Notes: generated by a model from the sequence alone, not told the origin. A stretch of DNA of 64,000 bases from a bacterium (GCA_029564595.1 JAKQPS010000113.1:32227-96226); one strand, 5' to 3'. Shown: positions 1 through 64,000, counted from the stretch's first letter. A program made the numbers and translations.

Positions 1-443
1 TAACGCTTCCGGCGGTAAACGACGTTGTCATATCAAAGAACACCGGAATAATCGTCAGGTTGAAGATATTCATCAACGACGAATACTTCACGGAGTTTCC
101 GGGGGACGGACTGATTATATCCAGCGCGACAGGCTCGACGGCATACTCGCTTTCGGCGGGCGGGCCGATGGTGTCTCCGGGGCTGGACGTGATAGTGATA
201 ACGCCTATCTGCCCGCACACGCTGCTGGAAAGGTCGCTTGTGATAGCCGGAAACGATGTCACTAGGGTCGCCGTGCCGTCCGTAAGAACGGACATCATGG
301 CGATAATCGACGGACAGAAGGAACAGCCGCTAGAGCCGGGCAGCGAGGTCGTCGTCCGCAGGGCGGAGCGCCCTGCCCGCTTCGTCAGGCTTAAACCTTC
401 TCGGTTTTTTGAAACGGTAAGAGGAAAACTTCACACCAGATGA
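1..443 (+). CDS. nadK: NAD+ kinase, C-terminal part (5' end outside window)
   Basis: Frame is open to the window start. GDGLIISSATGSTAYSLSAGGPMV is the NAD-kinase signature, and nadK-recN is the usual gene order. Confidence 0.85.
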   Translation, partial: TLPAVNDVVISKNTGIIVRLKIFINDEYFTEFPGDGLIISSATGSTAYSLSAGGPMVSPGLDVIVITPICPHTLLERSLVIAGNDVTRVAVPSVRTDIMAIIDGQKEQPLEPGSEVVVRRAERPARFVRLKPSRFFETVRGKLHTR

Positions 444-452
444 GGCCCGGTT

Positions 453-2201
453 TTGATACGCGAGTTCAGCGCGCATGACTTCGCTCTCGCCGACGACCTG
501 AAAGTGTCGTTGGGCGGCGGACTAAACGTCATCACAGGAGAGACAGGCTCCGGGAAATCGGTTTTAGTGAACGCGATAAACCTGCTGTTGGGCGGAAAAG
601 CGTCCGGAGCGATGGTGCGGTCGGGAGCCGAAAAGGCATCGTTGGAGTCGGTTTTCGACTGGGAGCCGCCCGCCGACGCTTTGGCCGCTCTGAACGAAGC
701 CGGCATCGCGGTCGAGGACGGAGAGTTGATAATTCAACGCGAGATATCGGAAAACGGGAGATCGACGGCGAGGCTCAACTCGCGCGCCGCTTCCGCCGCC
801 CTGCTCCGCTCGGTGGGAGAACGGCTGGCCGACATTCACGGGCAATATGATCATCAGGCGATATTGAGAGGAAGAGACCACACCCGGTTTCTGGACGCGC
901 TCGGCTCGGATTCACACCGGTCGCTTGTCCGCGAAGCCGCTTCCCTTAGACGCTCTCTGAACTCCTTGACTTCGGAAAAAGAGAGCGTCGAATCGCAGAG
1001 AAGAAAACGGGAGGACGAGCGCGACTTGCTCCTCTTCAGGATAAACGAGATTGAATCAGTGGTGAAAAGCGAAGAAGAGCACGCTGAAGCCGAAAGAGAG
1101 GCGCGGCTGCTGGAACGAGCTTCTGAACTAGCCGAGGCGGCGTCCAACGCTTTCTCTATGGTGGGCAGAGATTCGAACGAGACTTCCGCTCTCAATCTTA
1201 TCGCATCCGCGCTGGGAGAGTTGGACAATCTCGAAGGAGTCGAGCCGAGACTTGACGCGGCAAGGGAGAAACTGCTTGAGGCGGACGCTCTGGCGGACGC
1301 GGCGGCGAGAATCCTGCGCGACCTTTCGGACGAGATAGAGGCTGACCCGGAACGACTCAGGGGGCTTCAGGACAGGCTGCTGGAGACGCGGGACCTGATG
1401 AAAAAAAATAGATGCGACGGCGTCGGCGGGCTGTTGAGCGCAAGAGACGCGGCGCGAGCGCGGGTGGCCGAACTCGACCGCAGCGACGCCTCCGGAGCCG
1501 AGCTTGACGAAGCTATTAAAAAAACCCGCTCTCAATTGTCCGAGAAATCGGCTAAACTTACCGAATGCAGAAAAAAGACCGCTGCGACTTTTGAGAAACA
1601 GATGAAAAAAGAACTTGGCGAACTGGCGATGAAGGGCGCTTCATTCGAGGTGGAGTTCAGAAGCGCGCTCGACGAAGACGGCGTTCCTTCCGCGTCCGGC
1701 GCCGAGACTGCCGAATTCCTGTTTTCGGCAAATCCCGGAGAGCCTGCCCGCCCGCTGGGAGATGTCGCTTCTGGAGGCGAGATGTCGCGCGTGATGCTGG
1801 CCTTCAAAACGCTTCTCAACCGCTGCGACGACGCTCCCACCCTGATTTTCGACGAGATAGACTCAGGCGTTGGCGGGCTGACCGCAAACGCAATAGGAAA
1901 GAAACTCGCGGCGCTCGCGAAAGACCGTCAGGTGCTGGCGGTAACCCATCTTCCGCAGATAGCGGCGTTCGCGGACACGCATGTGGCGGTGTCGAAAGAA
2001 GGAAGAGGCGGTCGCACCGTAATGCGCGCCTCAATAGCCCGCGGCGAAGACAGGTTGCGTGAGATATGCAGGATGCTCGGCGATTCCGGAGTGAGAGACG
2101 CATCCGCTTCGATGGCAAGGCAGATGATAGACGACGCGGAACGGGATAAATCCGACGGCGATTCAAAAAAGACGCCCGCCCGCGAGCGCTCAAAAAAATA
2201 G
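453..2201 (+). CDS. recN: DNA repair protein RecN
   Basis: TTG start. N-terminal Walker A GLNVITGETGSGKS, long coiled-coil, and C-terminal SMC-like signature (LSGGEMSRVMLA, D-loop FDEIDSGVGG). Confidence 0.9.
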   Translation: MIREFSAHDFALADDLKVSLGGGLNVITGETGSGKSVLVNAINLLLGGKASGAMVRSGAEKASLESVFDWEPPADALAALNEAGIAVEDGELIIQREISENGRSTARLNSRAASAALLRSVGERLADIHGQYDHQAILRGRDHTRFLDALGSDSHRSLVREAASLRRSLNSLTSEKESVESQRRKREDERDLLLFRINEIESVVKSEEEHAEAEREARLLERASELAEAASNAFSMVGRDSNETSALNLIASALGELDNLEGVEPRLDAAREKLLEADALADAAARILRDLSDEIEADPERLRGLQDRLLETRDLMKKNRCDGVGGLLSARDAARARVAELDRSDASGAELDEAIKKTRSQLSEKSAKLTECRKKTAATFEKQMKKELGELAMKGASFEVEFRSALDEDGVPSASGAETAEFLFSANPGEPARPLGDVASGGEMSRVMLAFKTLLNRCDDAPTLIFDEIDSGVGGLTANAIGKKLAALAKDRQVLAVTHLPQIAAFADTHVAVSKEGRGGRTVMRASIARGEDRLREICRMLGDSGVRDASASMARQMIDDAERDKSDGDSKKTPARERSKK

Positions 2202-2231
2202 GAATGGCGCGCGACGCGCGCGGAACCGAAA

Positions 2232-3350
2232 ATGATATTTTCAGGAATAGCGAAAATCGACCGCCGCACAAAGAACTTGGTGAAAAGGCTTAAGCCCGGC
2301 GACATCGCGGTGATAATGCACGAGGACCTCGACATGGTTGCCGCTGAAAATCTCGTGGCATGCAAACCTCGCGCGGTGATAAACTGCCATTCCTCCATTT
2401 CGGGAAAATACGTAAACCGAGGCCCCTACCTGCTTATCGACGCGGGGATACCTCTCATAGACAACGCCGGAGACGAGCTTGCCTCCAAGATTTCCGAGGG
2501 AGACCGCGTCGAGGTTGTCGGCGGAGAGATACGCAAGAACGGCGCGGTCCTAGCGACCGGAGCGGTGGCTGACATACGGATGCTCAACGCGCGCAACCAA
2601 CTTGCCAAAGAGCACATGGGAGAAGTCTTCGAGAACTTCGCGGCCAACACTCTGGCGTACCTCGACAAAGAGAAAAGCCTTCTATACAGCAATCTGAACA
2701 TGGGGTCGCTGCGGTTGGACTTCAGGGGCAGGCAGGCGCTGATAGTCGTGCGCGGCTCGGAATTCAAAAAGGACCTCGACACGCTGCGGCAGTACATCCA
2801 CGAACAGGGGCCTGTGCTTATAGCGGTCGACGGCGGGGCGGACGCGCTGATAGAATTCGGTTTCAAACCGAACATCATTCTGGGCGACATGGACAGCGTG
2901 ACCGACGCGGCGCTTCGATGCGGGGCTATTCTGATAGTTCACGCGTACGAGGGCGGCGAGGCTCCCGGCATGGAGAGGCTGAATTCTCTCGGTCTGGAAG
3001 GCATTCCTATTCCCTCCATCGGAACGAGCGAGGACTTGGCGCTTCTGCTGGCGTTCGAGCGCGGCGCGGAGCTTATCACAATCGTCGGAAGCCATTTCAG
3101 CGTCGAGGAATTTCTCTCTAAAGGCCGGGGCGGCATGGCCAGCACTTTTCTCACCCGGCTGAGGGTCGGCTCCGTGCTCGTGGACGCCAAGGGCATAAGC
3201 AAACTTTATCAGAACAAAGTCAGGCCGATGCTGCTGATTTATCTTGCGGCGGCGGCGGCTTTTCCGATTGCGGCGATTTTTCTGGTTTCGCCGCTCGGCC
3301 CTTTAACGCAGCAGTTCATGCGGCTGCTTAAATTGATGTTTAATATGTGA
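2232..3350 (+). CDS. SteA-like putative cytokinetic ring protein (thiamin-pyrophosphokinase-like fold)
   Basis: 372 aa. Position is conserved directly after recN, as for actinobacterial steA (Rv1697/Cg1603 type). C-terminal hydrophobic tail. Assignment is mainly by synteny and overall similarity. Confidence 0.55.
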   Translation: MIFSGIAKIDRRTKNLVKRLKPGDIAVIMHEDLDMVAAENLVACKPRAVINCHSSISGKYVNRGPYLLIDAGIPLIDNAGDELASKISEGDRVEVVGGEIRKNGAVLATGAVADIRMLNARNQLAKEHMGEVFENFAANTLAYLDKEKSLLYSNLNMGSLRLDFRGRQALIVVRGSEFKKDLDTLRQYIHEQGPVLIAVDGGADALIEFGFKPNIILGDMDSVTDAALRCGAILIVHAYEGGEAPGMERLNSLGLEGIPIPSIGTSEDLALLLAFERGAELITIVGSHFSVEEFLSKGRGGMASTFLTRLRVGSVLVDAKGISKLYQNKVRPMLLIYLAAAAAFPIAAIFLVSPLGPLTQQFMRLLKLMFNM

Positions 3351-3363
3351 CGGGAGGCTTTTC

Positions 3364-4179
3364 TTGGGACCTATAGATATCAAATACCACGCGTTGTCGC
3401 TTGCCGCCGTTTTTCTTGCTTTAGGGGTCGGAATCATCGTCGGCAGCAGCACCAATTTCTTCGGCATCAGCGCCATACTCGAACGTCAGGATCAAGTGAT
3501 TCAGAAGCTTGAAACGAACTACAAGGAAATCCGCAAGGAAATGAGCGAGTCCAAGAGCCAGCTTGAAGGCGCGAGGGAGCGGATAGCCTCCCTCGAAGGC
3601 ACGATGGTGCCGAAGCTCCTCGAAGGCAGGCTTGAGGGGCTTCGCGTGGGCGTAGTGACAATCGGCGACATATCGGCTCTTGCCCCCGAAGGAGACGACT
3701 CTGTCGCCGGACCGCTGAAAACAGCCGACGCCTCTGTTGTTTTTAAACTGAGGCTCGCGCCTGAAAGGCTAGTCGAACTCGCCGGGGAGTCTCCTTCCGA
3801 TTACACCGAGCGCCTTGCGAAGGAACTTCTTCGAGGCTCCTCTTATGGCTCGAAGCTAACTGACTCTTTTCTTGCGGACGGAGCAGTCGCGGCCGGCGGT
3901 TTCAGTTCGGGCGCGGACGCAATCGTTTTCGCGCTCGGCAAGGACCTTGACCCTCAACTTCTGCGAACTGTTCTCATCCCTCTTCAGCAAGCTGCCATTG
4001 AGAATAAGGGCATAGTCGCCAATGTGGTATTCGGCGAGAGCGAGCCTTATCAGAGCGTTTTCAAACCGACGCCTTATCCTTACTTTCAAAGCGCAGAGAG
4101 CATAAACAGCCAGATTGACCTTATCATGAGCCTGCGTGAAATACAGAAACAGAGGCAGGGAAAGGCGGGCGGATTCTGA
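3364..4179 (+). CDS. SteB/MctB-family membrane protein (DUF3186-like)
   Basis: N-terminal TM HALSLAAVFLALGVGIIVGS is nearly identical to the Rv1698/MctB N-terminus, and a coiled-coil follows. Sits directly downstream of the steA-like gene. Confidence 0.6.
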   Translation: MGPIDIKYHALSLAAVFLALGVGIIVGSSTNFFGISAILERQDQVIQKLETNYKEIRKEMSESKSQLEGARERIASLEGTMVPKLLEGRLEGLRVGVVTIGDISALAPEGDDSVAGPLKTADASVVFKLRLAPERLVELAGESPSDYTERLAKELLRGSSYGSKLTDSFLADGAVAAGGFSSGADAIVFALGKDLDPQLLRTVLIPLQQAAIENKGIVANVVFGESEPYQSVFKPTPYPYFQSAESINSQIDLIMSLREIQKQRQGKAGGF

Positions 4180-4862
4180 TGCTTAATCCCGGAACCGTGT
4201 CGATAATCATCCCGGCGTACAATGAGGCGGACAGGCTTGGCCACACGCTCGAAGCGCTCATTCACTGCGGGTTGGGAGACGAAACGATAGTGATCGACGA
4301 CGGTTCGACTGACGACACGGCGCAAGTGGCCCTCGCGCACGGAGCGCGGCTTGTGAGAAGACCGAAGAACCGAGGCAAGGGAGCCGCGCTGAACGCCGGC
4401 CTTGCGGCGGCTCTCGGCGAGACCATCATGTTTCTCGACGCCGATCTCGGCGACAGCGCCTCGAACGCGCGTCCGATACTCGACGCCGTCCGCTCCGGCG
4501 GCGCGGACATGGCCATAGGCAGTTTCTCAGTTCCCGGAGGCGGGTTCGGGTTCGTTCTCAAATTCGCCAGATGGGGAGTCCGTCTCATGTGCGGATACAC
4601 TGCGACATCCCCCCTCTCCGGTCAGCGAGCGTTGCGCCGCTCAACTCTCCAATGTGTATATCCTCTAAGAAATGATTTCGGGGTGGAAACATCCATGCTC
4701 ATCGATGCGGTGCGCGCCGGAAAAAAGGTGGTCGAGGTTCCCGTCGCGCTCTCCCACAGGCCGACCGGCAAAACTCTTCGCGGCTACATGCACCGCGCCC
4801 GGCAGGGTCTGGATATTTCAAGGGCTTTGCTTTCAGCCGCCTTCAAACGCAAGGCAAAATAA
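4179..4862 (+). CDS. Family 2 glycosyltransferase
   Basis: IIIPAYNEADRL...IVIDDGSTDDT...FLDADL motifs (GT-A, DxD). 1-nt overlap with the upstream gene. Confidence 0.7.
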   Translation: MLNPGTVSIIIPAYNEADRLGHTLEALIHCGLGDETIVIDDGSTDDTAQVALAHGARLVRRPKNRGKGAALNAGLAAALGETIMFLDADLGDSASNARPILDAVRSGGADMAIGSFSVPGGGFGFVLKFARWGVRLMCGYTATSPLSGQRALRRSTLQCVYPLRNDFGVETSMLIDAVRAGKKVVEVPVALSHRPTGKTLRGYMHRARQGLDISRALLSAAFKRKAK

Positions 4863-4948
4863 ACCCGGATATTTCACGAGAAAACCTCATATTCTTCTCG
4901 CCGCTGTTCCATAAGATTGTCCGAACGAATCCAGATTGCCGTCGATTA

Positions 4949-6289
4949 TCAATATCTCTGAAGAAGGCCGAAAGAGGCCGAATTGTCTTTCATAAAACTT
5001 TCCCAGCCTAACATGTAATAGAGATTGTCATTTATAGCTCGTCCGGCGCGGAGGTTCAATTGAAGGTCGTTCGGGTCGGATATCTCGCCTACGTAATAAG
5101 TTTTGTTTTTCTGATACTCGAACCCGCCGCCAAGCTTGCCGCTTTTGACGCCGAACTTGTACCACATGTCCGGCTTGAAACCTTTGACACCGAACTGCAG
5201 GTTGGACGTGCTGTTTTCTCCGAGGTCGTCGAATCCGAAAAGATAAAACACTTCGGAGTTAGGCGGGAACACCCGGACGTTCATGTCGGCGAAATACTTA
5301 TCTTTCCTGCCCTCGTATCTAAGGCCGAAATCGGGTTTGAATTCTGTGGCGTTTATGGCGCGGATCATCTTGGTGAAACTGCTTGCCGCTTTGTCGGCGT
5401 TCTCCATCGTGGCTCGCGTAGTCTTTATCGTCTCGCGTATGTCCTGATTGATCTCGGTGTCGGTAACGAGGTCCCTGATCGCTCGCGTTGATTCCTCCAC
5501 ATGTTCCAGCGATTTTTTCAGCGTGTAAACGGTCTGCTTGATTTCGCTTTTGAAAAGCTCGTCTCCCACAATGTCTTCCGTGTGCAGAACCACGCGGTCA
5601 ACATCGGTTATGAGCGTGTCAATTTTCAAAGAAGTAGCCTTGAGATTCTCCGTGATTATTCTGGCGTTTTCGAGAGTGTCGACAACCTTGCCGCTGCCTG
5701 TGTCGCCGGTTTGCCTGAGCGCTATAGTGAATTTCAGGGCTTCCTCGGTTATCATGCGGACATTCTCGGTGGTGGCGAAGATGTCGTTCTGAAGCCTCTC
5801 GCTCTCCATCATCACGCGGGTTTTTGCGAGTATCAGGTTCATCTCGGCGAGCGCTGTGTTTGCCTTGTCGATGATATCCGGAACTGTGGCTGGAGACTTC
5901 GTTTCGCTGACGATATCGCCGTCTTTGAAATAGACGTAAGGAGGAGTGACGTTGGGTGGAGCCTCGATGTTGAGCACTTTGTCTTCGAGGAACCCGACTT
6001 TGATAGTAAAACTGGAGGTTTTATGAATCTTATATTTCTTTTCGATGCGAAGGTTGAGCATGACGTCGCCGTTGTCCATCAGTTCCATAGATTCGACCTT
6101 GCCGATGCTGATGCCTGAAAGCCAGACGGCGTTGCCCGCGCCGAGGCCCTGAACGTTGGAGAACACGGCTTTAAGCGTGTAGCTGTTATCGTTGTCGAGG
6201 CGCATTTCCTGAACGCGGTTGTAGCCTATGATCAGGATGGCGGCGGCGGCCAGAACGCCCGCGCCGACTTTGAAGTAATGAGTGAACAT
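4949..6289 (-). CDS. MCE/MlaD-family substrate-binding protein (long, 446 aa)
   Basis: N-terminal TM plus MCE domain (TLKAVFSNVQGLGAGNAVWLSGISIGKV) and a long helical C-terminal region. Last gene of the transporter operon. Confidence 0.8.
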   Translation of the reverse strand: MFTHYFKVGAGVLAAAAILIIGYNRVQEMRLDNDNSYTLKAVFSNVQGLGAGNAVWLSGISIGKVESMELMDNGDVMLNLRIEKKYKIHKTSSFTIKVGFLEDKVLNIEAPPNVTPPYVYFKDGDIVSETKSPATVPDIIDKANTALAEMNLILAKTRVMMESERLQNDIFATTENVRMITEEALKFTIALRQTGDTGSGKVVDTLENARIITENLKATSLKIDTLITDVDRVVLHTEDIVGDELFKSEIKQTVYTLKKSLEHVEESTRAIRDLVTDTEINQDIRETIKTTRATMENADKAASSFTKMIRAINATEFKPDFGLRYEGRKDKYFADMNVRVFPPNSEVFYLFGFDDLGENSTSNLQFGVKGFKPDMWYKFGVKSGKLGGGFEYQKNKTYYVGEISDPNDLQLNLRAGRAINDNLYYMLGWESFMKDNSASFGLLQRY

Positions 6290-7051
6290 TTAATTTCCTC
6301 CGATCGCGCCGCCGGGCCGCATGGCGTTGAGAAACGCGCCTATGTGCGGATGCCCGCAGCGCTCCAGTTCGTCGAGTTTGCCTTCGGCCAGTATGCGCCC
6401 TTCGTGTATCATCGCTATTCTGTCGCTGATGCGCGACGCGGCGTCTATGTCGTGCGTGACCACTATCGATGTCGTGCCGTACCTGTCGCGCATCCTCATA
6501 ATCAAGTCTGAAACAGTGGCGGTCAGGAGCGGGTCGAGCCCGGCGGTCGGCTCGTCGTAGAGGAGCGCGCGCGGGCTGAGCGCAAGCGCTCTGGCTATCG
6601 CAACGCGACGCCTCATCCCTCCGCTCAACTGGTCGGGCCTGTTTTCTTCCACGCCCTTCAATCCTACCGCCTCAAGCCTTTCCCTCACTATTTCCCTTAT
6701 CTCTTTCTCTTTCATCCGAGTGTGCCGCCTGAGCGGGAACGCCACGTTCTCCCTCACGTTCATCGAATCGAACAGCGCGCCCTCCTGAAAAACCATCCCC
6801 ATCTTCTTGCGCACCTCGTTCATCGTGGTTTCCGAAAGGTCGTCCACCCTCTCCCCGTCGATGAAGATTTGCCCAGATGTCGCGTTGATAAGTTTCATCA
6901 GGGCGCGAAGCAGAGTGCTTTTGCCGCAGCCGCTTCCGCCCATGAGCGTGACTATCTCGCCGGCGGCCGCGTGGAAATTTACTCCGTCTAGCACCGTCTT
7001 CGGCCCGAATTTCACCACTAGGTCTTTTGTCTCAATCATAACTTTTAGCAA
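6290..7051 (-). CDS. ABC transporter ATP-binding protein (MlaF/Mkl type)
   Basis: Walker A GGSGCGKST, ABC signature LSGGMRRRVAIARAL, Walker B LLYDEPTAGLD. Confidence 0.85.
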   Translation of the reverse strand: MLKVMIETKDLVVKFGPKTVLDGVNFHAAAGEIVTLMGGSGCGKSTLLRALMKLINATSGQIFIDGERVDDLSETTMNEVRKKMGMVFQEGALFDSMNVRENVAFPLRRHTRMKEKEIREIVRERLEAVGLKGVEENRPDQLSGGMRRRVAIARALALSPRALLYDEPTAGLDPLLTATVSDLIMRMRDRYGTTSIVVTHDIDAASRISDRIAMIHEGRILAEGKLDELERCGHPHIGAFLNAMRPGGAIGGN

Positions 7052-7097
7052 CCCCGCCCGCGCCGCGCGCGGGCTGCCCGCATTTTGCCGATGCGGG

Positions 7098-7859
7098 TTA
7101 AAACAGAAGCACGGTCAGCGCGTAGTTCAGCGCGAAGATGCTCACGATGGAGGCGACCACTGCGTTAGTCGTCGCCTTGCCGACGCCTGAAGCGCCGCCT
7201 TCGGTGTGCATCCCCTCAACGCATCCTATCAGCGCTATCGTTATCGCGAAAAGCCCGCTTTTCAGCATTGCGGCGGACACGTCCCGCTGTTCCACCAGCC
7301 TCGGTATGTAGCTGTAGAAAACTTCCCAGTTCACTCCGTAAACCTGATGAGCGACCATGTATGCGGCCATGATTCCCGTCAAACCGGCTATCACTGTTGC
7401 CACCGGAATCATTATCATCAGCGCGAGCATCCTCGGAGCCACAAGATACTGAATCGGGTTCACCGCAAGCGACCTGAGCGCGTCTATCTGCTCGGTCACT
7501 TTCATCGAGCCGAGTTCGGACGCGATGGAGGAGCCTACTCTGCCAGCCATAACCACTGCCGTCAGGACAGGCGCAAGCTCGCGCACCATCACGAACGCTA
7601 TACCGCCGCCTATGAACTGCGTGGTGCCGAACCTCACAGCCTGCTCTGTTACCTGCACGGAAAGGATCATCCCGGTGAATCCCACGACAAGAAGAGTTAT
7701 CGGGATGGAATTCACTCCGAGGTTGGACATGTGAAAAATGGTCATGCGGAAATCCACGGACAGGCGCGCAAAGTATGTCAGGGTGGTCGCCAGCATGCCG
7801 GCCAGTTTGCCGACATACTCGACCGCCGTCACAATCGGGTGAAACGCGGTTTTTCCCAT
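7098..7859 (-). CDS. ABC transporter permease (MlaE/YrbE type)
   Basis: Polytopic membrane protein with the conserved MlaE-family layout. Sits upstream of the ATPase and MCE genes on the same strand. Confidence 0.85.
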   Translation of the reverse strand: MGKTAFHPIVTAVEYVGKLAGMLATTLTYFARLSVDFRMTIFHMSNLGVNSIPITLLVVGFTGMILSVQVTEQAVRFGTTQFIGGGIAFVMVRELAPVLTAVVMAGRVGSSIASELGSMKVTEQIDALRSLAVNPIQYLVAPRMLALMIMIPVATVIAGLTGIMAAYMVAHQVYGVNWEVFYSYIPRLVEQRDVSAAMLKSGLFAITIALIGCVEGMHTEGGASGVGKATTNAVVASIVSIFALNYALTVLLF

Positions 7860-7873
7860 TCTTCCCCCGCCTG

Positions 7874-8890
7874 TCAGAAAGCCGCGCGATCGTTGAAGAA
7901 CTCGCGGAACTTGCTGAAATCGTTGACTATCCTGCCCACTCCCCGGATGGCGGTAAGTTCAGGCTCTTTGGACATATTGACCTTGACCTGAAACCGGCTC
8001 TGAAAATAATCCGCCAGTCCTTTAAGCAGGCTGCCGCCGCCGGTGAGAATAACGCCTCTGAAAAATATATCCTCGTAAAGTTCCGGCGGAGTTTCTTCGA
8101 GCGCCGCCTGAAGCCCGTCCGCCAGAGGTTTTAATCCTTTGTAAAGCATCGCGGCCAGATCGACATGCGGTATCTCTATCTCCTGCAGGCCTGAGCCGCC
8201 CTCGGTGTCCATCCGCCTGATGTAAATTTTCTCCCCTTTGCGGGGCTGAAGCCCTACTTTTATCTTCGCCTGCGCGGCTTCCTCTCGCGAAGACGCCGTG
8301 CCGAGGTTCACTTCTATAAGCCTCTGAACCATAGCCGTAAGGTCGTCGCCGCCGAATTCGAGCGTGCGGCCCACTATGATTTCGTTCGACGCGATTACAG
8401 AGATGTCCGTCACCCCCGCTCCGATGTCCACAATCAGACTTCCGCGCGGGTCGTTCATATTGCCAGTAATCGCGACGTATGAGGCCAGATTGCATGGTAC
8501 TAAATAGATTTTTCCCGCTCCGGCTTCACGCGCGGCGTCGCAAAGCGCGCGCTCGTGTACCGAACTTATTTTTATCGGAACCGCCGCCGCCACCATCGGC
8601 CTGAGCGCCATCGGCGATTTCATAGCCTGCGAAAACACCTTCCTGAGCATGAACCGGGTGGCCGCGTAATCGGCGATCACCCCTCGCGCCACCGGACGTA
8701 TCATCTCGGAACCGGCTCCCAGTTTGCCGGCTCTCTCGGACGCGCTCCGTCCTATGTACAGCACCCGCTTGCTGCGCGTGTCCGCAACCATTGCGGTCGG
8801 CTCGCTGTACGTAATTTTATTGCCTGACACAAGCGACGTCTTGCTCGTGCCGAGGTCCAGCCCGAGCCGCGGCGCCAGAAAAGGGATCAT
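7874..8890 (-). CDS. MreB-like actin-family ATPase (divergent)
   Basis: Actin-fold phosphate motifs LGLDLGTSKT, IRPVARGVIADY, VDIGAGVTD, LTGGGSLLKGL align with MreB. Lies 14 nt upstream of the permease gene on the same strand. Confidence 0.7.
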   Translation of the reverse strand: MIPFLAPRLGLDLGTSKTSLVSGNKITYSEPTAMVADTRSKRVLYIGRSASERAGKLGAGSEMIRPVARGVIADYAATRFMLRKVFSQAMKSPMALRPMVAAAVPIKISSVHERALCDAAREAGAGKIYLVPCNLASYVAITGNMNDPRGSLIVDIGAGVTDISVIASNEIIVGRTLEFGGDDLTAMVQRLIEVNLGTASSREEAAQAKIKVGLQPRKGEKIYIRRMDTEGGSGLQEIEIPHVDLAAMLYKGLKPLADGLQAALEETPPELYEDIFFRGVILTGGGSLLKGLADYFQSRFQVKVNMSKEPELTAIRGVGRIVNDFSKFREFFNDRAAF

Positions 8891-9045
8891 CCTTCAGCCC
8901 CCGCGCTGAATCCGGGACGCTCCGGCCCCGAACTATACATATTAGTAATATCCATATATGTTGATGATTATTTGCTTCGGACGTTTCAAATCGACAATAT
9001 CGCCCCGCCGTCCTTTCTCATTTGACCGTATTGGTGAAATACAGG

Positions 9046-9963
9046 CTAACTATTTCTTTCTTTGAAAATTCCGTCATCGAAACCCTGTATCCGGGAATCC
9101 GATTCCGCCATGTCCAGCCTTTTGGCCGCCAGACGCGCAAAACCGGCGTCCAGTTCCACACCACAGAAGTCCCGTCCGAGCTTCTTTGCCGCCACCGCAG
9201 TCGTCCCCGACCCCAGAAACGGGTCAAAAACCATCGCCCCCGGCCTCGAACTCGCCAATATTATTTTCGCCAGCATCTTTTCCGGCTTTTGTGTCGGGTG
9301 ACATGTGTTTTCCGGCATCGACCAGAACGGGACTGTTAGATCGTTCCAAAGGTTGGAAGGATGAGTGAGCCTGAACCTGCCTGCGGCGTCCTCCGACCAA
9401 TCCTTGGGCGCTCCGTTCTCCGTGTAAGGCGCGAGCGTGCGCCTTTTCACCTTTACCGCGTTCACGTCGAAGTAATACTCCTCGCCGACCGTGCAGAACC
9501 AGATGTCCTCATGGCAGTTTTTCCAGTTATTTTTTGCGCCGCGCCCCTTTTCCCGCTCCCATGTGATGCGGTTTCTTATAATGAAGAATTTTTCAAGCGC
9601 CCTCTGCGCCGCCGCAGACGATTTCCAGTCCGAACAGACATATATCGACGCGTTTTTCTTCAACAGGCGCGCCAGCGGAGCAAGCCATGACTCCATCCAT
9701 CCGGCATAAGCGTCATCGGCCCGCTTCCTGAACGCCGACGCGTTGAACGTCTTGTTCATATTGTACGGCGGGTCCACGAAACACAAATCCACGAATTCTT
9801 CAGGGAGAAGAGGCAGAGCGTCGAAAACATCCATGTTAAACACCCGCCCGCGCGCGTCTTCAACCGTCGCCGGCGCGTCAATGCGCGCGAGCTTCGCGTC
9901 ATATTTCGCCGCTTCCTCTTCCGTCAGCCTTATCGTCCTGTTGTTCTTCGCTCCGGATTTCAT
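9046..9963 (-). CDS. Beta-class N6-adenine/N4-cytosine DNA methyltransferase
   Basis: Motif IV FVDPPYN comes before motif I FDPFLGSGTT, which is beta-class order. No restriction endonuclease gene nearby. Confidence 0.8.
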   Translation of the reverse strand: MKSGAKNNRTIRLTEEEAAKYDAKLARIDAPATVEDARGRVFNMDVFDALPLLPEEFVDLCFVDPPYNMNKTFNASAFRKRADDAYAGWMESWLAPLARLLKKNASIYVCSDWKSSAAAQRALEKFFIIRNRITWEREKGRGAKNNWKNCHEDIWFCTVGEEYYFDVNAVKVKRRTLAPYTENGAPKDWSEDAAGRFRLTHPSNLWNDLTVPFWSMPENTCHPTQKPEKMLAKIILASSRPGAMVFDPFLGSGTTAVAAKKLGRDFCGVELDAGFARLAAKRLDMAESDSRIQGFDDGIFKERNS

Positions 9964-10111
9964 TTGCTCTTTTCCATTTCATCGAAATCAAAAACTGATT
10001 ATAAGCGTTCAGCCGATTGCGTGAAACAATAATGCCATAAAACACCTATTATTTCTATGATTTTTATCGGAGACATCTAAAGGTTTTTAATTTTCCGCCG
10101 ATAAAAGTGAT

Positions 10112-10522
10112 ATGAAGATAGATACGAGCACATTTGCGGCGTTTGCGGCCAAGAGCATGGAAAAGCTCAAGGCGGACTTCGACCCTGCCGAAAAAGAGCG
10201 CGAAGGCAGCCTCAAAGCGATTCTTACGAGAATAAAGAACGCCCGCATATCCCGCGACCTCAGAGACCACTACTCTAAGCTTGTCCGCACTATGGCCGCA
10301 GACGACAGATTGGACGACAAGCTGATCAAAAGCATCCTTGAAATAATTTTTCTTCTGGAAATGACATCTTCCGAAAACGAAAAAAACGAGGAATACGCGG
10401 TCGGAAACGCTGAGAAAACCGTTAACGATGAAATGAAACAACTCCGCAGCGACCGCGCAGAGATAAAAACCCGCAAAGAAAGCCTGCAAAAACTCCGGGA
10501 CAGCTTTTCCGCCATTGCCTGA
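10112..10522 (+). CDS. Hypothetical helical protein
   Basis: 136-aa ORF, charged and helical, no recognisable motif. Divergent from the methyltransferase gene. Confidence 0.4.
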   Translation: MKIDTSTFAAFAAKSMEKLKADFDPAEKEREGSLKAILTRIKNARISRDLRDHYSKLVRTMAADDRLDDKLIKSILEIIFLLEMTSSENEKNEEYAVGNAEKTVNDEMKQLRSDRAEIKTRKESLQKLRDSFSAIA

Positions 10523-10814
10523 TTCCGTCAGCTACGCAAATTACATTTCCACATCGATATGCATGAGTTATATGAATTCTTGATTTATGCCTGATTGGTC
10601 AAAAGAAAATAAGGCCTTGAAAATTCCGACAAAAACATCGCAATACTCTCAAAATTGACCGTGCAAAAAGACGCGAAAAATCTAGAAAATATTTTTCTAT
10701 AGGTTTTTTTCAGGTTAATATAACCCTTCTATCCATTGCGTCGCTATGAAATTTCGGGTGTTTATCTTATCATATAGTTCGACTGTCGGTTGAGTCGGCG
10801 GGGAATGATTATTT

Positions 10815-11285
10815 ATGAATATGAAGGAAATCGGAACTCCGAGGAAGGCTTTCGGAATCGTCTGGGCGGCGGAGCTTGTGGCTCCGGCTATTTATGTGGT
10901 TATCGGACACAGTTTCATCAAAGGCGGGGCAATGAGCGCGTTTGCGTCCGGAAACTCTCTGCTTATGAAGGCGATGCTGGCGACGGGGGCCTTGGTTTTT
11001 ATCGCCGGATTCGTCTTTCCGCAGATGAGGTTGAACGACGCCGCTTTTCAGAAGAAAGGCGGCGCGGACGAAGCCGCGCAATACGTCTTTACCACAGGGC
11101 TGATATCGCTAGGGATGTTTGAGACCGTCCCCCTGCTCGCTCTGGTATGGGGATTCGTCGCCGGGGATTTGACTTACCTTGTTCCTTCCGCAGTCATAGC
11201 GATGATAGCGATAATTTTTATACGCGGCCAGATAAATATGAGTTTCGACAGAGTTGAATCGTTGTTTCCGAACGGGAGAGGATAA
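10815..11285 (+). CDS. Hypothetical membrane protein (about 4 TM)
   Basis: Hydrophobic segments throughout. No family recognised. Confidence 0.45.
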   Translation: MNMKEIGTPRKAFGIVWAAELVAPAIYVVIGHSFIKGGAMSAFASGNSLLMKAMLATGALVFIAGFVFPQMRLNDAAFQKKGGADEAAQYVFTTGLISLGMFETVPLLALVWGFVAGDLTYLVPSAVIAMIAIIFIRGQINMSFDRVESLFPNGRG

Positions 11286-11286
11286 C

Positions 11287-11994
11287 ATGCCGAGCGCCGA
11301 AAAAGGGCCGGAAGCGGTCAGGAAAATCTTTCAAACAAAAAAGATGGCGCTGATAGCGAGCCTGCCGGCTAATGACGTTGGGCTTGCGGTTGCGGCGCAA
11401 GCTGGCGGAGCGGACATGATAAAGATACATTTGAACGTCCGCCACGCGGCGAGCGGCGCGTGTTTCGGCTCATTCGCAGAGGAGCGCGCCCGGATAGAAG
11501 CCGTGCTTGGCTCAGTTGAAATCCCTGTGGGAATAATGCCGGGCGCGGCAACGGCGGCGACCGCGCTAGAACTGGAATCTCTTGCGGAAATGGGAATCGC
11601 GTTTTACGACATTTACGCTAGCGACATGCCTGCGGAATATCTCAAAGTCGAAGGAATAGAGGCAATGGTAGCGCTCGGTCCGGACTGGCGGGAATGGGAG
11701 CCGGAAAGATATTCTTCGCTGGGAGTCGGGCTGCTCGAAGCTTCCATAGTGAAACATGAGGAATACGGCAGGCCGCTGTTCGCGTCCGACCTCGCGGCGT
11801 ATTCGAGGATAGCGGCGGCGTTCGCGGGAGCGGTTGTCGTTCCGACGCAGAAAGCGATCAGGCCCGACGAAACCGCGCTGCTGGCAAGATGCGGCGTCAG
11901 GGGATTGATGATAGGGAAAATCGTCGCGGGGGACAGCGCGTCCTCCTTTGAAAAGAGCGCGGCGGAATTCGCCCGGCGCATCGCCGAGCTTTAA
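11287..11994 (+). CDS. Hypothetical protein (possible TIM-barrel fold)
   Basis: Internal ATG start just after the upstream stop. Alternating beta/alpha pattern, but no confident family. Confidence 0.35.
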   Translation: MPSAEKGPEAVRKIFQTKKMALIASLPANDVGLAVAAQAGGADMIKIHLNVRHAASGACFGSFAEERARIEAVLGSVEIPVGIMPGAATAATALELESLAEMGIAFYDIYASDMPAEYLKVEGIEAMVALGPDWREWEPERYSSLGVGLLEASIVKHEEYGRPLFASDLAAYSRIAAAFAGAVVVPTQKAIRPDETALLARCGVRGLMIGKIVAGDSASSFEKSAAEFARRIAEL

Positions 11995-12014
11995 CCGCCC
12001 GGCACCGGAGTTAT

Positions 12015-12896
12015 ATGCATCCAATATTCTTTTCTTTTCCGCAGATTGAGATTCTAGGCAGGACGGTCGGGCCGTTGCATATTCACGCATACGGCGTGAT
12101 GCTCGCGGTGGCTTTTCTGTTCGGCCTCGCGCTGCTCATAAGAGAAGGCCGCCGCTATAAGTTCTCTTCAGACGACATGCTGGACATGACGATTTACATA
12201 ATTATTTCCAGCATAATCGGCGCGCGCATCATGTACATCTTGTTGTCAATAGGCGACTATTCCACCGACCCGCTGGGGGCGTTGAAGATATACGAAGGCG
12301 GGCTTTCGCAGCACGGCGGAGTCATCGGAGGCTTTGCGGGGCTTGCGCTGTTCGGTTGGAGAAAGAAATATTCCATCGCGGCGCTGTGCGACGCGGCGGC
12401 TCCGCCTCTTGTTCTAGGTTCGGCGGTCGCAAGATGGGGATGCTTCCTGAACGGATGCTGTTACGGAGCGCCGTGGAACGGGCCTTTCGCTATTGTTTTC
12501 CCCTCTTTGGGCGACGGTCTCCCCCGCCACCCGGCCATGCTTTACGACTCTTTCCTGCATTTCGCGCTGCTCGGCGCGATGTTCGCCCTCAGACGTTTCA
12601 AGCGGAAAGACGGGGACATGGTGGCGTTCTATCTTGTCGGTTTCGCTATTCTCAGATTCATCACTGAAATATTCCGCTCCGGGAACACCGGCGTGGCAGT
12701 CGTCGGAACGATCACCATAGCGCAGCTTGTGTCGATTCCGCTGATTGCCGCAGGGATATTCATCTATACGAGGCCCGCGAAGCCTGTCGCCGCGCCTTCC
12801 GCAAAAAATAACAAGAAGAACTCAAGCCCGCCGAAGAAAACCAAAGGCTCCTCCGCGTCCGCCCCTCAGAAGAAGAAAAATAAGGGGAAACGCTGA
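12015..12896 (+). CDS. lgt: Prolipoprotein diacylglyceryl transferase
   Basis: Lgt signatures HAYGVMLAVAF, GGLSQHGGVIGG, ARWGCFLNGCCYG. Has a Lys/Pro-rich C-terminal tail. Confidence 0.85.
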   Translation: MHPIFFSFPQIEILGRTVGPLHIHAYGVMLAVAFLFGLALLIREGRRYKFSSDDMLDMTIYIIISSIIGARIMYILLSIGDYSTDPLGALKIYEGGLSQHGGVIGGFAGLALFGWRKKYSIAALCDAAAPPLVLGSAVARWGCFLNGCCYGAPWNGPFAIVFPSLGDGLPRHPAMLYDSFLHFALLGAMFALRRFKRKDGDMVAFYLVGFAILRFITEIFRSGNTGVAVVGTITIAQLVSIPLIAAGIFIYTRPAKPVAAPSAKNNKKNSSPPKKTKGSSASAPQKKKNKGKR

Positions 12897-12900
12897 ACTC

Positions 12901-13926
12901 ATGTGTTCCGAATCGCCGCATGTCAATCAACTGGACGATGAGAATCTCGAAGACCGGGAACATGAGTTTCAGGCTGAGGCCGACTGCTCCCGGCTCGACA
13001 TGTTTATTAAGGAACGCCTGACGACTCTTTCTAGGGGCCACATTCAAAGGCTGATAAAGACCGACTCCGTCTCTCTGAACGGAGTGGCGGCGAAACCTTC
13101 AAAATCCGTCCGGCCCGGCGATTGGATAAGGGTCTCCCTTCCGCCGCTTCAACCTTCGGACATTGTTCCGGAAGACATCCCGCTGGACATCATTTTCGAG
13201 GACGGCGATATAATAGTCGTCAACAAACCCAAGGGAATGACGGTTCATCCCGCGCCGAATCAATCCACCGGAACGCTTGTAAACGCCCTTCTGAAATATT
13301 GCGGCAACAGTCTTTCCGGCATAAACGGAGTGGCCCGGCCCGGTATCGTTCACAGGATAGACAAGGACACTTCCGGTTTGCTGGTGGTGGCAAAAACCGA
13401 TTTCGCGCACAACCATATCGCCGAACAGATAAAACTCAGAGAGACGACCAAGAAGTACACCGCGGTCGCGCACGGCGCGCCCTCGAAAAGTTCCGGCCGC
13501 ATCGAAACGCTCATCGCCAGAAATCCGAGAGACAGAAAAAAGATGTGCGTGGCGAAAAAGGACGGAAGGGACGCGATAACGCTATACGAGACGAAAGAAA
13601 AGTTCGGGCATTTTTCCGAGATTGACGTAAGGATTTTGACCGGGCGCACGCATCAGATACGGGTGCATCTGGCGCACATAGGATGCCCTATCGCCGGCGA
13701 CGGCGCGTACGGCGGCGGCTCTCTAAAAACGCAGGAGCTTCGCGGGGATAGACGAGCGGCTTTTCAGGACGCCCTCGACCGGCTTCAGGGTCAGGCGCTT
13801 CACGCGCGCGAGATTTCTTTCAGACATCCGAGGACCAACGAGACTGTAAGTTTTACCGCGCCGCCCGCGCCGGACATAGCGGCATTCATCAATTTTCTAA
13901 AGGAGAACGATCCTCTTGAAGTTTAA
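12901..13926 (+). CDS. rluD: RluD-family 23S rRNA pseudouridine synthase
   Basis: S4 domain followed by the catalytic motif HRIDKDTSGLLVVAKT. ATG at 12901 immediately after the lgt stop. The upstream extension in the ORF track overlaps lgt. Confidence 0.85.
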   Translation: MCSESPHVNQLDDENLEDREHEFQAEADCSRLDMFIKERLTTLSRGHIQRLIKTDSVSLNGVAAKPSKSVRPGDWIRVSLPPLQPSDIVPEDIPLDIIFEDGDIIVVNKPKGMTVHPAPNQSTGTLVNALLKYCGNSLSGINGVARPGIVHRIDKDTSGLLVVAKTDFAHNHIAEQIKLRETTKKYTAVAHGAPSKSSGRIETLIARNPRDRKKMCVAKKDGRDAITLYETKEKFGHFSEIDVRILTGRTHQIRVHLAHIGCPIAGDGAYGGGSLKTQELRGDRRAAFQDALDRLQGQALHAREISFRHPRTNETVSFTAPPAPDIAAFINFLKENDPLEV

Positions 13927-15028
13927 GATTGAAGGAACGGAAGGAGCGGCCCGCGCGGGCGCGGTCGAACTGCCGAGAGGCAGTTTCCTGACTCCGGCGT
14001 TCATGCCGGTAGGCACGCAGGCCACCGTCAAAGGCCTCTCTCCCGAAGAACTGCGCGAACTTGGTTTCAGAGTGATACTGTCGAACGCGTATCATCTGTA
14101 TCTGCGCCCCGGACACGAGCTTGTGGAATCGATGGGCGGACTCCACAAGTTCATGGCGTGGGACGGACTGGCGCTCACTGACAGCGGAGGCTATCAGATT
14201 TTCAGCCTGAAAGGGATGATAAAACTCACTGACGAGGGCGTGACGTTCAAGTCGCATCTCGACGGGTCGTCGCATTTCATCCGGCCCGAAGACAGCATGG
14301 CGATACAGAGGGCTATAGGCGCGGACATGGTCATGGCGCTGGACGAATGCCCTCCGGGCGACTCGGACAGAATAAAACTTGAGGCGGCGGTCGCTCGCAC
14401 CGCCGCATGGCTGCGTCGCTGCCGCTCCGTTTCTCTCAAATCTCACCAGACGCTTATCCCGATTATTCAGGGCGGAACGGACCGCGAGATGAGGCGCAGG
14501 TCTGCGGATTTGACTCTCGAAATGGATTTCGACGCGCACGCGCTGGGCGGCCTCAGCGTCGGGGAGGAACGCGGCGCGATGCTTGACACTGTGGAGTTCG
14601 CCGCCCCGCTCCTGCCGCATGACAAACCCAGATACCTCATGGGCGTCGGAATGCCGTCGGACATCCTAGACGCTGTGGAGCGCGGGATCGACATGTTCGA
14701 CTGCGTGCTGCCGACTAGGATGGGAAGAAACGCCGCCGCATTCACATCGCGGGGCAGGATTAATCTGCGAAACGCGGCGCACGCCCGCGACGACAGCCCG
14801 ATCGACCCCGAATGCGACGGCGCGTGCTGCCGCAATTTTTCCCGCGCGTACGTCAGGCATCTCTTTATGTCCGGCGAGATTATGGCCGCGCGGATAACCT
14901 CTTTTCACAATCTCGCTTTTTATGCTAGAATGATGGCTCTCGCCCGAAAGGCGATACTCGAAAATAGATTCGCTTCTTTCAAGCGGGATTTCGAGGCAAA
15001 GCAAAACAACGGAGGCGTTAATGAATAA
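13916..15028 (+). CDS. tgt: Queuine tRNA-ribosyltransferase
   Basis: TPAFMPVGTQATVKG, LGGLSVGE, Zn-site CxCxxC...H. tgt-yajC gene order. Confidence 0.9.
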   Translation: MKFKIEGTEGAARAGAVELPRGSFLTPAFMPVGTQATVKGLSPEELRELGFRVILSNAYHLYLRPGHELVESMGGLHKFMAWDGLALTDSGGYQIFSLKGMIKLTDEGVTFKSHLDGSSHFIRPEDSMAIQRAIGADMVMALDECPPGDSDRIKLEAAVARTAAWLRRCRSVSLKSHQTLIPIIQGGTDREMRRRSADLTLEMDFDAHALGGLSVGEERGAMLDTVEFAAPLLPHDKPRYLMGVGMPSDILDAVERGIDMFDCVLPTRMGRNAAAFTSRGRINLRNAAHARDDSPIDPECDGACCRNFSRAYVRHLFMSGEIMAARITSFHNLAFYARMMALARKAILENRFASFKRDFEAKQNNGGVNE

Positions 15029-15305
15029 CCCCCAGATAGTGAACCTAGTGATGATTGTCGGGTTCATAGCAATTTTTTACTTCATACTGCTCCGCCCCCA
15101 GAGCGTTCAGCAGAAGAAAAGAAAAGAGCTGCTGGAATCGCTTAAGGTGGGCGACAAGGTTTTGCTCAACAGCGGAATCTACGGCGAAATAACCGAGGTC
15201 AGAAAAAGCAGTCTTCGGGTGAAGATCGCCAAAGATGTTGTAGTCAGATTGGATCGCAGCGGAGTACAGTCTAAAACAAGCAAAGAAAAAGAAGAAGCCG
15301 ACTAG
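15021..15305 (+). CDS. yajC: Preprotein translocase subunit YajC
   Basis: 94 aa with one TM, and YajC motif LKVGDKVLLNSGIYGEITEV. Confidence 0.85.
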   Translation: MNNPQIVNLVMIVGFIAIFYFILLRPQSVQQKKRKELLESLKVGDKVLLNSGIYGEITEVRKSSLRVKIAKDVVVRLDRSGVQSKTSKEKEEAD

Positions 15306-15316
15306 ACAGGGTCGAA

Positions 15317-16051
15317 ATGTCTGAAAAGATTCACCCCGGTAAAGACGGAATAAGCGCAGCGGGAATAGCGATAGCGCTGGCGGTGTTCGTAGTTGTCGCG
15401 ATGGGGCTGACGCGACTGTCCGACCGCGCGGTAACAGCTCCTGCTGAAATGACGGCGGCGCATCAAACGCTTCCGCGCGAACATGTCGAGCAGGCTCAAG
15501 TCGCCGCCGCGCCTGAGACGGGAGAAATCATGCCGCCCGCTCAAGCCGAAACGGAACGGCAAATCGTTGCTGCTGCGGAACCGCGCCGGGAACCAGCGCA
15601 ACCCCGCCCCGCCCCGCCCCAACCCGCAGTTCGCCCAACTCCAGCTCAATCCGAGAAAACTTCTGTGACCATAAATAGGGTGCAACAAGCGGCGCGCCCG
15701 GTTCCGTCGGAGCTTCTTCCCAATGTGACCGTCCCCGCGCCCGGAAAACTTGTCGAGCCTCCGCCCGCTGTCGAAAAAGTCGATCCGAAATCCATCAACG
15801 ACCCGGCGGCAGCCATGTGGTACTCAGTACGCGTCGGGTACACCGACAGCAAAGTGAGAGCGGACATCCTGCGAGACGTTCTGCGCGAACAGGGATTCCC
15901 GAAAGCGGACACCGTGAACGGGGGCGACGGAACGTATTTCGTTTCTCTCGGCGATTTCAACTACCGGTATCAGGCCGAACAGGTGTCGGACTCGGTGAAA
16001 GACAGGACGAGCCTTCTGCCGATGATTCACGAAAAAACGGTGGCTAAATAA
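15317..16051 (+). CDS. SPOR-domain protein with Pro-rich linker
   Basis: N-terminal TM, PAPPQP-rich spacer, and C-terminal SPOR-like fold (YSVRVGYTDSKVRADIL...YFVSLGDF). Confidence 0.6.
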   Translation: MSEKIHPGKDGISAAGIAIALAVFVVVAMGLTRLSDRAVTAPAEMTAAHQTLPREHVEQAQVAAAPETGEIMPPAQAETERQIVAAAEPRREPAQPRPAPPQPAVRPTPAQSEKTSVTINRVQQAARPVPSELLPNVTVPAPGKLVEPPPAVEKVDPKSINDPAAAMWYSVRVGYTDSKVRADILRDVLREQGFPKADTVNGGDGTYFVSLGDFNYRYQAEQVSDSVKDRTSLLPMIHEKTVAK

Positions 16052-16128
16052 ATATCTATCGCAACGCAACCGGCGCGATAATAGCCGCGCCGCAAACAAC
16101 TCGAAAAGAATCCATGGAGGAATATACA

Positions 16129-17070
16129 ATGAAAAGAATAATCAACGCACTGGCGGTCGCGGCGCTCGCGCTTTTTGCCGCTGTTATGGCAACGCCTGTT
16201 TTCGCAGCATCGTCCGACTCCGAGAAAGAAATCGCATCGGTATTCGAATCGCTTTGCGGCAACGCTGAAAAGAAGGTTGGCATACATGTGAAACCGGCTT
16301 CGCCCGCTCCCGGCAAGGCTTACTCCTCTGCGTCAATCTCGTATCTTTCATACGAGTTTGCGTCCGGCATGTGGATATTCAGGGAGATCGAGACGTCTGA
16401 CACCGGAGCGAAAAGAGTTTCCGGCGCGTGGAAGAATGTTCCGTTGGTTTCCGTATCCGGCGAAAAAACATTCAAAGACATCTATATAGACGACGCGTCC
16501 GTGCGAGGATATTCCGGAGAGGCGCTCGACCGCGCCCGACTCGAATATCTCCTCTCTCTTGATGGAATATCTTTTGACGGCGCTTCACTGAAACAAGCGG
16601 CAGCAAGCGCGGCTTCGGCCGATTCCGATAGAGTTGCCGTTCGTCAACTTCCCGCTCAGGCTTATTCTCAGGATTCCATCCCCGAACCTGTCATGAAGCT
16701 CATCATGGAGAAGCTTGACCCGGTGGTTTACACGGGCCTAATCATCGACGCCACGGAGACCGGAGCGAAAAGAACCCTCTCGCCGAACATCGTCACTTCC
16801 GACGGAAAAATCCTTCACGGTTTCGACAAGGAAATGAACACTTACAAGGACATCGACGGCAAAGACGTCATAAGGTACGCGCGTTCAGTCGATGAAGCAA
16901 AGGAACAGAAGGCGAACATCGGAACGGAGCCGCTGGTGATAAAGGCTGTCGGCGCGACTGGCCATTTCAAAGGCGACATCCTTATTTCGGATGAAGACGC
17001 AAAAGCGATTCTTGAGGCTGAAAAACACGGGAAGTTTCTTTCCAACAGAAAAGTGATTATTGCGCTCTGA
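16129..17070 (+). CDS. Secreted hypothetical protein
   Basis: Signal peptide MKRIINALAVAALALFAAVMATPVFAASS. GGAGGA Shine-Dalgarno 7 nt upstream. Confidence 0.5.
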   Translation: MKRIINALAVAALALFAAVMATPVFAASSDSEKEIASVFESLCGNAEKKVGIHVKPASPAPGKAYSSASISYLSYEFASGMWIFREIETSDTGAKRVSGAWKNVPLVSVSGEKTFKDIYIDDASVRGYSGEALDRARLEYLLSLDGISFDGASLKQAAASAASADSDRVAVRQLPAQAYSQDSIPEPVMKLIMEKLDPVVYTGLIIDATETGAKRTLSPNIVTSDGKILHGFDKEMNTYKDIDGKDVIRYARSVDEAKEQKANIGTEPLVIKAVGATGHFKGDILISDEDAKAILEAEKHGKFLSNRKVIIAL

Positions 17071-17122
17071 CGCCACATGCCCGCGAACGCGCGGCTTCGA
17101 TAGCAAGGGAAACGGTTGACAC

Positions 17123-18076
17123 ATGGCATTCAAACAGGAAACGTATGACGTTGTGATAATAGGGTCAGGGCCGGCGGGTCTGACGTGCGCGCTATACTGC
17201 GCGCGGGCCGGACTGGGCGCGGTCATTCTGGACAGAGGCATGCAGGGCGGCCAGATGGCTATGACTGAATGGATAGACAACTATCCGGGTTTTCACGAAG
17301 GAGTGGAAGGCTCCAAGCTCGGCGAACTGATGTTCGAACACGCGCGGAGGTTCGGCGCCGAATCGACATACGCGACGGTCGAACGCATTGTCGGAAAAGA
17401 CTCCGATGGCATTTTGACTGTCGAGACGGACATGGGGCCGTTGAAAGCGAAGGCCGTTGTGGTAGCCACCGGCGCGGCTCCCGCAGAACTTGGCGCGCCC
17501 GGCGAGGCCGAACTTCGCGGCAGAGGCGTTTCGTACTGCGCTGTGTGCGACGGCAATTTTTTTAAGGGACAGGACGTGTGCGTGATCGGCGGCGGCGACG
17601 CCGCTGTCGAGGAGGCGGCCTACTTAGCGAAGCTCTGCCGAAAGGTTTACATCGTCCACAGAAGAGACAAACTGAGAGCGGCGAAAGCGGCTCAGGACGC
17701 CGCCGCGTCAAAAGACAATATTGAGTTCGCGCTGAACAGCATTCCGACAGCGATACTCGGCGACACTGAAGTGAAGGCTCTTCGAGTCAAAGACGCCGTT
17801 GCCGGCGAAGAGAGAGATTTGCCCTGCTCCGGCGTTTTTATTTATGTCGGAATTAAACCCGCCACGGATTTCGCGCGCGGCGCGCTTGATCTGGATGAAA
17901 ACGGATTCATAGTCACGGACAATGAAATGAGAACGAGCATGGATGGAGTGTACGCTGCTGGCGACGCCCGCAGGCCGAGAAACAGGCAGGTTGTAACAGC
18001 CTGCGCCGACGGAGCGACCGCCGCTCTGACTATCGAGCGGATACTCAACGAACAACCGGACAGATGGAGAAAATAA
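17123..18076 (+). CDS. trxB: Thioredoxin-disulfide reductase
   Basis: FAD motif VVIIGSGPAG, redox CAVC, NADPH motif VIGGGDAAVEEA. Confidence 0.9.
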   Translation: MAFKQETYDVVIIGSGPAGLTCALYCARAGLGAVILDRGMQGGQMAMTEWIDNYPGFHEGVEGSKLGELMFEHARRFGAESTYATVERIVGKDSDGILTVETDMGPLKAKAVVVATGAAPAELGAPGEAELRGRGVSYCAVCDGNFFKGQDVCVIGGGDAAVEEAAYLAKLCRKVYIVHRRDKLRAAKAAQDAAASKDNIEFALNSIPTAILGDTEVKALRVKDAVAGEERDLPCSGVFIYVGIKPATDFARGALDLDENGFIVTDNEMRTSMDGVYAAGDARRPRNRQVVTACADGATAALTIERILNEQPDRWRK

Positions 18077-18897
18077 TGAGCGGACTATATGACAGGATAC
18101 AGGCGGCGGTCAAGGCTGTAAGAGCGAAAACGGATTTCTCCGCGCCCACAGGGATAATACTCGGCACGGGTTTGGGCGCGATCGCAAAGGAAATCGATAT
18201 TGAAACTTCCATCCCTTATGAGGAAATTCCCGGATTCGCCAAACCCACCATATTCGCGCACGAAGGCAATTTGCTGTTCGGCAAGCTGAGCGGCAGGCCG
18301 GTCATAGCGATGCAGGGAAGGTTCCACCTTTACGAGGGTTTCACGCCGGATCAGGTCGCGTTTCCGGTCAGAGTCATCCGCGCGCTGGGCGCTGACACGC
18401 TGATAGTGTCCAACGCGGCGGGCGGATTGAGAAGATTTTTCCAACCCGCCGCTCTAATGATTATCGACGATCACATAAATATGATGGGAATTAACCCGCT
18501 CATCGGGCCGAACGATGAAAGGCTGGGACCGAGATTCCCCGACATGTCGGAACCGTACGACCGGGCGCTTGTCGCGCTCGCGGAAAAAATAGCCCTCGAA
18601 GAAGGCATAGACGCGCACAAAGGCGTTTACGTGTCGGTGACAGGCCCCAATCTTGAGACCGCCGCCGAATACCGCATGTTCATCAATATGGGGGCGGATG
18701 CCGTGGGAATGAGCACTGTTCCGGAGGTCATCGTCGCCAAGCACGCGGGAATGCGCGTTTTCGGCGTCTCGGTGATTACCGACATGTGCGTGCCGGATTG
18801 CCTTAAACCCGCGGACATCAAAGACATTATCAAATACGCCAATCAAGCTGAACCGAAACTGACGCGCCTCATATCTAAACTCGTCGCTTCGATATAA
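18076..18897 (+). CDS. Purine nucleoside phosphorylase (PunA/MTAP-type, trimeric family)
   Basis: TAATG overlap with trxB. PNP family I motifs (GMSTVPEV, VSVITD). Confidence 0.8.
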   Translation: MSGLYDRIQAAVKAVRAKTDFSAPTGIILGTGLGAIAKEIDIETSIPYEEIPGFAKPTIFAHEGNLLFGKLSGRPVIAMQGRFHLYEGFTPDQVAFPVRVIRALGADTLIVSNAAGGLRRFFQPAALMIIDDHINMMGINPLIGPNDERLGPRFPDMSEPYDRALVALAEKIALEEGIDAHKGVYVSVTGPNLETAAEYRMFINMGADAVGMSTVPEVIVAKHAGMRVFGVSVITDMCVPDCLKPADIKDIIKYANQAEPKLTRLISKLVASI

Positions 18898-19137
18898 ATC
18901 ATTAATAAATTGGTTTGTTGGATTTTGCGGTGAAACCATTTTTTTGCAAAAAACATGTTTCCCCGCGCCCCTTCCGAAAAAAACTCTTTGTCGCCGATTT
19001 TGTTGAACTTCGTTCTTTACAAAATCGTCTCATTTCATTGATATGCGAAAAAGATATAGTTTTATGCAAGACACACAAATGGGTGGGTAAAATCAATTAA
19101 GAACTGACATAAACAAAATTCTTCCGCGCGCGTTATG

Positions 19138-20181
19138 TCAGAGTATCTCTTTTTTCAGGAAACGCTGCAAATCCGCAATCAGACGAAAATTCAGCGCGAA
19201 AGTGTTAATGTGCCCGGTGGGATACACCCTCAGCCACGGCATTCCGCCCCATGCCGCGTCTGTCGCCTCGACTGTTTCCACGGGGACGAGATGATCGTAA
19301 CGTCCTGAAGCCATGAACATGTTTTTCACCGGAACTCGCGGCTTCATCCGCCTCAGACTCATGAGAGCGTGCGCCCTGTCGTCCGACAGCATCGTCAACT
19401 CCCCGGCTGCCTCTCTGCGCCGCCAGTCATCGGCGTAATCCCATTTCGCGAAAAGGTCCGCCATGTCCACAGGAGGCATACACATTATGGCGAAATCGGC
19501 GTTGCTCGCGTTGCACGCGTAAGCGCCTGACAGAACGCCGCCGAAGGAGACCCCGAACAACCCGACGCTCCCTGCCCCGTTCTCGTTCAACCAGTTTATG
19601 AAAACCTGAACATCCGCGAACGACTGCCTGAACGAAAGCAGCGTCCATCTCGTCTCCGGAGTCATCAAATACTGCCCGCTGAAAGAACCTTCCGGAGTGC
19701 GCCGTTGCGAATACGGAATGGTGACCATCGCCGTTTCAAAACCCCAAGACGCGAACCTGAGCGCCCACCATTCAAAATAGAAATCGAAAGCCGCGTCCAC
19801 GTGCAGTCCGTTCAGCATCACGATGACAGGCGCTCCCTTGCGTCCGTCCAGCCGGAAATGCTTAACATACACCGTGTTGTTCTCTGAAAAAACCGTCTCT
19901 ATCGGGCTTGGATAGCTCCCCTCCCAAACAGACACGAACGGAAGCTGGGATGATTTTCTGAACCGTATGTCAGGGACTGCATCGGAAGGAGCGAAGAAAA
20001 GAGCCGGGTCTCCTAGCTCCTCGTCCGTCAGCAGAGCGCTCACATCGTATCCGGTCACATCCGGAATCTCCGGAGTCGAAGTCAGTTTCCCCGCTATCGA
20101 AGCAATCAAGTCAAAAACATCCGTCACGGCCTTGTCGAAATCCATTATGATACGCTCCCGGCGGCCCCAACTGCGAGCCAA
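19138..20181 (-). CDS. Alpha/beta-hydrolase fold protein
   Basis: Nucleophile elbow GVSFGG, plus downstream Asp and His candidates. Alternative start at 20145. Confidence 0.6.
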   Translation of the reverse strand: MARSWGRRERIIMDFDKAVTDVFDLIASIAGKLTSTPEIPDVTGYDVSALLTDEELGDPALFFAPSDAVPDIRFRKSSQLPFVSVWEGSYPSPIETVFSENNTVYVKHFRLDGRKGAPVIVMLNGLHVDAAFDFYFEWWALRFASWGFETAMVTIPYSQRRTPEGSFSGQYLMTPETRWTLLSFRQSFADVQVFINWLNENGAGSVGLFGVSFGGVLSGAYACNASNADFAIMCMPPVDMADLFAKWDYADDWRRREAAGELTMLSDDRAHALMSLRRMKPRVPVKNMFMASGRYDHLVPVETVEATDAAWGGMPWLRVYPTGHINTFALNFRLIADLQRFLKKEIL

Positions 20182-20393
20182 GTGTCTTTAACGATGATTC
20201 TAGCAGAACACAGCCAAAATATGCCATCGGAGATTTGTATGACTGATAATCTATCATACTGAAGTATATGCACTGCTCACAGCGCGCAAGCAATGAGTAA
20301 GAACAATTGCGTTGAATTTGTATATTACTGTAACATGCGCTCAAAGCGTCTGATACAATATCTCAAGGCGGAAAACCGGGATATAATTTAGAT

Positions 20394-20630
20394 TTGCAGG
20401 AGGAACCCATGAGCGAAGAATCGAAAGTGTGCGATGTTCCGGGGAAGAGCAACCATGTTCGCCATCATAACCACGGCGGACAAGCAGTATACGGATTAGG
20501 ATTTATCGGCGCGGCGGTATACTTCATCGGCAATGCAACAACCTTCGGCTCCGGCGTCGTCGGTTTCCTAAAAGCCATCGTATGGCCCGCATTCCTCGTG
20601 TATGAAGCATTCAAAACATTGTACAATTAA
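20394..20630 (+). CDS. Small glycine-zipper membrane protein (GlsB/YeaQ-like?)
   Basis: 78 aa, two hydrophobic helices with GxxxG repeats (GLGFIGAAVYFIG...GSGVVGF). Confidence 0.35.
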   Translation: MQEEPMSEESKVCDVPGKSNHVRHHNHGGQAVYGLGFIGAAVYFIGNATTFGSGVVGFLKAIVWPAFLVYEAFKTLYN

Positions 20631-20666
20631 GCGTTGCACATCGTCGCAAAGATTCTTTCTTACTCA

Positions 20667-20808
20667 TCGTTATCCGTCCACTAATATGCACTATCGTTGC
20701 CAAGGTCGTTACTCATCATTGCCAAGACCGTTACTCATCGTTGCCCGCCCACTAATATCCACTATCGTTGCCAAGTCCGTTACACATCGTTGCCAAGGTC
20801 GTTATTCA
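20667..20808. repeat. 2 x 71 bp tandem repeat made of three 22-27 bp sub-repeats (TCGTTGCCAAGGTCGTTACTCA type), iteron-like
   Basis: Seen directly. Units at 20667, 20694, 20716, 20738, 20765, 20787. The overlapping ORF 20602..20994 simply translates the repeats. Confidence 0.8.
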
Positions 20809-20809
20809 T

Positions 20810-20901
20810 CGTTGCCAAGGTCTCCTTGGCAACGCAGAACCAATGACAATGAAAGCGGAGCTTCCGGCTCATCCGTTACCAAGGCAACCTTGGTAACGAT
20901 G
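20810..20901. repeat. Two REP-like palindromes (cgttgccaagg-tct-ccttggcaacg at 20810-20834; atccgttaccaagg-caa-ccttggtaacgatg at 20871-20901)
   Basis: Perfect 11-14 bp inverted arms around a 3-bp spacer. Confidence 0.8.
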
Positions 20902-20978
20902 AAAGAATTACTGTATTCTAGCATCAATCACGCATCCCCTGACAATTGCCGCATGCTAATAAGCGTTACCTTGTCATC

Positions 20979-22145
20979 TTACGAAGATGATTGATTGCGT
21001 TTTATCCATCCATATCCATGATTTTTGCTGATACTATTTGCGACATCCAGTATAATGCGTAAGTCTGTTGTAGGATAATTATTCATCAATTCTACGATTG
21101 GAACACATGTCTGCTTACTATCATCCGTGTTTAATATACTATCAGTAGAAACATCGATTGTATTCTGTTCATAATTTCTTAAAAACCAATTCTCCATTAC
21201 TAACCTCAACATTTGATTTTCAAACAGATATTTTATCCTATCATTTTTTGATATCGTATTATCCATCTTCAGCGCTTCTACGATTTTGCTTTGAGATTGG
21301 TCATCAAGTCCAACACTAGTGTGTTTTGTGATACCCCTAATAAAATATTCGTATGAGACAAAATGAATATCCTTGCCAGTTTCTGCTTTATACTCTTTAC
21401 GAAGTTCAGGTCTTGGACCGATTCTTTGTCCATTGATAAGTAGCCACCAGTCTTCTTTGTCATCTTGAGTGACAAATAATGTATGCTGGTTACGCTTACC
21501 CATTTCATTTATTGTTTGTTTCCAAATTAAGAAATCTCCATATTTATTTTCTCCTTCTTTATTATTGTCACAATAACCGGGCGGCGTTTTTTTAGAATAT
21601 CTACCATCTGCTTCTTTAAACAAATCTCTCAAATCATCGTCATTGAAATGTTGTCCGATACGACCTCGCATAATGCATATTATCCTGTCCAAATAAGGGT
21701 CTTTGTATCTTGATATAGGATATTTTTCAATGTCATCCTTAATTCTTTTTTTAGCTTCAGATAACACCTTCTCTATGTTTTTGTTTAACTCATCCCATTG
21801 TATTACCGAATTTGATCCTTGAGATCCATCAATACTGTTGATAATGTTTTTTAATACTACATCGATATCGTTAAAATATTTGCTAACTTTCTTTGCTTCC
21901 GTTATTTGATCGTCTATTAATTTAATCCGGGCATCGAAAAACTCCTTTGCAACCTGATGTGGCACCCATATCCTTCCTAATATCTTCTCGTTTTCAATTG
22001 TTTTTATAAGACCTTCCCTTTCTTTTGTTTGAAGCCGATAAATATTTAAGTAAATATTCGTATCAAATATTATAGTTCCATTGTTCCAAATATCTTTTAA
22101 CTCATCTTCTGAAAGCGGCCACAAATGCTTAAACTGGTCAGGCAT
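20979..22145 (-). CDS. PIN-like nuclease-domain protein (388 aa) on an AT-rich cassette
   Basis: N-terminal PIN-like acidic motifs (IIFDTNIYLN, YGDFLIWKQ, FVTQDDKEDWW). Gene GC about 33% against about 60% in the flanks. Confidence 0.55.
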   Translation of the reverse strand: MPDQFKHLWPLSEDELKDIWNNGTIIFDTNIYLNIYRLQTKEREGLIKTIENEKILGRIWVPHQVAKEFFDARIKLIDDQITEAKKVSKYFNDIDVVLKNIINSIDGSQGSNSVIQWDELNKNIEKVLSEAKKRIKDDIEKYPISRYKDPYLDRIICIMRGRIGQHFNDDDLRDLFKEADGRYSKKTPPGYCDNNKEGENKYGDFLIWKQTINEMGKRNQHTLFVTQDDKEDWWLLINGQRIGPRPELRKEYKAETGKDIHFVSYEYFIRGITKHTSVGLDDQSQSKIVEALKMDNTISKNDRIKYLFENQMLRLVMENWFLRNYEQNTIDVSTDSILNTDDSKQTCVPIVELMNNYPTTDLRIILDVANSISKNHGYGWIKRNQSSS

Positions 22146-22325
22146 AAATCACCGTATTCTTAAAATTATTGCATATCTCAAAACACACTCTGTGACGACT
22201 AATATAATATATTAAATCTAATTGTCAGTAAATACAACAAGCAACATGATAAGATCGAATAGCAACATAAGAATTCGTCTCTATTCACTCGATTCGCATC
22301 TATTACAGCAGAGCCATGTTTACTC

Positions 22326-22355
22326 ATCGTTACCAAGGTGACCTTGGTAACGATG
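22326..22355. repeat. REP-like palindrome catcgttaccaagg-tga-ccttggtaacgatg (partner of the 20871-20901 copy)
   Basis: Perfect 14-bp arms. Closes the AT-rich cassette. Confidence 0.8.
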
Positions 22356-22439
22356 AAAATATTGTGTCGTTCATTGTGGCGGGTTCACGCTCCCGTGCGT
22401 GGCTTTCAAACCCGGTGCGGGCGCGCGAAATAAAAGAAA

Positions 22440-22490
22440 ATGGGGACAATCAGCGCGGTTTTTCGCGATGGGTGTCCCCTTTTTTCGGTT
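22440..22490 (-). terminator. Intrinsic terminator after the GRE operon (hairpin ggggaca..tgtcccc with U-runs on both sides)
   Basis: Stem-loop followed by T-runs in both orientations. Lies 30 nt downstream of the ACAD stop. Confidence 0.55.
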
Positions 22491-22519
22491 CTGTTATAAC
22501 TGCTCGCTGCCGATTCAGT

Positions 22520-23719
22520 TCACAGCAGGGCCATGCCTTTGATGGTCATTATCTCGTTTGTGGCGTCCATGATTTGCAGCAGTTTTGCGTCTCGCATGTA
22601 TTTCTCCAAGTTGTATTCTTTGGAGATGCCGTAACCGCCGAGTATCTGGACCATTTCAACGGTGTGCTTCATTGCAAGGTTGGTGGCAAAGACGCGGGCG
22701 GCGGCGGAAAGCTTGAGGTCGCCCATGAATTTGTTGGCGAGCGTCCAAGAGGCTTTCCAGAGGAGTCCGCGCGCGGCTTCTATCGCCTGATACGCCTCGA
22801 ACAGCCTGAAGCCTATTGCCTGATGCTGGAATATCGGTTTGCCGAACTGCACTCGCTCTTTGGCGTACTGCAACGCTTCTTCATACGCGGCGCGCATCAG
22901 CCCGACAGCCAGATATCCGACGCCGATGTTGCCGACTGTCTTTATCGCGTTGTGGATGGTGGGATAGCCGTCTCCGGGCGGCATTATCATGTTGCCCTCC
23001 GGGATGCGCGCGCCGTCGAAGCACACTTCGCCCTGATTCAACGCTCTCATGCCCAGCTTGTCCATGGATTTGCCGCGTTCGACGCCCTGCCCCAGCGGAA
23101 CAAGAAAAACGCCTGAACCTTTTATCCCCTTCGACGGGTCCACGCAGGCGAACACGAGGAACAGGTCGGCTATGCTGCCGTTGCTGACGAAGCTGGATTT
23201 TGCTCCGGTGATGACGTATTCGGAGCCTTCTTTTTTCGCGGATGTTTCGTGATGGACGCACGGGTCGTAGTAATTGCTGCCGTCCGAGCCGATGTTGCCT
23301 TCGGAGCTGCCCCATGCGGATATGTGCTCGGCTTTGGTGTCATCGCAGTAAGGAACGACATGTTTTTCGATGAGTTCTTTTTTGCCGCCGGCAAGAACGC
23401 TGAGGAACGCGGGGGCGACCATTCCGGCGAGCAGAGTGGCGGGAATGCCCACGCCGCCGACAGCGAGTTCTTCCCAGACCAGCGCGGTGCTAAGCGGGTC
23501 AAGCCCAAGCCCGCCGTGCTGGACGTTTATCGTCATCTTATGGAATCCCAACTCGTAAGCCTGCCTTAAAGTGTTCCTGAATTCAGGGCTGGCGTATGCC
23601 TCGTCCGGATTCTGCATTTTATCTATGGCAAGCTCGGCGGGCCTTATCACCTCGCGGGCGAACTTCTTTGCCATCTTCTGCAACTCAAGCTGTTCCTGCG
23701 TCGGTTTGAAATCAATCAT
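22520..23719 (-). CDS. Acyl-CoA dehydrogenase family protein
   Basis: ACAD fold throughout (C-terminal helical domain, conserved catalytic region). 4-nt overlap with the upstream gene. Confidence 0.85.
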   Translation of the reverse strand: MIDFKPTQEQLELQKMAKKFAREVIRPAELAIDKMQNPDEAYASPEFRNTLRQAYELGFHKMTINVQHGGLGLDPLSTALVWEELAVGGVGIPATLLAGMVAPAFLSVLAGGKKELIEKHVVPYCDDTKAEHISAWGSSEGNIGSDGSNYYDPCVHHETSAKKEGSEYVITGAKSSFVSNGSIADLFLVFACVDPSKGIKGSGVFLVPLGQGVERGKSMDKLGMRALNQGEVCFDGARIPEGNMIMPPGDGYPTIHNAIKTVGNIGVGYLAVGLMRAAYEEALQYAKERVQFGKPIFQHQAIGFRLFEAYQAIEAARGLLWKASWTLANKFMGDLKLSAAARVFATNLAMKHTVEMVQILGGYGISKEYNLEKYMRDAKLLQIMDATNEIMTIKGMALL

Positions 23720-24486
23720 TTCTCGAACCCCCAGTCAGTTCTTGCGAACGAGTAAGGAAGGAAAGCGTCCGGGTCGGCCTCGCCGACGACTTCGCCGGGA
23801 TGCATGATGGTGTCGCTTGTGAAGAAATATGCCGCCACCGGGCGCTTGCAGACGATTTCGCTCCAAGAGTCGTGCGCGGAAGGCTCGAATGTGATTTTGC
23901 CCATGCCCATCTCGAAAGAATGATAGACGATTTCCGTCCGCTGCCTGACGAGAAGAATCGGGCCGTCGAAGCCGGGTTTGAGGTCGGCGCGGGGCATGAA
24001 CTTGAAGAGGAAACTGGGGCCGACTTTGAGTGGCGGCTCGGCCATTTTGACAGCCAGTTCAGCCCTGATGGTCGCGAATCTAACACCTCTGCGCTCGACG
24101 GTTCCTTCGACAACTTTGTCTTCGCGGTTCAGAGTTATCTTCGCGGTTTTCTTCGGGAATCCGTAGATTTCCCGTCCGTTGAAAATCCGGTCGTCGTCGC
24201 CGTCGAGGGGCATGGACAGGCAGTAGTTGCCGACCTCGCCTTTATATTGGCACCTGATGAAAAGAGCGCACTCCCTGTATCCCGGCCCGAGGTTCGTGTC
24301 CGGAAAGTTCGAGATATAGGAAAGCGCCCACGGCTCGGCCGCAGGCTCCAATGGAGGCGGCAGAAGTTTCGCTATCACATCCGCTTCCGTCTCGTACATG
24401 ATGCCGAGCATCTGCGCCCCGTCGAACCTTCGTGTTGCGAATCCATAATAATTTTCAATTTCCTCTTTGCTTCTGATGAACCCCAT
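23716..24486 (-). CDS. Acetoacetate decarboxylase (ADC)-family protein
   Basis: 256 aa, ADC-like fold. Start chosen at MGFIRSKEE because of a strong GAGGAGG Shine-Dalgarno. The longer ORF in the track is a GC-rich extension. Confidence 0.7.
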   Translation of the reverse strand: MGFIRSKEEIENYYGFATRRFDGAQMLGIMYETEADVIAKLLPPPLEPAAEPWALSYISNFPDTNLGPGYRECALFIRCQYKGEVGNYCLSMPLDGDDDRIFNGREIYGFPKKTAKITLNREDKVVEGTVERRGVRFATIRAELAVKMAEPPLKVGPSFLFKFMPRADLKPGFDGPILLVRQRTEIVYHSFEMGMGKITFEPSAHDSWSEIVCKRPVAAYFFTSDTIMHPGEVVGEADPDAFLPYSFARTDWGFEK

Positions 24487-24563
24487 TTCCCAACCTCCTC
24501 TTAGTGTTTGAGCCGTCCGCTCGAAGCTTTCTACAGCCGTTCGCGTCCGGATTTTATTTGCTT

Positions 24564-27137
24564 TTAGGCGATATACTGCTCTGTGCGGGCTATCACCTCG
24601 TCCTGAATCTCCCTGCCGAGTTCGGTGAAATAAGCGCTGTATCCGCCGACTTTCACTATCAGGTCGCGGTGCGCGTCCGGGTCTTGCTGGGCTTCGCGCA
24701 TGGTTTCGGAAGACACGACGGTGGGCTGCAACTGAGCGCCGCCCATCTTGAAATATGCGCGTATGAGCGCGGCCCATTTCTTCCTCGCTTCTTGCGTTCC
24801 GCCGACGGCGGAGGGATGAAACTTCATGTTCACCGCCGCGCCTAGTATCTGCGTAAAATCAAGCGAGGCGACCGACCGCATAGCCGCAGTCACGCCATTC
24901 TTTTCGACGTTGTATGGATTGCAGCTCGCGGCGTACGGGGTCGCTGCGCGGCGTCCGTCGGGCGTGGCTATGGACAGCCTGCCGTCTATCGTGTGAGTGG
25001 TCATGCTTATCACGTACGGGACGAAGACACCGCCCCGGCTGGTCTTGTATTTGTAAGTTTCATCGAACATCGCGTTTGTCACCCGCCGCGCCAACTCGTC
25101 TGTCTCCGCGAAACCGTTCCCCCATTTTCCTTCAATTCCGGCTATCTCGCGCCGAAGGTCCTCGAGTCCGGCATAGTTCACGTTTATCGCCTCGATTATT
25201 TCGCGGAGCGCGAACTTGCGTTTTTCGAAAACGAGTTTTTTTATCACTAGAAGAGAGTCGGAAACGTTGGCGATGCTGTTAATGAAGGAAATGCCGCTGA
25301 GGTCGTACAGAGCGCCGCCGTTGACGACATCCCTGCCCTTTTCCGCGCATCCCTGCATGAACGCCGAGATCAGAGGAGCGGGAAGCATGTCGGCGAAGAC
25401 ATCGTCCTTGATATTCGACGCGTCGGCGATGAGTTTTATCTGATGCCGCGCCTGCTTGAGAAAAGCATCCTCGAAACTCTCGTAAGAGTCGAACGATTCA
25501 GGCTCGCCGGTCTTGAGTCCGACGTTTTTGATAAGGCCCATCATGGTGAGCGAGTTGCCGTTGCGCAAAGTTAGGTCGAGCAGCCGGGAAAGAAGAAGAG
25601 CCGAGGCGCTCATGCCGCCGGTCTTGCCCGGACACAGCATCTCGACGCAGCCCATCACGGCGTAGTCGCGGGCGTCAGCGTCGGAAAAACCGTGCCGCCG
25701 CATCGACTCGACATTGATATCGTCGTTGAAAAGAGAAATATTCGAGCCGCCCGTGAAAACCGCTTCCGCCGCCGCCGGAAGCAAGTCTTCAGGAGAATCC
25801 TTGTGCACGCGGAGAGAAACGTTGGTCACCGCTTTGGCTCTCGCGGCCGCTTCCAAGAACAGATAAGTCAATTCGTTTGTGCCGTCCGTCCCATCGGGTT
25901 TCACCCCGCCCACTGTGACAGGCGATGAACCGAGGAACCGGTGATAGAAATTGCTCAGCATGTTCGATTCCGGGCGTATGTTCTGGGACATTGTTTTGAG
26001 CAAAAGCTCTTCGAGCGCCGCGCGCGCTTCCTCCCGCGTTATTACTCCGGCCTCGATGTCTTTTTTGTAATAAGGATAAAATATCTGATCCATCCTGCCG
26101 AAGCTGTGGAGGTTGACCGGATGAGCAAGCTCCACCGCCGTCTTGACCGTCCACGCCGCTTGAACAGCCTGCATGAAAGTCTCCGACGGCATCAAGGGAG
26201 CGGTTTTGCAGTTTTCCAATGCGGCGCGAAGAGCGACTCTGCATTCCGGGACAAGTTCGTCTTCGAGCGCGGCTTTAACGGCGTCTGCCAGCCTGCGCGC
26301 GAAAACAATGGCGCCGTCTAGAGCCATTTCAACAGAGCGGTGAAAAGCCCGCGTTTCATCGTCCGCCGCAGCCGCGATCCTTTGCGCGGCCTCTTCCTTC
26401 ATCTTTAAAAGCCCTTTTTTTACTACCGTGTCGAAATCAATTATCACGTGCCCCTGATAAGAGGATATCGTCGAGCAGATCGACACCATCATAGTCTGCC
26501 GGGAGGTGATAGTTGGCAGCGCGAGACTGAATTCCCGCATGTCGTCGCCGAGCAGACCTGACGACATCAACCGACGGTCTACCTCTTCGACGACCGTTTT
26601 TCCCTCCCAGAACGGAAGAAGCTCGTTTACAAGAACTTTCCTGTCTTCCGGATCAATCACATATCTATTTATCTCGCGCTCGTCCATCGTTTTTATTTCA
26701 AGGTTCATGGGCTGCTGCCCGGCGGCGCGGGACGCTTTCATGTTTCGCGCGAAATCCCGCAGACCGCGTTTGCCGACAAGATACGAAAGAGCGCCGCCTA
26801 GAGACTTGAATCTGAATCTCATTATCGATCCGCGCGCAAGCTCGGTTTTAAAAACCCCGTTGAACACTCCCCGCTCAATGTCGATTGGGATGCCCATGAA
26901 ATCTTCCGTCCAGTATCCCGCGATGAGGTCTTCCGGCTCGACATGCATGTCCATGTTTTCATACACGTTCTTCATAGCGAGAGCCACGCGCTCGCCTGCG
27001 GTCAGTCCGGAGCCTTCCGTCTTCCTCCAGCTTTCGGTGTAATATTTCGCGCGCTGGATTGAAATCTTCGGAGTCTCCAGAATATACCTGTCGCGCAACT
27101 CGGCAATCCGGTTTTTGTTTTTCTCAAGAGTCAGCAT
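24564..27137 (-). CDS. Glycyl radical enzyme, PFL2/glycerol-dehydratase family
   Basis: N-terminus resembles CutC/GDH/HypD-type enzymes (RAKYYTESWRKTEG). Active-site Cys in MGCVEML. C-terminal glycyl-radical motif VKVGGYSAYF. Confidence 0.9.
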   Translation of the reverse strand: MLTLEKNKNRIAELRDRYILETPKISIQRAKYYTESWRKTEGSGLTAGERVALAMKNVYENMDMHVEPEDLIAGYWTEDFMGIPIDIERGVFNGVFKTELARGSIMRFRFKSLGGALSYLVGKRGLRDFARNMKASRAAGQQPMNLEIKTMDEREINRYVIDPEDRKVLVNELLPFWEGKTVVEEVDRRLMSSGLLGDDMREFSLALPTITSRQTMMVSICSTISSYQGHVIIDFDTVVKKGLLKMKEEAAQRIAAAADDETRAFHRSVEMALDGAIVFARRLADAVKAALEDELVPECRVALRAALENCKTAPLMPSETFMQAVQAAWTVKTAVELAHPVNLHSFGRMDQIFYPYYKKDIEAGVITREEARAALEELLLKTMSQNIRPESNMLSNFYHRFLGSSPVTVGGVKPDGTDGTNELTYLFLEAAARAKAVTNVSLRVHKDSPEDLLPAAAEAVFTGGSNISLFNDDINVESMRRHGFSDADARDYAVMGCVEMLCPGKTGGMSASALLLSRLLDLTLRNGNSLTMMGLIKNVGLKTGEPESFDSYESFEDAFLKQARHQIKLIADASNIKDDVFADMLPAPLISAFMQGCAEKGRDVVNGGALYDLSGISFINSIANVSDSLLVIKKLVFEKRKFALREIIEAINVNYAGLEDLRREIAGIEGKWGNGFAETDELARRVTNAMFDETYKYKTSRGGVFVPYVISMTTHTIDGRLSIATPDGRRAATPYAASCNPYNVEKNGVTAAMRSVASLDFTQILGAAVNMKFHPSAVGGTQEARKKWAALIRAYFKMGGAQLQPTVVSSETMREAQQDPDAHRDLIVKVGGYSAYFTELGREIQDEVIARTEQYIA

Positions 27138-27164
27138 CGTTAGTCTCCCTCGCGCGGTCGCGCT

Positions 27165-27839
27165 TCAACCGTCCAGAACCGACGCGTCGGCAAACTTGTC
27201 CAGCATTGCGTCGACCACCATCCTGACATGCTCCCTGCGTTCGGCCAGCGCGCTTTTAGCCAGAGGATCGCCCTTCCACAGCAACTCAAGCGCGGGCGCG
27301 TATGTGTAGTAATTTATCGCCAACCCGAACAGAGTGACGAAAAAATGTCTGGGCGCGACAGCCCCGCCGCCGGGCAGCAAAGCCCCGAACGCGACCTCTC
27401 CCCACCTCTGCAACGGCTCCATGTATTGCGCTATTTTCTCCAAACTCTGCGACCTAGAACATATCTCTCTCTGAATAAGCCGCGCGTAACCGGGATTCAA
27501 CTCCACGAAATCCAGATACGCTTCCATTCCGGCGTGAACCTTCTGCCTCGCAGTCCCTCCCGCGGTCAATGCGCCTATCAATGCCTGCGCCTGCGACTTG
27601 TAGTAAACGTCCAACACGTTGTCAAACAGGTTCTTTTTGCTTTCGAAATAATAGAACACAAGAGCTTTCGCGACTCCCGCCTTCTCCGCAATGTCGTTAA
27701 CGCTCACTCCGTCGTGTCCGCGCTCTATAAACAACTCTTCCGCCGCCCTGAAAATCTTTTCTCTTGCGTCCGGCTCGGACACCTTCGCTTCATTTTCGGT
27801 GACGACGTCTTTTTTCGTTAGTGTGTTCATCTTAATCAC
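27165..27839 (-). CDS. TetR/AcrR-family transcriptional regulator
   Basis: HTH region GHDGVSVNDIAEKAGVAKALVFYYF. GTG start at 27839, or ATG at 27830. Confidence 0.85.
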   Translation of the reverse strand: MIKMNTLTKKDVVTENEAKVSEPDAREKIFRAAEELFIERGHDGVSVNDIAEKAGVAKALVFYYFESKKNLFDNVLDVYYKSQAQALIGALTAGGTARQKVHAGMEAYLDFVELNPGYARLIQREICSRSQSLEKIAQYMEPLQRWGEVAFGALLPGGGAVAPRHFFVTLFGLAINYYTYAPALELLWKGDPLAKSALAERREHVRMVVDAMLDKFADASVLDG

Positions 27840-27878
27840 CGCCGAAACAGTCGGAGCGCATAATTATTTGCGAACATC

Positions 27879-27924
27879 TTGACCGAATGGTCAACTCCTG
27901 TCATTATGTTAACCGAGCGGTCAA
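27879..27924. promoter_or_regulatory. Two tandem palindromic operator candidates: TTGACCgaatGGTCAA and TTAACCgagcGGTCAA
   Basis: Perfect and near-perfect 6-4-6 inverted repeats in the divergent promoter region between the TetR and SDR genes. Confidence 0.5.
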
Positions 27925-28015
27925 AGACTGTCAAGACATATCGCCGAATTTAACCTAACCTTTCGCAAATGCTGGAAATAACAAGGTTAGATCGGCGGCA
28001 GGGAGGATGAATAAT

Positions 28016-29032
28016 ATGAAAGCGCTTGTCACTGGAGCAGACGGGCTTCTTGGAGGCAACCTAGTCCGGGAAATGATAGAAAGAGGAATCGAAGCGCGGG
28101 CGATAGTGCATCCGAAAAGCCTGTCTCGCACTCTCGACGGTCTTCCGATAGAGCGAATAACCGGAGACATCCTTGACGCCGGAGAGTTGGCAGAAGCGGC
28201 AAAGGGATGCGACGCGGTGTTCCATGTCGCGGCGTCCACCGCTCTCTGGCCGCCCAAGTCTCCCATAATCACCGCCGTGAATGTGGAAGGCACGCGGAAT
28301 ATGCTGGACGCGGCGGTCAAAGCGGGCGTGAAGAGGTTCGTCCATGTCGGTTCCGCCAGTTCGTTCGGGTATGGAACCAAAGAGCGGCCCGGAGACGAGT
28401 CGACTCCTTTTAAATACGCTGATTTCGGTCTAGCCTATTTTGATTCCAAGCTGGAAGCTCAAAGAATCGCGTTGAAGCACGCCGCCGACGGCAAGCTGGA
28501 CGTTGTGGTGGTGAATCCGACATTTATGATAGGCCCGTTCGATTCCGGCCCCAGTTCAGGGAAAATGATTTCTAAATTCGCCGAAATGAGGCCGCCGTTC
28601 TACCCGCCGGGAGGCCGCAACTTCATACACGCGCGAGACGCGGCAAAAGGAATGCTTGCGGCGTGCGAGCGAGGACGGACCGGGGAATGTTACCTTCTGG
28701 GCAACAGGAATATGGATATGAAGGAATTTTTCAGCGAGGTCGCGCGCGTGGCGGGCTTCAAGCCGCCCGCGCTTGAGATTCCCAAAGAGATAATGATGAT
28801 TGCCGGGGCCGCCGGATCGGCTATTAGCAACATAACCGGAAAGCAGCCTGAACTATCCTATGAAATGGCCCGCAGTTCGTGTGTCGGCGCGTATTATAGC
28901 GCCGCGAAGGCGGTCAGAGAGCTTGCCCTGCCGCAGACGCCGATAGAGACGGCGGTGGAGGAAGCGTACGAATGGCTCGCCGAAAACGGGCACATCAAGA
29001 GCGCGCGAGGTCGCGCCGGAAAGAGGCGATGA
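28016..29032 (+). CDS. NAD(P)-dependent epimerase/dehydratase-family oxidoreductase (extended SDR)
   Basis: Rossmann motif VTGADGLLGGNL. Catalytic Y..K region. Confidence 0.75.
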   Translation: MKALVTGADGLLGGNLVREMIERGIEARAIVHPKSLSRTLDGLPIERITGDILDAGELAEAAKGCDAVFHVAASTALWPPKSPIITAVNVEGTRNMLDAAVKAGVKRFVHVGSASSFGYGTKERPGDESTPFKYADFGLAYFDSKLEAQRIALKHAADGKLDVVVVNPTFMIGPFDSGPSSGKMISKFAEMRPPFYPPGGRNFIHARDAAKGMLAACERGRTGECYLLGNRNMDMKEFFSEVARVAGFKPPALEIPKEIMMIAGAAGSAISNITGKQPELSYEMARSSCVGAYYSAAKAVRELALPQTPIETAVEEAYEWLAENGHIKSARGRAGKRR

Positions 29033-29850
29033 GCATGGCCGCTAAACATTTCGAGAACAAGACCGCTCTCATAACCGGGGGCAGCCGGGGGATAGGGCTT
29101 GCGGTGGCGCGCGAACTGTCGCGCAGAGGCGCCCGCTGCGCCATCGCCGCGCGCGGAGCCGAACGGCTCGAACGCGCCCGCGCCTCTCTCGCCTCAGACG
29201 GTTTCGACGTCCTCACTATTCAAGCAGACGTCGCGGACGCTGCGTCTTGCGCCGACATGGTCTCTCGCGCAGTCGCGGAGTTCGGGCGTCTGGACATCCT
29301 TGTAAACAACGCGGGCGTATCTATGCGCGCCAACCTCGAAGACCTCGACGCCGAAGCCTGCCGCTCGATGGTGGACATCAATCTGATGGGGTGCATATAT
29401 CCGACGCTCAGCGCGCTCGATCAACTGAAGAACAACAAAGGCAGTGTCGTCTTCACGTCCAGCATAGCGGGTCTGATAGGGCTGCCGACGGCGACGATAT
29501 ATTGCGCGACCAAGCACGCGCTTCGCGGATTCGCGGACGCGTTGAGGTGCGAGATCGGGCCGGACGGCGCGCATGTCGGCGTCGTCTATGTCGGGTTCAC
29601 TGAAAACGACCCTGAGAAGAAAGTGGTCAGCGCGGACGGAGGAGCCGTCCCGCCCGGCCCGGCGCACATGACACAGGAGCAAGTGGCGCGCGAGTTCGCC
29701 GAGCTAATCCGCCACCGGCGCTCCCGCGCCGTGCTTTCGCCAATCGGCAAATTGGCCGAGCTTGCCGGAAGGCTGTCTCCGGACATCGTCGGCGAAGCCA
29801 TCGTCTTCAGCCGCAAAACCAAACTCAACGAGCGCCTCGGCATATCCTGA
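29029..29850 (+). CDS. Classical short-chain dehydrogenase/reductase
   Basis: TGGSRGIGLAVA, NNAG, YCATK motifs. ATGA overlap with the upstream gene. Confidence 0.8.
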   Translation: MSMAAKHFENKTALITGGSRGIGLAVARELSRRGARCAIAARGAERLERARASLASDGFDVLTIQADVADAASCADMVSRAVAEFGRLDILVNNAGVSMRANLEDLDAEACRSMVDINLMGCIYPTLSALDQLKNNKGSVVFTSSIAGLIGLPTATIYCATKHALRGFADALRCEIGPDGAHVGVVYVGFTENDPEKKVVSADGGAVPPGPAHMTQEQVAREFAELIRHRRSRAVLSPIGKLAELAGRLSPDIVGEAIVFSRKTKLNERLGIS

Positions 29851-29950
29851 GATTTATGTTGCGCTGAAGCAATAATGCGCCGCTCATGGGCGCGGCTGAT
29901 GTTAGCAGGTAAAACGGTTGCCGCTTTCGCGGGAATGACGGCAATAAATA

Positions 29951-30133
29951 AACCCGAATCCGTCATTAGGATTCGGGAGCGATTGTTTAGAGCGGATGAA
30001 ATGCTAGGCGCAAGGCGCATTTTTGCAGTGAATAGAACTTATTGTTCATGAACAAAAAAATGTGGCGGCAACGAAGCAGTTCGCCGCTATGAAAATCGCC
30101 CCGGTTCGTCGGCTCTATCGACGAATCCGGGAT
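29951..30133 (-). repeat. Copy C (short variant, reverse orientation) of the structured intergenic repeat family
   Basis: The reverse complement aligns with the 5' and 3' modules of copies A and B (cccggattcgtcgatagagccgacgaaccggggcgattttcatagcggcgaac...; ...aatgcgcc..catccgctctaaacaatcgct..gaatcctaatgacggattcggg). Confidence 0.75.
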
Positions 30134-30216
30134 AAATGTTGCTTTTTTCTCTCTTGGCAGTATTCGGTTTAACGCGCAGTTTGAAATAATCCAGCGAAAT
30201 CAATGCCGTTTCATTA

Positions 30217-31125
30217 TTAACGTTCATCGAAACGGATTATCGTTTCCATCCCGTTGTGATCGCTAATCAGTCGTCCCGAAACCAACTCGTCGAACACCCA
30301 CCGCGCTGATTCTATGGTTATTTTCCAGTCCGACCCGTTCTCGTCGTAGAAAAGATGGTCCACATGGTCGAGATGAGCGCTGGCCATTTTTAGTTTTGAA
30401 TTCTGAAGGAGCCAATCGCAATCCTCTTCACCGGGATTGCAGTTGAAATCGCCGTGGATGATAACCGGCCGCCGCGTACCGCCTGAAAACCTCTCGACCG
30501 CCGCCATCATCTGCTTATAGTTCTCGATTCTCGGCTTGGGACCGAATCCCGCCTGCGCGTGCAGCGTGTAAATGTCTATCTCCAGCCCGCCGGGCAGAAC
30601 CGTGGTCGCGCCGAGAAATCCTTTATGGCTGAAAGCGTCAACTCCGAACTGCTCTTTCCATCTCTCGAAAACCGACCTCTGTATTTCGCCTTTTGAGAAA
30701 ATGTACAATCCGCTTCCTGTCGGGGACGTCGGCGAGCCTGTCCCCATGGCCACGAAATGGTTTTTCAGCCTGCGCGGAAAAACCTCTCTCTCCGGAATGA
30801 ACGCTTCCTGCAGCCCTATGACATCATAGTCTTTGATGAGCTTGGCGATGAGCGTGGCCCTTTTTTCCGTCGGAACCAGCAGGTTGCGGTCAAATGTTAT
30901 GAAATCCGGGAGCATACAGACGTTGTACGTCAGGAATTTCAAAGTGTGAGATTTCTTCGGCGACTGTTCCGCTGTTTCAGACGCCGACGCCGTCAACGGA
31001 ACCAAAACCGCCATTGCCGTAAAAACAGCGGAAACAATCAAAGCGATGCCATGTCTTTTCAGATTGGAGTTCAAGAGTCGGCAACCATCCTTTTCAACCA
31101 TGCGCTTCGGCGATGGCGATTTCAT
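30217..31125 (-). CDS. Secreted endonuclease/exonuclease/phosphatase (EEP)-family protein (sphingomyelinase-like)
   Basis: Signal peptide. EEP motifs YNVCMLP, GLQE, IIHGDFN, SDHNG. Confidence 0.65.
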   Translation of the reverse strand: MKSPSPKRMVEKDGCRLLNSNLKRHGIALIVSAVFTAMAVLVPLTASASETAEQSPKKSHTLKFLTYNVCMLPDFITFDRNLLVPTEKRATLIAKLIKDYDVIGLQEAFIPEREVFPRRLKNHFVAMGTGSPTSPTGSGLYIFSKGEIQRSVFERWKEQFGVDAFSHKGFLGATTVLPGGLEIDIYTLHAQAGFGPKPRIENYKQMMAAVERFSGGTRRPVIIHGDFNCNPGEEDCDWLLQNSKLKMASAHLDHVDHLFYDENGSDWKITIESARWVFDELVSGRLISDHNGMETIIRFDER

Positions 31126-31137
31126 TGTTAAGAGCGA

Positions 31138-32334
31138 TTATTTGAAAACTTTTACAATAATGCCCAAGGCCTCTTCTATCTGGTCTTTCGTAATTATAAG
31201 AGGCGGAGCGAATCTGATGATGTCGGGCCGGGCGTCTTTGGCCAGCAGCCCGGCGTCGAGCAACTCAAGCGATTTGTCATGAGCGACAGGTTTTTCAAGA
31301 ACCACGCCGACAAGCAGTCCTTTGCCACGAACCAGAGAAACGCCGGGAAGCTTAAGCTCCCGAAGGCGGGACATGAAAAATTCTCCCATAATCGCGGAGT
31401 TCTCGACCATTTTTTCATCCCGCAGCGCGTCCATCGCGGCTATCGCAACAGCGGCGGCGAGAGGGTTGCCGCCGAACGTGCTTCCATGCGTGCCATGAGT
31501 GAAAACGCTCATCACGTTCTCGTTCGCGCAGACTGCGGACACCGGAAGAACGCCTCCGCCCAGAGCTTTTCCGAGCGTGACTATGTCGGGCCGGATTCCG
31601 TAATGCTCGAAGCAGAACATTTTTCCCGTGCGCCCGAGCCCGGTCTGAATCTCGTCTAGGCACAAAAGAACGTTGCGCCTGTCGCAAATCTCCCGTACGC
31701 GGGCCAGATAGTCGTCTGGAGGGACCACCACCCCGCCCTCTCCCTGTATCGGCTCAAGCAGAACGCCCGCCGTGTCCTCGGTAATAGCGGCCTCAAGAGC
31801 GGCGGCGTCCCCGAACGGGACGATGTCGATTCCGGGAAGAAGCGGGCCGAAGCTTTTCTTAGTCGTATCGCTGGTGGACATGCTGATGGCGGCTATGGTG
31901 CGGCCGTGAAAGTTGTTGGCGGCGGCGATAATTCCAGCGCGGCCGTCGGGGACGCCCTTGATTTCGTGCGCCCATTTGCGCATCGCCTTAAGCGCCGTCT
32001 CGACCGCTTCCGCCCCAGTGTTCATGGGCAACGCCTTCTCGAACCCCGTCAGCGCGCACAATTTTTCGAGGAACGGCCCAAGCATGTCATTGTGAAACGC
32101 CCTAGATGTGAGGGTCGCCCGCCCGGCCTGCTCTATCAGCGCCTTAACTATTTTAGGATGCCTGTGCCCGTGGCTCATCGCAGAGTACGCGCTCAGCATG
32201 TCCATATACCTGCGCCCCTCCGGATCCCACACGTATACGCCTTCGCCTTTCGATATGCACACCGGGAGTGGCTCATAGTTTCGCGCGCACCACTTATCCG
32301 CAAGCTTCATCAGTCTTTCGCTTTCGCTGCCCAT
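31138..32334 (-). CDS. Ornithine/acetylornithine aminotransferase (class III PLP)
   Basis: Class-III aminotransferase signatures (LCLDEIQTGLGRTGK, TLGKALGGG). Closest in feel to ornithine-oxoacid transaminase. Confidence 0.8.
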   Translation of the reverse strand: MGSESERLMKLADKWCARNYEPLPVCISKGEGVYVWDPEGRRYMDMLSAYSAMSHGHRHPKIVKALIEQAGRATLTSRAFHNDMLGPFLEKLCALTGFEKALPMNTGAEAVETALKAMRKWAHEIKGVPDGRAGIIAAANNFHGRTIAAISMSTSDTTKKSFGPLLPGIDIVPFGDAAALEAAITEDTAGVLLEPIQGEGGVVVPPDDYLARVREICDRRNVLLCLDEIQTGLGRTGKMFCFEHYGIRPDIVTLGKALGGGVLPVSAVCANENVMSVFTHGTHGSTFGGNPLAAAVAIAAMDALRDEKMVENSAIMGEFFMSRLRELKLPGVSLVRGKGLLVGVVLEKPVAHDKSLELLDAGLLAKDARPDIIRFAPPLIITKDQIEEALGIIVKVFK

Positions 32335-32463
32335 GCAAAGTTGATCCCATCTTAAAATATTAGGCCGCGCAGACCTTCGCGCGACCCCGAATAATATACA
32401 TCATTGATGGTTTTTTTTCATCAATTCCGCGTTCCGCGGCGTTCACGGTCTATAATTTCGATT

Positions 32464-33816
32464 ATGAGCGAACCGAAAGTGATATTGAGGCGCTGCGAGA
32501 CCGCCGACCCGGCGAGAATCAGAGCCATCATAGCGGAGTGTTTTGAGGAACTGCAGTTTCACCCGCGCGGGCGAACTCTCATAAAACCCAACGTCGTCAC
32601 CGCAAACAGGCAATACATACATCACTCGCACACTCACCCGGCAGTGACGGAAGCTCTAGCTCATCACCTGAAAACCCGACCCGAAGTATCGCAGATTACC
32701 ATCGGCGAATCCTCCGGCTTCGGCATACCTCCCGGACTTTTCATGCATGAGGCCGGTTACGACGCCCTCGCTCGTCGGCTCAAAGTGCGACTTGTCGATT
32801 TTAACGAGGACCGCGCGACTTGGGTGGACTTGAAGAAAGCCGTCGCTCAGAAAGGGTTCCACGTCCCCCGCTCCATCCTCGAAGCCGACACGAAAATCTG
32901 GGTCCCGAAACTGAAGTATCATATCTGTTGCGAAGTGACGAACGCGCTGAAGCTCAACATAGGAATCCTACAGCACCGGGACCGGATGGCCGTCCACGAC
33001 AACCGGCTCAACGACAAGATAGTGGATATGCTGGAAATCGGATATCCTGACTGCGTCGTCACGGACGCGATACACATCGGGCACGGGTTTGAGAGCGCGC
33101 CTCAGGGATTCCATCTCGGCCTGCTGCTGGTGTCGAACAATCCGCTAGCCGCAGACGCGGTCGCCGGCGCGGCCCTCGGTTACAAACCCGAAGAAATCGT
33201 TCATCTGCGCATCGCGCGCGACAGAGGCTACGGCTCAATTGACCTCGACGACATCAGTATTTCAGGGGACTATCCGCTGGATGAAATCATATCCAAGACA
33301 AAGGGGCTGACAAGCGAATATCAGGACATACTAGCGGTGGACACGCCGATAAAGTTTTATTGCGGAGACGCGCCGGAACACGAGCCGGAGAACGCTCCCT
33401 CGCCGAACTGTTCGCCGTCCGTGCGCAGGGAGTCCGACAGCGAGAACTTCTGTTACGGGGGCTGCCTCGCGGCGGTCAAAGGATGCCTCGGCACGATAGA
33501 CAAACGCCGCCCCGGCTCCGTCGCGCGCGCCCGCCCCGGCGCTGTCGTCACCGGCATCTACAAAGGCGATGTCATACATCCCGGCCAGACGGCTTTTCTC
33601 ATCGGCGACTGCTCCCGCGTTGACGGCAGGCTCGAAGCGAAACGCGTCATCAGGCTCGCCGGATGCCCCATAGGAGCCTCCAAGCTGCTGATAAAAATGC
33701 CGAGCGTCTTCAAGATGCCTTCCCCCATGAGCGACGCGCGCTCAGCCGCCCAGTTCATCTACTTCACCCTCCGCCACGCCCTAAGAAAACTCGCCCTCAA
33801 AATCATCCCCGGCTAA
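32464..33816 (+). CDS. DUF362-domain protein (Cys-rich C-terminal region)
   Basis: DUF362-like N-terminal region (LIKPNVV), then Cys clusters (CSPSV..CYGGC..C). ATG at 32464. Confidence 0.6.
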   Translation: MSEPKVILRRCETADPARIRAIIAECFEELQFHPRGRTLIKPNVVTANRQYIHHSHTHPAVTEALAHHLKTRPEVSQITIGESSGFGIPPGLFMHEAGYDALARRLKVRLVDFNEDRATWVDLKKAVAQKGFHVPRSILEADTKIWVPKLKYHICCEVTNALKLNIGILQHRDRMAVHDNRLNDKIVDMLEIGYPDCVVTDAIHIGHGFESAPQGFHLGLLLVSNNPLAADAVAGAALGYKPEEIVHLRIARDRGYGSIDLDDISISGDYPLDEIISKTKGLTSEYQDILAVDTPIKFYCGDAPEHEPENAPSPNCSPSVRRESDSENFCYGGCLAAVKGCLGTIDKRRPGSVARARPGAVVTGIYKGDVIHPGQTAFLIGDCSRVDGRLEAKRVIRLAGCPIGASKLLIKMPSVFKMPSPMSDARSAAQFIYFTLRHALRKLALKIIPG

Positions 33817-34041
33817 CAGCGCCGGTATCCGCGATTCGATTGTTCGAACCTGACTCGAACGCAAAACAAGCCCTATCAGGCAAGCATGTAAATGCAAAGT
33901 ATGTTATAACTCATCAGGCCATCGGCAAGCCCAATTCTCAACCGCAAAAACAATCTGAATTCCTGTTTCTCATATATAGTTCCCAAATGGTATGATCAAT
34001 CAACATGATATAGTAAAATATGAAATGAGAAACAATTGATT

Positions 34042-34491
34042 ATGAAAGATGACTTTGACATAAGTTTTCATATTCTTACTCAAATATCTGACGATTTTCA
34101 ACTTGAATATGAATTGTATTTTTGGCATTTGCAATATATTCACCTCAAAAAACATATTGGTTGCAAAGAACAGTATTTTGAATGCCGTTGCGGTTACGAT
34201 TCTTTGAAAGATCTTCTAAATGAGCTTTTCGACGATATGAATACTGATTTCAACACTTTCTTGTCATCACAAAAAGAAGTTCGCATTCTCGACGGTTTGT
34301 CAGAAGTTTTTGAAGACGCGCTCTCAGCATATGATTGGATGCAACTATTATACAAAGATGGGAAATGGAGAATTTCAAGTTTTTATAACATTGAAAAATA
34401 CAATAATAGTCAGATGAAAAATATGTCTACTAACTGGGATTTATCATTAAAAACCCTCTTGAGCAATTTGCCTTCTTTCGATGACATATGA
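34042..34491 (+). CDS. Hypothetical protein on AT-rich islet (about 33% GC)
   Basis: 150-aa ORF, acidic and Trp/Tyr-rich, no motif recognised. Confidence 0.45.
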   Translation: MKDDFDISFHILTQISDDFQLEYELYFWHLQYIHLKKHIGCKEQYFECRCGYDSLKDLLNELFDDMNTDFNTFLSSQKEVRILDGLSEVFEDALSAYDWMQLLYKDGKWRISSFYNIEKYNNSQMKNMSTNWDLSLKTLLSNLPSFDDI

Positions 34492-34679
34492 CCTTTCCTC
34501 ACAAAAGATTAAATCATTATTCAAACCACTCTAACCTCAACCGATATATTTGTTGTTTTGTCCGTTTCTGTGTTTTCATTTCTGCAACTATAAGATTCAT
34601 CATTGTGCGCGGTGATCGTTCTGGTTTTTGCGGGCTATGAAATTTGATTTTGGAAACAGTAATATAATGATGATTTCTA

Positions 34680-35048
34680 TTATAGCGTCATATTATCGCT
34701 TCGTCGTTGCAAATGGTCTGTAAGTTTTTTCAGAATATTCTCCAAGCGTTCATCGCTTATTCTTCCTAAGACGCCCTCAAGAAGGGCGGCTTCGACTGTC
34801 GCTAGTTTTCCTATGCGTATCAAGGACGCAATTTTCAAACCCGACGAATTAAAATCTGAATCATCCGTCGAAATCAATTCGTCCCAATCCTTGATGCTGT
34901 GTCGAAGTTGTGAGGTAACAGCGCATATCAGCCAGTCGTCGTATGGACCGGGCAAAGACGCCAGAACGACAATTGGATGGAATTTTCCTTTGTGAAGATC
35001 GGACTGAGGAAATCTTATGAGTGAAACTATGCCGGGACTTATGTTCAT
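34680..35048 (-). CDS. MazF/PemK-family type II toxin (mRNA interferase-like)
   Basis: Pattern G.IV...FP...GK.HP.VVL......DDWLICAVTSQ is typical of the PemK/MazF fold. 4-nt overlap with the upstream small gene. Confidence 0.6.
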   Translation of the reverse strand: MNISPGIVSLIRFPQSDLHKGKFHPIVVLASLPGPYDDWLICAVTSQLRHSIKDWDELISTDDSDFNSSGLKIASLIRIGKLATVEAALLEGVLGRISDERLENILKKLTDHLQRRSDNMTL

Positions 35049-35269
35049 TTTCTTTCTTTCAGGTCATCAATAGCGTATTCAACTTCCTCGGGATTGCGCC
35101 AGAAATCAAAAGCTCCGGATTCGAGAGCAAGAATTCCCCACTTCGTTTCTCCCGCTGTTCCGGGCGCGGCGCTTTCTTTTTCAAGAGAAATGATGAACTT
35201 AAGAACAGCGCCGAGCCTTTCTTCCGTCATCCTTTCAATTTCGCTGATGACTCTATCCTTTATTCTCAC
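35045..35269 (-). CDS. Putative cognate antitoxin (74 aa)
   Basis: Small acidic protein immediately upstream of the toxin and overlapping it. Confidence 0.5.
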   Translation of the reverse strand: MRIKDRVISEIERMTEERLGAVLKFIISLEKESAAPGTAGETKWGILALESGAFDFWRNPEEVEYAIDDLKERK

Positions 35270-35532
35270 AATTTATCACCTCATAATGGCATTATACAAC
35301 GCAAGTCCCGATGAAGCAAAAGCATTACATTTTCTGCAGAGATATCATCCTTCCGCTCCCTATGCTTAGACATAATCGATTTGTTATTGTCTTTGGTGAG
35401 AGGCTGAGGCAATCGGCGAAGCAGACGCGCGCGGAGGGACGACTAACAGAAAAGCTTCGCGACTGTTCGGTCGCGAAGCTTTTTGATAGATTGCGCTATG
35501 TCAATGTTTGCGTTTTGCCGGGCGATGCTCGG

Positions 35533-37083
35533 TTATTTCGGCATCTCGACGACGATGAATCTGTTGTAGCCTCTTCGTTCGATTACGAGAAGAATTTCAA
35601 CTGGCTCGTCGCCTTTGCGGCCCTTCGAAACGTCTTTGATAATCTCGCGCAGGTCGGAGGGCGTTTCGACTTCTTTTCTGTCGGCTTTGATGATAATGTC
35701 GCCCTGCATGATGCCGGCTTTGTCCGCCGGGCCGTTCGGCTCGACCCCCGCCACGACGACGCCTTTTTCCGTTTTCGCTTCAAGCTGCTTTGCCGTCTTC
35801 GCATCCAGCGACTGCAACTGCATTCCGAGCGAAGTCTTTGCGTCGTCTTTTTTAGGTTGCGAGGCGTCGGCGGTCTCGTCGGGCCGTTCGTCGAGTTTTA
35901 CGTTCAGTTTCACTTTTTTGCCGTCGCGCATGACGGTCACTGTCGCCTTTGCGCCTTTGCCGAGTTTCGCCACTTCTTTCTGTAGCTGTTTGACATTCTT
36001 GATGTCGATGTCGTTCAGCTTGATTATTACGTCTTCGACCTTCATGCCTGCTTTGTCAGCGGGAGCGTCGGGGATTATGTTTGTGACGATGGCGCCGTCT
36101 TTTGATTCAATCTTCAACGCGCGAGCCAACTGTTCGGTAATGTCGTCAATGTAGATGCCGAGATATCCGCGAGAAACCGTTCCTGTCTCAATAAGCTGCT
36201 CGAACACTTCGCGGGCCATGTTGATTGGGATGGCGAAGCCGATGCCGATATTGCCCGAACCGCCGCCCATAATCCCGCCGCCGTTGGAGTAGATGGCGGT
36301 GTTGACGCCGATGACCTCGCCCCGGATGTTCACGAGCGGTCCGCCGCTGTTGCCGGGATTTATGGCGGCGTCGGTCTGTAGAAAATCGTCGTAAGGCCCC
36401 TGCCCTATGACGCGCCCGCGCGCGCTGATTATCCCGGCGGTCACCGTGCTTTCCAGCCCGAACGGGTTGCCGAACGCTATGGCCCACTCGCCGATTCTAA
36501 CCTTGTCGCTGTCGCCTATCGGCGCGGCGGCAAGCTGCCTGTCCGCCTTTATCCTTATAACCGCAATGTCCGTCAACTGGTCGGCTCCGACCAGTTCTGC
36601 GTCATATTCTTTTTCGTCGCCGGGAATTTTAACTATGATTTCATCGACGTCTTTGACGACGTGGGCGTTGGTGAGGATATAGCCGTCCGACTTGATGATG
36701 AAGCCGGAACCGAGGCTGGTCTGTTTGAATTCCTGTTTCTGGTTCTGCTGCTGGCGTCTGCCGCCGAAAAACTTTTCCATCATGTCGTCGTCTTCGCCGA
36801 AGGGGTTTGAAAACCCGAAGAAAGGATGCGAGCGCATCTCGACGATTTTGGCCGTGTTGATGTTGACCATGCTCGGTTTAATAAGGTCTGCGACCCGAAC
36901 GAAATCGTTCTGGACGTCGAGAGCCGCCGCCGAGGGTTGCAAGGCTTTGCCGTCCACGCCGCCCTTTGACGCGTCCGCCGCGTTGGAAATCGGTATCAGG
37001 TCCAACCGCGCCGCAATCACAAGGCCGATCATAATCCCCATGATCAGCGTCGCCACCAATGCAATTCTCGTCTTCGTTTTCAT
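35533..37083 (-). CDS. DegP/HtrA-family serine protease with two PDZ domains
   Basis: Catalytic triad context (TNAHVV, D, GNSGGPLVN) and two PDZ domains. Start taken at MKTKTRIAL to avoid overlap with the response-regulator gene. Confidence 0.85.
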   Translation of the reverse strand: MKTKTRIALVATLIMGIMIGLVIAARLDLIPISNAADASKGGVDGKALQPSAAALDVQNDFVRVADLIKPSMVNINTAKIVEMRSHPFFGFSNPFGEDDDMMEKFFGGRRQQQNQKQEFKQTSLGSGFIIKSDGYILTNAHVVKDVDEIIVKIPGDEKEYDAELVGADQLTDIAVIRIKADRQLAAAPIGDSDKVRIGEWAIAFGNPFGLESTVTAGIISARGRVIGQGPYDDFLQTDAAINPGNSGGPLVNIRGEVIGVNTAIYSNGGGIMGGGSGNIGIGFAIPINMAREVFEQLIETGTVSRGYLGIYIDDITEQLARALKIESKDGAIVTNIIPDAPADKAGMKVEDVIIKLNDIDIKNVKQLQKEVAKLGKGAKATVTVMRDGKKVKLNVKLDERPDETADASQPKKDDAKTSLGMQLQSLDAKTAKQLEAKTEKGVVVAGVEPNGPADKAGIMQGDIIIKADRKEVETPSDLREIIKDVSKGRKGDEPVEILLVIERRGYNRFIVVEMPK

Positions 37084-37084
37084 G

Positions 37085-37477
37085 TCATTCTCCTCCGTTG
37101 CCACCGGATTCAAAGTCCGGTTCCACAATCTGCCTGACCGCGCTAATGAGCGGGTCGGTGTTCGAGCTTTTTTCCACCCAAGACGTGGCGTGGTGCGCCC
37201 TGAAATCCATCTTGAACAGCGGATAAGCCGTGTTCACAATCACCGGAGTGCCCCCGTTAAGCCTCGATATCTCCCCGATGACTTCAAGCCCGTCCTTTTC
37301 CGGCATCCCGATATCAAGAATAACAAGGTCGGGGCAATGAATCTTGGTCATTTGCAGAGCTTCCACGCCGTCCGCCGCCGTCACCACCGCATATCCCTCG
37401 CACTCGAATTCCATCTTGTACAGTTCCCTAATATCCCTGTTGTCGTCCGCAATCAAAAGTGTCGCCATTTCAATCAT
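37085..37477 (-). CDS. Single-domain response regulator (CheY-like receiver)
   Basis: LLIADDNRDIRE, phospho-acceptor D in LVILDIGMP, K in PVIVNTAY. Confidence 0.75.
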   Translation of the reverse strand: MIEMATLLIADDNRDIRELYKMEFECEGYAVVTAADGVEALQMTKIHCPDLVILDIGMPEKDGLEVIGEISRLNGGTPVIVNTAYPLFKMDFRAHHATSWVEKSSNTDPLISAVRQIVEPDFESGGNGGE

Positions 37478-37706
37478 TTCCCTTAATCTGACAGCCGCGC
37501 GGGCAGAAAGTTTCGCGCGCCGCAATCTTTTTCAGACAAATTCCCCGAACCGTCTGAAGTGTGAACGCTGTGATAGATTATAAAATCAAATCAGAAAATG
37601 TAAAATGCATCGGTCTTGCGGGCGGAGCAAGAGAGCCGTAGGAATCTCCGGATATTTAGGTTTGACACCGCCTGCGCCCTGTGCTAGATTGACTGCGAAA
37701 AGGATT

Positions 37707-37808
37707 GGAAGCTGAAATGAGCGGAACAACAATGCAACCGGATAATAGGCGCGCATTTTGGAGCGGCTATTATTATTATTTCTGGGGTCACCCCACGGTT
37801 GCGCGGTT
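37707..37808 (+). promoter_or_regulatory. 33-codon leader ORF MSGTTMQPDNRRAFWSGYYYYFWGHPTVARLSR (aromatic-codon run)
   Basis: Read directly from the sequence. Not in the ORF track because it is under 60 aa. Shine-Dalgarno-like GGAAG/AGGA upstream, and a terminator follows. Confidence 0.5.
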
Positions 37809-37832
37809 GAGCCGCTGAGATTCAGCGCCCGA

Positions 37833-37867
37833 CCGAAAACACAACCGCGGGGCGGCATCAAACCCCG
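37833..37867 (+). terminator. Intrinsic terminator/attenuator hairpin aaccgcgggg-N10-ccccgcggtt followed by UUUUUU
   Basis: 10-bp GC-rich stem plus T-run. Lies between the leader ORF and the DAHP synthase start. Confidence 0.6.
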
Positions 37868-37936
37868 CGGTTTTTTCGTTTGTAAAAAAAAACGCGGGGA
37901 GAACGACTCCGTCCCGGGCGCAAATGGAGGCGCGAA

Positions 37937-38962
37937 ATGATTATCATTCTTTCTCACAAGGCAACGGACAACAACAAGAATTCGGTGATCGACCGGCTCA
38001 AAAAAATGGGCTACAAAGTCGATATCTCAGAAGGCAAAGAGCGTACCCTTATCGGCGCGGTCGGCTCGAACGTGGAGAACAAGAACGAGGTCATGGCGCA
38101 ATTCATGTCTTTGCCCTTCGTGGAAAACGTCGTGCCGATTCTCAAGCCGTACAAAATGGTGAGCCGGGAAATAAGGGAGCGTTCCGTTATCAAGGTGAGG
38201 GACGGGATAGAAATCGGCGGAAAAGAGATAATGCTGATGGCGGGGCCGTGCGCGGTGGAAGGCGAAGCGCTGATGATAGAGTGCGCTCACATGCTCAAAG
38301 CCGCCGGGGTAAAAATCCTCAGGGGCGGCGCGTACAAACCCCGCACTTCCCCGTACAGCTTTCAGGGCTACGAGGAGAAGGGATTGAAGATGCTGGCAAA
38401 AGCGAGCGAGGAAACCGGGCTGGCTATTATCACCGAAGTCATTCAGGGGCGGGACGTGAAAAAAGTCGCCAACTACGCTGACATACTGCAAATCGGGGCG
38501 CGCAACATGCAGAACTTTAATCTGCTCAAGGAGTGCGGCAAAGTGGATAAACCGGTGCTGCTGAAGCGCGGGTTGTCGGCGACAATCGAGGAATGGCTGC
38601 TGGCCGCCGAATACATCGTCAAAGAAGGCAACCCGAAGGTGATGCTGTGCGAACGCGGGATAAGGACTTTCGAGACTTATACGAGGAACACGCTGGATTT
38701 GAACGCGGTGGCGGCGGCGAAATCGCTCACGCATCTGCCGGTGGTCGCCGATCCGAGCCATGGAACGGGACGCTGGGAGCTTGTGTCGCCTATGGCAAAA
38801 GCCTCCGTCGCGGCGGGCGCGGACGCTCTTATAATTGAAGTCCACCCCCGCCCGGAAGAGGCTTTCAGCGACGGACAGCAGACGCTTAACTTCAAACATT
38901 TCAAACAGATGAAAAAAGAGTTGAAACCTGTGGCGGCGGCCGTCGGAAGAACGCTAAAATAG
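37937..38962 (+). CDS. 3-deoxy-7-phosphoheptulonate (DAHP) synthase, class I-beta with N-terminal regulatory domain
   Basis: Roughly 75-aa N-terminal ferredoxin-like/ACT-like domain, then the KDO8PS/DAHPS I-beta barrel ([25 protein letters not shown]). Confidence 0.85.
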
Positions 38963-38991
38963 GTTTGCTTTCGCGGGCTAACCGGCATTAT

Positions 38992-39215
38992 CCCGGATTC
39001 GTCGGTAGAGCCGACGAATCCTGTGCGATTTAGATAGCGGCGAACTGATTCGTTGCCGCCACATTCTTAGTTCAGTAGGGTCGCGGTTTCCGCGCCCAAT
39101 GACTACGACAATTTGGGGCGGGGCAACCCCGCCCCTACTTCAGAAATGCGCGTTGAGCTTTGCATTTCATCTGATCTGAATAATCGCTCCAGAATCATAA
39201 TGAAGGATTCAGGAT
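38992..39215 (+). repeat. Copy A of the structured intergenic repeat family (about 224 nt)
   Basis: Hairpins gattcgtcgg-tagag-ccgacgaatc, ggcgcgg-ttt-ccgcgcc, ggggcgggg-caa-ccccgcccc, gaatc-N9-gattc. Homologous to 53704-53926. Confidence 0.75.
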
Positions 39216-39231
39216 TTCCCACCAATGCGGG

Positions 39232-40374
39232 CTAAAACGCGAACTCGGCGTATTCGTATTCGCAAGGGTGTCCGTAAAGGACTTTGAATTTTTTCGACGC
39301 CGGATAGAGTATCACGGACAATGTGGTGCAGAAATAATCGCTGTGCCTGCACACCGTGTTGTCCGAGCCGATGCCGTCCGCGCCGTGGTCTGAAAAAATC
39401 CTGATAAGGTCTTCCTCAGAAAACTTCTGTTGCTTGGAGAGAAGTTCCTCAAGCCGGGCTAGCCTGACTTCGGAGGACTCTCTGCATCTCTTGCCGCGAA
39501 GAGCCGGCACGTTGGTCCTCGAATATACGGCGGACGGCGGAACGTCAACTTTCGCGAGCCTTTCAGTCAGATAGTGGTTCGTGTGGGCAATGACGCCTTC
39601 CTTCGGCTTACGCTCATCCACCATAGTCTTCGAGATTTCGACCGAGCGCAGGTCGCCCTGAGCATCGCAAATCATCCAAAGCGCGCACCCGTTATACTTG
39701 CTTTTTCTCAGAAACACTATCGCCTCGGCTGTTGTTTTGCACTTCTCTAGAGTGTCCTGAAGAGCCATAGTCATGGGAACCGAATTTGAGGAGGCGTCCT
39801 GCCCGTAGCCGTAGTTGTAAGTAATGGAAAGACCATGCTCGTTAATAGAGTCGTGGCTGCCCGCCAGAGGGGCGTTAGTCGCTGCTAGAACGCGGTATCC
39901 GTCGCTCGGAACGTCCATGCGGACAAGATGTGTGGGGGAGAAAAATTCGGGATAGTCGAAATTTTTGATAATAATCGGCTCGCCGGATGCGGACCTTTCA
40001 GAGGCGACGGCCGCCGCGCTGCACGCGCCGCCTATAAAATGAGTCTTTGCCATCTCTATTTCCATCGACTGAAGGAAAATCATGTGCTTCATACCTTCGC
40101 CCGCGCCCTCTGCTATGCCTTCGAGCCGGGCGTGCTGACGAGGCGAATCCTTCTTGATTCCCGCCGCGAAATCTCCCCACATTTTCATTTTTGCCAGTTT
40201 GAGGAACAGCCCGGTCGGAAGAAAGAAAGGCTTGATGGCTTTTAACTCAGGAGAAGTCGCCAACATTGAATGGGAGTGTTTAATGATGTCCACGCAAGCG
40301 CGCCCCTGCTGGGCGCCCATTTCTTTATGCGAGCCTTTGAATATTTTTATTTGTATGTCCGACTTCTTTCTCAT
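39232..40374 (-). CDS. Peptidase C45 / acyl-CoA:6-aminopenicillanic-acid acyltransferase-family protein
   Basis: Ntn-hydrolase-like layout with a candidate nucleophile Cys in FIGGACSAAAV. Confidence 0.6.
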   Translation of the reverse strand: MRKKSDIQIKIFKGSHKEMGAQQGRACVDIIKHSHSMLATSPELKAIKPFFLPTGLFLKLAKMKMWGDFAAGIKKDSPRQHARLEGIAEGAGEGMKHMIFLQSMEIEMAKTHFIGGACSAAAVASERSASGEPIIIKNFDYPEFFSPTHLVRMDVPSDGYRVLAATNAPLAGSHDSINEHGLSITYNYGYGQDASSNSVPMTMALQDTLEKCKTTAEAIVFLRKSKYNGCALWMICDAQGDLRSVEISKTMVDERKPKEGVIAHTNHYLTERLAKVDVPPSAVYSRTNVPALRGKRCRESSEVRLARLEELLSKQQKFSEEDLIRIFSDHGADGIGSDNTVCRHSDYFCTTLSVILYPASKKFKVLYGHPCEYEYAEFAF

Positions 40375-40509
40375 GGTTCCTCCATCGGCAGGGCCGCTTT
40401 TCGAGTTTATTCATTATATGTCATTATCCAGAGTTGTTTGAAATATTTTTGACGCTGCCGGTTCGACGCGAAGCTTTTATCTTAAAATAGACGCGCGGAG
40501 GGTTTCCTA

Positions 40510-41037
40510 ATGTACAAATTCAAAGTGATCGAGCCGTTCGCGTGCGATAAGGAAAAAGCGTTCGAAACAACGACGCGGGATTTCGACGGTCTGGAGAAAT
40601 ATATAAAAAATGTGACTATGATAAAAACGGAGACGCATGAGAAATCCCCGGAAGGCGTCGAACGCTGGATGCTCATGTTTCACGGCGACGGAGCGATACC
40701 GCTGATAGCGCGAGCGGTTGTGAAACCCGACATGCTGCGCTGGCGCGAGGAACTCATCTGCGACCCCGCCGACTTGACAATCAAATGGAAAATCATCACC
40801 AACCATTTCACAGAATATTTTCATTGCGACGGAGTGACACATTACATCGACGCGCCCGAAGGCAGTCGCGTGGAAATCGACGGCAGGCTGTGGGTCGATC
40901 CAATGAAAATCCCCGGAATATCGGAAAATCTTGTGCGCCGGGCCATAGAAAAACTGGAACCGTTTATCGGCGCGCTAATCTCGCCCAACCTAAAAGTGTT
41001 TTACAAGGCGATAAAAAAGAGAGAGAATATCAAATGA
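40510..41037 (+). CDS. Hypothetical protein (possible SRPBCC-like fold)
   Basis: 175-aa ORF, no strong motif. Confidence 0.35.
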   Translation: MYKFKVIEPFACDKEKAFETTTRDFDGLEKYIKNVTMIKTETHEKSPEGVERWMLMFHGDGAIPLIARAVVKPDMLRWREELICDPADLTIKWKIITNHFTEYFHCDGVTHYIDAPEGSRVEIDGRLWVDPMKIPGISENLVRRAIEKLEPFIGALISPNLKVFYKAIKKRENIK

Positions 41038-41081
41038 CGGCGCGCGGACTCAGCCGCGACCGATAAGGAAGCCGCAAGACT

Positions 41082-41522
41082 ATGGCTGAAAAAAGAGAAA
41101 CTGAAAAACACGTTGCCGATGGACTCCGATTCGAGTGCAAGCGAGGCTGCGTGAAGTGTTGCGAGATTCCCGGCGCGGTGTTCGTGCATGAGCGCGAAAT
41201 TCCCGCAATGGCCAAGTTCTTTGAAATGTCTCCGGAAGAATTCATAAGCGCGCATCTGAACAGACATCTGGGTGGCGTCTATCAATTCAATTTCGACGAC
41301 GACGAGCCTTGCAGGTTCCTCCAGCCTTCCGGTTGCTCGATATACGAGGTGCGCCCCGCGCAATGCAGCTCGTTCCCGTTCTGGCCAGAAAATATTTCAA
41401 ACCCCGAAGAATGGGAAAAATTGAGAGCTATGTGTCCGGGCATAGGCCGCGGACGAGTCTATTCTATTGATGAGATTACTGAAATCATGACCACCGTCTG
41501 CTACGGCCCGTTCATTTACTGA
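41082..41522 (+). CDS. YkgJ-family cysteine-cluster protein (CxxCxxCC)
   Basis: CKRGCVKCCE cluster plus downstream Cys residues. Confidence 0.65.
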   Translation: MAEKRETEKHVADGLRFECKRGCVKCCEIPGAVFVHEREIPAMAKFFEMSPEEFISAHLNRHLGGVYQFNFDDDEPCRFLQPSGCSIYEVRPAQCSSFPFWPENISNPEEWEKLRAMCPGIGRGRVYSIDEITEIMTTVCYGPFIY

Positions 41523-41946
41523 TTTGTTTCGCGCATGCCGATGACTTTGGACATGTCAGTTTGATTGAAAAAGGTTCCCAGCAAACTTTTCACTAGAAGA
41601 CAAAATACAATCGGCTGTCCTATATGTCGTAATTGTGCTATTTGGCGCTTTATCATCATTGATATTATCAATAATAAGCGATAGCGCAATCACGATTCAG
41701 CAAATATGCTTATTGCTATTGTGTTATTTGCTTAATAGATATTGTTTGGCGTTAACCCTAACGAATAAGCTTTTCGTATCGTTTCGCATGACAGAATAAC
41801 TGCAAAAATAAATAAATGACACAATAAAAACATTTTGCACATGCGGTTTTTTATTGTAACATATTTTTAGATGTCGATTCTAGCGATTCGGCGTCGCGAT
41901 CTTTTTCGCGAAGCTTGCGAACTAAAATCGAGGACAAAGGCCAAAC

Positions 41947-42294
41947 ATGAAGAATAATGCATCCGGGTTCACCGCTATCGAGGTCATTTTAATAGTAATC
42001 GCCATCAGCATACTTGCGGCAATAGTGATTCCCCGGTTCATGGTCAACACCCGCATGGCTAGAGTTCAGTCCTGCGAGATGAACAGGGCGATAATCAACA
42101 CTCAAGTCGAGAGTTATTATCAGTTCGAGGCCACATGGCCGATGGACACGCTTGACGATATAAAAATCAATCCGAGATATTTTCCGGACGGGATACCGAC
42201 CTGCCCGCTCGACGAATCTTCATACCAGCTTATTACATCGCCGCACCACAGAGTTTCCGGTCACCGAGAAGGAGCCGGCACTCACGTTTTTTGA
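41947..42294 (+). CDS. Prepilin-type N-terminal cleavage/methylation-domain protein (type IV pilin or pseudopilin)
   Basis: Class III signal GFTAIEVILIVIAISILAAIVIPRF. Preceded by a 420-bp AT-rich regulatory region. Confidence 0.75.
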   Translation: MKNNASGFTAIEVILIVIAISILAAIVIPRFMVNTRMARVQSCEMNRAIINTQVESYYQFEATWPMDTLDDIKINPRYFPDGIPTCPLDESSYQLITSPHHRVSGHREGAGTHVF

Positions 42295-42602
42295 TTTAAA
42301 AAACACGTTTGAAACAGTTCTCGACATCGGCGTTTTGGATCCACAATTGAAAAAGTTGTTTAACCACTTTGCTAGAGCTTAATGCTTATATTCGTTTTTC
42401 GATGGCGAATCAGACGAATCGGTTTGAATCATTTCAAATAGCGGCGATGAATCGCCAAAATTCAAGGGTGTGATAGTTTTACCAGTTCTTAATTGATTTT
42501 ACCTATCGAACACCCACAACTGGGTTGTGGGCGCCCACCCAGCACAATGGGTAAAATCCTTTAATGCCTCGTACATGTATACCATATGGAAAACGGAGAA
42601 AC

Positions 42603-42642
42603 ATGCAAAAAAGCGGATCCCATATAGAGGACCCGCCTTTTT
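42603..42642. terminator. Putative bidirectional terminator (aaaaagcggatcc..ggacccgccttttt)
   Basis: Hairpin flanked by an A-run and a T-run, sitting between the convergent pilin and glnA genes. Confidence 0.45.
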
Positions 42643-42731
42643 GAAGTTTATCTTGCCGTAAAACCCCTGTATCGTCGGCGTCTTACATTCAGCCGAAAAC
42701 GCGCGAGGGGAAATCTTGATTCCTCAACTTT

Positions 42732-44063
42732 TCACAGAATCGGCAGCAACTTGTCAAGTTCGTATCTGGTGACCTGCATCCTGTATTCTTCCCATTCCGC
42801 TTTCTTGACGTTGATAAACCTTGTAAACGCGTGATCTCCGAGTGCGCGCCTGACAAGCTCGCTTTCCTCTGCGATCGCCACCGCTTCTCCGAGGTTGTCC
42901 GGAAGAGACTTTATGCCTAGCTGTTTTCTCTCTGCGGAAGTCAACTCGTAAAGATTCTTTTCCATCGGCTCGGTGAACTCGTAGCCTTTCTCAATGCCGT
43001 CAAGCCCGGCATGGAGCATCACCGCGAAAGTAAGGTACGGGTTGCAGGCGGGGTCCGGGCAGCGCAACTCGATGCGAGTGGCGTTCTCCCGTCCGGGATG
43101 ATACATCGGAACCCTTATGAGCGCCGACCTGTTTCTCATCGACCATGCGATGTAAACGGGAGCCTCGTAACCGGGGACCAGCCTCTTGTACGAGTTCACC
43201 CACTGCGCGAAAATCGCGCTCATCTCTCTGGCGTGCGTCAACTGTCCGGCGATAAAATGCTTTGCTTCTTTGGTCAGATTGTATTTTTCTTCAGGCGCGA
43301 AAAACGCGTTGCGTCCGCCTTTGAACAGAGACTGATGCACGTGCATTCCGCTTCCGGCTTCGCCGAACAGCGGTTTTGGCATGAATGTGGCGTGAAGGCC
43401 GTGCTTGCGCGCCACTTCTTTTACTACCACTCTGTACGTTATCACATTGTCCGCCATGTCCAGAGCCGGGCCGTACCTCATGTCGATTTCATGCTGGCTC
43501 GGACCGTTCTCATGGTGGCTATACTCGACTTTGATTCCCATTTCCTCAAGGGCGAGCACCGTCTCGCGCCGCACCTCGCTGGCGGAATCGAGGTCCAGAT
43601 CAAAATAAGTCCCCTTATCGAGCGGGTCCAGTTCGGCGGACTGCTTCAGATAGAAGAACTCAGGCTCCGGGCCGACGAAATAGTTGTCAAAGCCCATTTT
43701 CTGGGCGCGCTCGACGGCCTTCCTCAGAATCTGCCTCGGATCCCCGTCGTAAGGCTCCCCTTGCGGGGTCTTAACGTCGCAGATCATGCGGCCCACCGGT
43801 TTTTCCTTAGGCCGCCACGGAGCGAGCCTGAACGTCGTCGGATCCGGAAACGCCACCATGTCGCTCTCTTCGATGTCCTGATACCCTGTCACCGAAGACC
43901 CGTCGAACCCCATCCCGCTTTCCATCGCGTTCTCAAGCTCTCTTCTGGTTATCTCGAAACTTTTTACGCGGCCCAGTATATCCGCGAACCACATCCTTAC
44001 GAACTTCACATCCTCGTCCTTAATTATCTTAAGGACCTCTTCATTGGTTTTAGCGGTGACCAT
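42732..44063 (-). CDS. glnA: Glutamine synthetase type I
   Basis: 443 aa. GS-I signatures (FDGSS, NAYKRLVPGYEAP, RVP...R). Confidence 0.9.
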   Translation of the reverse strand: MVTAKTNEEVLKIIKDEDVKFVRMWFADILGRVKSFEITRRELENAMESGMGFDGSSVTGYQDIEESDMVAFPDPTTFRLAPWRPKEKPVGRMICDVKTPQGEPYDGDPRQILRKAVERAQKMGFDNYFVGPEPEFFYLKQSAELDPLDKGTYFDLDLDSASEVRRETVLALEEMGIKVEYSHHENGPSQHEIDMRYGPALDMADNVITYRVVVKEVARKHGLHATFMPKPLFGEAGSGMHVHQSLFKGGRNAFFAPEEKYNLTKEAKHFIAGQLTHAREMSAIFAQWVNSYKRLVPGYEAPVYIAWSMRNRSALIRVPMYHPGRENATRIELRCPDPACNPYLTFAVMLHAGLDGIEKGYEFTEPMEKNLYELTSAERKQLGIKSLPDNLGEAVAIAEESELVRRALGDHAFTRFINVKKAEWEEYRMQVTRYELDKLLPIL

Positions 44064-44205
44064 TTTACACTCCTTCTAATAATATTGTTTTTGCGAACAT
44101 CTTCGGATGGCTCAAGTCCGTCCGGCGCGCGCATTCCAACATAATATCCATATCGTCCCGGCTAACAAGCGCCGGGGTGAATTAAATGCCTTTTAAAACA
44201 GTCGC

Positions 44206-45654
44206 TCATTTCTTTGCTTCTTGGATTTCTTTCTCTGTTGAAACTTCTTTTCCTTCAAACTCCTCTTCGGGAGCGGGAAGGAATTTCCTTTCCACCATAA
44301 ACTCTCCCGTGCTCTGGTTCATCCGTATCAGATCGACATGGTCGAAAACGAAAGCTCCATTTTCGTCTACATGCAGGGTTATTAAAGCGGCGGAATAACT
44401 CGGCTTTTCCTCTGATTCGATATATCTGGCTCCGGCGGCTCCCGTCGTTCCGGCAACAATCAAAACGGAGTCCCCTATCCTTTCTGCGCTTATCGAATGA
44501 GCGTGGCCGCTCAATACAACCGGCGCCAGCCCCGCCGCAGCCGCCCCTATTTCAGGATTGTGAACCATCAAGACATCTGGCTTTTTCTTCAACTTCGATA
44601 GTTTCTCGATTATCCTTCCTGTCGCCTCAAGCGTCTCTTCAGGGTCCACTTCCGCGTCGAATGAAACCTTGCCTTTGGGGTCGCCGAATCCGATTATTCG
44701 CAGTTTGCCGTGAACCGCGATATCGCCGTCCAGAACCCGCAGTCCGAAATCCCGTTTCAACTCTTCGACGACTTCCGGCGAATCATGGTTTCCTGACACG
44801 AAAAAGTGCGGCTTGCTGATGCCTTTTAAAGAATCCATCAATTTAAGCTCAAGGGCGGTTCCCATGTCCGTCATATCGCCTGTGTTCATTATCAAATCCG
44901 GCGAAAGGCCTTTGACGAGAACTTTCACGAAGTCGCCCGCGAGAGGATTATTATGGATATCCGAGATGTGAAGGATTCTGATTCTGCCGGCATTTTCCTT
45001 CTCGCTGTAACGGTCCAACTCGACATAGAACGACGACATGTTGGCCGCCATATCCCGCACATATTTGCGAAGGTTCCTGCCTCCTTCGACGCTCCTGTTA
45101 ATGTTGTCCACAATCTCCGGCGCGTATGTTATTAGACCCCGGTATGTCGGCTGTCTGAAAGCGTCCAACTGATATTGGGTTAGCACAACAGCGCCCAAAG
45201 CCGCCGCTGACGCGAGTCCGATCCCCGCTCCTAAAATGATTTCAATTAGTCTGATTCTTCTTCCTATAGAAGCTCCGGCGGCTCCGCCTACGGCGGCGAG
45301 AGCTAACACTACTAGGATAAATTCTCCTACCGCCTTCTGCGCATTATCCTTCATTGTCTCAAGAAGGTCGTCGAATCCGACGCCGTCTGCGATTATCTCG
45401 TCGATGGACTCCTCGTGAATTCTTTCCAGCCCGACAATGATTTTTACAGGGGCTGAATGCGTTTTTGCTGAAACCTCGCCGAACGGGTAAATCGCAAGGA
45501 GAGTCTCGCCGCTCGCCGCGGGAGCAATTGAAAACCGGGCGCGGATAATCCCTAATTCTGCGGTCCGGGACGCTGACATAAACACAAACGCAAGCGAGAA
45601 CATAGCGGATGTCGCCGCAAGAACCGCAAGCGAGAGTATTTTCTTTTTGTTCAT
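44206..45654 (-). CDS. Membrane-anchored calcineurin-like metallophosphoesterase
   Basis: N-terminal TM segments, then MPP motifs ILHISDIHN, GDMTDMG, GNHD, GHAH. Confidence 0.7.
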   Translation of the reverse strand: MNKKKILSLAVLAATSAMFSLAFVFMSASRTAELGIIRARFSIAPAASGETLLAIYPFGEVSAKTHSAPVKIIVGLERIHEESIDEIIADGVGFDDLLETMKDNAQKAVGEFILVVLALAAVGGAAGASIGRRIRLIEIILGAGIGLASAAALGAVVLTQYQLDAFRQPTYRGLITYAPEIVDNINRSVEGGRNLRKYVRDMAANMSSFYVELDRYSEKENAGRIRILHISDIHNNPLAGDFVKVLVKGLSPDLIMNTGDMTDMGTALELKLMDSLKGISKPHFFVSGNHDSPEVVEELKRDFGLRVLDGDIAVHGKLRIIGFGDPKGKVSFDAEVDPEETLEATGRIIEKLSKLKKKPDVLMVHNPEIGAAAAGLAPVVLSGHAHSISAERIGDSVLIVAGTTGAAGARYIESEEKPSYSAALITLHVDENGAFVFDHVDLIRMNQSTGEFMVERKFLPAPEEEFEGKEVSTEKEIQEAKK

Positions 45655-45688
45655 TCGGAATTCCGCCGCGTTTCAGCCCGATTCAATG

Positions 45689-46294
45689 TCAATCGTTCAT
45701 CAGAATAAGCCTTGAGAACTTCGCCGGGGCGCGATTCTTGGCTCGCCCCACTGCCTTTTTGCCTTCGAGAAATCCTATTTCCAACGCCTTCATATTTAAC
45801 GCTTCGGTTCCTTTCGGGGAACGCGAAAGAACCGCCGCTTTAATGGCGTTTTTCGACACCACTCCGGTCGCTTCCGCAAGAGCGCCGAGCGACAGGGAGT
45901 TCATCGCTTGCAAAGAACCGGCTTTCTCCCTTGCAAGCGAAGTCATCGGAATCTCGTATGCCGTCGAGATCGGTATCTGAGAGCATAAATCCGAATTGAC
46001 GATAAGCGTTCCCGTCTCTTTAAGGTCCATAAAATACTCGTCTAGAGAAGCCTGATTGTAGCACATCAGAATATCAAGATTCTTCGCTTTCGGGTAATCG
46101 ATGTAACTGTCGCTGATGACCACCTCGGCCTTGCAGTTGCCGCCTCTGGCCTCCGGCCCGTAACTCTGTGTCTGGCACACGTATCGCCCGTCGTGAATCC
46201 CGGCCGCTTCAGCAAGAATTATCGAGGCCAGAATGACCCCTTGGCCTCCTGAACCGGCTATCCTTATTTTTATTCTCTCTTTTTCTATTTTCAT
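45689..46294 (-). CDS. korC: 2-oxoacid:ferredoxin oxidoreductase gamma subunit
   Basis: Gamma-subunit family (IAGSGGQGVILAS). Confidence 0.8.
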   Translation of the reverse strand: MKIEKERIKIRIAGSGGQGVILASIILAEAAGIHDGRYVCQTQSYGPEARGGNCKAEVVISDSYIDYPKAKNLDILMCYNQASLDEYFMDLKETGTLIVNSDLCSQIPISTAYEIPMTSLAREKAGSLQAMNSLSLGALAEATGVVSKNAIKAAVLSRSPKGTEALNMKALEIGFLEGKKAVGRAKNRAPAKFSRLILMND

Positions 46295-46296
46295 CT

Positions 46297-47124
46297 TTAT
46301 GCGCCGCCTCCGGATTTCCGGATTACCTCGTCATACATCTCGCAATACTCCGGATAATCGAAGTCGGCAAGAATCCCAATCTCCATCTTGCCCATCCTCT
46401 CTTCATCCGAGAGTTTCTGAAACGCCTCTGTCCTTACGCTGTTGTCGCGCATCCAGCGCATCATGTCAGTCGGCTTTCCCATCTTGTTCCTTCTTCCGAA
46501 AGTGGTGTGGCAATAAGCGGCTACTTCGAGCATACAGAACCCTTTTTTCGTAATCGCGCTCATTATCAGATTGTCCAGCATGGGGACGTGATAGACGGTT
46601 CCGCGGGCGACCCAAGAGGCGCCAGACCCGCGCGCAAGCTCGCAGATGTCGAACGGGCGCTCGATATTGCCAAACGCGGAGGTGGCGGACTTCGCTCCCA
46701 TCGGAGTCGTCGGCGAATACTGTCCTCCCGTCATTCCGTACACGTTGTTGTTTATCACTATCGCGCAAAGGTCGATGTTGCGCCTCGCGGTGTGTATGAA
46801 ATGGTTGCCGCCTATCGCCGTCGCGTCTCCGTCTCCCATCACGACTATCACGGTCAGTTTCGGATTGGCAAGCTTTATGCCGGTGGCGAAGGACAGCGCC
46901 CGGCCGTGCGTGGTGTGAAGCGTGTTGAAATCCACATACACAGGGAGCCTCCCCGAACACCCTATGCCAGAAACCACCACCACGTTGTCCTGATCCAGCC
47001 CCAGCCTGTCTATCGCCCTTATCATCGCCCCCATCAGAATCCCGTCTCCGCAGCCGGGACACCACAAATGAGGGAATTTCTTTTCGGATCGGAGGTATTT
47101 GTGAACCAGTTTCGTGCGCTCCAT
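46297..47124 (-). CDS. korB: 2-oxoacid:ferredoxin oxidoreductase beta subunit (TPP-binding)
   Basis: CPGCGDG plus TPP motif GDGDxxxIGGNH. Confidence 0.9.
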   Translation of the reverse strand: MERTKLVHKYLRSEKKFPHLWCPGCGDGILMGAMIRAIDRLGLDQDNVVVVSGIGCSGRLPVYVDFNTLHTTHGRALSFATGIKLANPKLTVIVVMGDGDATAIGGNHFIHTARRNIDLCAIVINNNVYGMTGGQYSPTTPMGAKSATSAFGNIERPFDICELARGSGASWVARGTVYHVPMLDNLIMSAITKKGFCMLEVAAYCHTTFGRRNKMGKPTDMMRWMRDNSVRTEAFQKLSDEERMGKMEIGILADFDYPEYCEMYDEVIRKSGGGA

Positions 47125-47125
47125 C

Positions 47126-48358
47126 TCACTCTACCTCCAGAATTGCGTGAAGTATCTCTTCAGGCTCTATCATCGCTCCGTCGAACCTGTTGAGCGGCAC
47201 AACTGAACAACGACCGCATGCGTGCCTTTCGACTTCTCCCACCAACTGCCCCTGATTCATCTCAGGCACTATTATCGCGTCCACATGCTCCGACAGCCTC
47301 TGCACGGCTCTGACCGGGAACGGCCACAGCGTCAGCAGTCTGACTATCCCGGCCTTGGAACCGCCCTTTCTGGCCATCGTCACCGCCCGCCGCGCGCTCC
47401 TCGATGTTGAACCATACGATAGCACCGCCACCTTCGCGTCGTCGATAAACTCCGTCTCGACCATTATCAGTTCTCTGCGCGCCTTCTCTATCTTGGTTGT
47501 TAACCTCGTAAGAAATTCCTTTATCTCGTCCTGCCTCTGTGTCGGGAAACCGTGCTGGTCGTGAACCAGTCCCGTAATGTGATAGCGGTATCCGTCTCCA
47601 AATGCGGCCATAGGAGGAACGCCAGTCGGCGTGTTTTCATACGGGATGTGCCATTCCGGAGGCACTGACGGCTTGACACGGTTGACCACCGGTATGTTCG
47701 CCTCAGCGGGCAGAGTCATTTTCTCTCTCATGTGCCCCACGATTTCATCCATCAGCAGTATCACCGGCGTGCGATACTTCTCAGAAAAATTAAACGCTTT
47801 TATGGTAAGCGTGTAACACTCTTCAACTGAATTAGGGCAGAGAACTATTATCCGCTGGTCTCCGTGACGGCCCCATCTGGCCTGCATGACGTCGCCCTGA
47901 GCCGGATTGGTCGGCAAACCCGTGCTTGGGCCTCCCCTCATCACGTTGACAACCACGCACGGAACTTCCGCGATTATTCCGAACCCTATGTTTTCCTGCA
48001 TCAGGGAAAACCCCGGCCCGCTTGTCGCCGTCATGGATTTCAGTCCGGCTATGGACGCCCCGATTATTGCCGCCATGCTGGCTATCTCGTCTTCCATCTG
48101 TATGAATTTGCCACCCACCGCAGGCAGCCGTGTGGACAAAACTTCAGATATTTCAGTTGCCGGAGTTATCGGATAACCGGCGAAGAAACCCAAACCGGCT
48201 GCAAGCGCGCCTTCAACGCACGCTTCGTTGCCGCTTATCAGAACGATCTGGCCGGCGTCGCTCTTGGAAGCGGCGGCGCGTTTGGCCTTTTGTTGAGGCT
48301 GTTGCCGCGACGTTCCCTTATTCTTTCCGTCTTTTGCTTCAGTCGCTTTTTTCTCCAT
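47126..48358 (-). CDS. korA: 2-oxoacid:ferredoxin oxidoreductase alpha subunit
   Basis: ISGNEACVEGALAAG..GYPITP. Start uncertain: the longest ORF (to 48397) carries a Lys-rich N-terminal tail and overlaps the delta gene. Confidence 0.85.
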   Translation of the reverse strand: MEKKATEAKDGKNKGTSRQQPQQKAKRAAASKSDAGQIVLISGNEACVEGALAAGLGFFAGYPITPATEISEVLSTRLPAVGGKFIQMEDEIASMAAIIGASIAGLKSMTATSGPGFSLMQENIGFGIIAEVPCVVVNVMRGGPSTGLPTNPAQGDVMQARWGRHGDQRIIVLCPNSVEECYTLTIKAFNFSEKYRTPVILLMDEIVGHMREKMTLPAEANIPVVNRVKPSVPPEWHIPYENTPTGVPPMAAFGDGYRYHITGLVHDQHGFPTQRQDEIKEFLTRLTTKIEKARRELIMVETEFIDDAKVAVLSYGSTSRSARRAVTMARKGGSKAGIVRLLTLWPFPVRAVQRLSEHVDAIIVPEMNQGQLVGEVERHACGRCSVVPLNRFDGAMIEPEEILHAILEVE

Positions 48359-48635
48359 TGCCGCTTCCCCCTTTCTTTTTTGTTCGCGTGATGGCAAAAT
48401 CAGGGCATCTCAGTTCGCACACGCCGCAGCTTACACAATCCGATGGCTTGGCCAGTTTTGCTTTCTGCTTGGCTTCGTCTAGTATCAGAGCGCCCTGAGG
48501 ACAGAACTCGACGCAAATTCCGCATCCCTTGCACCATTTCTCGAACACCACTATCGGAAGGTCTACGCCGTTGACTTCGTCCTGTTCGACGCGTCCCACA
48601 AGGTCGGGTTTTCTCCGACTCTTCGCTTTAACCAT
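48339..48635 (-). CDS. korD: 2-oxoacid:ferredoxin oxidoreductase delta subunit (2x[4Fe-4S] ferredoxin)
   Basis: CKGCGICVEFCP and CVSCGVCELRCP. Start at MVKAKSRR. Confidence 0.8.
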   Translation of the reverse strand: MVKAKSRRKPDLVGRVEQDEVNGVDLPIVVFEKWCKGCGICVEFCPQGALILDEAKQKAKLAKPSDCVSCGVCELRCPDFAITRTKKKGGSGNGEKSD

Positions 48636-48890
48636 GCATGCGCCTCCCCTGTCGTCGTCTCCGCATATTATACTACCGGGAAAACTTAAATACATGTCGA
48701 AAAACGAATTCAACCATATCATGCCCAGACGCGAAACGATGCCGCCGATTATCCGCGCCCGCGTATTGCCTGTCCGCAATGCATTACACAAATTTCAATA
48801 TTTTTAAAACCCTTGCCCGCGCGCTTAAAATTCTGCTAAACTACTAATCGCAAGGCGCATGTGAAAAAAATAACAAGGGGGCCGGGTTTT

Positions 48891-49937
48891 ATGAAAAACG
48901 AGATAGTTCTCGTTACAGGTTCTGGCGGTTTCAACGGTCGTGTCGTTCTGGAAATGCTGAAAGAAAAAGGATATAAAGTGCGCGCGACGGACCTCGAAGT
49001 CGGCGAACGCACCGCAAGCAGAGATTATTACGATTCTCTCGGAGTGGAGTTCATCCCTTCCGATCTCACGAAGCCTGAAACGCTTCCCGCAGTTCTGAAA
49101 GGCGTCAAATGCATTATGCATACTGCGTCGCTCTTTGACTACAGCGCCACGCTGGAAGCCAACAACGTTATCAATGTTGACGGCGGGCGCAACCTTCTAG
49201 AAGCGTGCGTTGCCGCGGGCGTGGACAAAATTATCCTCTGGGGCACAATCGGCGTTTACGGCGTGCAGGAGATATTCCCCGTTACCGAAAAGAATCCGCC
49301 CAACCCCGGAAACGCTTACGAAATTTCCAAATATGAGCAGGAAAAGCTCTTTCTCGGTTATGCCGCAGAAGGAAAAATCAAAGTGGCGGTGATGCGCCCC
49401 GCTCCTGTTTACGGGCCGCGCAACAGGTACGGCTTCATCAACATAGTCAAACTTGCCACAGCCGCCCCAGCGATACCGGTGCCGGAGAAGCTTGAAGTCA
49501 GACTGCCTTCCATCCATGTCAAAGACGTGGCTCGCGCCGGCATATTCCTATTCGAAGCGCCGGACGAAAAGACAAACGGAGAAGTCTTCACGCTCATCGA
49601 CGATTCCTGCATCCGCGTGTCCGACTTCCTGTACCTCATAGCCGGTCTTCTCGGCAGACCCACCATGCCGATTAAAATCAGCTTGGACAGAAACATCCTG
49701 ATTAGCATCGGCCATCTGGCCGCCAAGATATCCGCCGCAGGCGCAATCCACCTCACTCACAAACGCCCCATCCTCGAAGACGCGACCGTCGGCTACCTTC
49801 AGTACGATTACATTTTCTCCAACCAGAAGCTTAAAGACATCGGGTTCAAGTTCGCATACCCCGACGTCCGCGTCGGACTCATTGAAATGACGGACTGGAT
49901 AAAAGAAGAAAATTACGAGCCTTTGAAACTTTTTTAA
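48891..49937 (+). CDS. NAD-dependent epimerase/dehydratase-family protein
   Basis: VLVTGSGGFNGRVV Rossmann motif. Confidence 0.75.
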   Translation: MKNEIVLVTGSGGFNGRVVLEMLKEKGYKVRATDLEVGERTASRDYYDSLGVEFIPSDLTKPETLPAVLKGVKCIMHTASLFDYSATLEANNVINVDGGRNLLEACVAAGVDKIILWGTIGVYGVQEIFPVTEKNPPNPGNAYEISKYEQEKLFLGYAAEGKIKVAVMRPAPVYGPRNRYGFINIVKLATAAPAIPVPEKLEVRLPSIHVKDVARAGIFLFEAPDEKTNGEVFTLIDDSCIRVSDFLYLIAGLLGRPTMPIKISLDRNILISIGHLAAKISAAGAIHLTHKRPILEDATVGYLQYDYIFSNQKLKDIGFKFAYPDVRVGLIEMTDWIKEENYEPLKLF

Positions 49938-49961
49938 TTTTAGTCGCAACACGCAACCGAA

Positions 49962-49992
49962 ACCGCGAGCGCATTCAGCTCGCGGTTTTTTT
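49962..49992 (+). terminator. Intrinsic terminator accgcgagc-gcattca-gctcgcggt followed by UUUUUUUU
   Basis: Seen directly, 25 nt after the epimerase stop. Confidence 0.65.
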
Positions 49993-50134
49993 TGTTGCGC
50001 GTTTTAATCAAAATGTCATTTTGTCTAATCGCAGCATTCTCAAGCGCGCATTTTATTGTTTTAATGCGCCATGTTCCTGTTATAATACTTCAGGCGTTCG
50101 CAGGCGGCCGCATAAACTGAAAGGCGGAACTAAA

Positions 50135-51064
50135 ATGAAATTTAAGTTGTTTAATCGGTTTTCATTCATATTGTGTTTATCTATTGTCATGGCGCTCTTT
50201 TCTTTTCTCCTTACAGGATGCAGACCTGATTCGTCTTCCGGTCAAATTGAAAAATGGATGGGAGACTACGCCTCCGAGATGTCCGAGCGAGGTTTGAATC
50301 TACAGGCTATACAAGCATACGAAAGAAGCCTTTCGGTGTCAGGGCTGACCGCTTCGGACAAAGCGGAAATCCATTTTGCCATTGCGGAAATATACAGAGA
50401 AAAGATGTCTGACTGCGACAATGCTCTGGCCCACTACGTAATGATCGACTATATCCAACCGGACGGGAGTTTTGCAAAGAAATCCGCGCCGCTGATTTCA
50501 GAGTGTATGGAAAAAACCGGACGCTTCATGGACGCGCGCCGCGCCGTTGAAGGCGAGAAAACGGACGCCGAAAAGGAAACTATCGTAGCGGTGGTCAAAG
50601 GCGTGGAGATTACGCTGTCGGACTTGGATCAGATTGTCAGAGACACGATGATGGACCCAAGCCAGTTATCAAGAGAAGAAAAAATCGAACTGCTCAGCGC
50701 AAGAATATCTCAGGAGCTTATGGCCGACGCCGCTTTGCAAAAAGGTTATCATAAAGACCCGGATATTCAGAAAAAAGTCGAAGAATTCAGGCGCGCTCAA
50801 CTCGCCAACAAGGTTTTTCAGGAGGAAATACGCGGAAAATCGAGAGTGTCGCCGGAAATCGTAAAAAGGTATTACGATGAGAACAGGAGCCTTTTTACTG
50901 ATGAAAACGGCAACATCGCCCCATTTGAACTGGCAAGCTCCCAGATATACGCAAAATTAAATCTCGACGCGCAACAGAGAGCTGCCCAGACGTATCTGCA
51001 AAGCTTGCTGGCTTCTGAAAAAACAGAGATATTCAGAGACAGAATACCCGACAAAGCGAAGTAG
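50135..51064 (+). CDS. Lipoprotein with SurA-N-terminal-like chaperone domain
   Basis: Lipobox LLTGC. The central region resembles the SurA_N/PpiD helical chaperone domain. Confidence 0.5.
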   Translation: MKFKLFNRFSFILCLSIVMALFSFLLTGCRPDSSSGQIEKWMGDYASEMSERGLNLQAIQAYERSLSVSGLTASDKAEIHFAIAEIYREKMSDCDNALAHYVMIDYIQPDGSFAKKSAPLISECMEKTGRFMDARRAVEGEKTDAEKETIVAVVKGVEITLSDLDQIVRDTMMDPSQLSREEKIELLSARISQELMADAALQKGYHKDPDIQKKVEEFRRAQLANKVFQEEIRGKSRVSPEIVKRYYDENRSLFTDENGNIAPFELASSQIYAKLNLDAQQRAAQTYLQSLLASEKTEIFRDRIPDKAK

Positions 51065-51258
51065 TTTGAGCGGCTATCGACGTCCTGAATGTTACATGTT
51101 TAATTAACACACAAAATAATCTGGAACCTGCGGAATCGTCGCTGAGAAGCGCGTATGAATTTTAGTTGTGTTTTATAGCTTAACCATCTATCCATATAAA
51201 CGGCTCGTATGTTATAATCACACTCCAAAATATTGACTGCCGACGGAGGGTGGGAACA

Positions 51259-52050
51259 ATGTCTCTTGATTTCAGCAAAATGGAAGTTATCAATCAAGGC
51301 AAAACAAAAATCATATATCAGAACCCTGACGACGCAGGTTCGGTGTACATGGCGTTCAAGGACGACATCACCGCCGGAGACGGAGTCAAGCGCGACGTGA
51401 TTGAAGGCAAAGCGCTTATCGACTGGAAAACGAACCGGGACATTTTCGAACTGCTCAACCGCAGAGGCGTTCGCACTCACTACATCTCCAGCCCCGCCGA
51501 AAAAGTCTCGCTGGTCAAAAAATTGGACAGAAAAATCAACCTCGAAGTGATAGCGCGCCGCGTCGCCGCCGGCTCTATCCTTAAATGGAGCAATGTGGCG
51601 GAAGGCGACCGCTTCGATCCGCCCTCCGTTCAATTCCACTATAAAGACGACCCTCTCCACGACCCGATGCTCGACGAGGCTTATATCGATTTTATGATCC
51701 GCGAAAAGAATTCCTTCGAATACGCCGACATGCGGCGCATCAATGTCGAGGTCTTCCTCATCCTTGAAGAGGCATTCGCAAAGTTCGGCGTCCAGCTTGT
51801 CGACTTCAAGCTCGAATACGGCATAATCGACGGAAAAACCACGCTGATAGACGAAATCACGGGCGGGTCTTTCAGGCTGTGGCCGTACGCGAAGGAAAAT
51901 CCAAACCTGAACCAGCCGAATGTCATTTCAGAACTTAATCCCGCAGGCAGGCTCGACAAGGATATCTACCGAATGGGCGGAGACCTTGCAGTCGTGTCGA
52001 ACAAGTTCGCTGAAATCGCGTCTATAACCGAAAAGTTCAAGGACCTCTGA
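51259..52050 (+). CDS. purC: Phosphoribosylaminoimidazole-succinocarboxamide synthase
   Basis: SAICAR synthetase signatures (GKTKIIY, LEVIARR, DFKLEYG). Confidence 0.9.
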   Translation: MSLDFSKMEVINQGKTKIIYQNPDDAGSVYMAFKDDITAGDGVKRDVIEGKALIDWKTNRDIFELLNRRGVRTHYISSPAEKVSLVKKLDRKINLEVIARRVAAGSILKWSNVAEGDRFDPPSVQFHYKDDPLHDPMLDEAYIDFMIREKNSFEYADMRRINVEVFLILEEAFAKFGVQLVDFKLEYGIIDGKTTLIDEITGGSFRLWPYAKENPNLNQPNVISELNPAGRLDKDIYRMGGDLAVVSNKFAEIASITEKFKDL

Positions 52051-52223
52051 GACTTCTCTTTGCGCGCGGTTTTCTGCTGACTATTCCCGGTTTTGCCCCG
52101 GAACGCGTTCGTATATGTTATACTTCTATCTGCCGGGGACGGACGCGATAGTGTATTCAGGCTCCATTCTCGATGCGTAATTCAGCGGTTTCTTTTTGAC
52201 GCATTACATGCCGGAGCGAAAAC

Positions 52224-53621
52224 ATGCCGCATCATGAACAAAAAGACGAACTGAGAGTCGATGAAAAATTCTATAATAAACTCGGCGTTGACGACGATAA
52301 AGCGCTTGCCAACATAGAGAGCGCGATTGAGTTGTATCAGGGCAAACACGACCGCGCCGGTAGAACCGACGCCGCCATAAATTTCGAAAAATCGCTCAGC
52401 ATACTGTCGGTGTCGTTCGTGAGGCTGTGTCAGGAAATCCTTCGCGCCACTGACGGAGCGTTCTCGCCCGAACAAAGGCTTTTTTTGAATTTCGGCGTGG
52501 TGGATCCGAGGCTTTTTTCGAGTTTGACCGTAATCGGAGACCTTGTGGCGGAGATAGATTCGCGTCAACCCTCCGAAAGATTCGAATCCTACTATATGGA
52601 TGAATGGCTTGAGAGAATAGCGCGCGGCGCTATTGCTCCCACTTCAGAGGCCGCCAAAGTCAAATCAAAGACAAAAAGTCAGGAAGTGGAAGACGCCCGG
52701 CGCGAAAAGAAAAGGAAACTTGAAATTGAGCTTGAGTCTCTTTCCGGAGAAGAGCTTGACGCGTTCGTGATATTCAAGGATTTATACGGAAACTATTACC
52801 CCGACGCCGACCAGAACGGCAAACTCAAGGAATTGGCAGATATAAGAAAAACCGTCTCTAATCTGGAGAGAATCATCAAAGAACAAAATGCCAAGATGGC
52901 GGAAATCGAGTCGCTTACGGTCAAGGAAACCGCCGGAGGCGGCACTATCGCTGAAAGCCGCCGCTCGACAAGATTCGCCAGAATGCGAGAGGAATTCGAC
53001 ATCCTAGTGACCGTGATGAGAAGCTGCGCGGCTAGAGGCGGTCTTGTGAAAAACACTCCCGCTCTCATAGATAAATGGATTCCTATGGACTCCCGCGTCA
53101 GCGTAAACACGATCGCTCACGTTGAGAGCAAATTCTCGGAGTTTGAAAGTCTTGATTACACCATTTTCACGGACGCGAAGGGCGCTCGCAAGGCTCCAAA
53201 AGTCCTTGTTCTACCGGGCGTCGGAGCGGGCATGGCATGGAAAGACCGCATTATGGTTTCGTTGTTCCCGCCTCCAGCCACTCAGCCGGACATCAGCCTC
53301 ATCAAGACCTTCGCCGGCTACCGCTGGCACATCGCCACTTCGTCTTTTAACTGGAAACACCTCCCCGGCGAACTCGGCAGCATGTATCAGCTTATTTACC
53401 CCGACCTGACATACAACAACCTCGAAAAATCTTTCACAGACGACTACGTGAACTGGATGACGAAAGAAGCTCAAGGGTTTCAGGTTCTTTCCGCTCAAAC
53501 CCGGATACTGTTCTGGAAGAAAATCCCCTTCCCCGCCGAATACAAGCGGAAGCTCTCCAAACGCGCTGCGGCCTATGCCAAGCTCTACGCCGAAGACCTC
53601 GCCCGCGGAATATCAAGCTAA
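52224..53621 (+). CDS. Hypothetical protein (465 aa, no recognised domain)
   Basis: Long ORF with coding-like composition and a coiled-coil middle section. No recognised motif. Confidence 0.45.
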   Translation: MPHHEQKDELRVDEKFYNKLGVDDDKALANIESAIELYQGKHDRAGRTDAAINFEKSLSILSVSFVRLCQEILRATDGAFSPEQRLFLNFGVVDPRLFSSLTVIGDLVAEIDSRQPSERFESYYMDEWLERIARGAIAPTSEAAKVKSKTKSQEVEDARREKKRKLEIELESLSGEELDAFVIFKDLYGNYYPDADQNGKLKELADIRKTVSNLERIIKEQNAKMAEIESLTVKETAGGGTIAESRRSTRFARMREEFDILVTVMRSCAARGGLVKNTPALIDKWIPMDSRVSVNTIAHVESKFSEFESLDYTIFTDAKGARKAPKVLVLPGVGAGMAWKDRIMVSLFPPPATQPDISLIKTFAGYRWHIATSSFNWKHLPGELGSMYQLIYPDLTYNNLEKSFTDDYVNWMTKEAQGFQVLSAQTRILFWKKIPFPAEYKRKLSKRAAAYAKLYAEDLARGISS

Positions 53622-53703
53622 ACAACAATGTTTTATCGCCCTGTTTAGCGGATGTTTTTGATTCGACCGGCTTTGTTCTTTAGTTGTATATACCTTCATT
53701 AAA

Positions 53704-53926
53704 CCCGAATTCGTCGATAGAACCGACGAACCGGGGCGATTTTCATAGCGGCGAACCGCTTCGTTCCCGCCTCGAAAATTTGTTCAATAGGGGCGCGGTT
53801 TCCGCGCCCGACAACTGCTGCGATTTGGGGCGGGGCAACCCCGCCTCTACTGCGAAATGCGCTTTGCGTTCCGCTTTTCATCCGCGCTGAACAATCGCTT
53901 TCGAATCCTGATTAAGGATTCGGATT
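53704..53926 (+). repeat. Copy B of the structured intergenic repeat family (about 223 nt)
   Basis: Collinear with copy A. Carries the same four hairpin modules with compensatory base differences. Confidence 0.75.
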
Positions 53927-54042
53927 AAAGCATAAAAAGCTGTGATATCCTGCCGGGTTCGCGCTGACGGAATGAAGGTGGATAAGAGCATCTCGCCGCT
54001 TGGAAGATACTGATTGCCGCGCGCCATTATTCCTATCTTATC

Positions 54043-54633
54043 TTAGCCGTTTGACATAAAAAAAGCCGAACTGCTGAGAGCGATCTTCGGGCGGTCCGTC
54101 AATTTGAAACCAGCCTCTTCGATTGTCTTTATCGTTTCATCGAATTGTCGCAAAGAAACATGAAACTTAGGCTCCATAATAAGGAATCCTGCTCCCGGCT
54201 TTAGACATGCCCGCAAACGGCTGAGAAATAGCGGCAGGTTATCCACCTCGTGAATAACCCAACTGGCGACCGCGAAATCAGCCTGAATAGGAAGCTCCGG
54301 CCCGTCTGAAGGCGCAAGCGCGGTTGTTATGCGGTCGCCCACGCCGGCCCGCGCGGCGCGTTTCGCAAGCACGTCCAGCATCGGCTGTTGTATGTCGCAA
54401 CTATAGACGCGTCCGCGCGGCCCCGCGACTTTCGCAATGGCTATTGAAAAAAAGCCCATGCCACATCCCAAGTCCAGAGAGACAGCTCCTTCATTGATAT
54501 ATGGACGGACTATCTGCTCAGGATTTTGGAAAAGCCGCCTCAGCGTGTTGTCGAAAAAATACGCGTTCCTCCACGGACACACACGATGACTGTCAACAGA
54601 CATAAATGTTTCCTCCGCATTCAAAACAACCAT
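54043..54633 (-). CDS. Class I SAM-dependent methyltransferase
   Basis: Motif I VSLDLGCGMGFF, post-I acidic residue, motif II context. Confidence 0.75.
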   Translation of the reverse strand: MVVLNAEETFMSVDSHRVCPWRNAYFFDNTLRRLFQNPEQIVRPYINEGAVSLDLGCGMGFFSIAIAKVAGPRGRVYSCDIQQPMLDVLAKRAARAGVGDRITTALAPSDGPELPIQADFAVASWVIHEVDNLPLFLSRLRACLKPGAGFLIMEPKFHVSLRQFDETIKTIEEAGFKLTDRPKIALSSSAFFMSNG

Positions 54634-54809
54634 GTTTTGCCTTGTCAGGATATTTGAAACAAAATAGATGATATTCTGTCCGCGTCAAACAAGAACGAAG
54701 CGACAAGCCGCTTCGTATGTAACCGAGTTCAAGTCGACTATTCAAGACCATATAGCTCTCTTGTTTTTGTTTGGTTCGTTTCTTCAGTTGAAAAGTCTGT
54801 CGCGCGCGA

Positions 54810-57428
54810 TTATTCGCGAGCGATGTCCGCATATAGCGACGTTTTCTGCTCCATGACATTGGCGTTGAGTTTTATCGGACGGTTGAACAGAGAGCGGGCT
54901 TCTATCAGTTTCACCGCGCGGCTCATAGAAGAGTCTTCAGGGAGAAGCTCTTCGAGCATGTTGCGCGCGGATTCCAGAGCCTGCGCGTTAAACAGGTTTC
55001 CTTCGACATTCGGGAAGTAAGCGATGTACAGGATGTCCATCTCCACCAAGTCGTTGAAGAAATGAGTGCCGAGAGAAACTTCGGGGATAAGGTTGTCGTT
55101 CATAGCGACAAGTTCGCAGATAACAGAGGCGGCGTTGATTTCGGTGAAGGAAACCGGAAGCCCCAGTTCGGGCATGGAAGACCCCCAACGGCCGGGGCCT
55201 ATCATCATGATGTTGCCGCCGGATTTGAGTTGCGGGAGGCGGGCAATCTTTCCTATGAGTCTGGCGGCGGCGTACCTGTCCGAGCGAGGAAGCTCTCCGT
55301 ATACCGAGGGAGGCACATAGATTATCCAGTCTATGTTGATATCGCGGCTTTTTCCGATGACAGCGCCGGTGGACTTCATAATCAGATTTTCGACGGGGAT
55401 AACGGGAGTCTCGGCGACTTCCCCGACCCCTTTGATGTTCAGGGGACGACATTGCAAAAGATTGATTCTGAGAGCGCCGTCGTCAGTGAAGTTGCCAGTG
55501 AACTCGATGTCAACGTCGGCGCCGTAAGCCTCACGCAGGATTGACATCATCTCGCGCATATCATCGGCGAAAGAGGTTTCCTTGAGGAGTTTGTTGAAAG
55601 TGAGGGCGCGGGAGGAAACATTTTTCATGCCGGCGGCTGCGGCGCGCCTGTCTGTTTCGGAGTCCCGCGAAGACACCATCTCAAGAGGAATGTCCTCGCA
55701 CCTATTGGCAATTTTCTCAAAGGACATGAAGACCAGTTGGTTGGAATCAAGGTCGATCACGTCAGCTCTGCGCTGCGCGTATTTTCTCACTTTGTCGAAG
55801 CTGGATTCCGGGCGCATGCCGGGCATGTTGAGGGCGACGATTCTGGTGTAATCGTCGTCCACGCGGTCGACGGCGCGTGTTCCCAACCCGAACACGAGCC
55901 TGAGCATTCCCGCCTCCGGCACGATGCGTTTGTCCCAGACATAAGGATTGTGGGAGTAGCCGACGCCCGCGATGTGCGGGAAGAAAAGCCGGTTGTGGAA
56001 GGAGCCGGACACGCGTTGAACGAGCAGAGCCATCTGCTCATCCTGTTGGAGAAGTCCGCGCCTCGCGCGGTATGAAAGAGCTTTCTCGCTCATTGAGCTG
56101 GCATAGATGGACAACGCGGCGGAGATGAAATCTTCGAGCCTTTTCTCGCGAGGCCCCTGATTGGCGCAGAACACGCTTTCGTATTTTCCTGAAAACGCAT
56201 TCAGATAATTGTCTTCAAGAAGACTGCTCGACCTTACGATTATCGGCGACTGCCCGAAGTAGTCGAGCATATCCGCGAACTGCTTAATGATGGAATCCGG
56301 GAACTGGCCGACGAGCATCCTTCTGCGCGCCTGTCCCGCTCCTTCCATGAACCTTTCAGGGTCTTTCTGTTTTTCTCTGATGTGCCAAAGTCCGTTATGA
56401 ACGATAAATGAATAGAAGACATCCGAGCCGACGTAAAAAGAATCGTGCGCTTCAAGAAGGTCGGGCCACCGTCCGCCTTGTTTGCGAAGTATAGCGCGGG
56501 ATATGAGCATGCCGACTGACTTGCCGCCTATCTGTCCGCTGCCTATCATCCTCGATTTTATCTGCAACACATCGGAAAGAGTCAGGCATGAGCGAGCCAG
56601 TTCGAGAACCCGCGCGTCGCGGGATATCGTTATCCCGGCCAGTTTCGAGAGAGCGTCCGCCGCGTCGCTCTCAGGCCGTTCACCGCGTTTCACCGCATCG
56701 TTGATTTCTTTCGCCTCAGCGTAAATCCTTTCAAGGTCGCCCAAAGCGGCTTCGTTTTCTCCGGGGTTGACGCCCGGAGCGGACATCATAACGTCTGAAA
56801 TGGAAGCGCTGTTTGTGACGGGTTGGAAACCTGAGCCGTCCCATACGTGCAGCATGTACATGGTGGGCGAATATCTGCGCTGTACTTTCAGAGGATGGAG
56901 ATACAATTCTCCGCTCTGTCTGAAAACGTTTATTATCACTTGGGCGGTGTTGTGTATGCGCTGGATGACGTCCGAAGAGTTGCGTCCACGCAACAACGCA
57001 AAATAGGCGATAGCTTCAACATCCAGAAGGTAAGGGCAAATCAGCACGAACATGTTGCCGAGCATCTGATCGCTGTGCCAGCGCTCCGAAAGGTCGGTCA
57101 GGCTGTCGAAGATATAGAAAGCGCCGCGGCCGTTCTCCCGGATTACGGCGTGGAGGTCGGAAATAAATTTCTCAAACCCGGCTTCCAGAGCGGGGCGAAC
57201 GATGTCCACGCCTGAATCCTCCGGCACAAGAGGCCGGTGGGAGCCGAACCGGAAATACACCACCTTGCGCCCTTTGGCCCTCGCGCTCTGCCAGTACGGA
57301 GCGAGAAAGAACTCATAATCCTCAAGGGTGTCAGCGCGCCAAACGATGTTGTCTCCGGGGATAAGCCCGCGCAACGTGTTGTCCAGACCGGGAAGCCCGG
57401 TGCTGAGTTGGGAATCTATCTGAGTCAT
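54810..57428 (-). CDS. Fusion protein: degenerate KaiC/RecA-like N-domain + PEP-synthase/PPDK-type ATP-grasp (PEP/pyruvate-binding) domain
   Basis: N-terminal GLPGLDNTLRGLIPGDNIVW resembles the KaiC/RadA GxPGLDxxLGGGxxxG lead-in but has no Walker A. Central IIVRSSSLLEDNYLNAFSGKYESV matches the PPDK_N/PEP-synthase nucleotide-binding motif. Confidence 0.55.
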   Translation of the reverse strand: MTQIDSQLSTGLPGLDNTLRGLIPGDNIVWRADTLEDYEFFLAPYWQSARAKGRKVVYFRFGSHRPLVPEDSGVDIVRPALEAGFEKFISDLHAVIRENGRGAFYIFDSLTDLSERWHSDQMLGNMFVLICPYLLDVEAIAYFALLRGRNSSDVIQRIHNTAQVIINVFRQSGELYLHPLKVQRRYSPTMYMLHVWDGSGFQPVTNSASISDVMMSAPGVNPGENEAALGDLERIYAEAKEINDAVKRGERPESDAADALSKLAGITISRDARVLELARSCLTLSDVLQIKSRMIGSGQIGGKSVGMLISRAILRKQGGRWPDLLEAHDSFYVGSDVFYSFIVHNGLWHIREKQKDPERFMEGAGQARRRMLVGQFPDSIIKQFADMLDYFGQSPIIVRSSSLLEDNYLNAFSGKYESVFCANQGPREKRLEDFISAALSIYASSMSEKALSYRARRGLLQQDEQMALLVQRVSGSFHNRLFFPHIAGVGYSHNPYVWDKRIVPEAGMLRLVFGLGTRAVDRVDDDYTRIVALNMPGMRPESSFDKVRKYAQRRADVIDLDSNQLVFMSFEKIANRCEDIPLEMVSSRDSETDRRAAAAGMKNVSSRALTFNKLLKETSFADDMREMMSILREAYGADVDIEFTGNFTDDGALRINLLQCRPLNIKGVGEVAETPVIPVENLIMKSTGAVIGKSRDINIDWIIYVPPSVYGELPRSDRYAAARLIGKIARLPQLKSGGNIMMIGPGRWGSSMPELGLPVSFTEINAASVICELVAMNDNLIPEVSLGTHFFNDLVEMDILYIAYFPNVEGNLFNAQALESARNMLEELLPEDSSMSRAVKLIEARSLFNRPIKLNANVMEQKTSLYADIARE

Positions 57429-57489
57429 GCCCGCCCTCTAAGCGCTCCGGTATTGAATATCAAAATGCTCATTAATTCCGAAACCGCCG

Positions 57490-59538
57490 TCACAGATATG
57501 ACGGGATGTAACCGAAATAACGCCCCATCCAGTAAGGAGTAATCATGTCGACGCCGGCGAAGTTGCGGCCGTGGTCGTGTTCGGGATATGAAAGATGAGG
57601 GTCGTACGGGCTGCGCTGCCACTGGAAGTCCTGCGGCCGCCTGTATTGGATGGGAACAGGCTCGCACGTCCAGTCGTCATGTCCGGGAACTGTTTTGAAT
57701 TCGACAGGTTCGGCCGGGATGTAAGGAGCGCGAGGCCCGCGAGGAAACGCCATCAACGTGTCGACCGCATTGAACACCGCGCTCGCGTCACGGTCGCCCA
57801 TAGCTCCGAGGTACTGCCAAGTGAAATGCGGGTTGCCTTCATGCTCGGTGCGTCTCTTCTCGGGAGCTTGGCAACCGTCTTCCATCTTCACCTTGTCCTT
57901 CCAGAGCCATTGTAGCGTCTCGCGGTATCTCTCTCTTATCTTCGGATGCCGCTCGAACCTTGCAAGATGGAAGTAGTTGTTGTGGAGCAGATTCAGGTTG
58001 AACCATAAGGTATCCCAATAATCGTTATAAGCCTCTCCGTAAACGTAAACTTTTTTCAGGATCGACAGGTAGTTGCGCTCGAACGAACGTTCCGGCTCCG
58101 GATTGGGGTCTTTCGAGATAAGGTTAATGTATCTCTGCCGCCAGAGTTTGCGAGTGTCGTCGTCTTGGGCAACCGTGGCGGCCATATTAAACCAGTTGAG
58201 TATAAGCGCGGCGTTGAATCCGTTGGCCATGCGCGCGGGGCTTGTGTAGGGGTCGTAAGTGAGGTCTCCGCCTTCCGAGCCTTGAATGCCGTATCCGGAC
58301 ATTATGCCGTGCCGGGTGTGCTTGCCGTCCACATCCTGTATGCGCATCCTGTTGTCCCAGATATGAAACGACATCGACACTATGTTTTCAGAGGCTTTCC
58401 TTCTGAATTCAGGCTCATCGAACAAGTCGAAAACCGTGGCGTTGCCCCAGTAGACGCCAGTGAACTGGTCCCTGCTGGCGGTGCTCAGAAAACGCCATCC
58501 TTTGTACGGACCTTCGGTTATCTCAAACTGGAACCGCGAGGGGTCCGGCTTTATGTAAGGCTCATCCCTGTGGCCTATCCATTCGTCGTTTTCATAGGCC
58601 CTGCCGATAAGGCCGGGAACGCCTGTGATTTCTCTAAGTCGGGTTGTGGCGTCGAGCGACTTCAACATGTTGGCGCGGGCGTAATCTTCGCCCGTGACCG
58701 CGTAGAAATATGCCGCTCCGGCCAGATACGTTCCCGTCCAGATGGCCGAATCGCCGTAGTGCTGATACGCCCCTTTCGGGTCGATTTCAAGCGTCAGTCC
58801 ATAAGGAGAAAACCTGTCCTGATAATCCTTGTTGTACTCGCGCGCCTTCAACTCCATCCACCCGGGGGCCGAAGTGTCCGCAGACGAGCGCAGCGCGTAG
58901 AACTCGCTCGCAGTCGCGCCCGAAGCGTCGGATGCTTCGATAATCAGCAACACAACCGCTTCTCTGTCGGGAGAGGCCGCCAGTTCGCAGGCCGGGGACA
59001 CCGACAGCCACGCGGGGGCGGCATCTTCCGCCGGGGCTTTCATGCCCGGTTTCGCCGCTCCTTCGAAATATGTTCTGGCCCTGACGACGCGGCAGTCTCC
59101 GTAAGGAGCTTGCCCCCCCTGCCCTTCGAGCCTGACTTTTACCGTCTCTCCAAGCTTCGCCACAGGAATTTCCCTGTATACCAGCCTGAAATCCGTTGAC
59201 GACACCACAAAGGAAATGTCAGACTCCGCGAAAGAGCCGTCCGCTTTCTTTGCCCGCAGCCTCGCGGTCGTCCTCTCGATTCCCGCAGGATATCCCTCTA
59301 TCGTGTTCCGCGAGGTCAAGCGAAGCCCGTGAGGAAGAGAGCCGGAAACGATTTCAAATGTCTCCCCGGCTGCCGCGCCGTCCATCAGCGCCTGCGCTTC
59401 AAAGTATTCGCCCAAAGGAATAGCATCCGCTCCGGGGACGGATATCCCAGCAAGCGCGCCTGAAACAGCTCCAGCTAAGAAGAACAGAGCAGCAATCGCA
59501 GAAATTATTTTCGTTTTCATTTTCCGCCTCCGAATCAT
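57490..59538 (-). CDS. Secreted hypothetical protein (682 aa, Trp/Tyr-rich, possible carbohydrate-active enzyme)
   Basis: Signal peptide (KIISAIAALFFLAGAVSGALA). Same strand as the downstream fusion gene, 61 nt upstream of it. Confidence 0.45.
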   Translation of the reverse strand: MIRRRKMKTKIISAIAALFFLAGAVSGALAGISVPGADAIPLGEYFEAQALMDGAAAGETFEIVSGSLPHGLRLTSRNTIEGYPAGIERTTARLRAKKADGSFAESDISFVVSSTDFRLVYREIPVAKLGETVKVRLEGQGGQAPYGDCRVVRARTYFEGAAKPGMKAPAEDAAPAWLSVSPACELAASPDREAVVLLIIEASDASGATASEFYALRSSADTSAPGWMELKAREYNKDYQDRFSPYGLTLEIDPKGAYQHYGDSAIWTGTYLAGAAYFYAVTGEDYARANMLKSLDATTRLREITGVPGLIGRAYENDEWIGHRDEPYIKPDPSRFQFEITEGPYKGWRFLSTASRDQFTGVYWGNATVFDLFDEPEFRRKASENIVSMSFHIWDNRMRIQDVDGKHTRHGIMSGYGIQGSEGGDLTYDPYTSPARMANGFNAALILNWFNMAATVAQDDDTRKLWRQRYINLISKDPNPEPERSFERNYLSILKKVYVYGEAYNDYWDTLWFNLNLLHNNYFHLARFERHPKIRERYRETLQWLWKDKVKMEDGCQAPEKRRTEHEGNPHFTWQYLGAMGDRDASAVFNAVDTLMAFPRGPRAPYIPAEPVEFKTVPGHDDWTCEPVPIQYRRPQDFQWQRSPYDPHLSYPEHDHGRNFAGVDMITPYWMGRYFGYIPSYL

Positions 59539-59780
59539 CCCGGCGTATTTAAAACCGCCGACATGAGATTATAACTCCGAGGCTGCATTTTTTTATATAG
59601 AGAGCGAATTGAGACAACCAATAGTTTTCCGTTATCCGCAATTACGTGGCGAAATATGAGTTGCAACCCGGATTTTCGTATATAATATCGCGTGATAAAA
59701 GCGGGAAAGAGCGGCGCATTTAGTAAAGCGAACGGCGTTTATGAAACACATAAACCCCGCCATCGTTCGAAAGGAGATAT

Positions 59781-60419
59781 ATGAGCCAATCTTTGAATAA
59801 AAGCGATTCGCTAGGGCTAGATAGTGGAGGACTTGCGGCGGCGGGACCATCAGCGGCCATATCATACCCGAAAGCAAAAGAGCCGATGGGGTTGAACAAG
59901 CTGTTCTCTCTGAGCTATCCGGTTAAGAGCGGCATAGCGCGCGTGGCGCTGCTGGCTCTGGCCGTTGGGTTTGAATACTTGTCGCGAAATTGCGACAAGT
60001 TGAAAAAAGAGATATCGACATGGGAGGAAGGCCGGGTTTTCGCCCTCAGCGTCCTCAGCCAAGGCCCGTCTGTTGTTTTAAGAAAAGAAAACGGCGCGAT
60101 CCGATATATCGGCGGCAATCTCAAAGACTCCGAAATAGTGTTTTATTTCAAGAACATTGATTCGGCGTTGATGCTGTTCGCAGGGTTGATCGGAGCCCAC
60201 ACGGCTTCCGCCCAGCATCGCACGATTGTTCACGGCGACATCGGGATCGCTATGGAGGTCCTGCGGGCGATGAACATCGCGCAGTCCTACCTCTATCCCG
60301 GAATAGTGTTGAAGAAAACATTCAAGCGCGCGCCTAAGTTGTCATTCAGCGAGCAAATATTGAAATTGAAACTTATGCTCGCGCTTTTGCCCGGCATAGC
60401 CGCGGCCGCAAAAAAATAG
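59781..60419 (+). CDS. Hypothetical protein
   Basis: 212-aa ORF immediately upstream of the Fe-ADH gene. No motif recognised. Confidence 0.35.
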   Translation: MSQSLNKSDSLGLDSGGLAAAGPSAAISYPKAKEPMGLNKLFSLSYPVKSGIARVALLALAVGFEYLSRNCDKLKKEISTWEEGRVFALSVLSQGPSVVLRKENGAIRYIGGNLKDSEIVFYFKNIDSALMLFAGLIGAHTASAQHRTIVHGDIGIAMEVLRAMNIAQSYLYPGIVLKKTFKRAPKLSFSEQILKLKLMLALLPGIAAAAKK

Positions 60420-60436
60420 TCAAAACATCGGGAGAC

Positions 60437-61618
60437 ATGATAATGAAATCGGATTTCTACGAATTCTTCTGTCCAGTGAAAGTAATCAGCGGAAAGCAGG
60501 CGCTCTCCAACCTGCCGCACGAAATGGATCAGTTGAACGTCAAGCGGGCGCTGGTCGTGACGGATAAAGGGGTGGCGGGAGCGGGCCTGATAAGCTACGT
60601 CCAAGACGCGTTTCAAGGCTCATCCTGCGAGATAGGCCATATTTTCGACGAGACGCCTCCTGATTCAAGCAATATGGTGGTCAATCAGGTGGCCGAACTG
60701 TTCCGGCAGAAGAACTGCGACTGTTTCGTGGCGGTCGGCGGAGGAAGCTGCATCGATACCGCTAAGGGAGCAAACATCGTGGTTACGGAACAGACGGACG
60801 ACCTGATGAAGTTCAGAGGAGCGGAAAGGCTGAAAAAAGCGATGAAGCCGCTACTGGTTGTGCCGACGACCGCCGGGACAGGTTCGGAAGTCACGCTTGT
60901 CGCCGTCATCAGCAACGTTCAGGCTGGCGTTAAAATGGCCTTCACGTCGGACCGGCTTTATCCGAACGTGGCGATTCTGGATCCGAAGATGACGATGACA
61001 ATGCCGCCGAAAATCACCGCCGCCACAGGGATGGACGCTCTGACTCACGCAATCGAAGCATATTATTGCCTGCAGAAAAACCCGATTTCCGATTCGCTGG
61101 CAATCACAGCGATTAAGCTGGCGATGGGGAACCTTGTAAAATGCGTCGAGAACGGAAAAGACGAATCCGCGCGTCTGGCGATGGCAAACTCTTCGCTCAT
61201 CGCCGGGATGGCGTTTTCAAACTCGATGGTCGGAGTGGTTCACGCGCTGGCGCACGCGACCGGCGGCGTATGCCATGTGCCCCACGGGGTAGCCAACGCA
61301 ATCCTGCTTCCATTCGGCATGGAAAACAACCTCGCAAAGAGAGCCGCCGAAATAGGCGAGCTTGCGCCATACCTTTGCGAACGGGAGATACAGGGAGACG
61401 ACCGAGCTAAAGCCGGGGCCGCGATTCAGGCCGTTAGAGACCTCAATAAAAAGTTGAACCAGTTGAGCGGTCTTCCCAACAGGCTGCGGGATGCCGGAGT
61501 GACCGAAGACAAACTAGAAGCGATTGCAAAAGTGGCCGTAAACGACGGGGCTTTGATATACAATCCGGAAGAAGTCACATTTGAAGAAGCGCTTGAAATA
61601 TTGCGGCGAGCATTCTAA
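60437..61618 (+). CDS. Iron-containing alcohol dehydrogenase
   Basis: Fe-ADH signatures (GGGSCIDTAKG, metal-binding His cluster HALAHATGGVCHVPHG). Confidence 0.85.
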   Translation: MIMKSDFYEFFCPVKVISGKQALSNLPHEMDQLNVKRALVVTDKGVAGAGLISYVQDAFQGSSCEIGHIFDETPPDSSNMVVNQVAELFRQKNCDCFVAVGGGSCIDTAKGANIVVTEQTDDLMKFRGAERLKKAMKPLLVVPTTAGTGSEVTLVAVISNVQAGVKMAFTSDRLYPNVAILDPKMTMTMPPKITAATGMDALTHAIEAYYCLQKNPISDSLAITAIKLAMGNLVKCVENGKDESARLAMANSSLIAGMAFSNSMVGVVHALAHATGGVCHVPHGVANAILLPFGMENNLAKRAAEIGELAPYLCEREIQGDDRAKAGAAIQAVRDLNKKLNQLSGLPNRLRDAGVTEDKLEAIAKVAVNDGALIYNPEEVTFEEALEILRRAF

Positions 61619-61655
61619 CCTCGCATTTTTTCGAAACAACGCCAAAAACCGAAAA

Positions 61656-61676
61656 GCCTCCCTGATGGGGAGGCGA
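61656..61676. terminator. Bidirectional terminator hairpin gcctccc-tgat-ggggaggc
   Basis: Lies between the convergent Fe-ADH and phasin genes. A T-run follows on the minus strand. Confidence 0.5.
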
Positions 61677-61707
61677 TTCGGTTATATATGCCTGCGTATC
61701 TGAAAGT

Positions 61708-62079
61708 TCAGGCCTTTTTGGACGGGGTCTGAGCCTTTTTGATCGCCCTTTGAAGCTTGGAGATTTTGTCTTCGAGGTCTTCGATGTCTTCGCGGGTGAC
61801 GAGACCGATCTCAGAGAAAATCTTGTTCGCGCGCTCTTTAAACTTGTCGGCTACTTTCTCGCGGCTCTCTTTGCCCTTGTCCAGCCATTCGTCATAGCGT
61901 TCCTCGCCTAGCTCTACGAGCTGCTCGAAGCGCTCCTGCAGGTTGACTTCCTTCGCCTCTTCCACAACCGGTTCCGCTTCTTCTTCCGTGCGGCCTTCCA
62001 CGAAGTCCTCGATCAGGTCCTGCATCTTCGCCAGCAAACCTATCCCCGCGTATCCTACCTTGTCCAGTTCCAGCGCCAT
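61708..62079 (-). CDS. Phasin-family (PHA granule-associated) protein
   Basis: 123 aa, helical, and matches the phasin/COG3937 pattern (MALELDKVGYAGIGLL...). Confidence 0.55.
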   Translation of the reverse strand: MALELDKVGYAGIGLLAKMQDLIEDFVEGRTEEEAEPVVEEAKEVNLQERFEQLVELGEERYDEWLDKGKESREKVADKFKERANKIFSEIGLVTREDIEDLEDKISKLQRAIKKAQTPSKKA

Positions 62080-62365
62080 TTCTCTTTCCTCCTCAATTTT
62101 TTCGACCAGTTTGTTTGGTCTTTATGCCACTAATTATAAACGCGCCATTAACTTTGTCAAGCAATATTTAAATAATTATTAAATAATTCAATCTATAAAT
62201 AAATTTACCACATACAAAGGCATTATTTGTCGAGCGATATTGATTAATTTAATTTGTTTTTTAATAATCTTGAACTATTCAACTCGATTTTAGACGTCGA
62301 CACGAAGCAAAAGAGGTTGTTTTATGATGATTATTTAAAGGTTATTAATATTGATTAAAAAAAAA

Positions 62366-64000
62366 TCACATCATATTCTGAGGATTAACATCTACGGATA
62401 CGCATTTGCGGGATGTGGCTGGAAGAGCTTCCATAGCTTCGCGCGCGACAGCAAGAACGACTTTGATTGACGCTCCCCTGAGTAGAACAAGATATCTGAA
62501 TCTATTGTGCATCTTAAAGAAAGGAGCTTCTGCTGGGCCGAGCAATCCGATGTATTCATTTTTTTCCGCGTTTTTAGCAGCTTTTTCGAGCGCGGCCAGC
62601 ATTTCGTTGGCAACCGACGCGGATTCTCTTTCATCTTCGGAAGAAATTATAAAGTTAGCCATCTGTGTGAAAGGGGGATATAGAGCTTCGCGGCGTATCT
62701 TAAGTTCAAAGTCGTAGAAATCGTCCGGGTCTCCGCCTGCCGCGGCGCGGATGGCGGGATGGTCGGGATTGAGGGTCTGAATTATCACGCGTCCGGGTAT
62801 GTCTCGCCTGCCCGCGCGGCCCGCGACCTGTGTGAGCAGTTGAAATGTCCGCTCTCCGGCTCTGAAGTCGGGCATATTGATTATGCTGTCCGCCGAGATC
62901 ACGCCGACGAGCGTGACGCCGGGAAAATCCAGCCCTTTTGCTATCATCTGCGTGCCGACTAGGATGTCTATCTCGCGCTCCTCGAAAGCGTTTATTATGC
63001 GGCGGTACTCGCCGCGCCGGGTCACGGTGTCTCTGTCCATGCGCTCAATGCGGGCGTCTTTAAACTTCCTCTTAAGCTGATTCATAACCCTTTCTGTGCC
63101 GAACCCGTAGTAGCGCAGAGCCGACCCGCCGGCGCCGCAGTTCGGGCACCGCTCCGGTTTCGTCTCGCTGTGACCGCAGATATGGCATTTCAGCAGGGCT
63201 TCCATCCTGTGGTACTTCATGTTCACCGAACAGAGGGGGCACTTAATAGTCTCGCCGCAACTGAAACACTGGATATATTGAGCGTATCCCCGGTGGTTGA
63301 GGAAAATCATGGACTGCTCGTTTTTCTCGAAAGTTTCCGCCACCGAGTTGATGAGAGCCGGGCTGAAAAGAGAGGTGACGCGCGAGGGCTGAACCCTGCG
63401 CATATCAATGATGGCGATGTCGGGCATCTCGCTGGCTCCGACGCGGCTTGGCAAAGTGAGCCTTTTGATTTTTCCGCTCCTGACCATGTGGATGGTTTCA
63501 AGCGAAGGAGTCGCCCCGCCGAGCACGACCGGGCATCCGACTAGTTTGGCGCGCTGGACGGCCGCGTCCCTTGCGTGGTACATGGGTCTGTGTTCCTGTT
63601 TATATGACGATTCATGTTCTTCGTCGACCACAATAAGCCCGATGTTTTCGAGCGGGGCAAACACCGCGGACCTTGCCCCTATCACGATATCCACTTCCCC
63701 GGAAACGATCCGGTTCCACTCGAAGAGGCGCTCGGACATCGAGAGCGAACTGTGCCAGATTGCGACGCGTCCAGCGAAACGCTTCATAAACCGGGCGATT
63801 ATCTGCGTCGCAAGCGCAATTTCAGGGACAAGGATGAGAGCCTTTTTCCCATTGCCTATGCAACACCTCGCGGCTTGCATGTAAATTTCTGTTTTTCCGC
63901 TTCCGGTGACGCCCTGAAGCAGAAAGACCTGATGTTTCTGCGGAATTATCGCCGAGCAGACTGAGCCGAACGCTTCTCTCTGATCTGGATTCAGAGTGTG
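62366..64000 (-). CDS. priA: Primosomal protein N' (PriA helicase), 5' part beyond window
   Basis: Helicase motifs. The frame continues to the window edge (QGVTGSGKTE Walker A is encoded at 63900-63930). Zn-finger CxxC pairs and the C-terminal domain are present. Confidence 0.85.
   Translation of the reverse strand, partial: HTLNPDQREAFGSVCSAIIPQKHQVFLLQGVTGSGKTEIYMQAARCCIGNGKKALILVPEIALATQIIARFMKRFAGRVAIWHSSLSMSERLFEWNRIVSGEVDIVIGARSAVFAPLENIGLIVVDEEHESSYKQEHRPMYHARDAAVQRAKLVGCPVVLGGATPSLETIHMVRSGKIKRLTLPSRVGASEMPDIAIIDMRRVQPSRVTSLFSPALINSVAETFEKNEQSMIFLNHRGYAQYIQCFSCGETIKCPLCSVNMKYHRMEALLKCHICGHSETKPERCPNCGAGGSALRYYGFGTERVMNQLKRKFKDARIERMDRDTVTRRGEYRRIINAFEEREIDILVGTQMIAKGLDFPGVTLVGVISADSIINMPDFRAGERTFQLLTQVAGRAGRRDIPGRVIIQTLNPDHPAIRAAAGGDPDDFYDFELKIRREALYPPFTQMANFIISSEDERESASVANEMLAALEKAAKNAEKNEYIGLLGPAEAPFFKMHNRFRYLVLLRGASIKVVLAVAREAMEALPATSRKCVSVDVNPQNMM

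Follow-up and report, generated by a model that had tools for sequence, protein, structure and literature searches.

A dispersed repeat family of uncultivated anaerobic-digester bacteria with the properties of a miniature inverted-repeat transposable element

Here we have shown that three hairpin-rich repeats in a 64,000-nt stretch of bacterial DNA (GCA_029564595.1, JAKQPS010000113.1:32227-96226; the whole stretch is hereafter called the window) belong to a family now dispersed over well more than a hundred sites in uncultivated bacteria of anaerobic digesters. The repeats very probably represent a miniature inverted-repeat transposable element (MITE), a transposon without a transposase gene, as indicated by a 5-bp target-site duplication, empty insertion sites, terminal inverted repeats (TIRs) and the census of copies. 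A MITE codes for no product, and its movement depends on a transposase that is supplied in trans. We made this assignment because fixed ends, inverted repeats, a duplication of fixed length, many copies and insertion polymorphism were all observed, and it upholds one of the two options of the original prediction, which had considered either a MITE-like mobile repeat or a structured sRNA/terminator family. The family, with members ranging from 64 to about 260 nt, is previously undescribed, of a well-known kind, and no new category of system.

A profile built from 37 family members matched exactly three copies in the window, all collinear (nhmmer, E 1e-45 to 4e-63), at 38992-39214/5 (+), 53704-53925/6 (+) and 29951-30131 (-), confirming the three collinear copies that had been predicted at these places and no others. 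Direct and inverted repeat families likewise connected 38992-39215, 53704-53926 and 29951-30133, the mean column identity of the three copies was 81%, and a 21-nt core motif occurred three times as compared to 0.02 times expected by chance. While the places had been predicted correctly, the limits had included 2 nt of flanking DNA, and the true ends are those of Table 1. Convergent genes were found on both sides of all three copies, in agreement with the convergent or terminator-proximal intergenic setting that had been proposed for them; copy A starts 30 nt past the stop codon of the DAHP synthase gene and lies 18 nt short of the end of the AAT-family gene. Copies A and B showed at most 87% identity to any other copy, and copy A is therefore an old insertion. 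Copy C, on the other hand, was 98.3% identical to a copy in the metagenome-assembled genome (MAG) UBA6099 and is therefore a young insertion; with such identity (98%) to a copy in a different MAG, recent spread between species is a possibility. The DAHP synthase sequence beside copy A was present in identical form on 12 contigs, for which the six places listed are ENA, JGI, Logan and NCBI assemblies, and two contigs with this identical gene terminate within the repeat of copy A.

Table 1. Copies of the element in the window, their target-site duplications, the modules of copy A and the neighbouring genes.
Feature	Position	Strand	Remark
Copy A	38992..39213	+	222 nt, long type, two G+C-rich central hairpins
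Copy A, left duplication ATTAT	38987..38991	+	3/5 match with right, decayed
Copy A, right duplication ATTTC	39214..39218	+	
Copy A, left TIR and hairpin 1 (CCCGGATTCGTCGG-TAGAG-CCGACGAATCC)	38992..39021	+	left TIR is the first 17 nt
Copy A, GCGATT, inner block, left subterminal inverted repeat	39025..39030	+	pairs with AATCGC 39182-39187
Copy A, hairpin 2 (GCGGCGAAC-tgattc-GTTGCCGC)	39037..39059	+	swapped for another hairpin in the 197-nt subfamily
Copy A, central G+C hairpin 1 (GGGTCGCGG-TTT-CCGCGCCC)	39078..39097	+	long type only
Copy A, central G+C hairpin 2 (GGGGCGGGG-CAA-CCCCGCCCC)	39115..39135	+	long type only
Copy A, hairpin AAATGCG…TGCATTT (helix 5)	39144..39167	+	RNA fold
Copy A, AATCGC, inner block, right subterminal inverted repeat	39182..39187	+	
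Copy A, terminal hairpin and right TIR (CCAGAATC-ataatgaag-GATTCAGG)	39189..39213	+	
DAHP synthase gene	37937..38962	+	neighbour of copy A
AAT-family gene	39232..40374	-	neighbour of copy A
Copy B	53704..53924	+	221 nt, long type
Copy B, left duplication TTAAA	53699..53703	+	5/5 match
Copy B, right duplication TTAAA	53925..53929	+	
Unnamed 465-aa gene	52224..53621	+	neighbour of copy B
Methyltransferase gene	54043..54633	-	neighbour of copy B
Copy C	29953..30131	-	179 nt, short type, the commonest
Copy C, 5'-side duplication TTTAT	30132..30136	-	5/5 match
Copy C, 3'-side duplication TTTAT	29948..29952	-	
Short-chain dehydrogenase gene	28972..29850	+	neighbour of copy C
Exo_endo_phos gene	30217..31125	-	neighbour of copy C

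The duplication of the target was examined in an alignment of 37 complete copies that included 40 nt of flanking DNA. The 5 bp on either side of the element were identical in 24 of the 37 copies, matched at four of five positions in 7 more, and were decayed (at most three of five positions matching) in the other 6. The mean flank match was 4.35, as compared to 3.10±0.12 when left and right flanks were paired by permutation, and none of 10,000 permutations gave a mean this high; for the 3 nt beyond, matches were at chance level only. The duplication follows the consensus W-T-N-A-W (TTNAA), with T at the second position and A at the fourth in 35/37 copies each and a free middle base.

Empty sites were identified by comparing related genomes. 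A single orthologous intergenic region provided two reciprocal cases between ADurb.Bin236 (locus L042) and UBA6099 (locus L028). At 823-1012 of L042 the arrangement TTGAA-element-TTGAA (…CATTTTGAA[element 828-1007]TTGAAAGCGCG…) corresponds in L028 to CATTTTGAAAGCGCG at 2580-2595, with a lone TTGAA at 2586-2590, and conversely TTTCT-element-TTTAT at 2142-2372 of L028 (…TTTCT[element 2147-2367]TTTATTGCCC…) corresponds in L042 to CTTTTTATTGCCC at 720-730, with a lone TTTAT at 723-727. Copy A was absent from relatives (L130-132) in which the DAHP synthase gene is 96% identical and gene order is kept; their spacer of 162 nt holds a different 120-nt repeat in place of the MITE. Likewise, copy C was absent beside Exo_endo_phos genes of 97% (L153) or 84% (L152) identity. 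The spacers at these copy A and copy C sites have diverged too far for the empty sites to be defined with base precision, and no orthologous genes were common to the window and the sampled MAG loci. Some insertions at orthologous sites carried unlike central modules (L027 vs L052, L024 vs L034), for which simple vertical inheritance is insufficient; gene conversion, re-insertion or collapse of repeats during MAG assembly is needed to explain them.

A hairpin-1 pattern (TTCGTCGNTAGANCCGACGAA) was scanned over one genome per bacterial or archaeal species (185,579 species genomes, a set from which the window's own contig is absent). Exact matches were obtained at 53 loci, and 49 of these fell in three related MAGs: bacterium UBP15_UBA6099 (DIWT01), bacterium ADurb.Bin236 (MWCD01) and isolate USCA_metabat.19_sub (JAKQBV01). 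The 4 stray loci equal the approximately 4 expected by chance for 19 specified bases. The three hosts are unclassified or candidate-phylum bacteria in NCBI, show a DNA identity of ~86-94% where their flanks overlap and, as all genomes compared here, are metagenome assemblies. A 20-mer from the 3' end was found at 69 metagenome loci, several of them labelled as activated-sludge assemblies. Within ~1 Mb of related DNA, drawn from the three MAGs and from digester and sludge metagenomes, the family profile produced 142 matches, 103 of them full length. These matches bear out the dispersed family that had been predicted from three copies in 64 kb. The profile gave zero matches in the IS1380 reference records, in viral contigs and in the relatives' loci for copies A and C; in the viral contigs hairpin 1 had 0 matches and a 16-mer had 5, none of which were family members by nhmmer.

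The limits of the element are abrupt in all 37 aligned copies, similarity beginning at CCCGG and ceasing at GGG, and the ends read 5'-CCCGGATTCG…CGGATTCGGG-3' or, at greater length, 5'-CCCGGATTCGTCGATAG … CTAATGACGGATTCGGG-3'. The consensus of the short form has 179 nt (CCCGGATTCGTCGATAGAGCCGACGAACCGGGGCGATTTTCATAGCGGCGAACTGCTTCGTTGCCGCC…TTGTTCATGAACC.TA.GTTCTATTCACTGCAAAAATGCGCCTTGCGCCTCGCATTTCATCCGCTCTGAACAATCGCTCCCGAATCCTAATGACGGATTCGGG). The TIRs are imperfect, with 13/17 positions matching between CCCGGATTCGTCGATAG and the reverse complement of the right end, CCCGAATCCGTCATTAG, and they are followed after a 7-nt offset by a second block, G-GCGATT-TTCA, which forms the pair GCGATT/AATCGC. 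In the alignment this helix was paired in 99.1% of cells with zero double changes. The long-range GCGATT/AATCGC helix of the RNA folds therefore corresponds to the inner portion of the TIRs, and the outer 17-nt block and this inner block make the whole element a foldback. The four hairpin modules of the original prediction were all present, but that list was incomplete, since two local hairpins (GCGGCGAAC…GTTGCCGC and AAATGCG…CGCATTT) and the long-range GCGATT/AATCGC pairing that closes the centre had been overlooked.

Between the conserved ends the centre varies blockwise, and the internal hairpins are modules that can be swapped. The commonest type is the short form of 179-183 nt, to which copy C belongs; 52 of the 111 elements measure 180-189 nt. 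A 197-nt type has hairpin 2 substituted by CTCACGCACAAAGCAAGTTTGTGCGTG, copies A and B represent a type of 222-224 nt with two G+C hairpins, and larger forms measure 234-259 nt. The smallest members (64, 73 and 109 nt) hold little beyond the two terminal hairpins and still bear flanking repeats, TTAAT at L004 and TTTAT at L005. Copy C had been taken for a copy with its central section deleted; instead it is of the majority type and has a different 21-nt centre. The G+C hairpins are nearly confined to the family, as 22/25 occurrences of the first central module and 26/29 occurrences of the second were located inside family copies. Some copies contain insertions of other small repeats. Two of them, L016 (483 nt) and L035 (342 nt), were considered as possible transposase remnants and rejected, since their length is due to members of two other small repeat families nested within them. 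The family has no coding capacity, as the elements measure 177-259 nt in the alignment and 64-109 nt in the smallest forms, the median length of the longest stretch free of stop codons is 54 codons, and the length variants (+16, +42 etc.) destroy any reading frame.

The stable folds of these elements raise the question of whether they are a structured RNA family (an sRNA, a 3'-UTR stabiliser or a terminator) with a structure under selection, copied by duplication and not by transposition. Copies A, B and C did fold far better than shuffled sequences (z -5.7, -5.0 and -5.2), copies are located just past stop codons, and 92.8% of cells were paired when the five named helices were counted in the 37 copies. 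However, column-shuffled controls (n=500) gave 92.6% paired cells (57/500 shuffles reached the observed value) and a covariation score of 0.042 compared to 0.044 observed (94/500), and the covariation term of RNAalifold was -0.03 kcal/mol. Six pairs showed one double change each, as compared to 2.9±1.2 in the shuffles (13/500), a result in favour of selected structure; departures from the helices were nevertheless mostly plain mismatches and not compensations. The difference gGtagaGc versus gAtagaAc, which had been read as compensatory, concerns columns 16 and 21, both located in or next to the hairpin-1 loop, and no pair joins them; the stem is formed by columns 15-23, 14-24, 13-25 and so on. 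Differences that keep the pairing intact had been thought to suggest selection on structure, yet covariation was at the level of the shuffled controls.

Other evidence on an RNA function pointed the same way. The search of Rfam (release 15) that had been proposed along with the original prediction gave no match in the whole window at the gathering score and none at E<=1 in the region around copy A (38900-39300), and a scan of 38800-39400 found neither a promoter-like signal nor a hairpin-plus-T-run signal inside copy A. The T-rich tail after some copies is duplicated target. Among 29 copies with two nearby neighbours, whose contexts rest on crude ORF calls, 15 were convergent, 7 tandem antisense, 4 tandem sense and 3 divergent, so that the placement favours gene 3' ends without a strand preference. 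In a convergent gap either orientation matches one neighbour, and the three convergent copies of the window are therefore uninformative on orientation. An RNA gene would in addition leave the target-site duplications and the empty sites unexplained. With neither covariation, Rfam, the signal scan nor orientation in its support, we consider a structured sRNA or terminator family very improbable. The hairpins are best explained as part of the palindromic architecture of the MITE, probably binding-site repeats and captured modules kept alike by recent copying. Each insertion event duplicates 5 bp of target; copies would build up at the 3' ends of convergent genes, where insertion harms least, and effects on transcript ends would be a by-product of insertion. 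The host might, in addition, employ the interchangeable hairpin modules as structures at 3' ends.

Small palindromic repeats are known from many bacteria, and the original prediction had found no match to the REP, ERIC, BOX or Correia patterns, which holds in view of the 5-bp duplication, the TIRs and the lack of an Rfam match. Like REP/BIME, ERIC and BOX elements, the MITE is intergenic and palindromic, often lies between convergent genes and would form stable hairpins in read-through transcripts, but those elements lack target-site duplications and TIRs of the MITE kind and share no sequence similarity with it. We also considered that the family might be a REP/BIME-type or IS200/IS605-derived palindrome moved as single-stranded hairpins by a Y1/HUH enzyme (RAYT or TnpA). 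Both termini are indeed hairpins (CCCGGATTCGTCG/CGACGAACCGGG and CCCGAATCC/GGATTCGGG), and a solo hairpin 1 is present at L012 1014-1046. Elements of the IS200/IS605 and REP types, however, are known to make no target duplication and to insert beside one fixed tetra- or pentanucleotide, whereas the MITE lies between duplicated 5-bp sequences whose middle base varies, and its empty sites hold one copy of the target. We rejected this origin on the basis of the true duplication and the single-copy empty sites, and regard it as extremely improbable.

Hardly more credible is a Tn3-derived inverted-repeat miniature element (TIME), for which a Tn3-family transposase would be the mobilising enzyme. 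Repeats of Tn3 start with GGGG (GGGGTCTGACGCTCAG…), and this sequence is widespread on plasmids; the MITE begins CCCG at both ends and has no similarity to it. TIMEs resemble the MITE in being non-autonomous and in making 5- or 6-bp duplications at A+T-rich insertion sites, but they have 38-bp inverted repeats conserved with Tn3-family transposons (PMC4133298), whereas the outer repeat of the MITE is imperfect and only about 17 nt long. Both the CCCG ends and the short outer repeat led us to reject this candidate.

The closest general resemblance is to the bacterial MITEs Correia of Neisseria, RUP of Streptococcus pneumoniae and Nezha of cyanobacteria, which are likewise small, non-coding, multi-copy and intergenic, have TIRs and a target-site duplication, form foldbacks, occur in length subfamilies and differ in presence or absence between relatives. 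The sequence of the present MITE is unrelated to theirs, and it differs in residing in an uncultivated candidate-phylum lineage and in having exchangeable internal hairpin modules. Correia and RUP duplicate the dinucleotide TA, as opposed to the 5 bp of TTNAA here, and the Correia element has 26-bp terminal repeats; the 5-bp W-T-N-A-W duplication and the ends CCCGGATTCG rule out a Correia element.

We compared the ends of the MITE (CCCGGATTCGTCGAT / CCCGAATCCGTCATT) to those of IS1380-family elements. The ISfinder family table gives CC ends for IS1380 and repeats of 4-5 bp. Ends were taken from annotated records, in which six members had definable ones: ISEcp1 (CCTAGATTCTACGT / CCTAAATTCCACGT), IS1678 and ISSsu5 (CCTGAATAATTCATAC), a Ligilactobacillus member (CCTGAATTATTCATAC), an IS1247-like element (CCCACATTTCCCAAGT / CCTGCATTCCCCAAGT, also given as CCCACATTTCCC/CCTGCATTCCCC), for which the Klebsiella record L143 was used, and an IS of a Marinobacter plasmid (CCTGGATTTCTCAT / CCCGGATTTCTCAT). 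For ISAzs3, IS1380A, a Bradyrhizobium IS and a second IS1247 record (Thioclava, L145) the repeat finder gave no clear ends. All six start with CC-Y-N-N-A-T as does the MITE, and the right end of the Marinobacter IS, CCCGGATTTCTCAT, has its first 8 nt in common with it; this member shares CCCGGATT outright. IS1678 is flanked by the 5-bp repeat GATAG/GATAG, and ISEcp1 is reported to produce 5-bp direct repeats in A+T-rich target DNA (PMC7527135). The mobilising enzyme is thus, on balance, probably an IS1380-family DDE transposase (this family comprises the bacterial relatives of eukaryotic piggyBac); it would bind as a dimer to the CCCGRATYCG ends and would make 5-nt staggered cuts at palindromic TTNAA. 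The likeness to IS1380 elements comprises CC-Y-N-N-A-T-T ends, 5-bp duplications and A+T-rich targets; the MITE differs in its lack of a transposase gene, in its size (0.06-0.26 kb vs about 1.6 kb) and in its strong palindromic TTNAA consensus, not seen in the members checked.

The main rival to this assignment is a transposase of another DDE family, such as IS1634, ISH3, the ISAba11 group of IS701 (4-6 bp duplications) or an undescribed family. Three points argue for such an enzyme. A tblastn search with ISEcp1 gave no match, nor did one with 9 diverse IS1380-family transposases at E<=0.1 in ~1.1 Mb of host DNA, which is a fraction of each host genome; the link to IS1380 consists of about 8-10 shared terminal bases and the length of the duplication; and specificity for TTNAA was unseen among the IS1380 members checked, IS1678 having GATAG as its target. 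Against it stand the CC-Y-N-N-A-T start of every IS1380 member with definable ends, the terminal bases shared with the Marinobacter IS and the CC ends and 4-5 bp repeats with which IS1380 is listed, in a comparison that covers IS1380 ends alone. We consider another DDE family plausible but somewhat improbable as the source of the enzyme.

The preferred IS1380 assignment connects the MITE to the piggyBac elements. These have a TTAA target and CCC ends, and IS1380 transposases have served as the prokaryotic outgroup of their transposases (PMC10813416). The TTNAA target and the CCC…GGG ends of the MITE are a close formal parallel to piggyBac, which shares a TTAA-like palindromic target, CCC…GGG ends and a transposase superfamily related to IS1380 (PMC10813416), and differs in being eukaryotic and in duplicating 4 bp (TTAA) instead of 5 (TTNAA). 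Hence, we speculated that the family could be the footprint of an undescribed bacterial piggyBac relative, that is, an IS1380-superfamily enzyme of a candidate phylum with CCCGRATYCG ends and a TTNAA-specific 5-nt stagger, recently active, a suggestion that we make tentatively and hold to fall a little short of likely. A full-length partner was searched for in the sampled host DNA, and no pair of 5' and 3' modules was found 400-4000 nt apart; pairs of TIRs with matching duplications 600-4000 nt apart were chance hits only, and no piggyBac-like enzyme was identified. Our literature search returned no MITE tied to IS1380 and nothing on these organisms.

For transposon biology the family offers a clean and abundant substrate, with its defined ends, 5-bp TTNAA target and minimal 64-nt derivatives, for seeking the cognate transposase, and should this enzyme prove IS1380-like, the TTAA-specific piggyBac enzymes would have a sequence-specific counterpart in bacteria. 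In the digester lineage the family should be masked before searches for sRNAs or terminators, and its insertion polymorphisms are usable as strain markers in digester metagenomes. The family also explains many of the places at which MAGs of this lineage have NN gaps or broken contigs, as contigs terminate inside copies. Orphan ends were observed at L004, L012, L015, L043, L090, L111, L120 and L124, and these are truncated, decayed or assembly-gapped copies.

The MITE insertions in the window are of two ages, since copy C (29953-30131) shares 98.3% identity with its counterpart in the MAG UBA6099 (L017 4514-4694), whereas copies A and B show at most 87% identity to any other sequence. The close match of copy C to an element in another genome may reflect horizontal spread. 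Two pairs of orthologous insertions, each shared by two MAGs, were found to carry different centres; in L027 (140-335) and L052 (1247-1463) the flanks, the duplication TTCAA and the orientation are identical while the central module differs, and L024 and L034 likewise have common flanks, duplication and orientation around unlike central modules. The differing centres are those of the 181-nt and the 202-nt type. Gene conversion between copies, re-insertion or repeat collapse during metagenome assembly are possible causes of these differences. Assemblies of these MAGs frequently break because of the MITE family; NN gaps interrupt some copies (e.g., L015 1401-1491 and L021 336-532), and many contigs terminate inside a copy (e.g., L057, L059, L013, L022, L023, L034, L036, L037, and L044).

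Minimal forms of the element also occur, namely a solo left terminal hairpin (hairpin 1) and two mini-elements that retain 5-bp flanking repeats (see table), suggesting that the two terminal hairpins are sufficient for transposition. In the IS1247-like element of a Klebsiella aerogenes plasmid (L143), TTTAA directly precedes the CCC left end (539-548), and a TTTAA repeat is absent at its opposite flank.

Two further repeat families were identified. The first, of ~120 nt with ends TATAC…GTATA, gave 20 blastn matches in the sampled loci and none in the window; in a close relative (L130) one copy occupies the DAHP-synthase/AAT spacer, the same spacer that holds MITE copy A in the window. The other, of ~258 nt, has CCTGATTCCCCCTGAAACTCATAT as its terminal repeats, encloses a long palindrome and is also present in L087, L075, L103, and L027; a copy of it nested inside a MITE accounts for the 483-nt "long" MITE copy.

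Coordinates of minimal MITE forms, additional repeats and the tandem array
Feature	Location	Remark
Solo hairpin 1, CCCGGATTCGTCGATAGAGCCGACGAATCCGG	L012 1014-1046	
64-nt mini-element	L004 7251-7314	5-bp flanking repeats retained
73-nt mini-element	L005 5726-5798	5-bp flanking repeats retained
~120-nt repeat	L028 2385-2505	
~120-nt repeat	L035 2068-2187	Nested within a MITE
~120-nt repeat	L130 3544-3663	
~258-nt repeat	L016 4712-4975	
22-nt tandem units (~6), ATCGTTGCCAAGGTCGTTACTC	Window 20660-20910 and 22328-22363	Coordinates cover the units and the perfect palindromes

The window additionally contains 22-nt tandem units with the perfect palindromes CGTTGCCAAGG…CCTTGGCAACG and CGTTACCAAGGCAACCTTGGTAACG, the latter repeated 1.45 kb away with an altered centre (CGTTACCAAGGTGACCTTGGTAACG). 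These sequences lie in low-GC (0.46) DNA adjoining a PIN_8-domain gene (20979-22145, minus strand) and look like an array of putative protein-binding sites.
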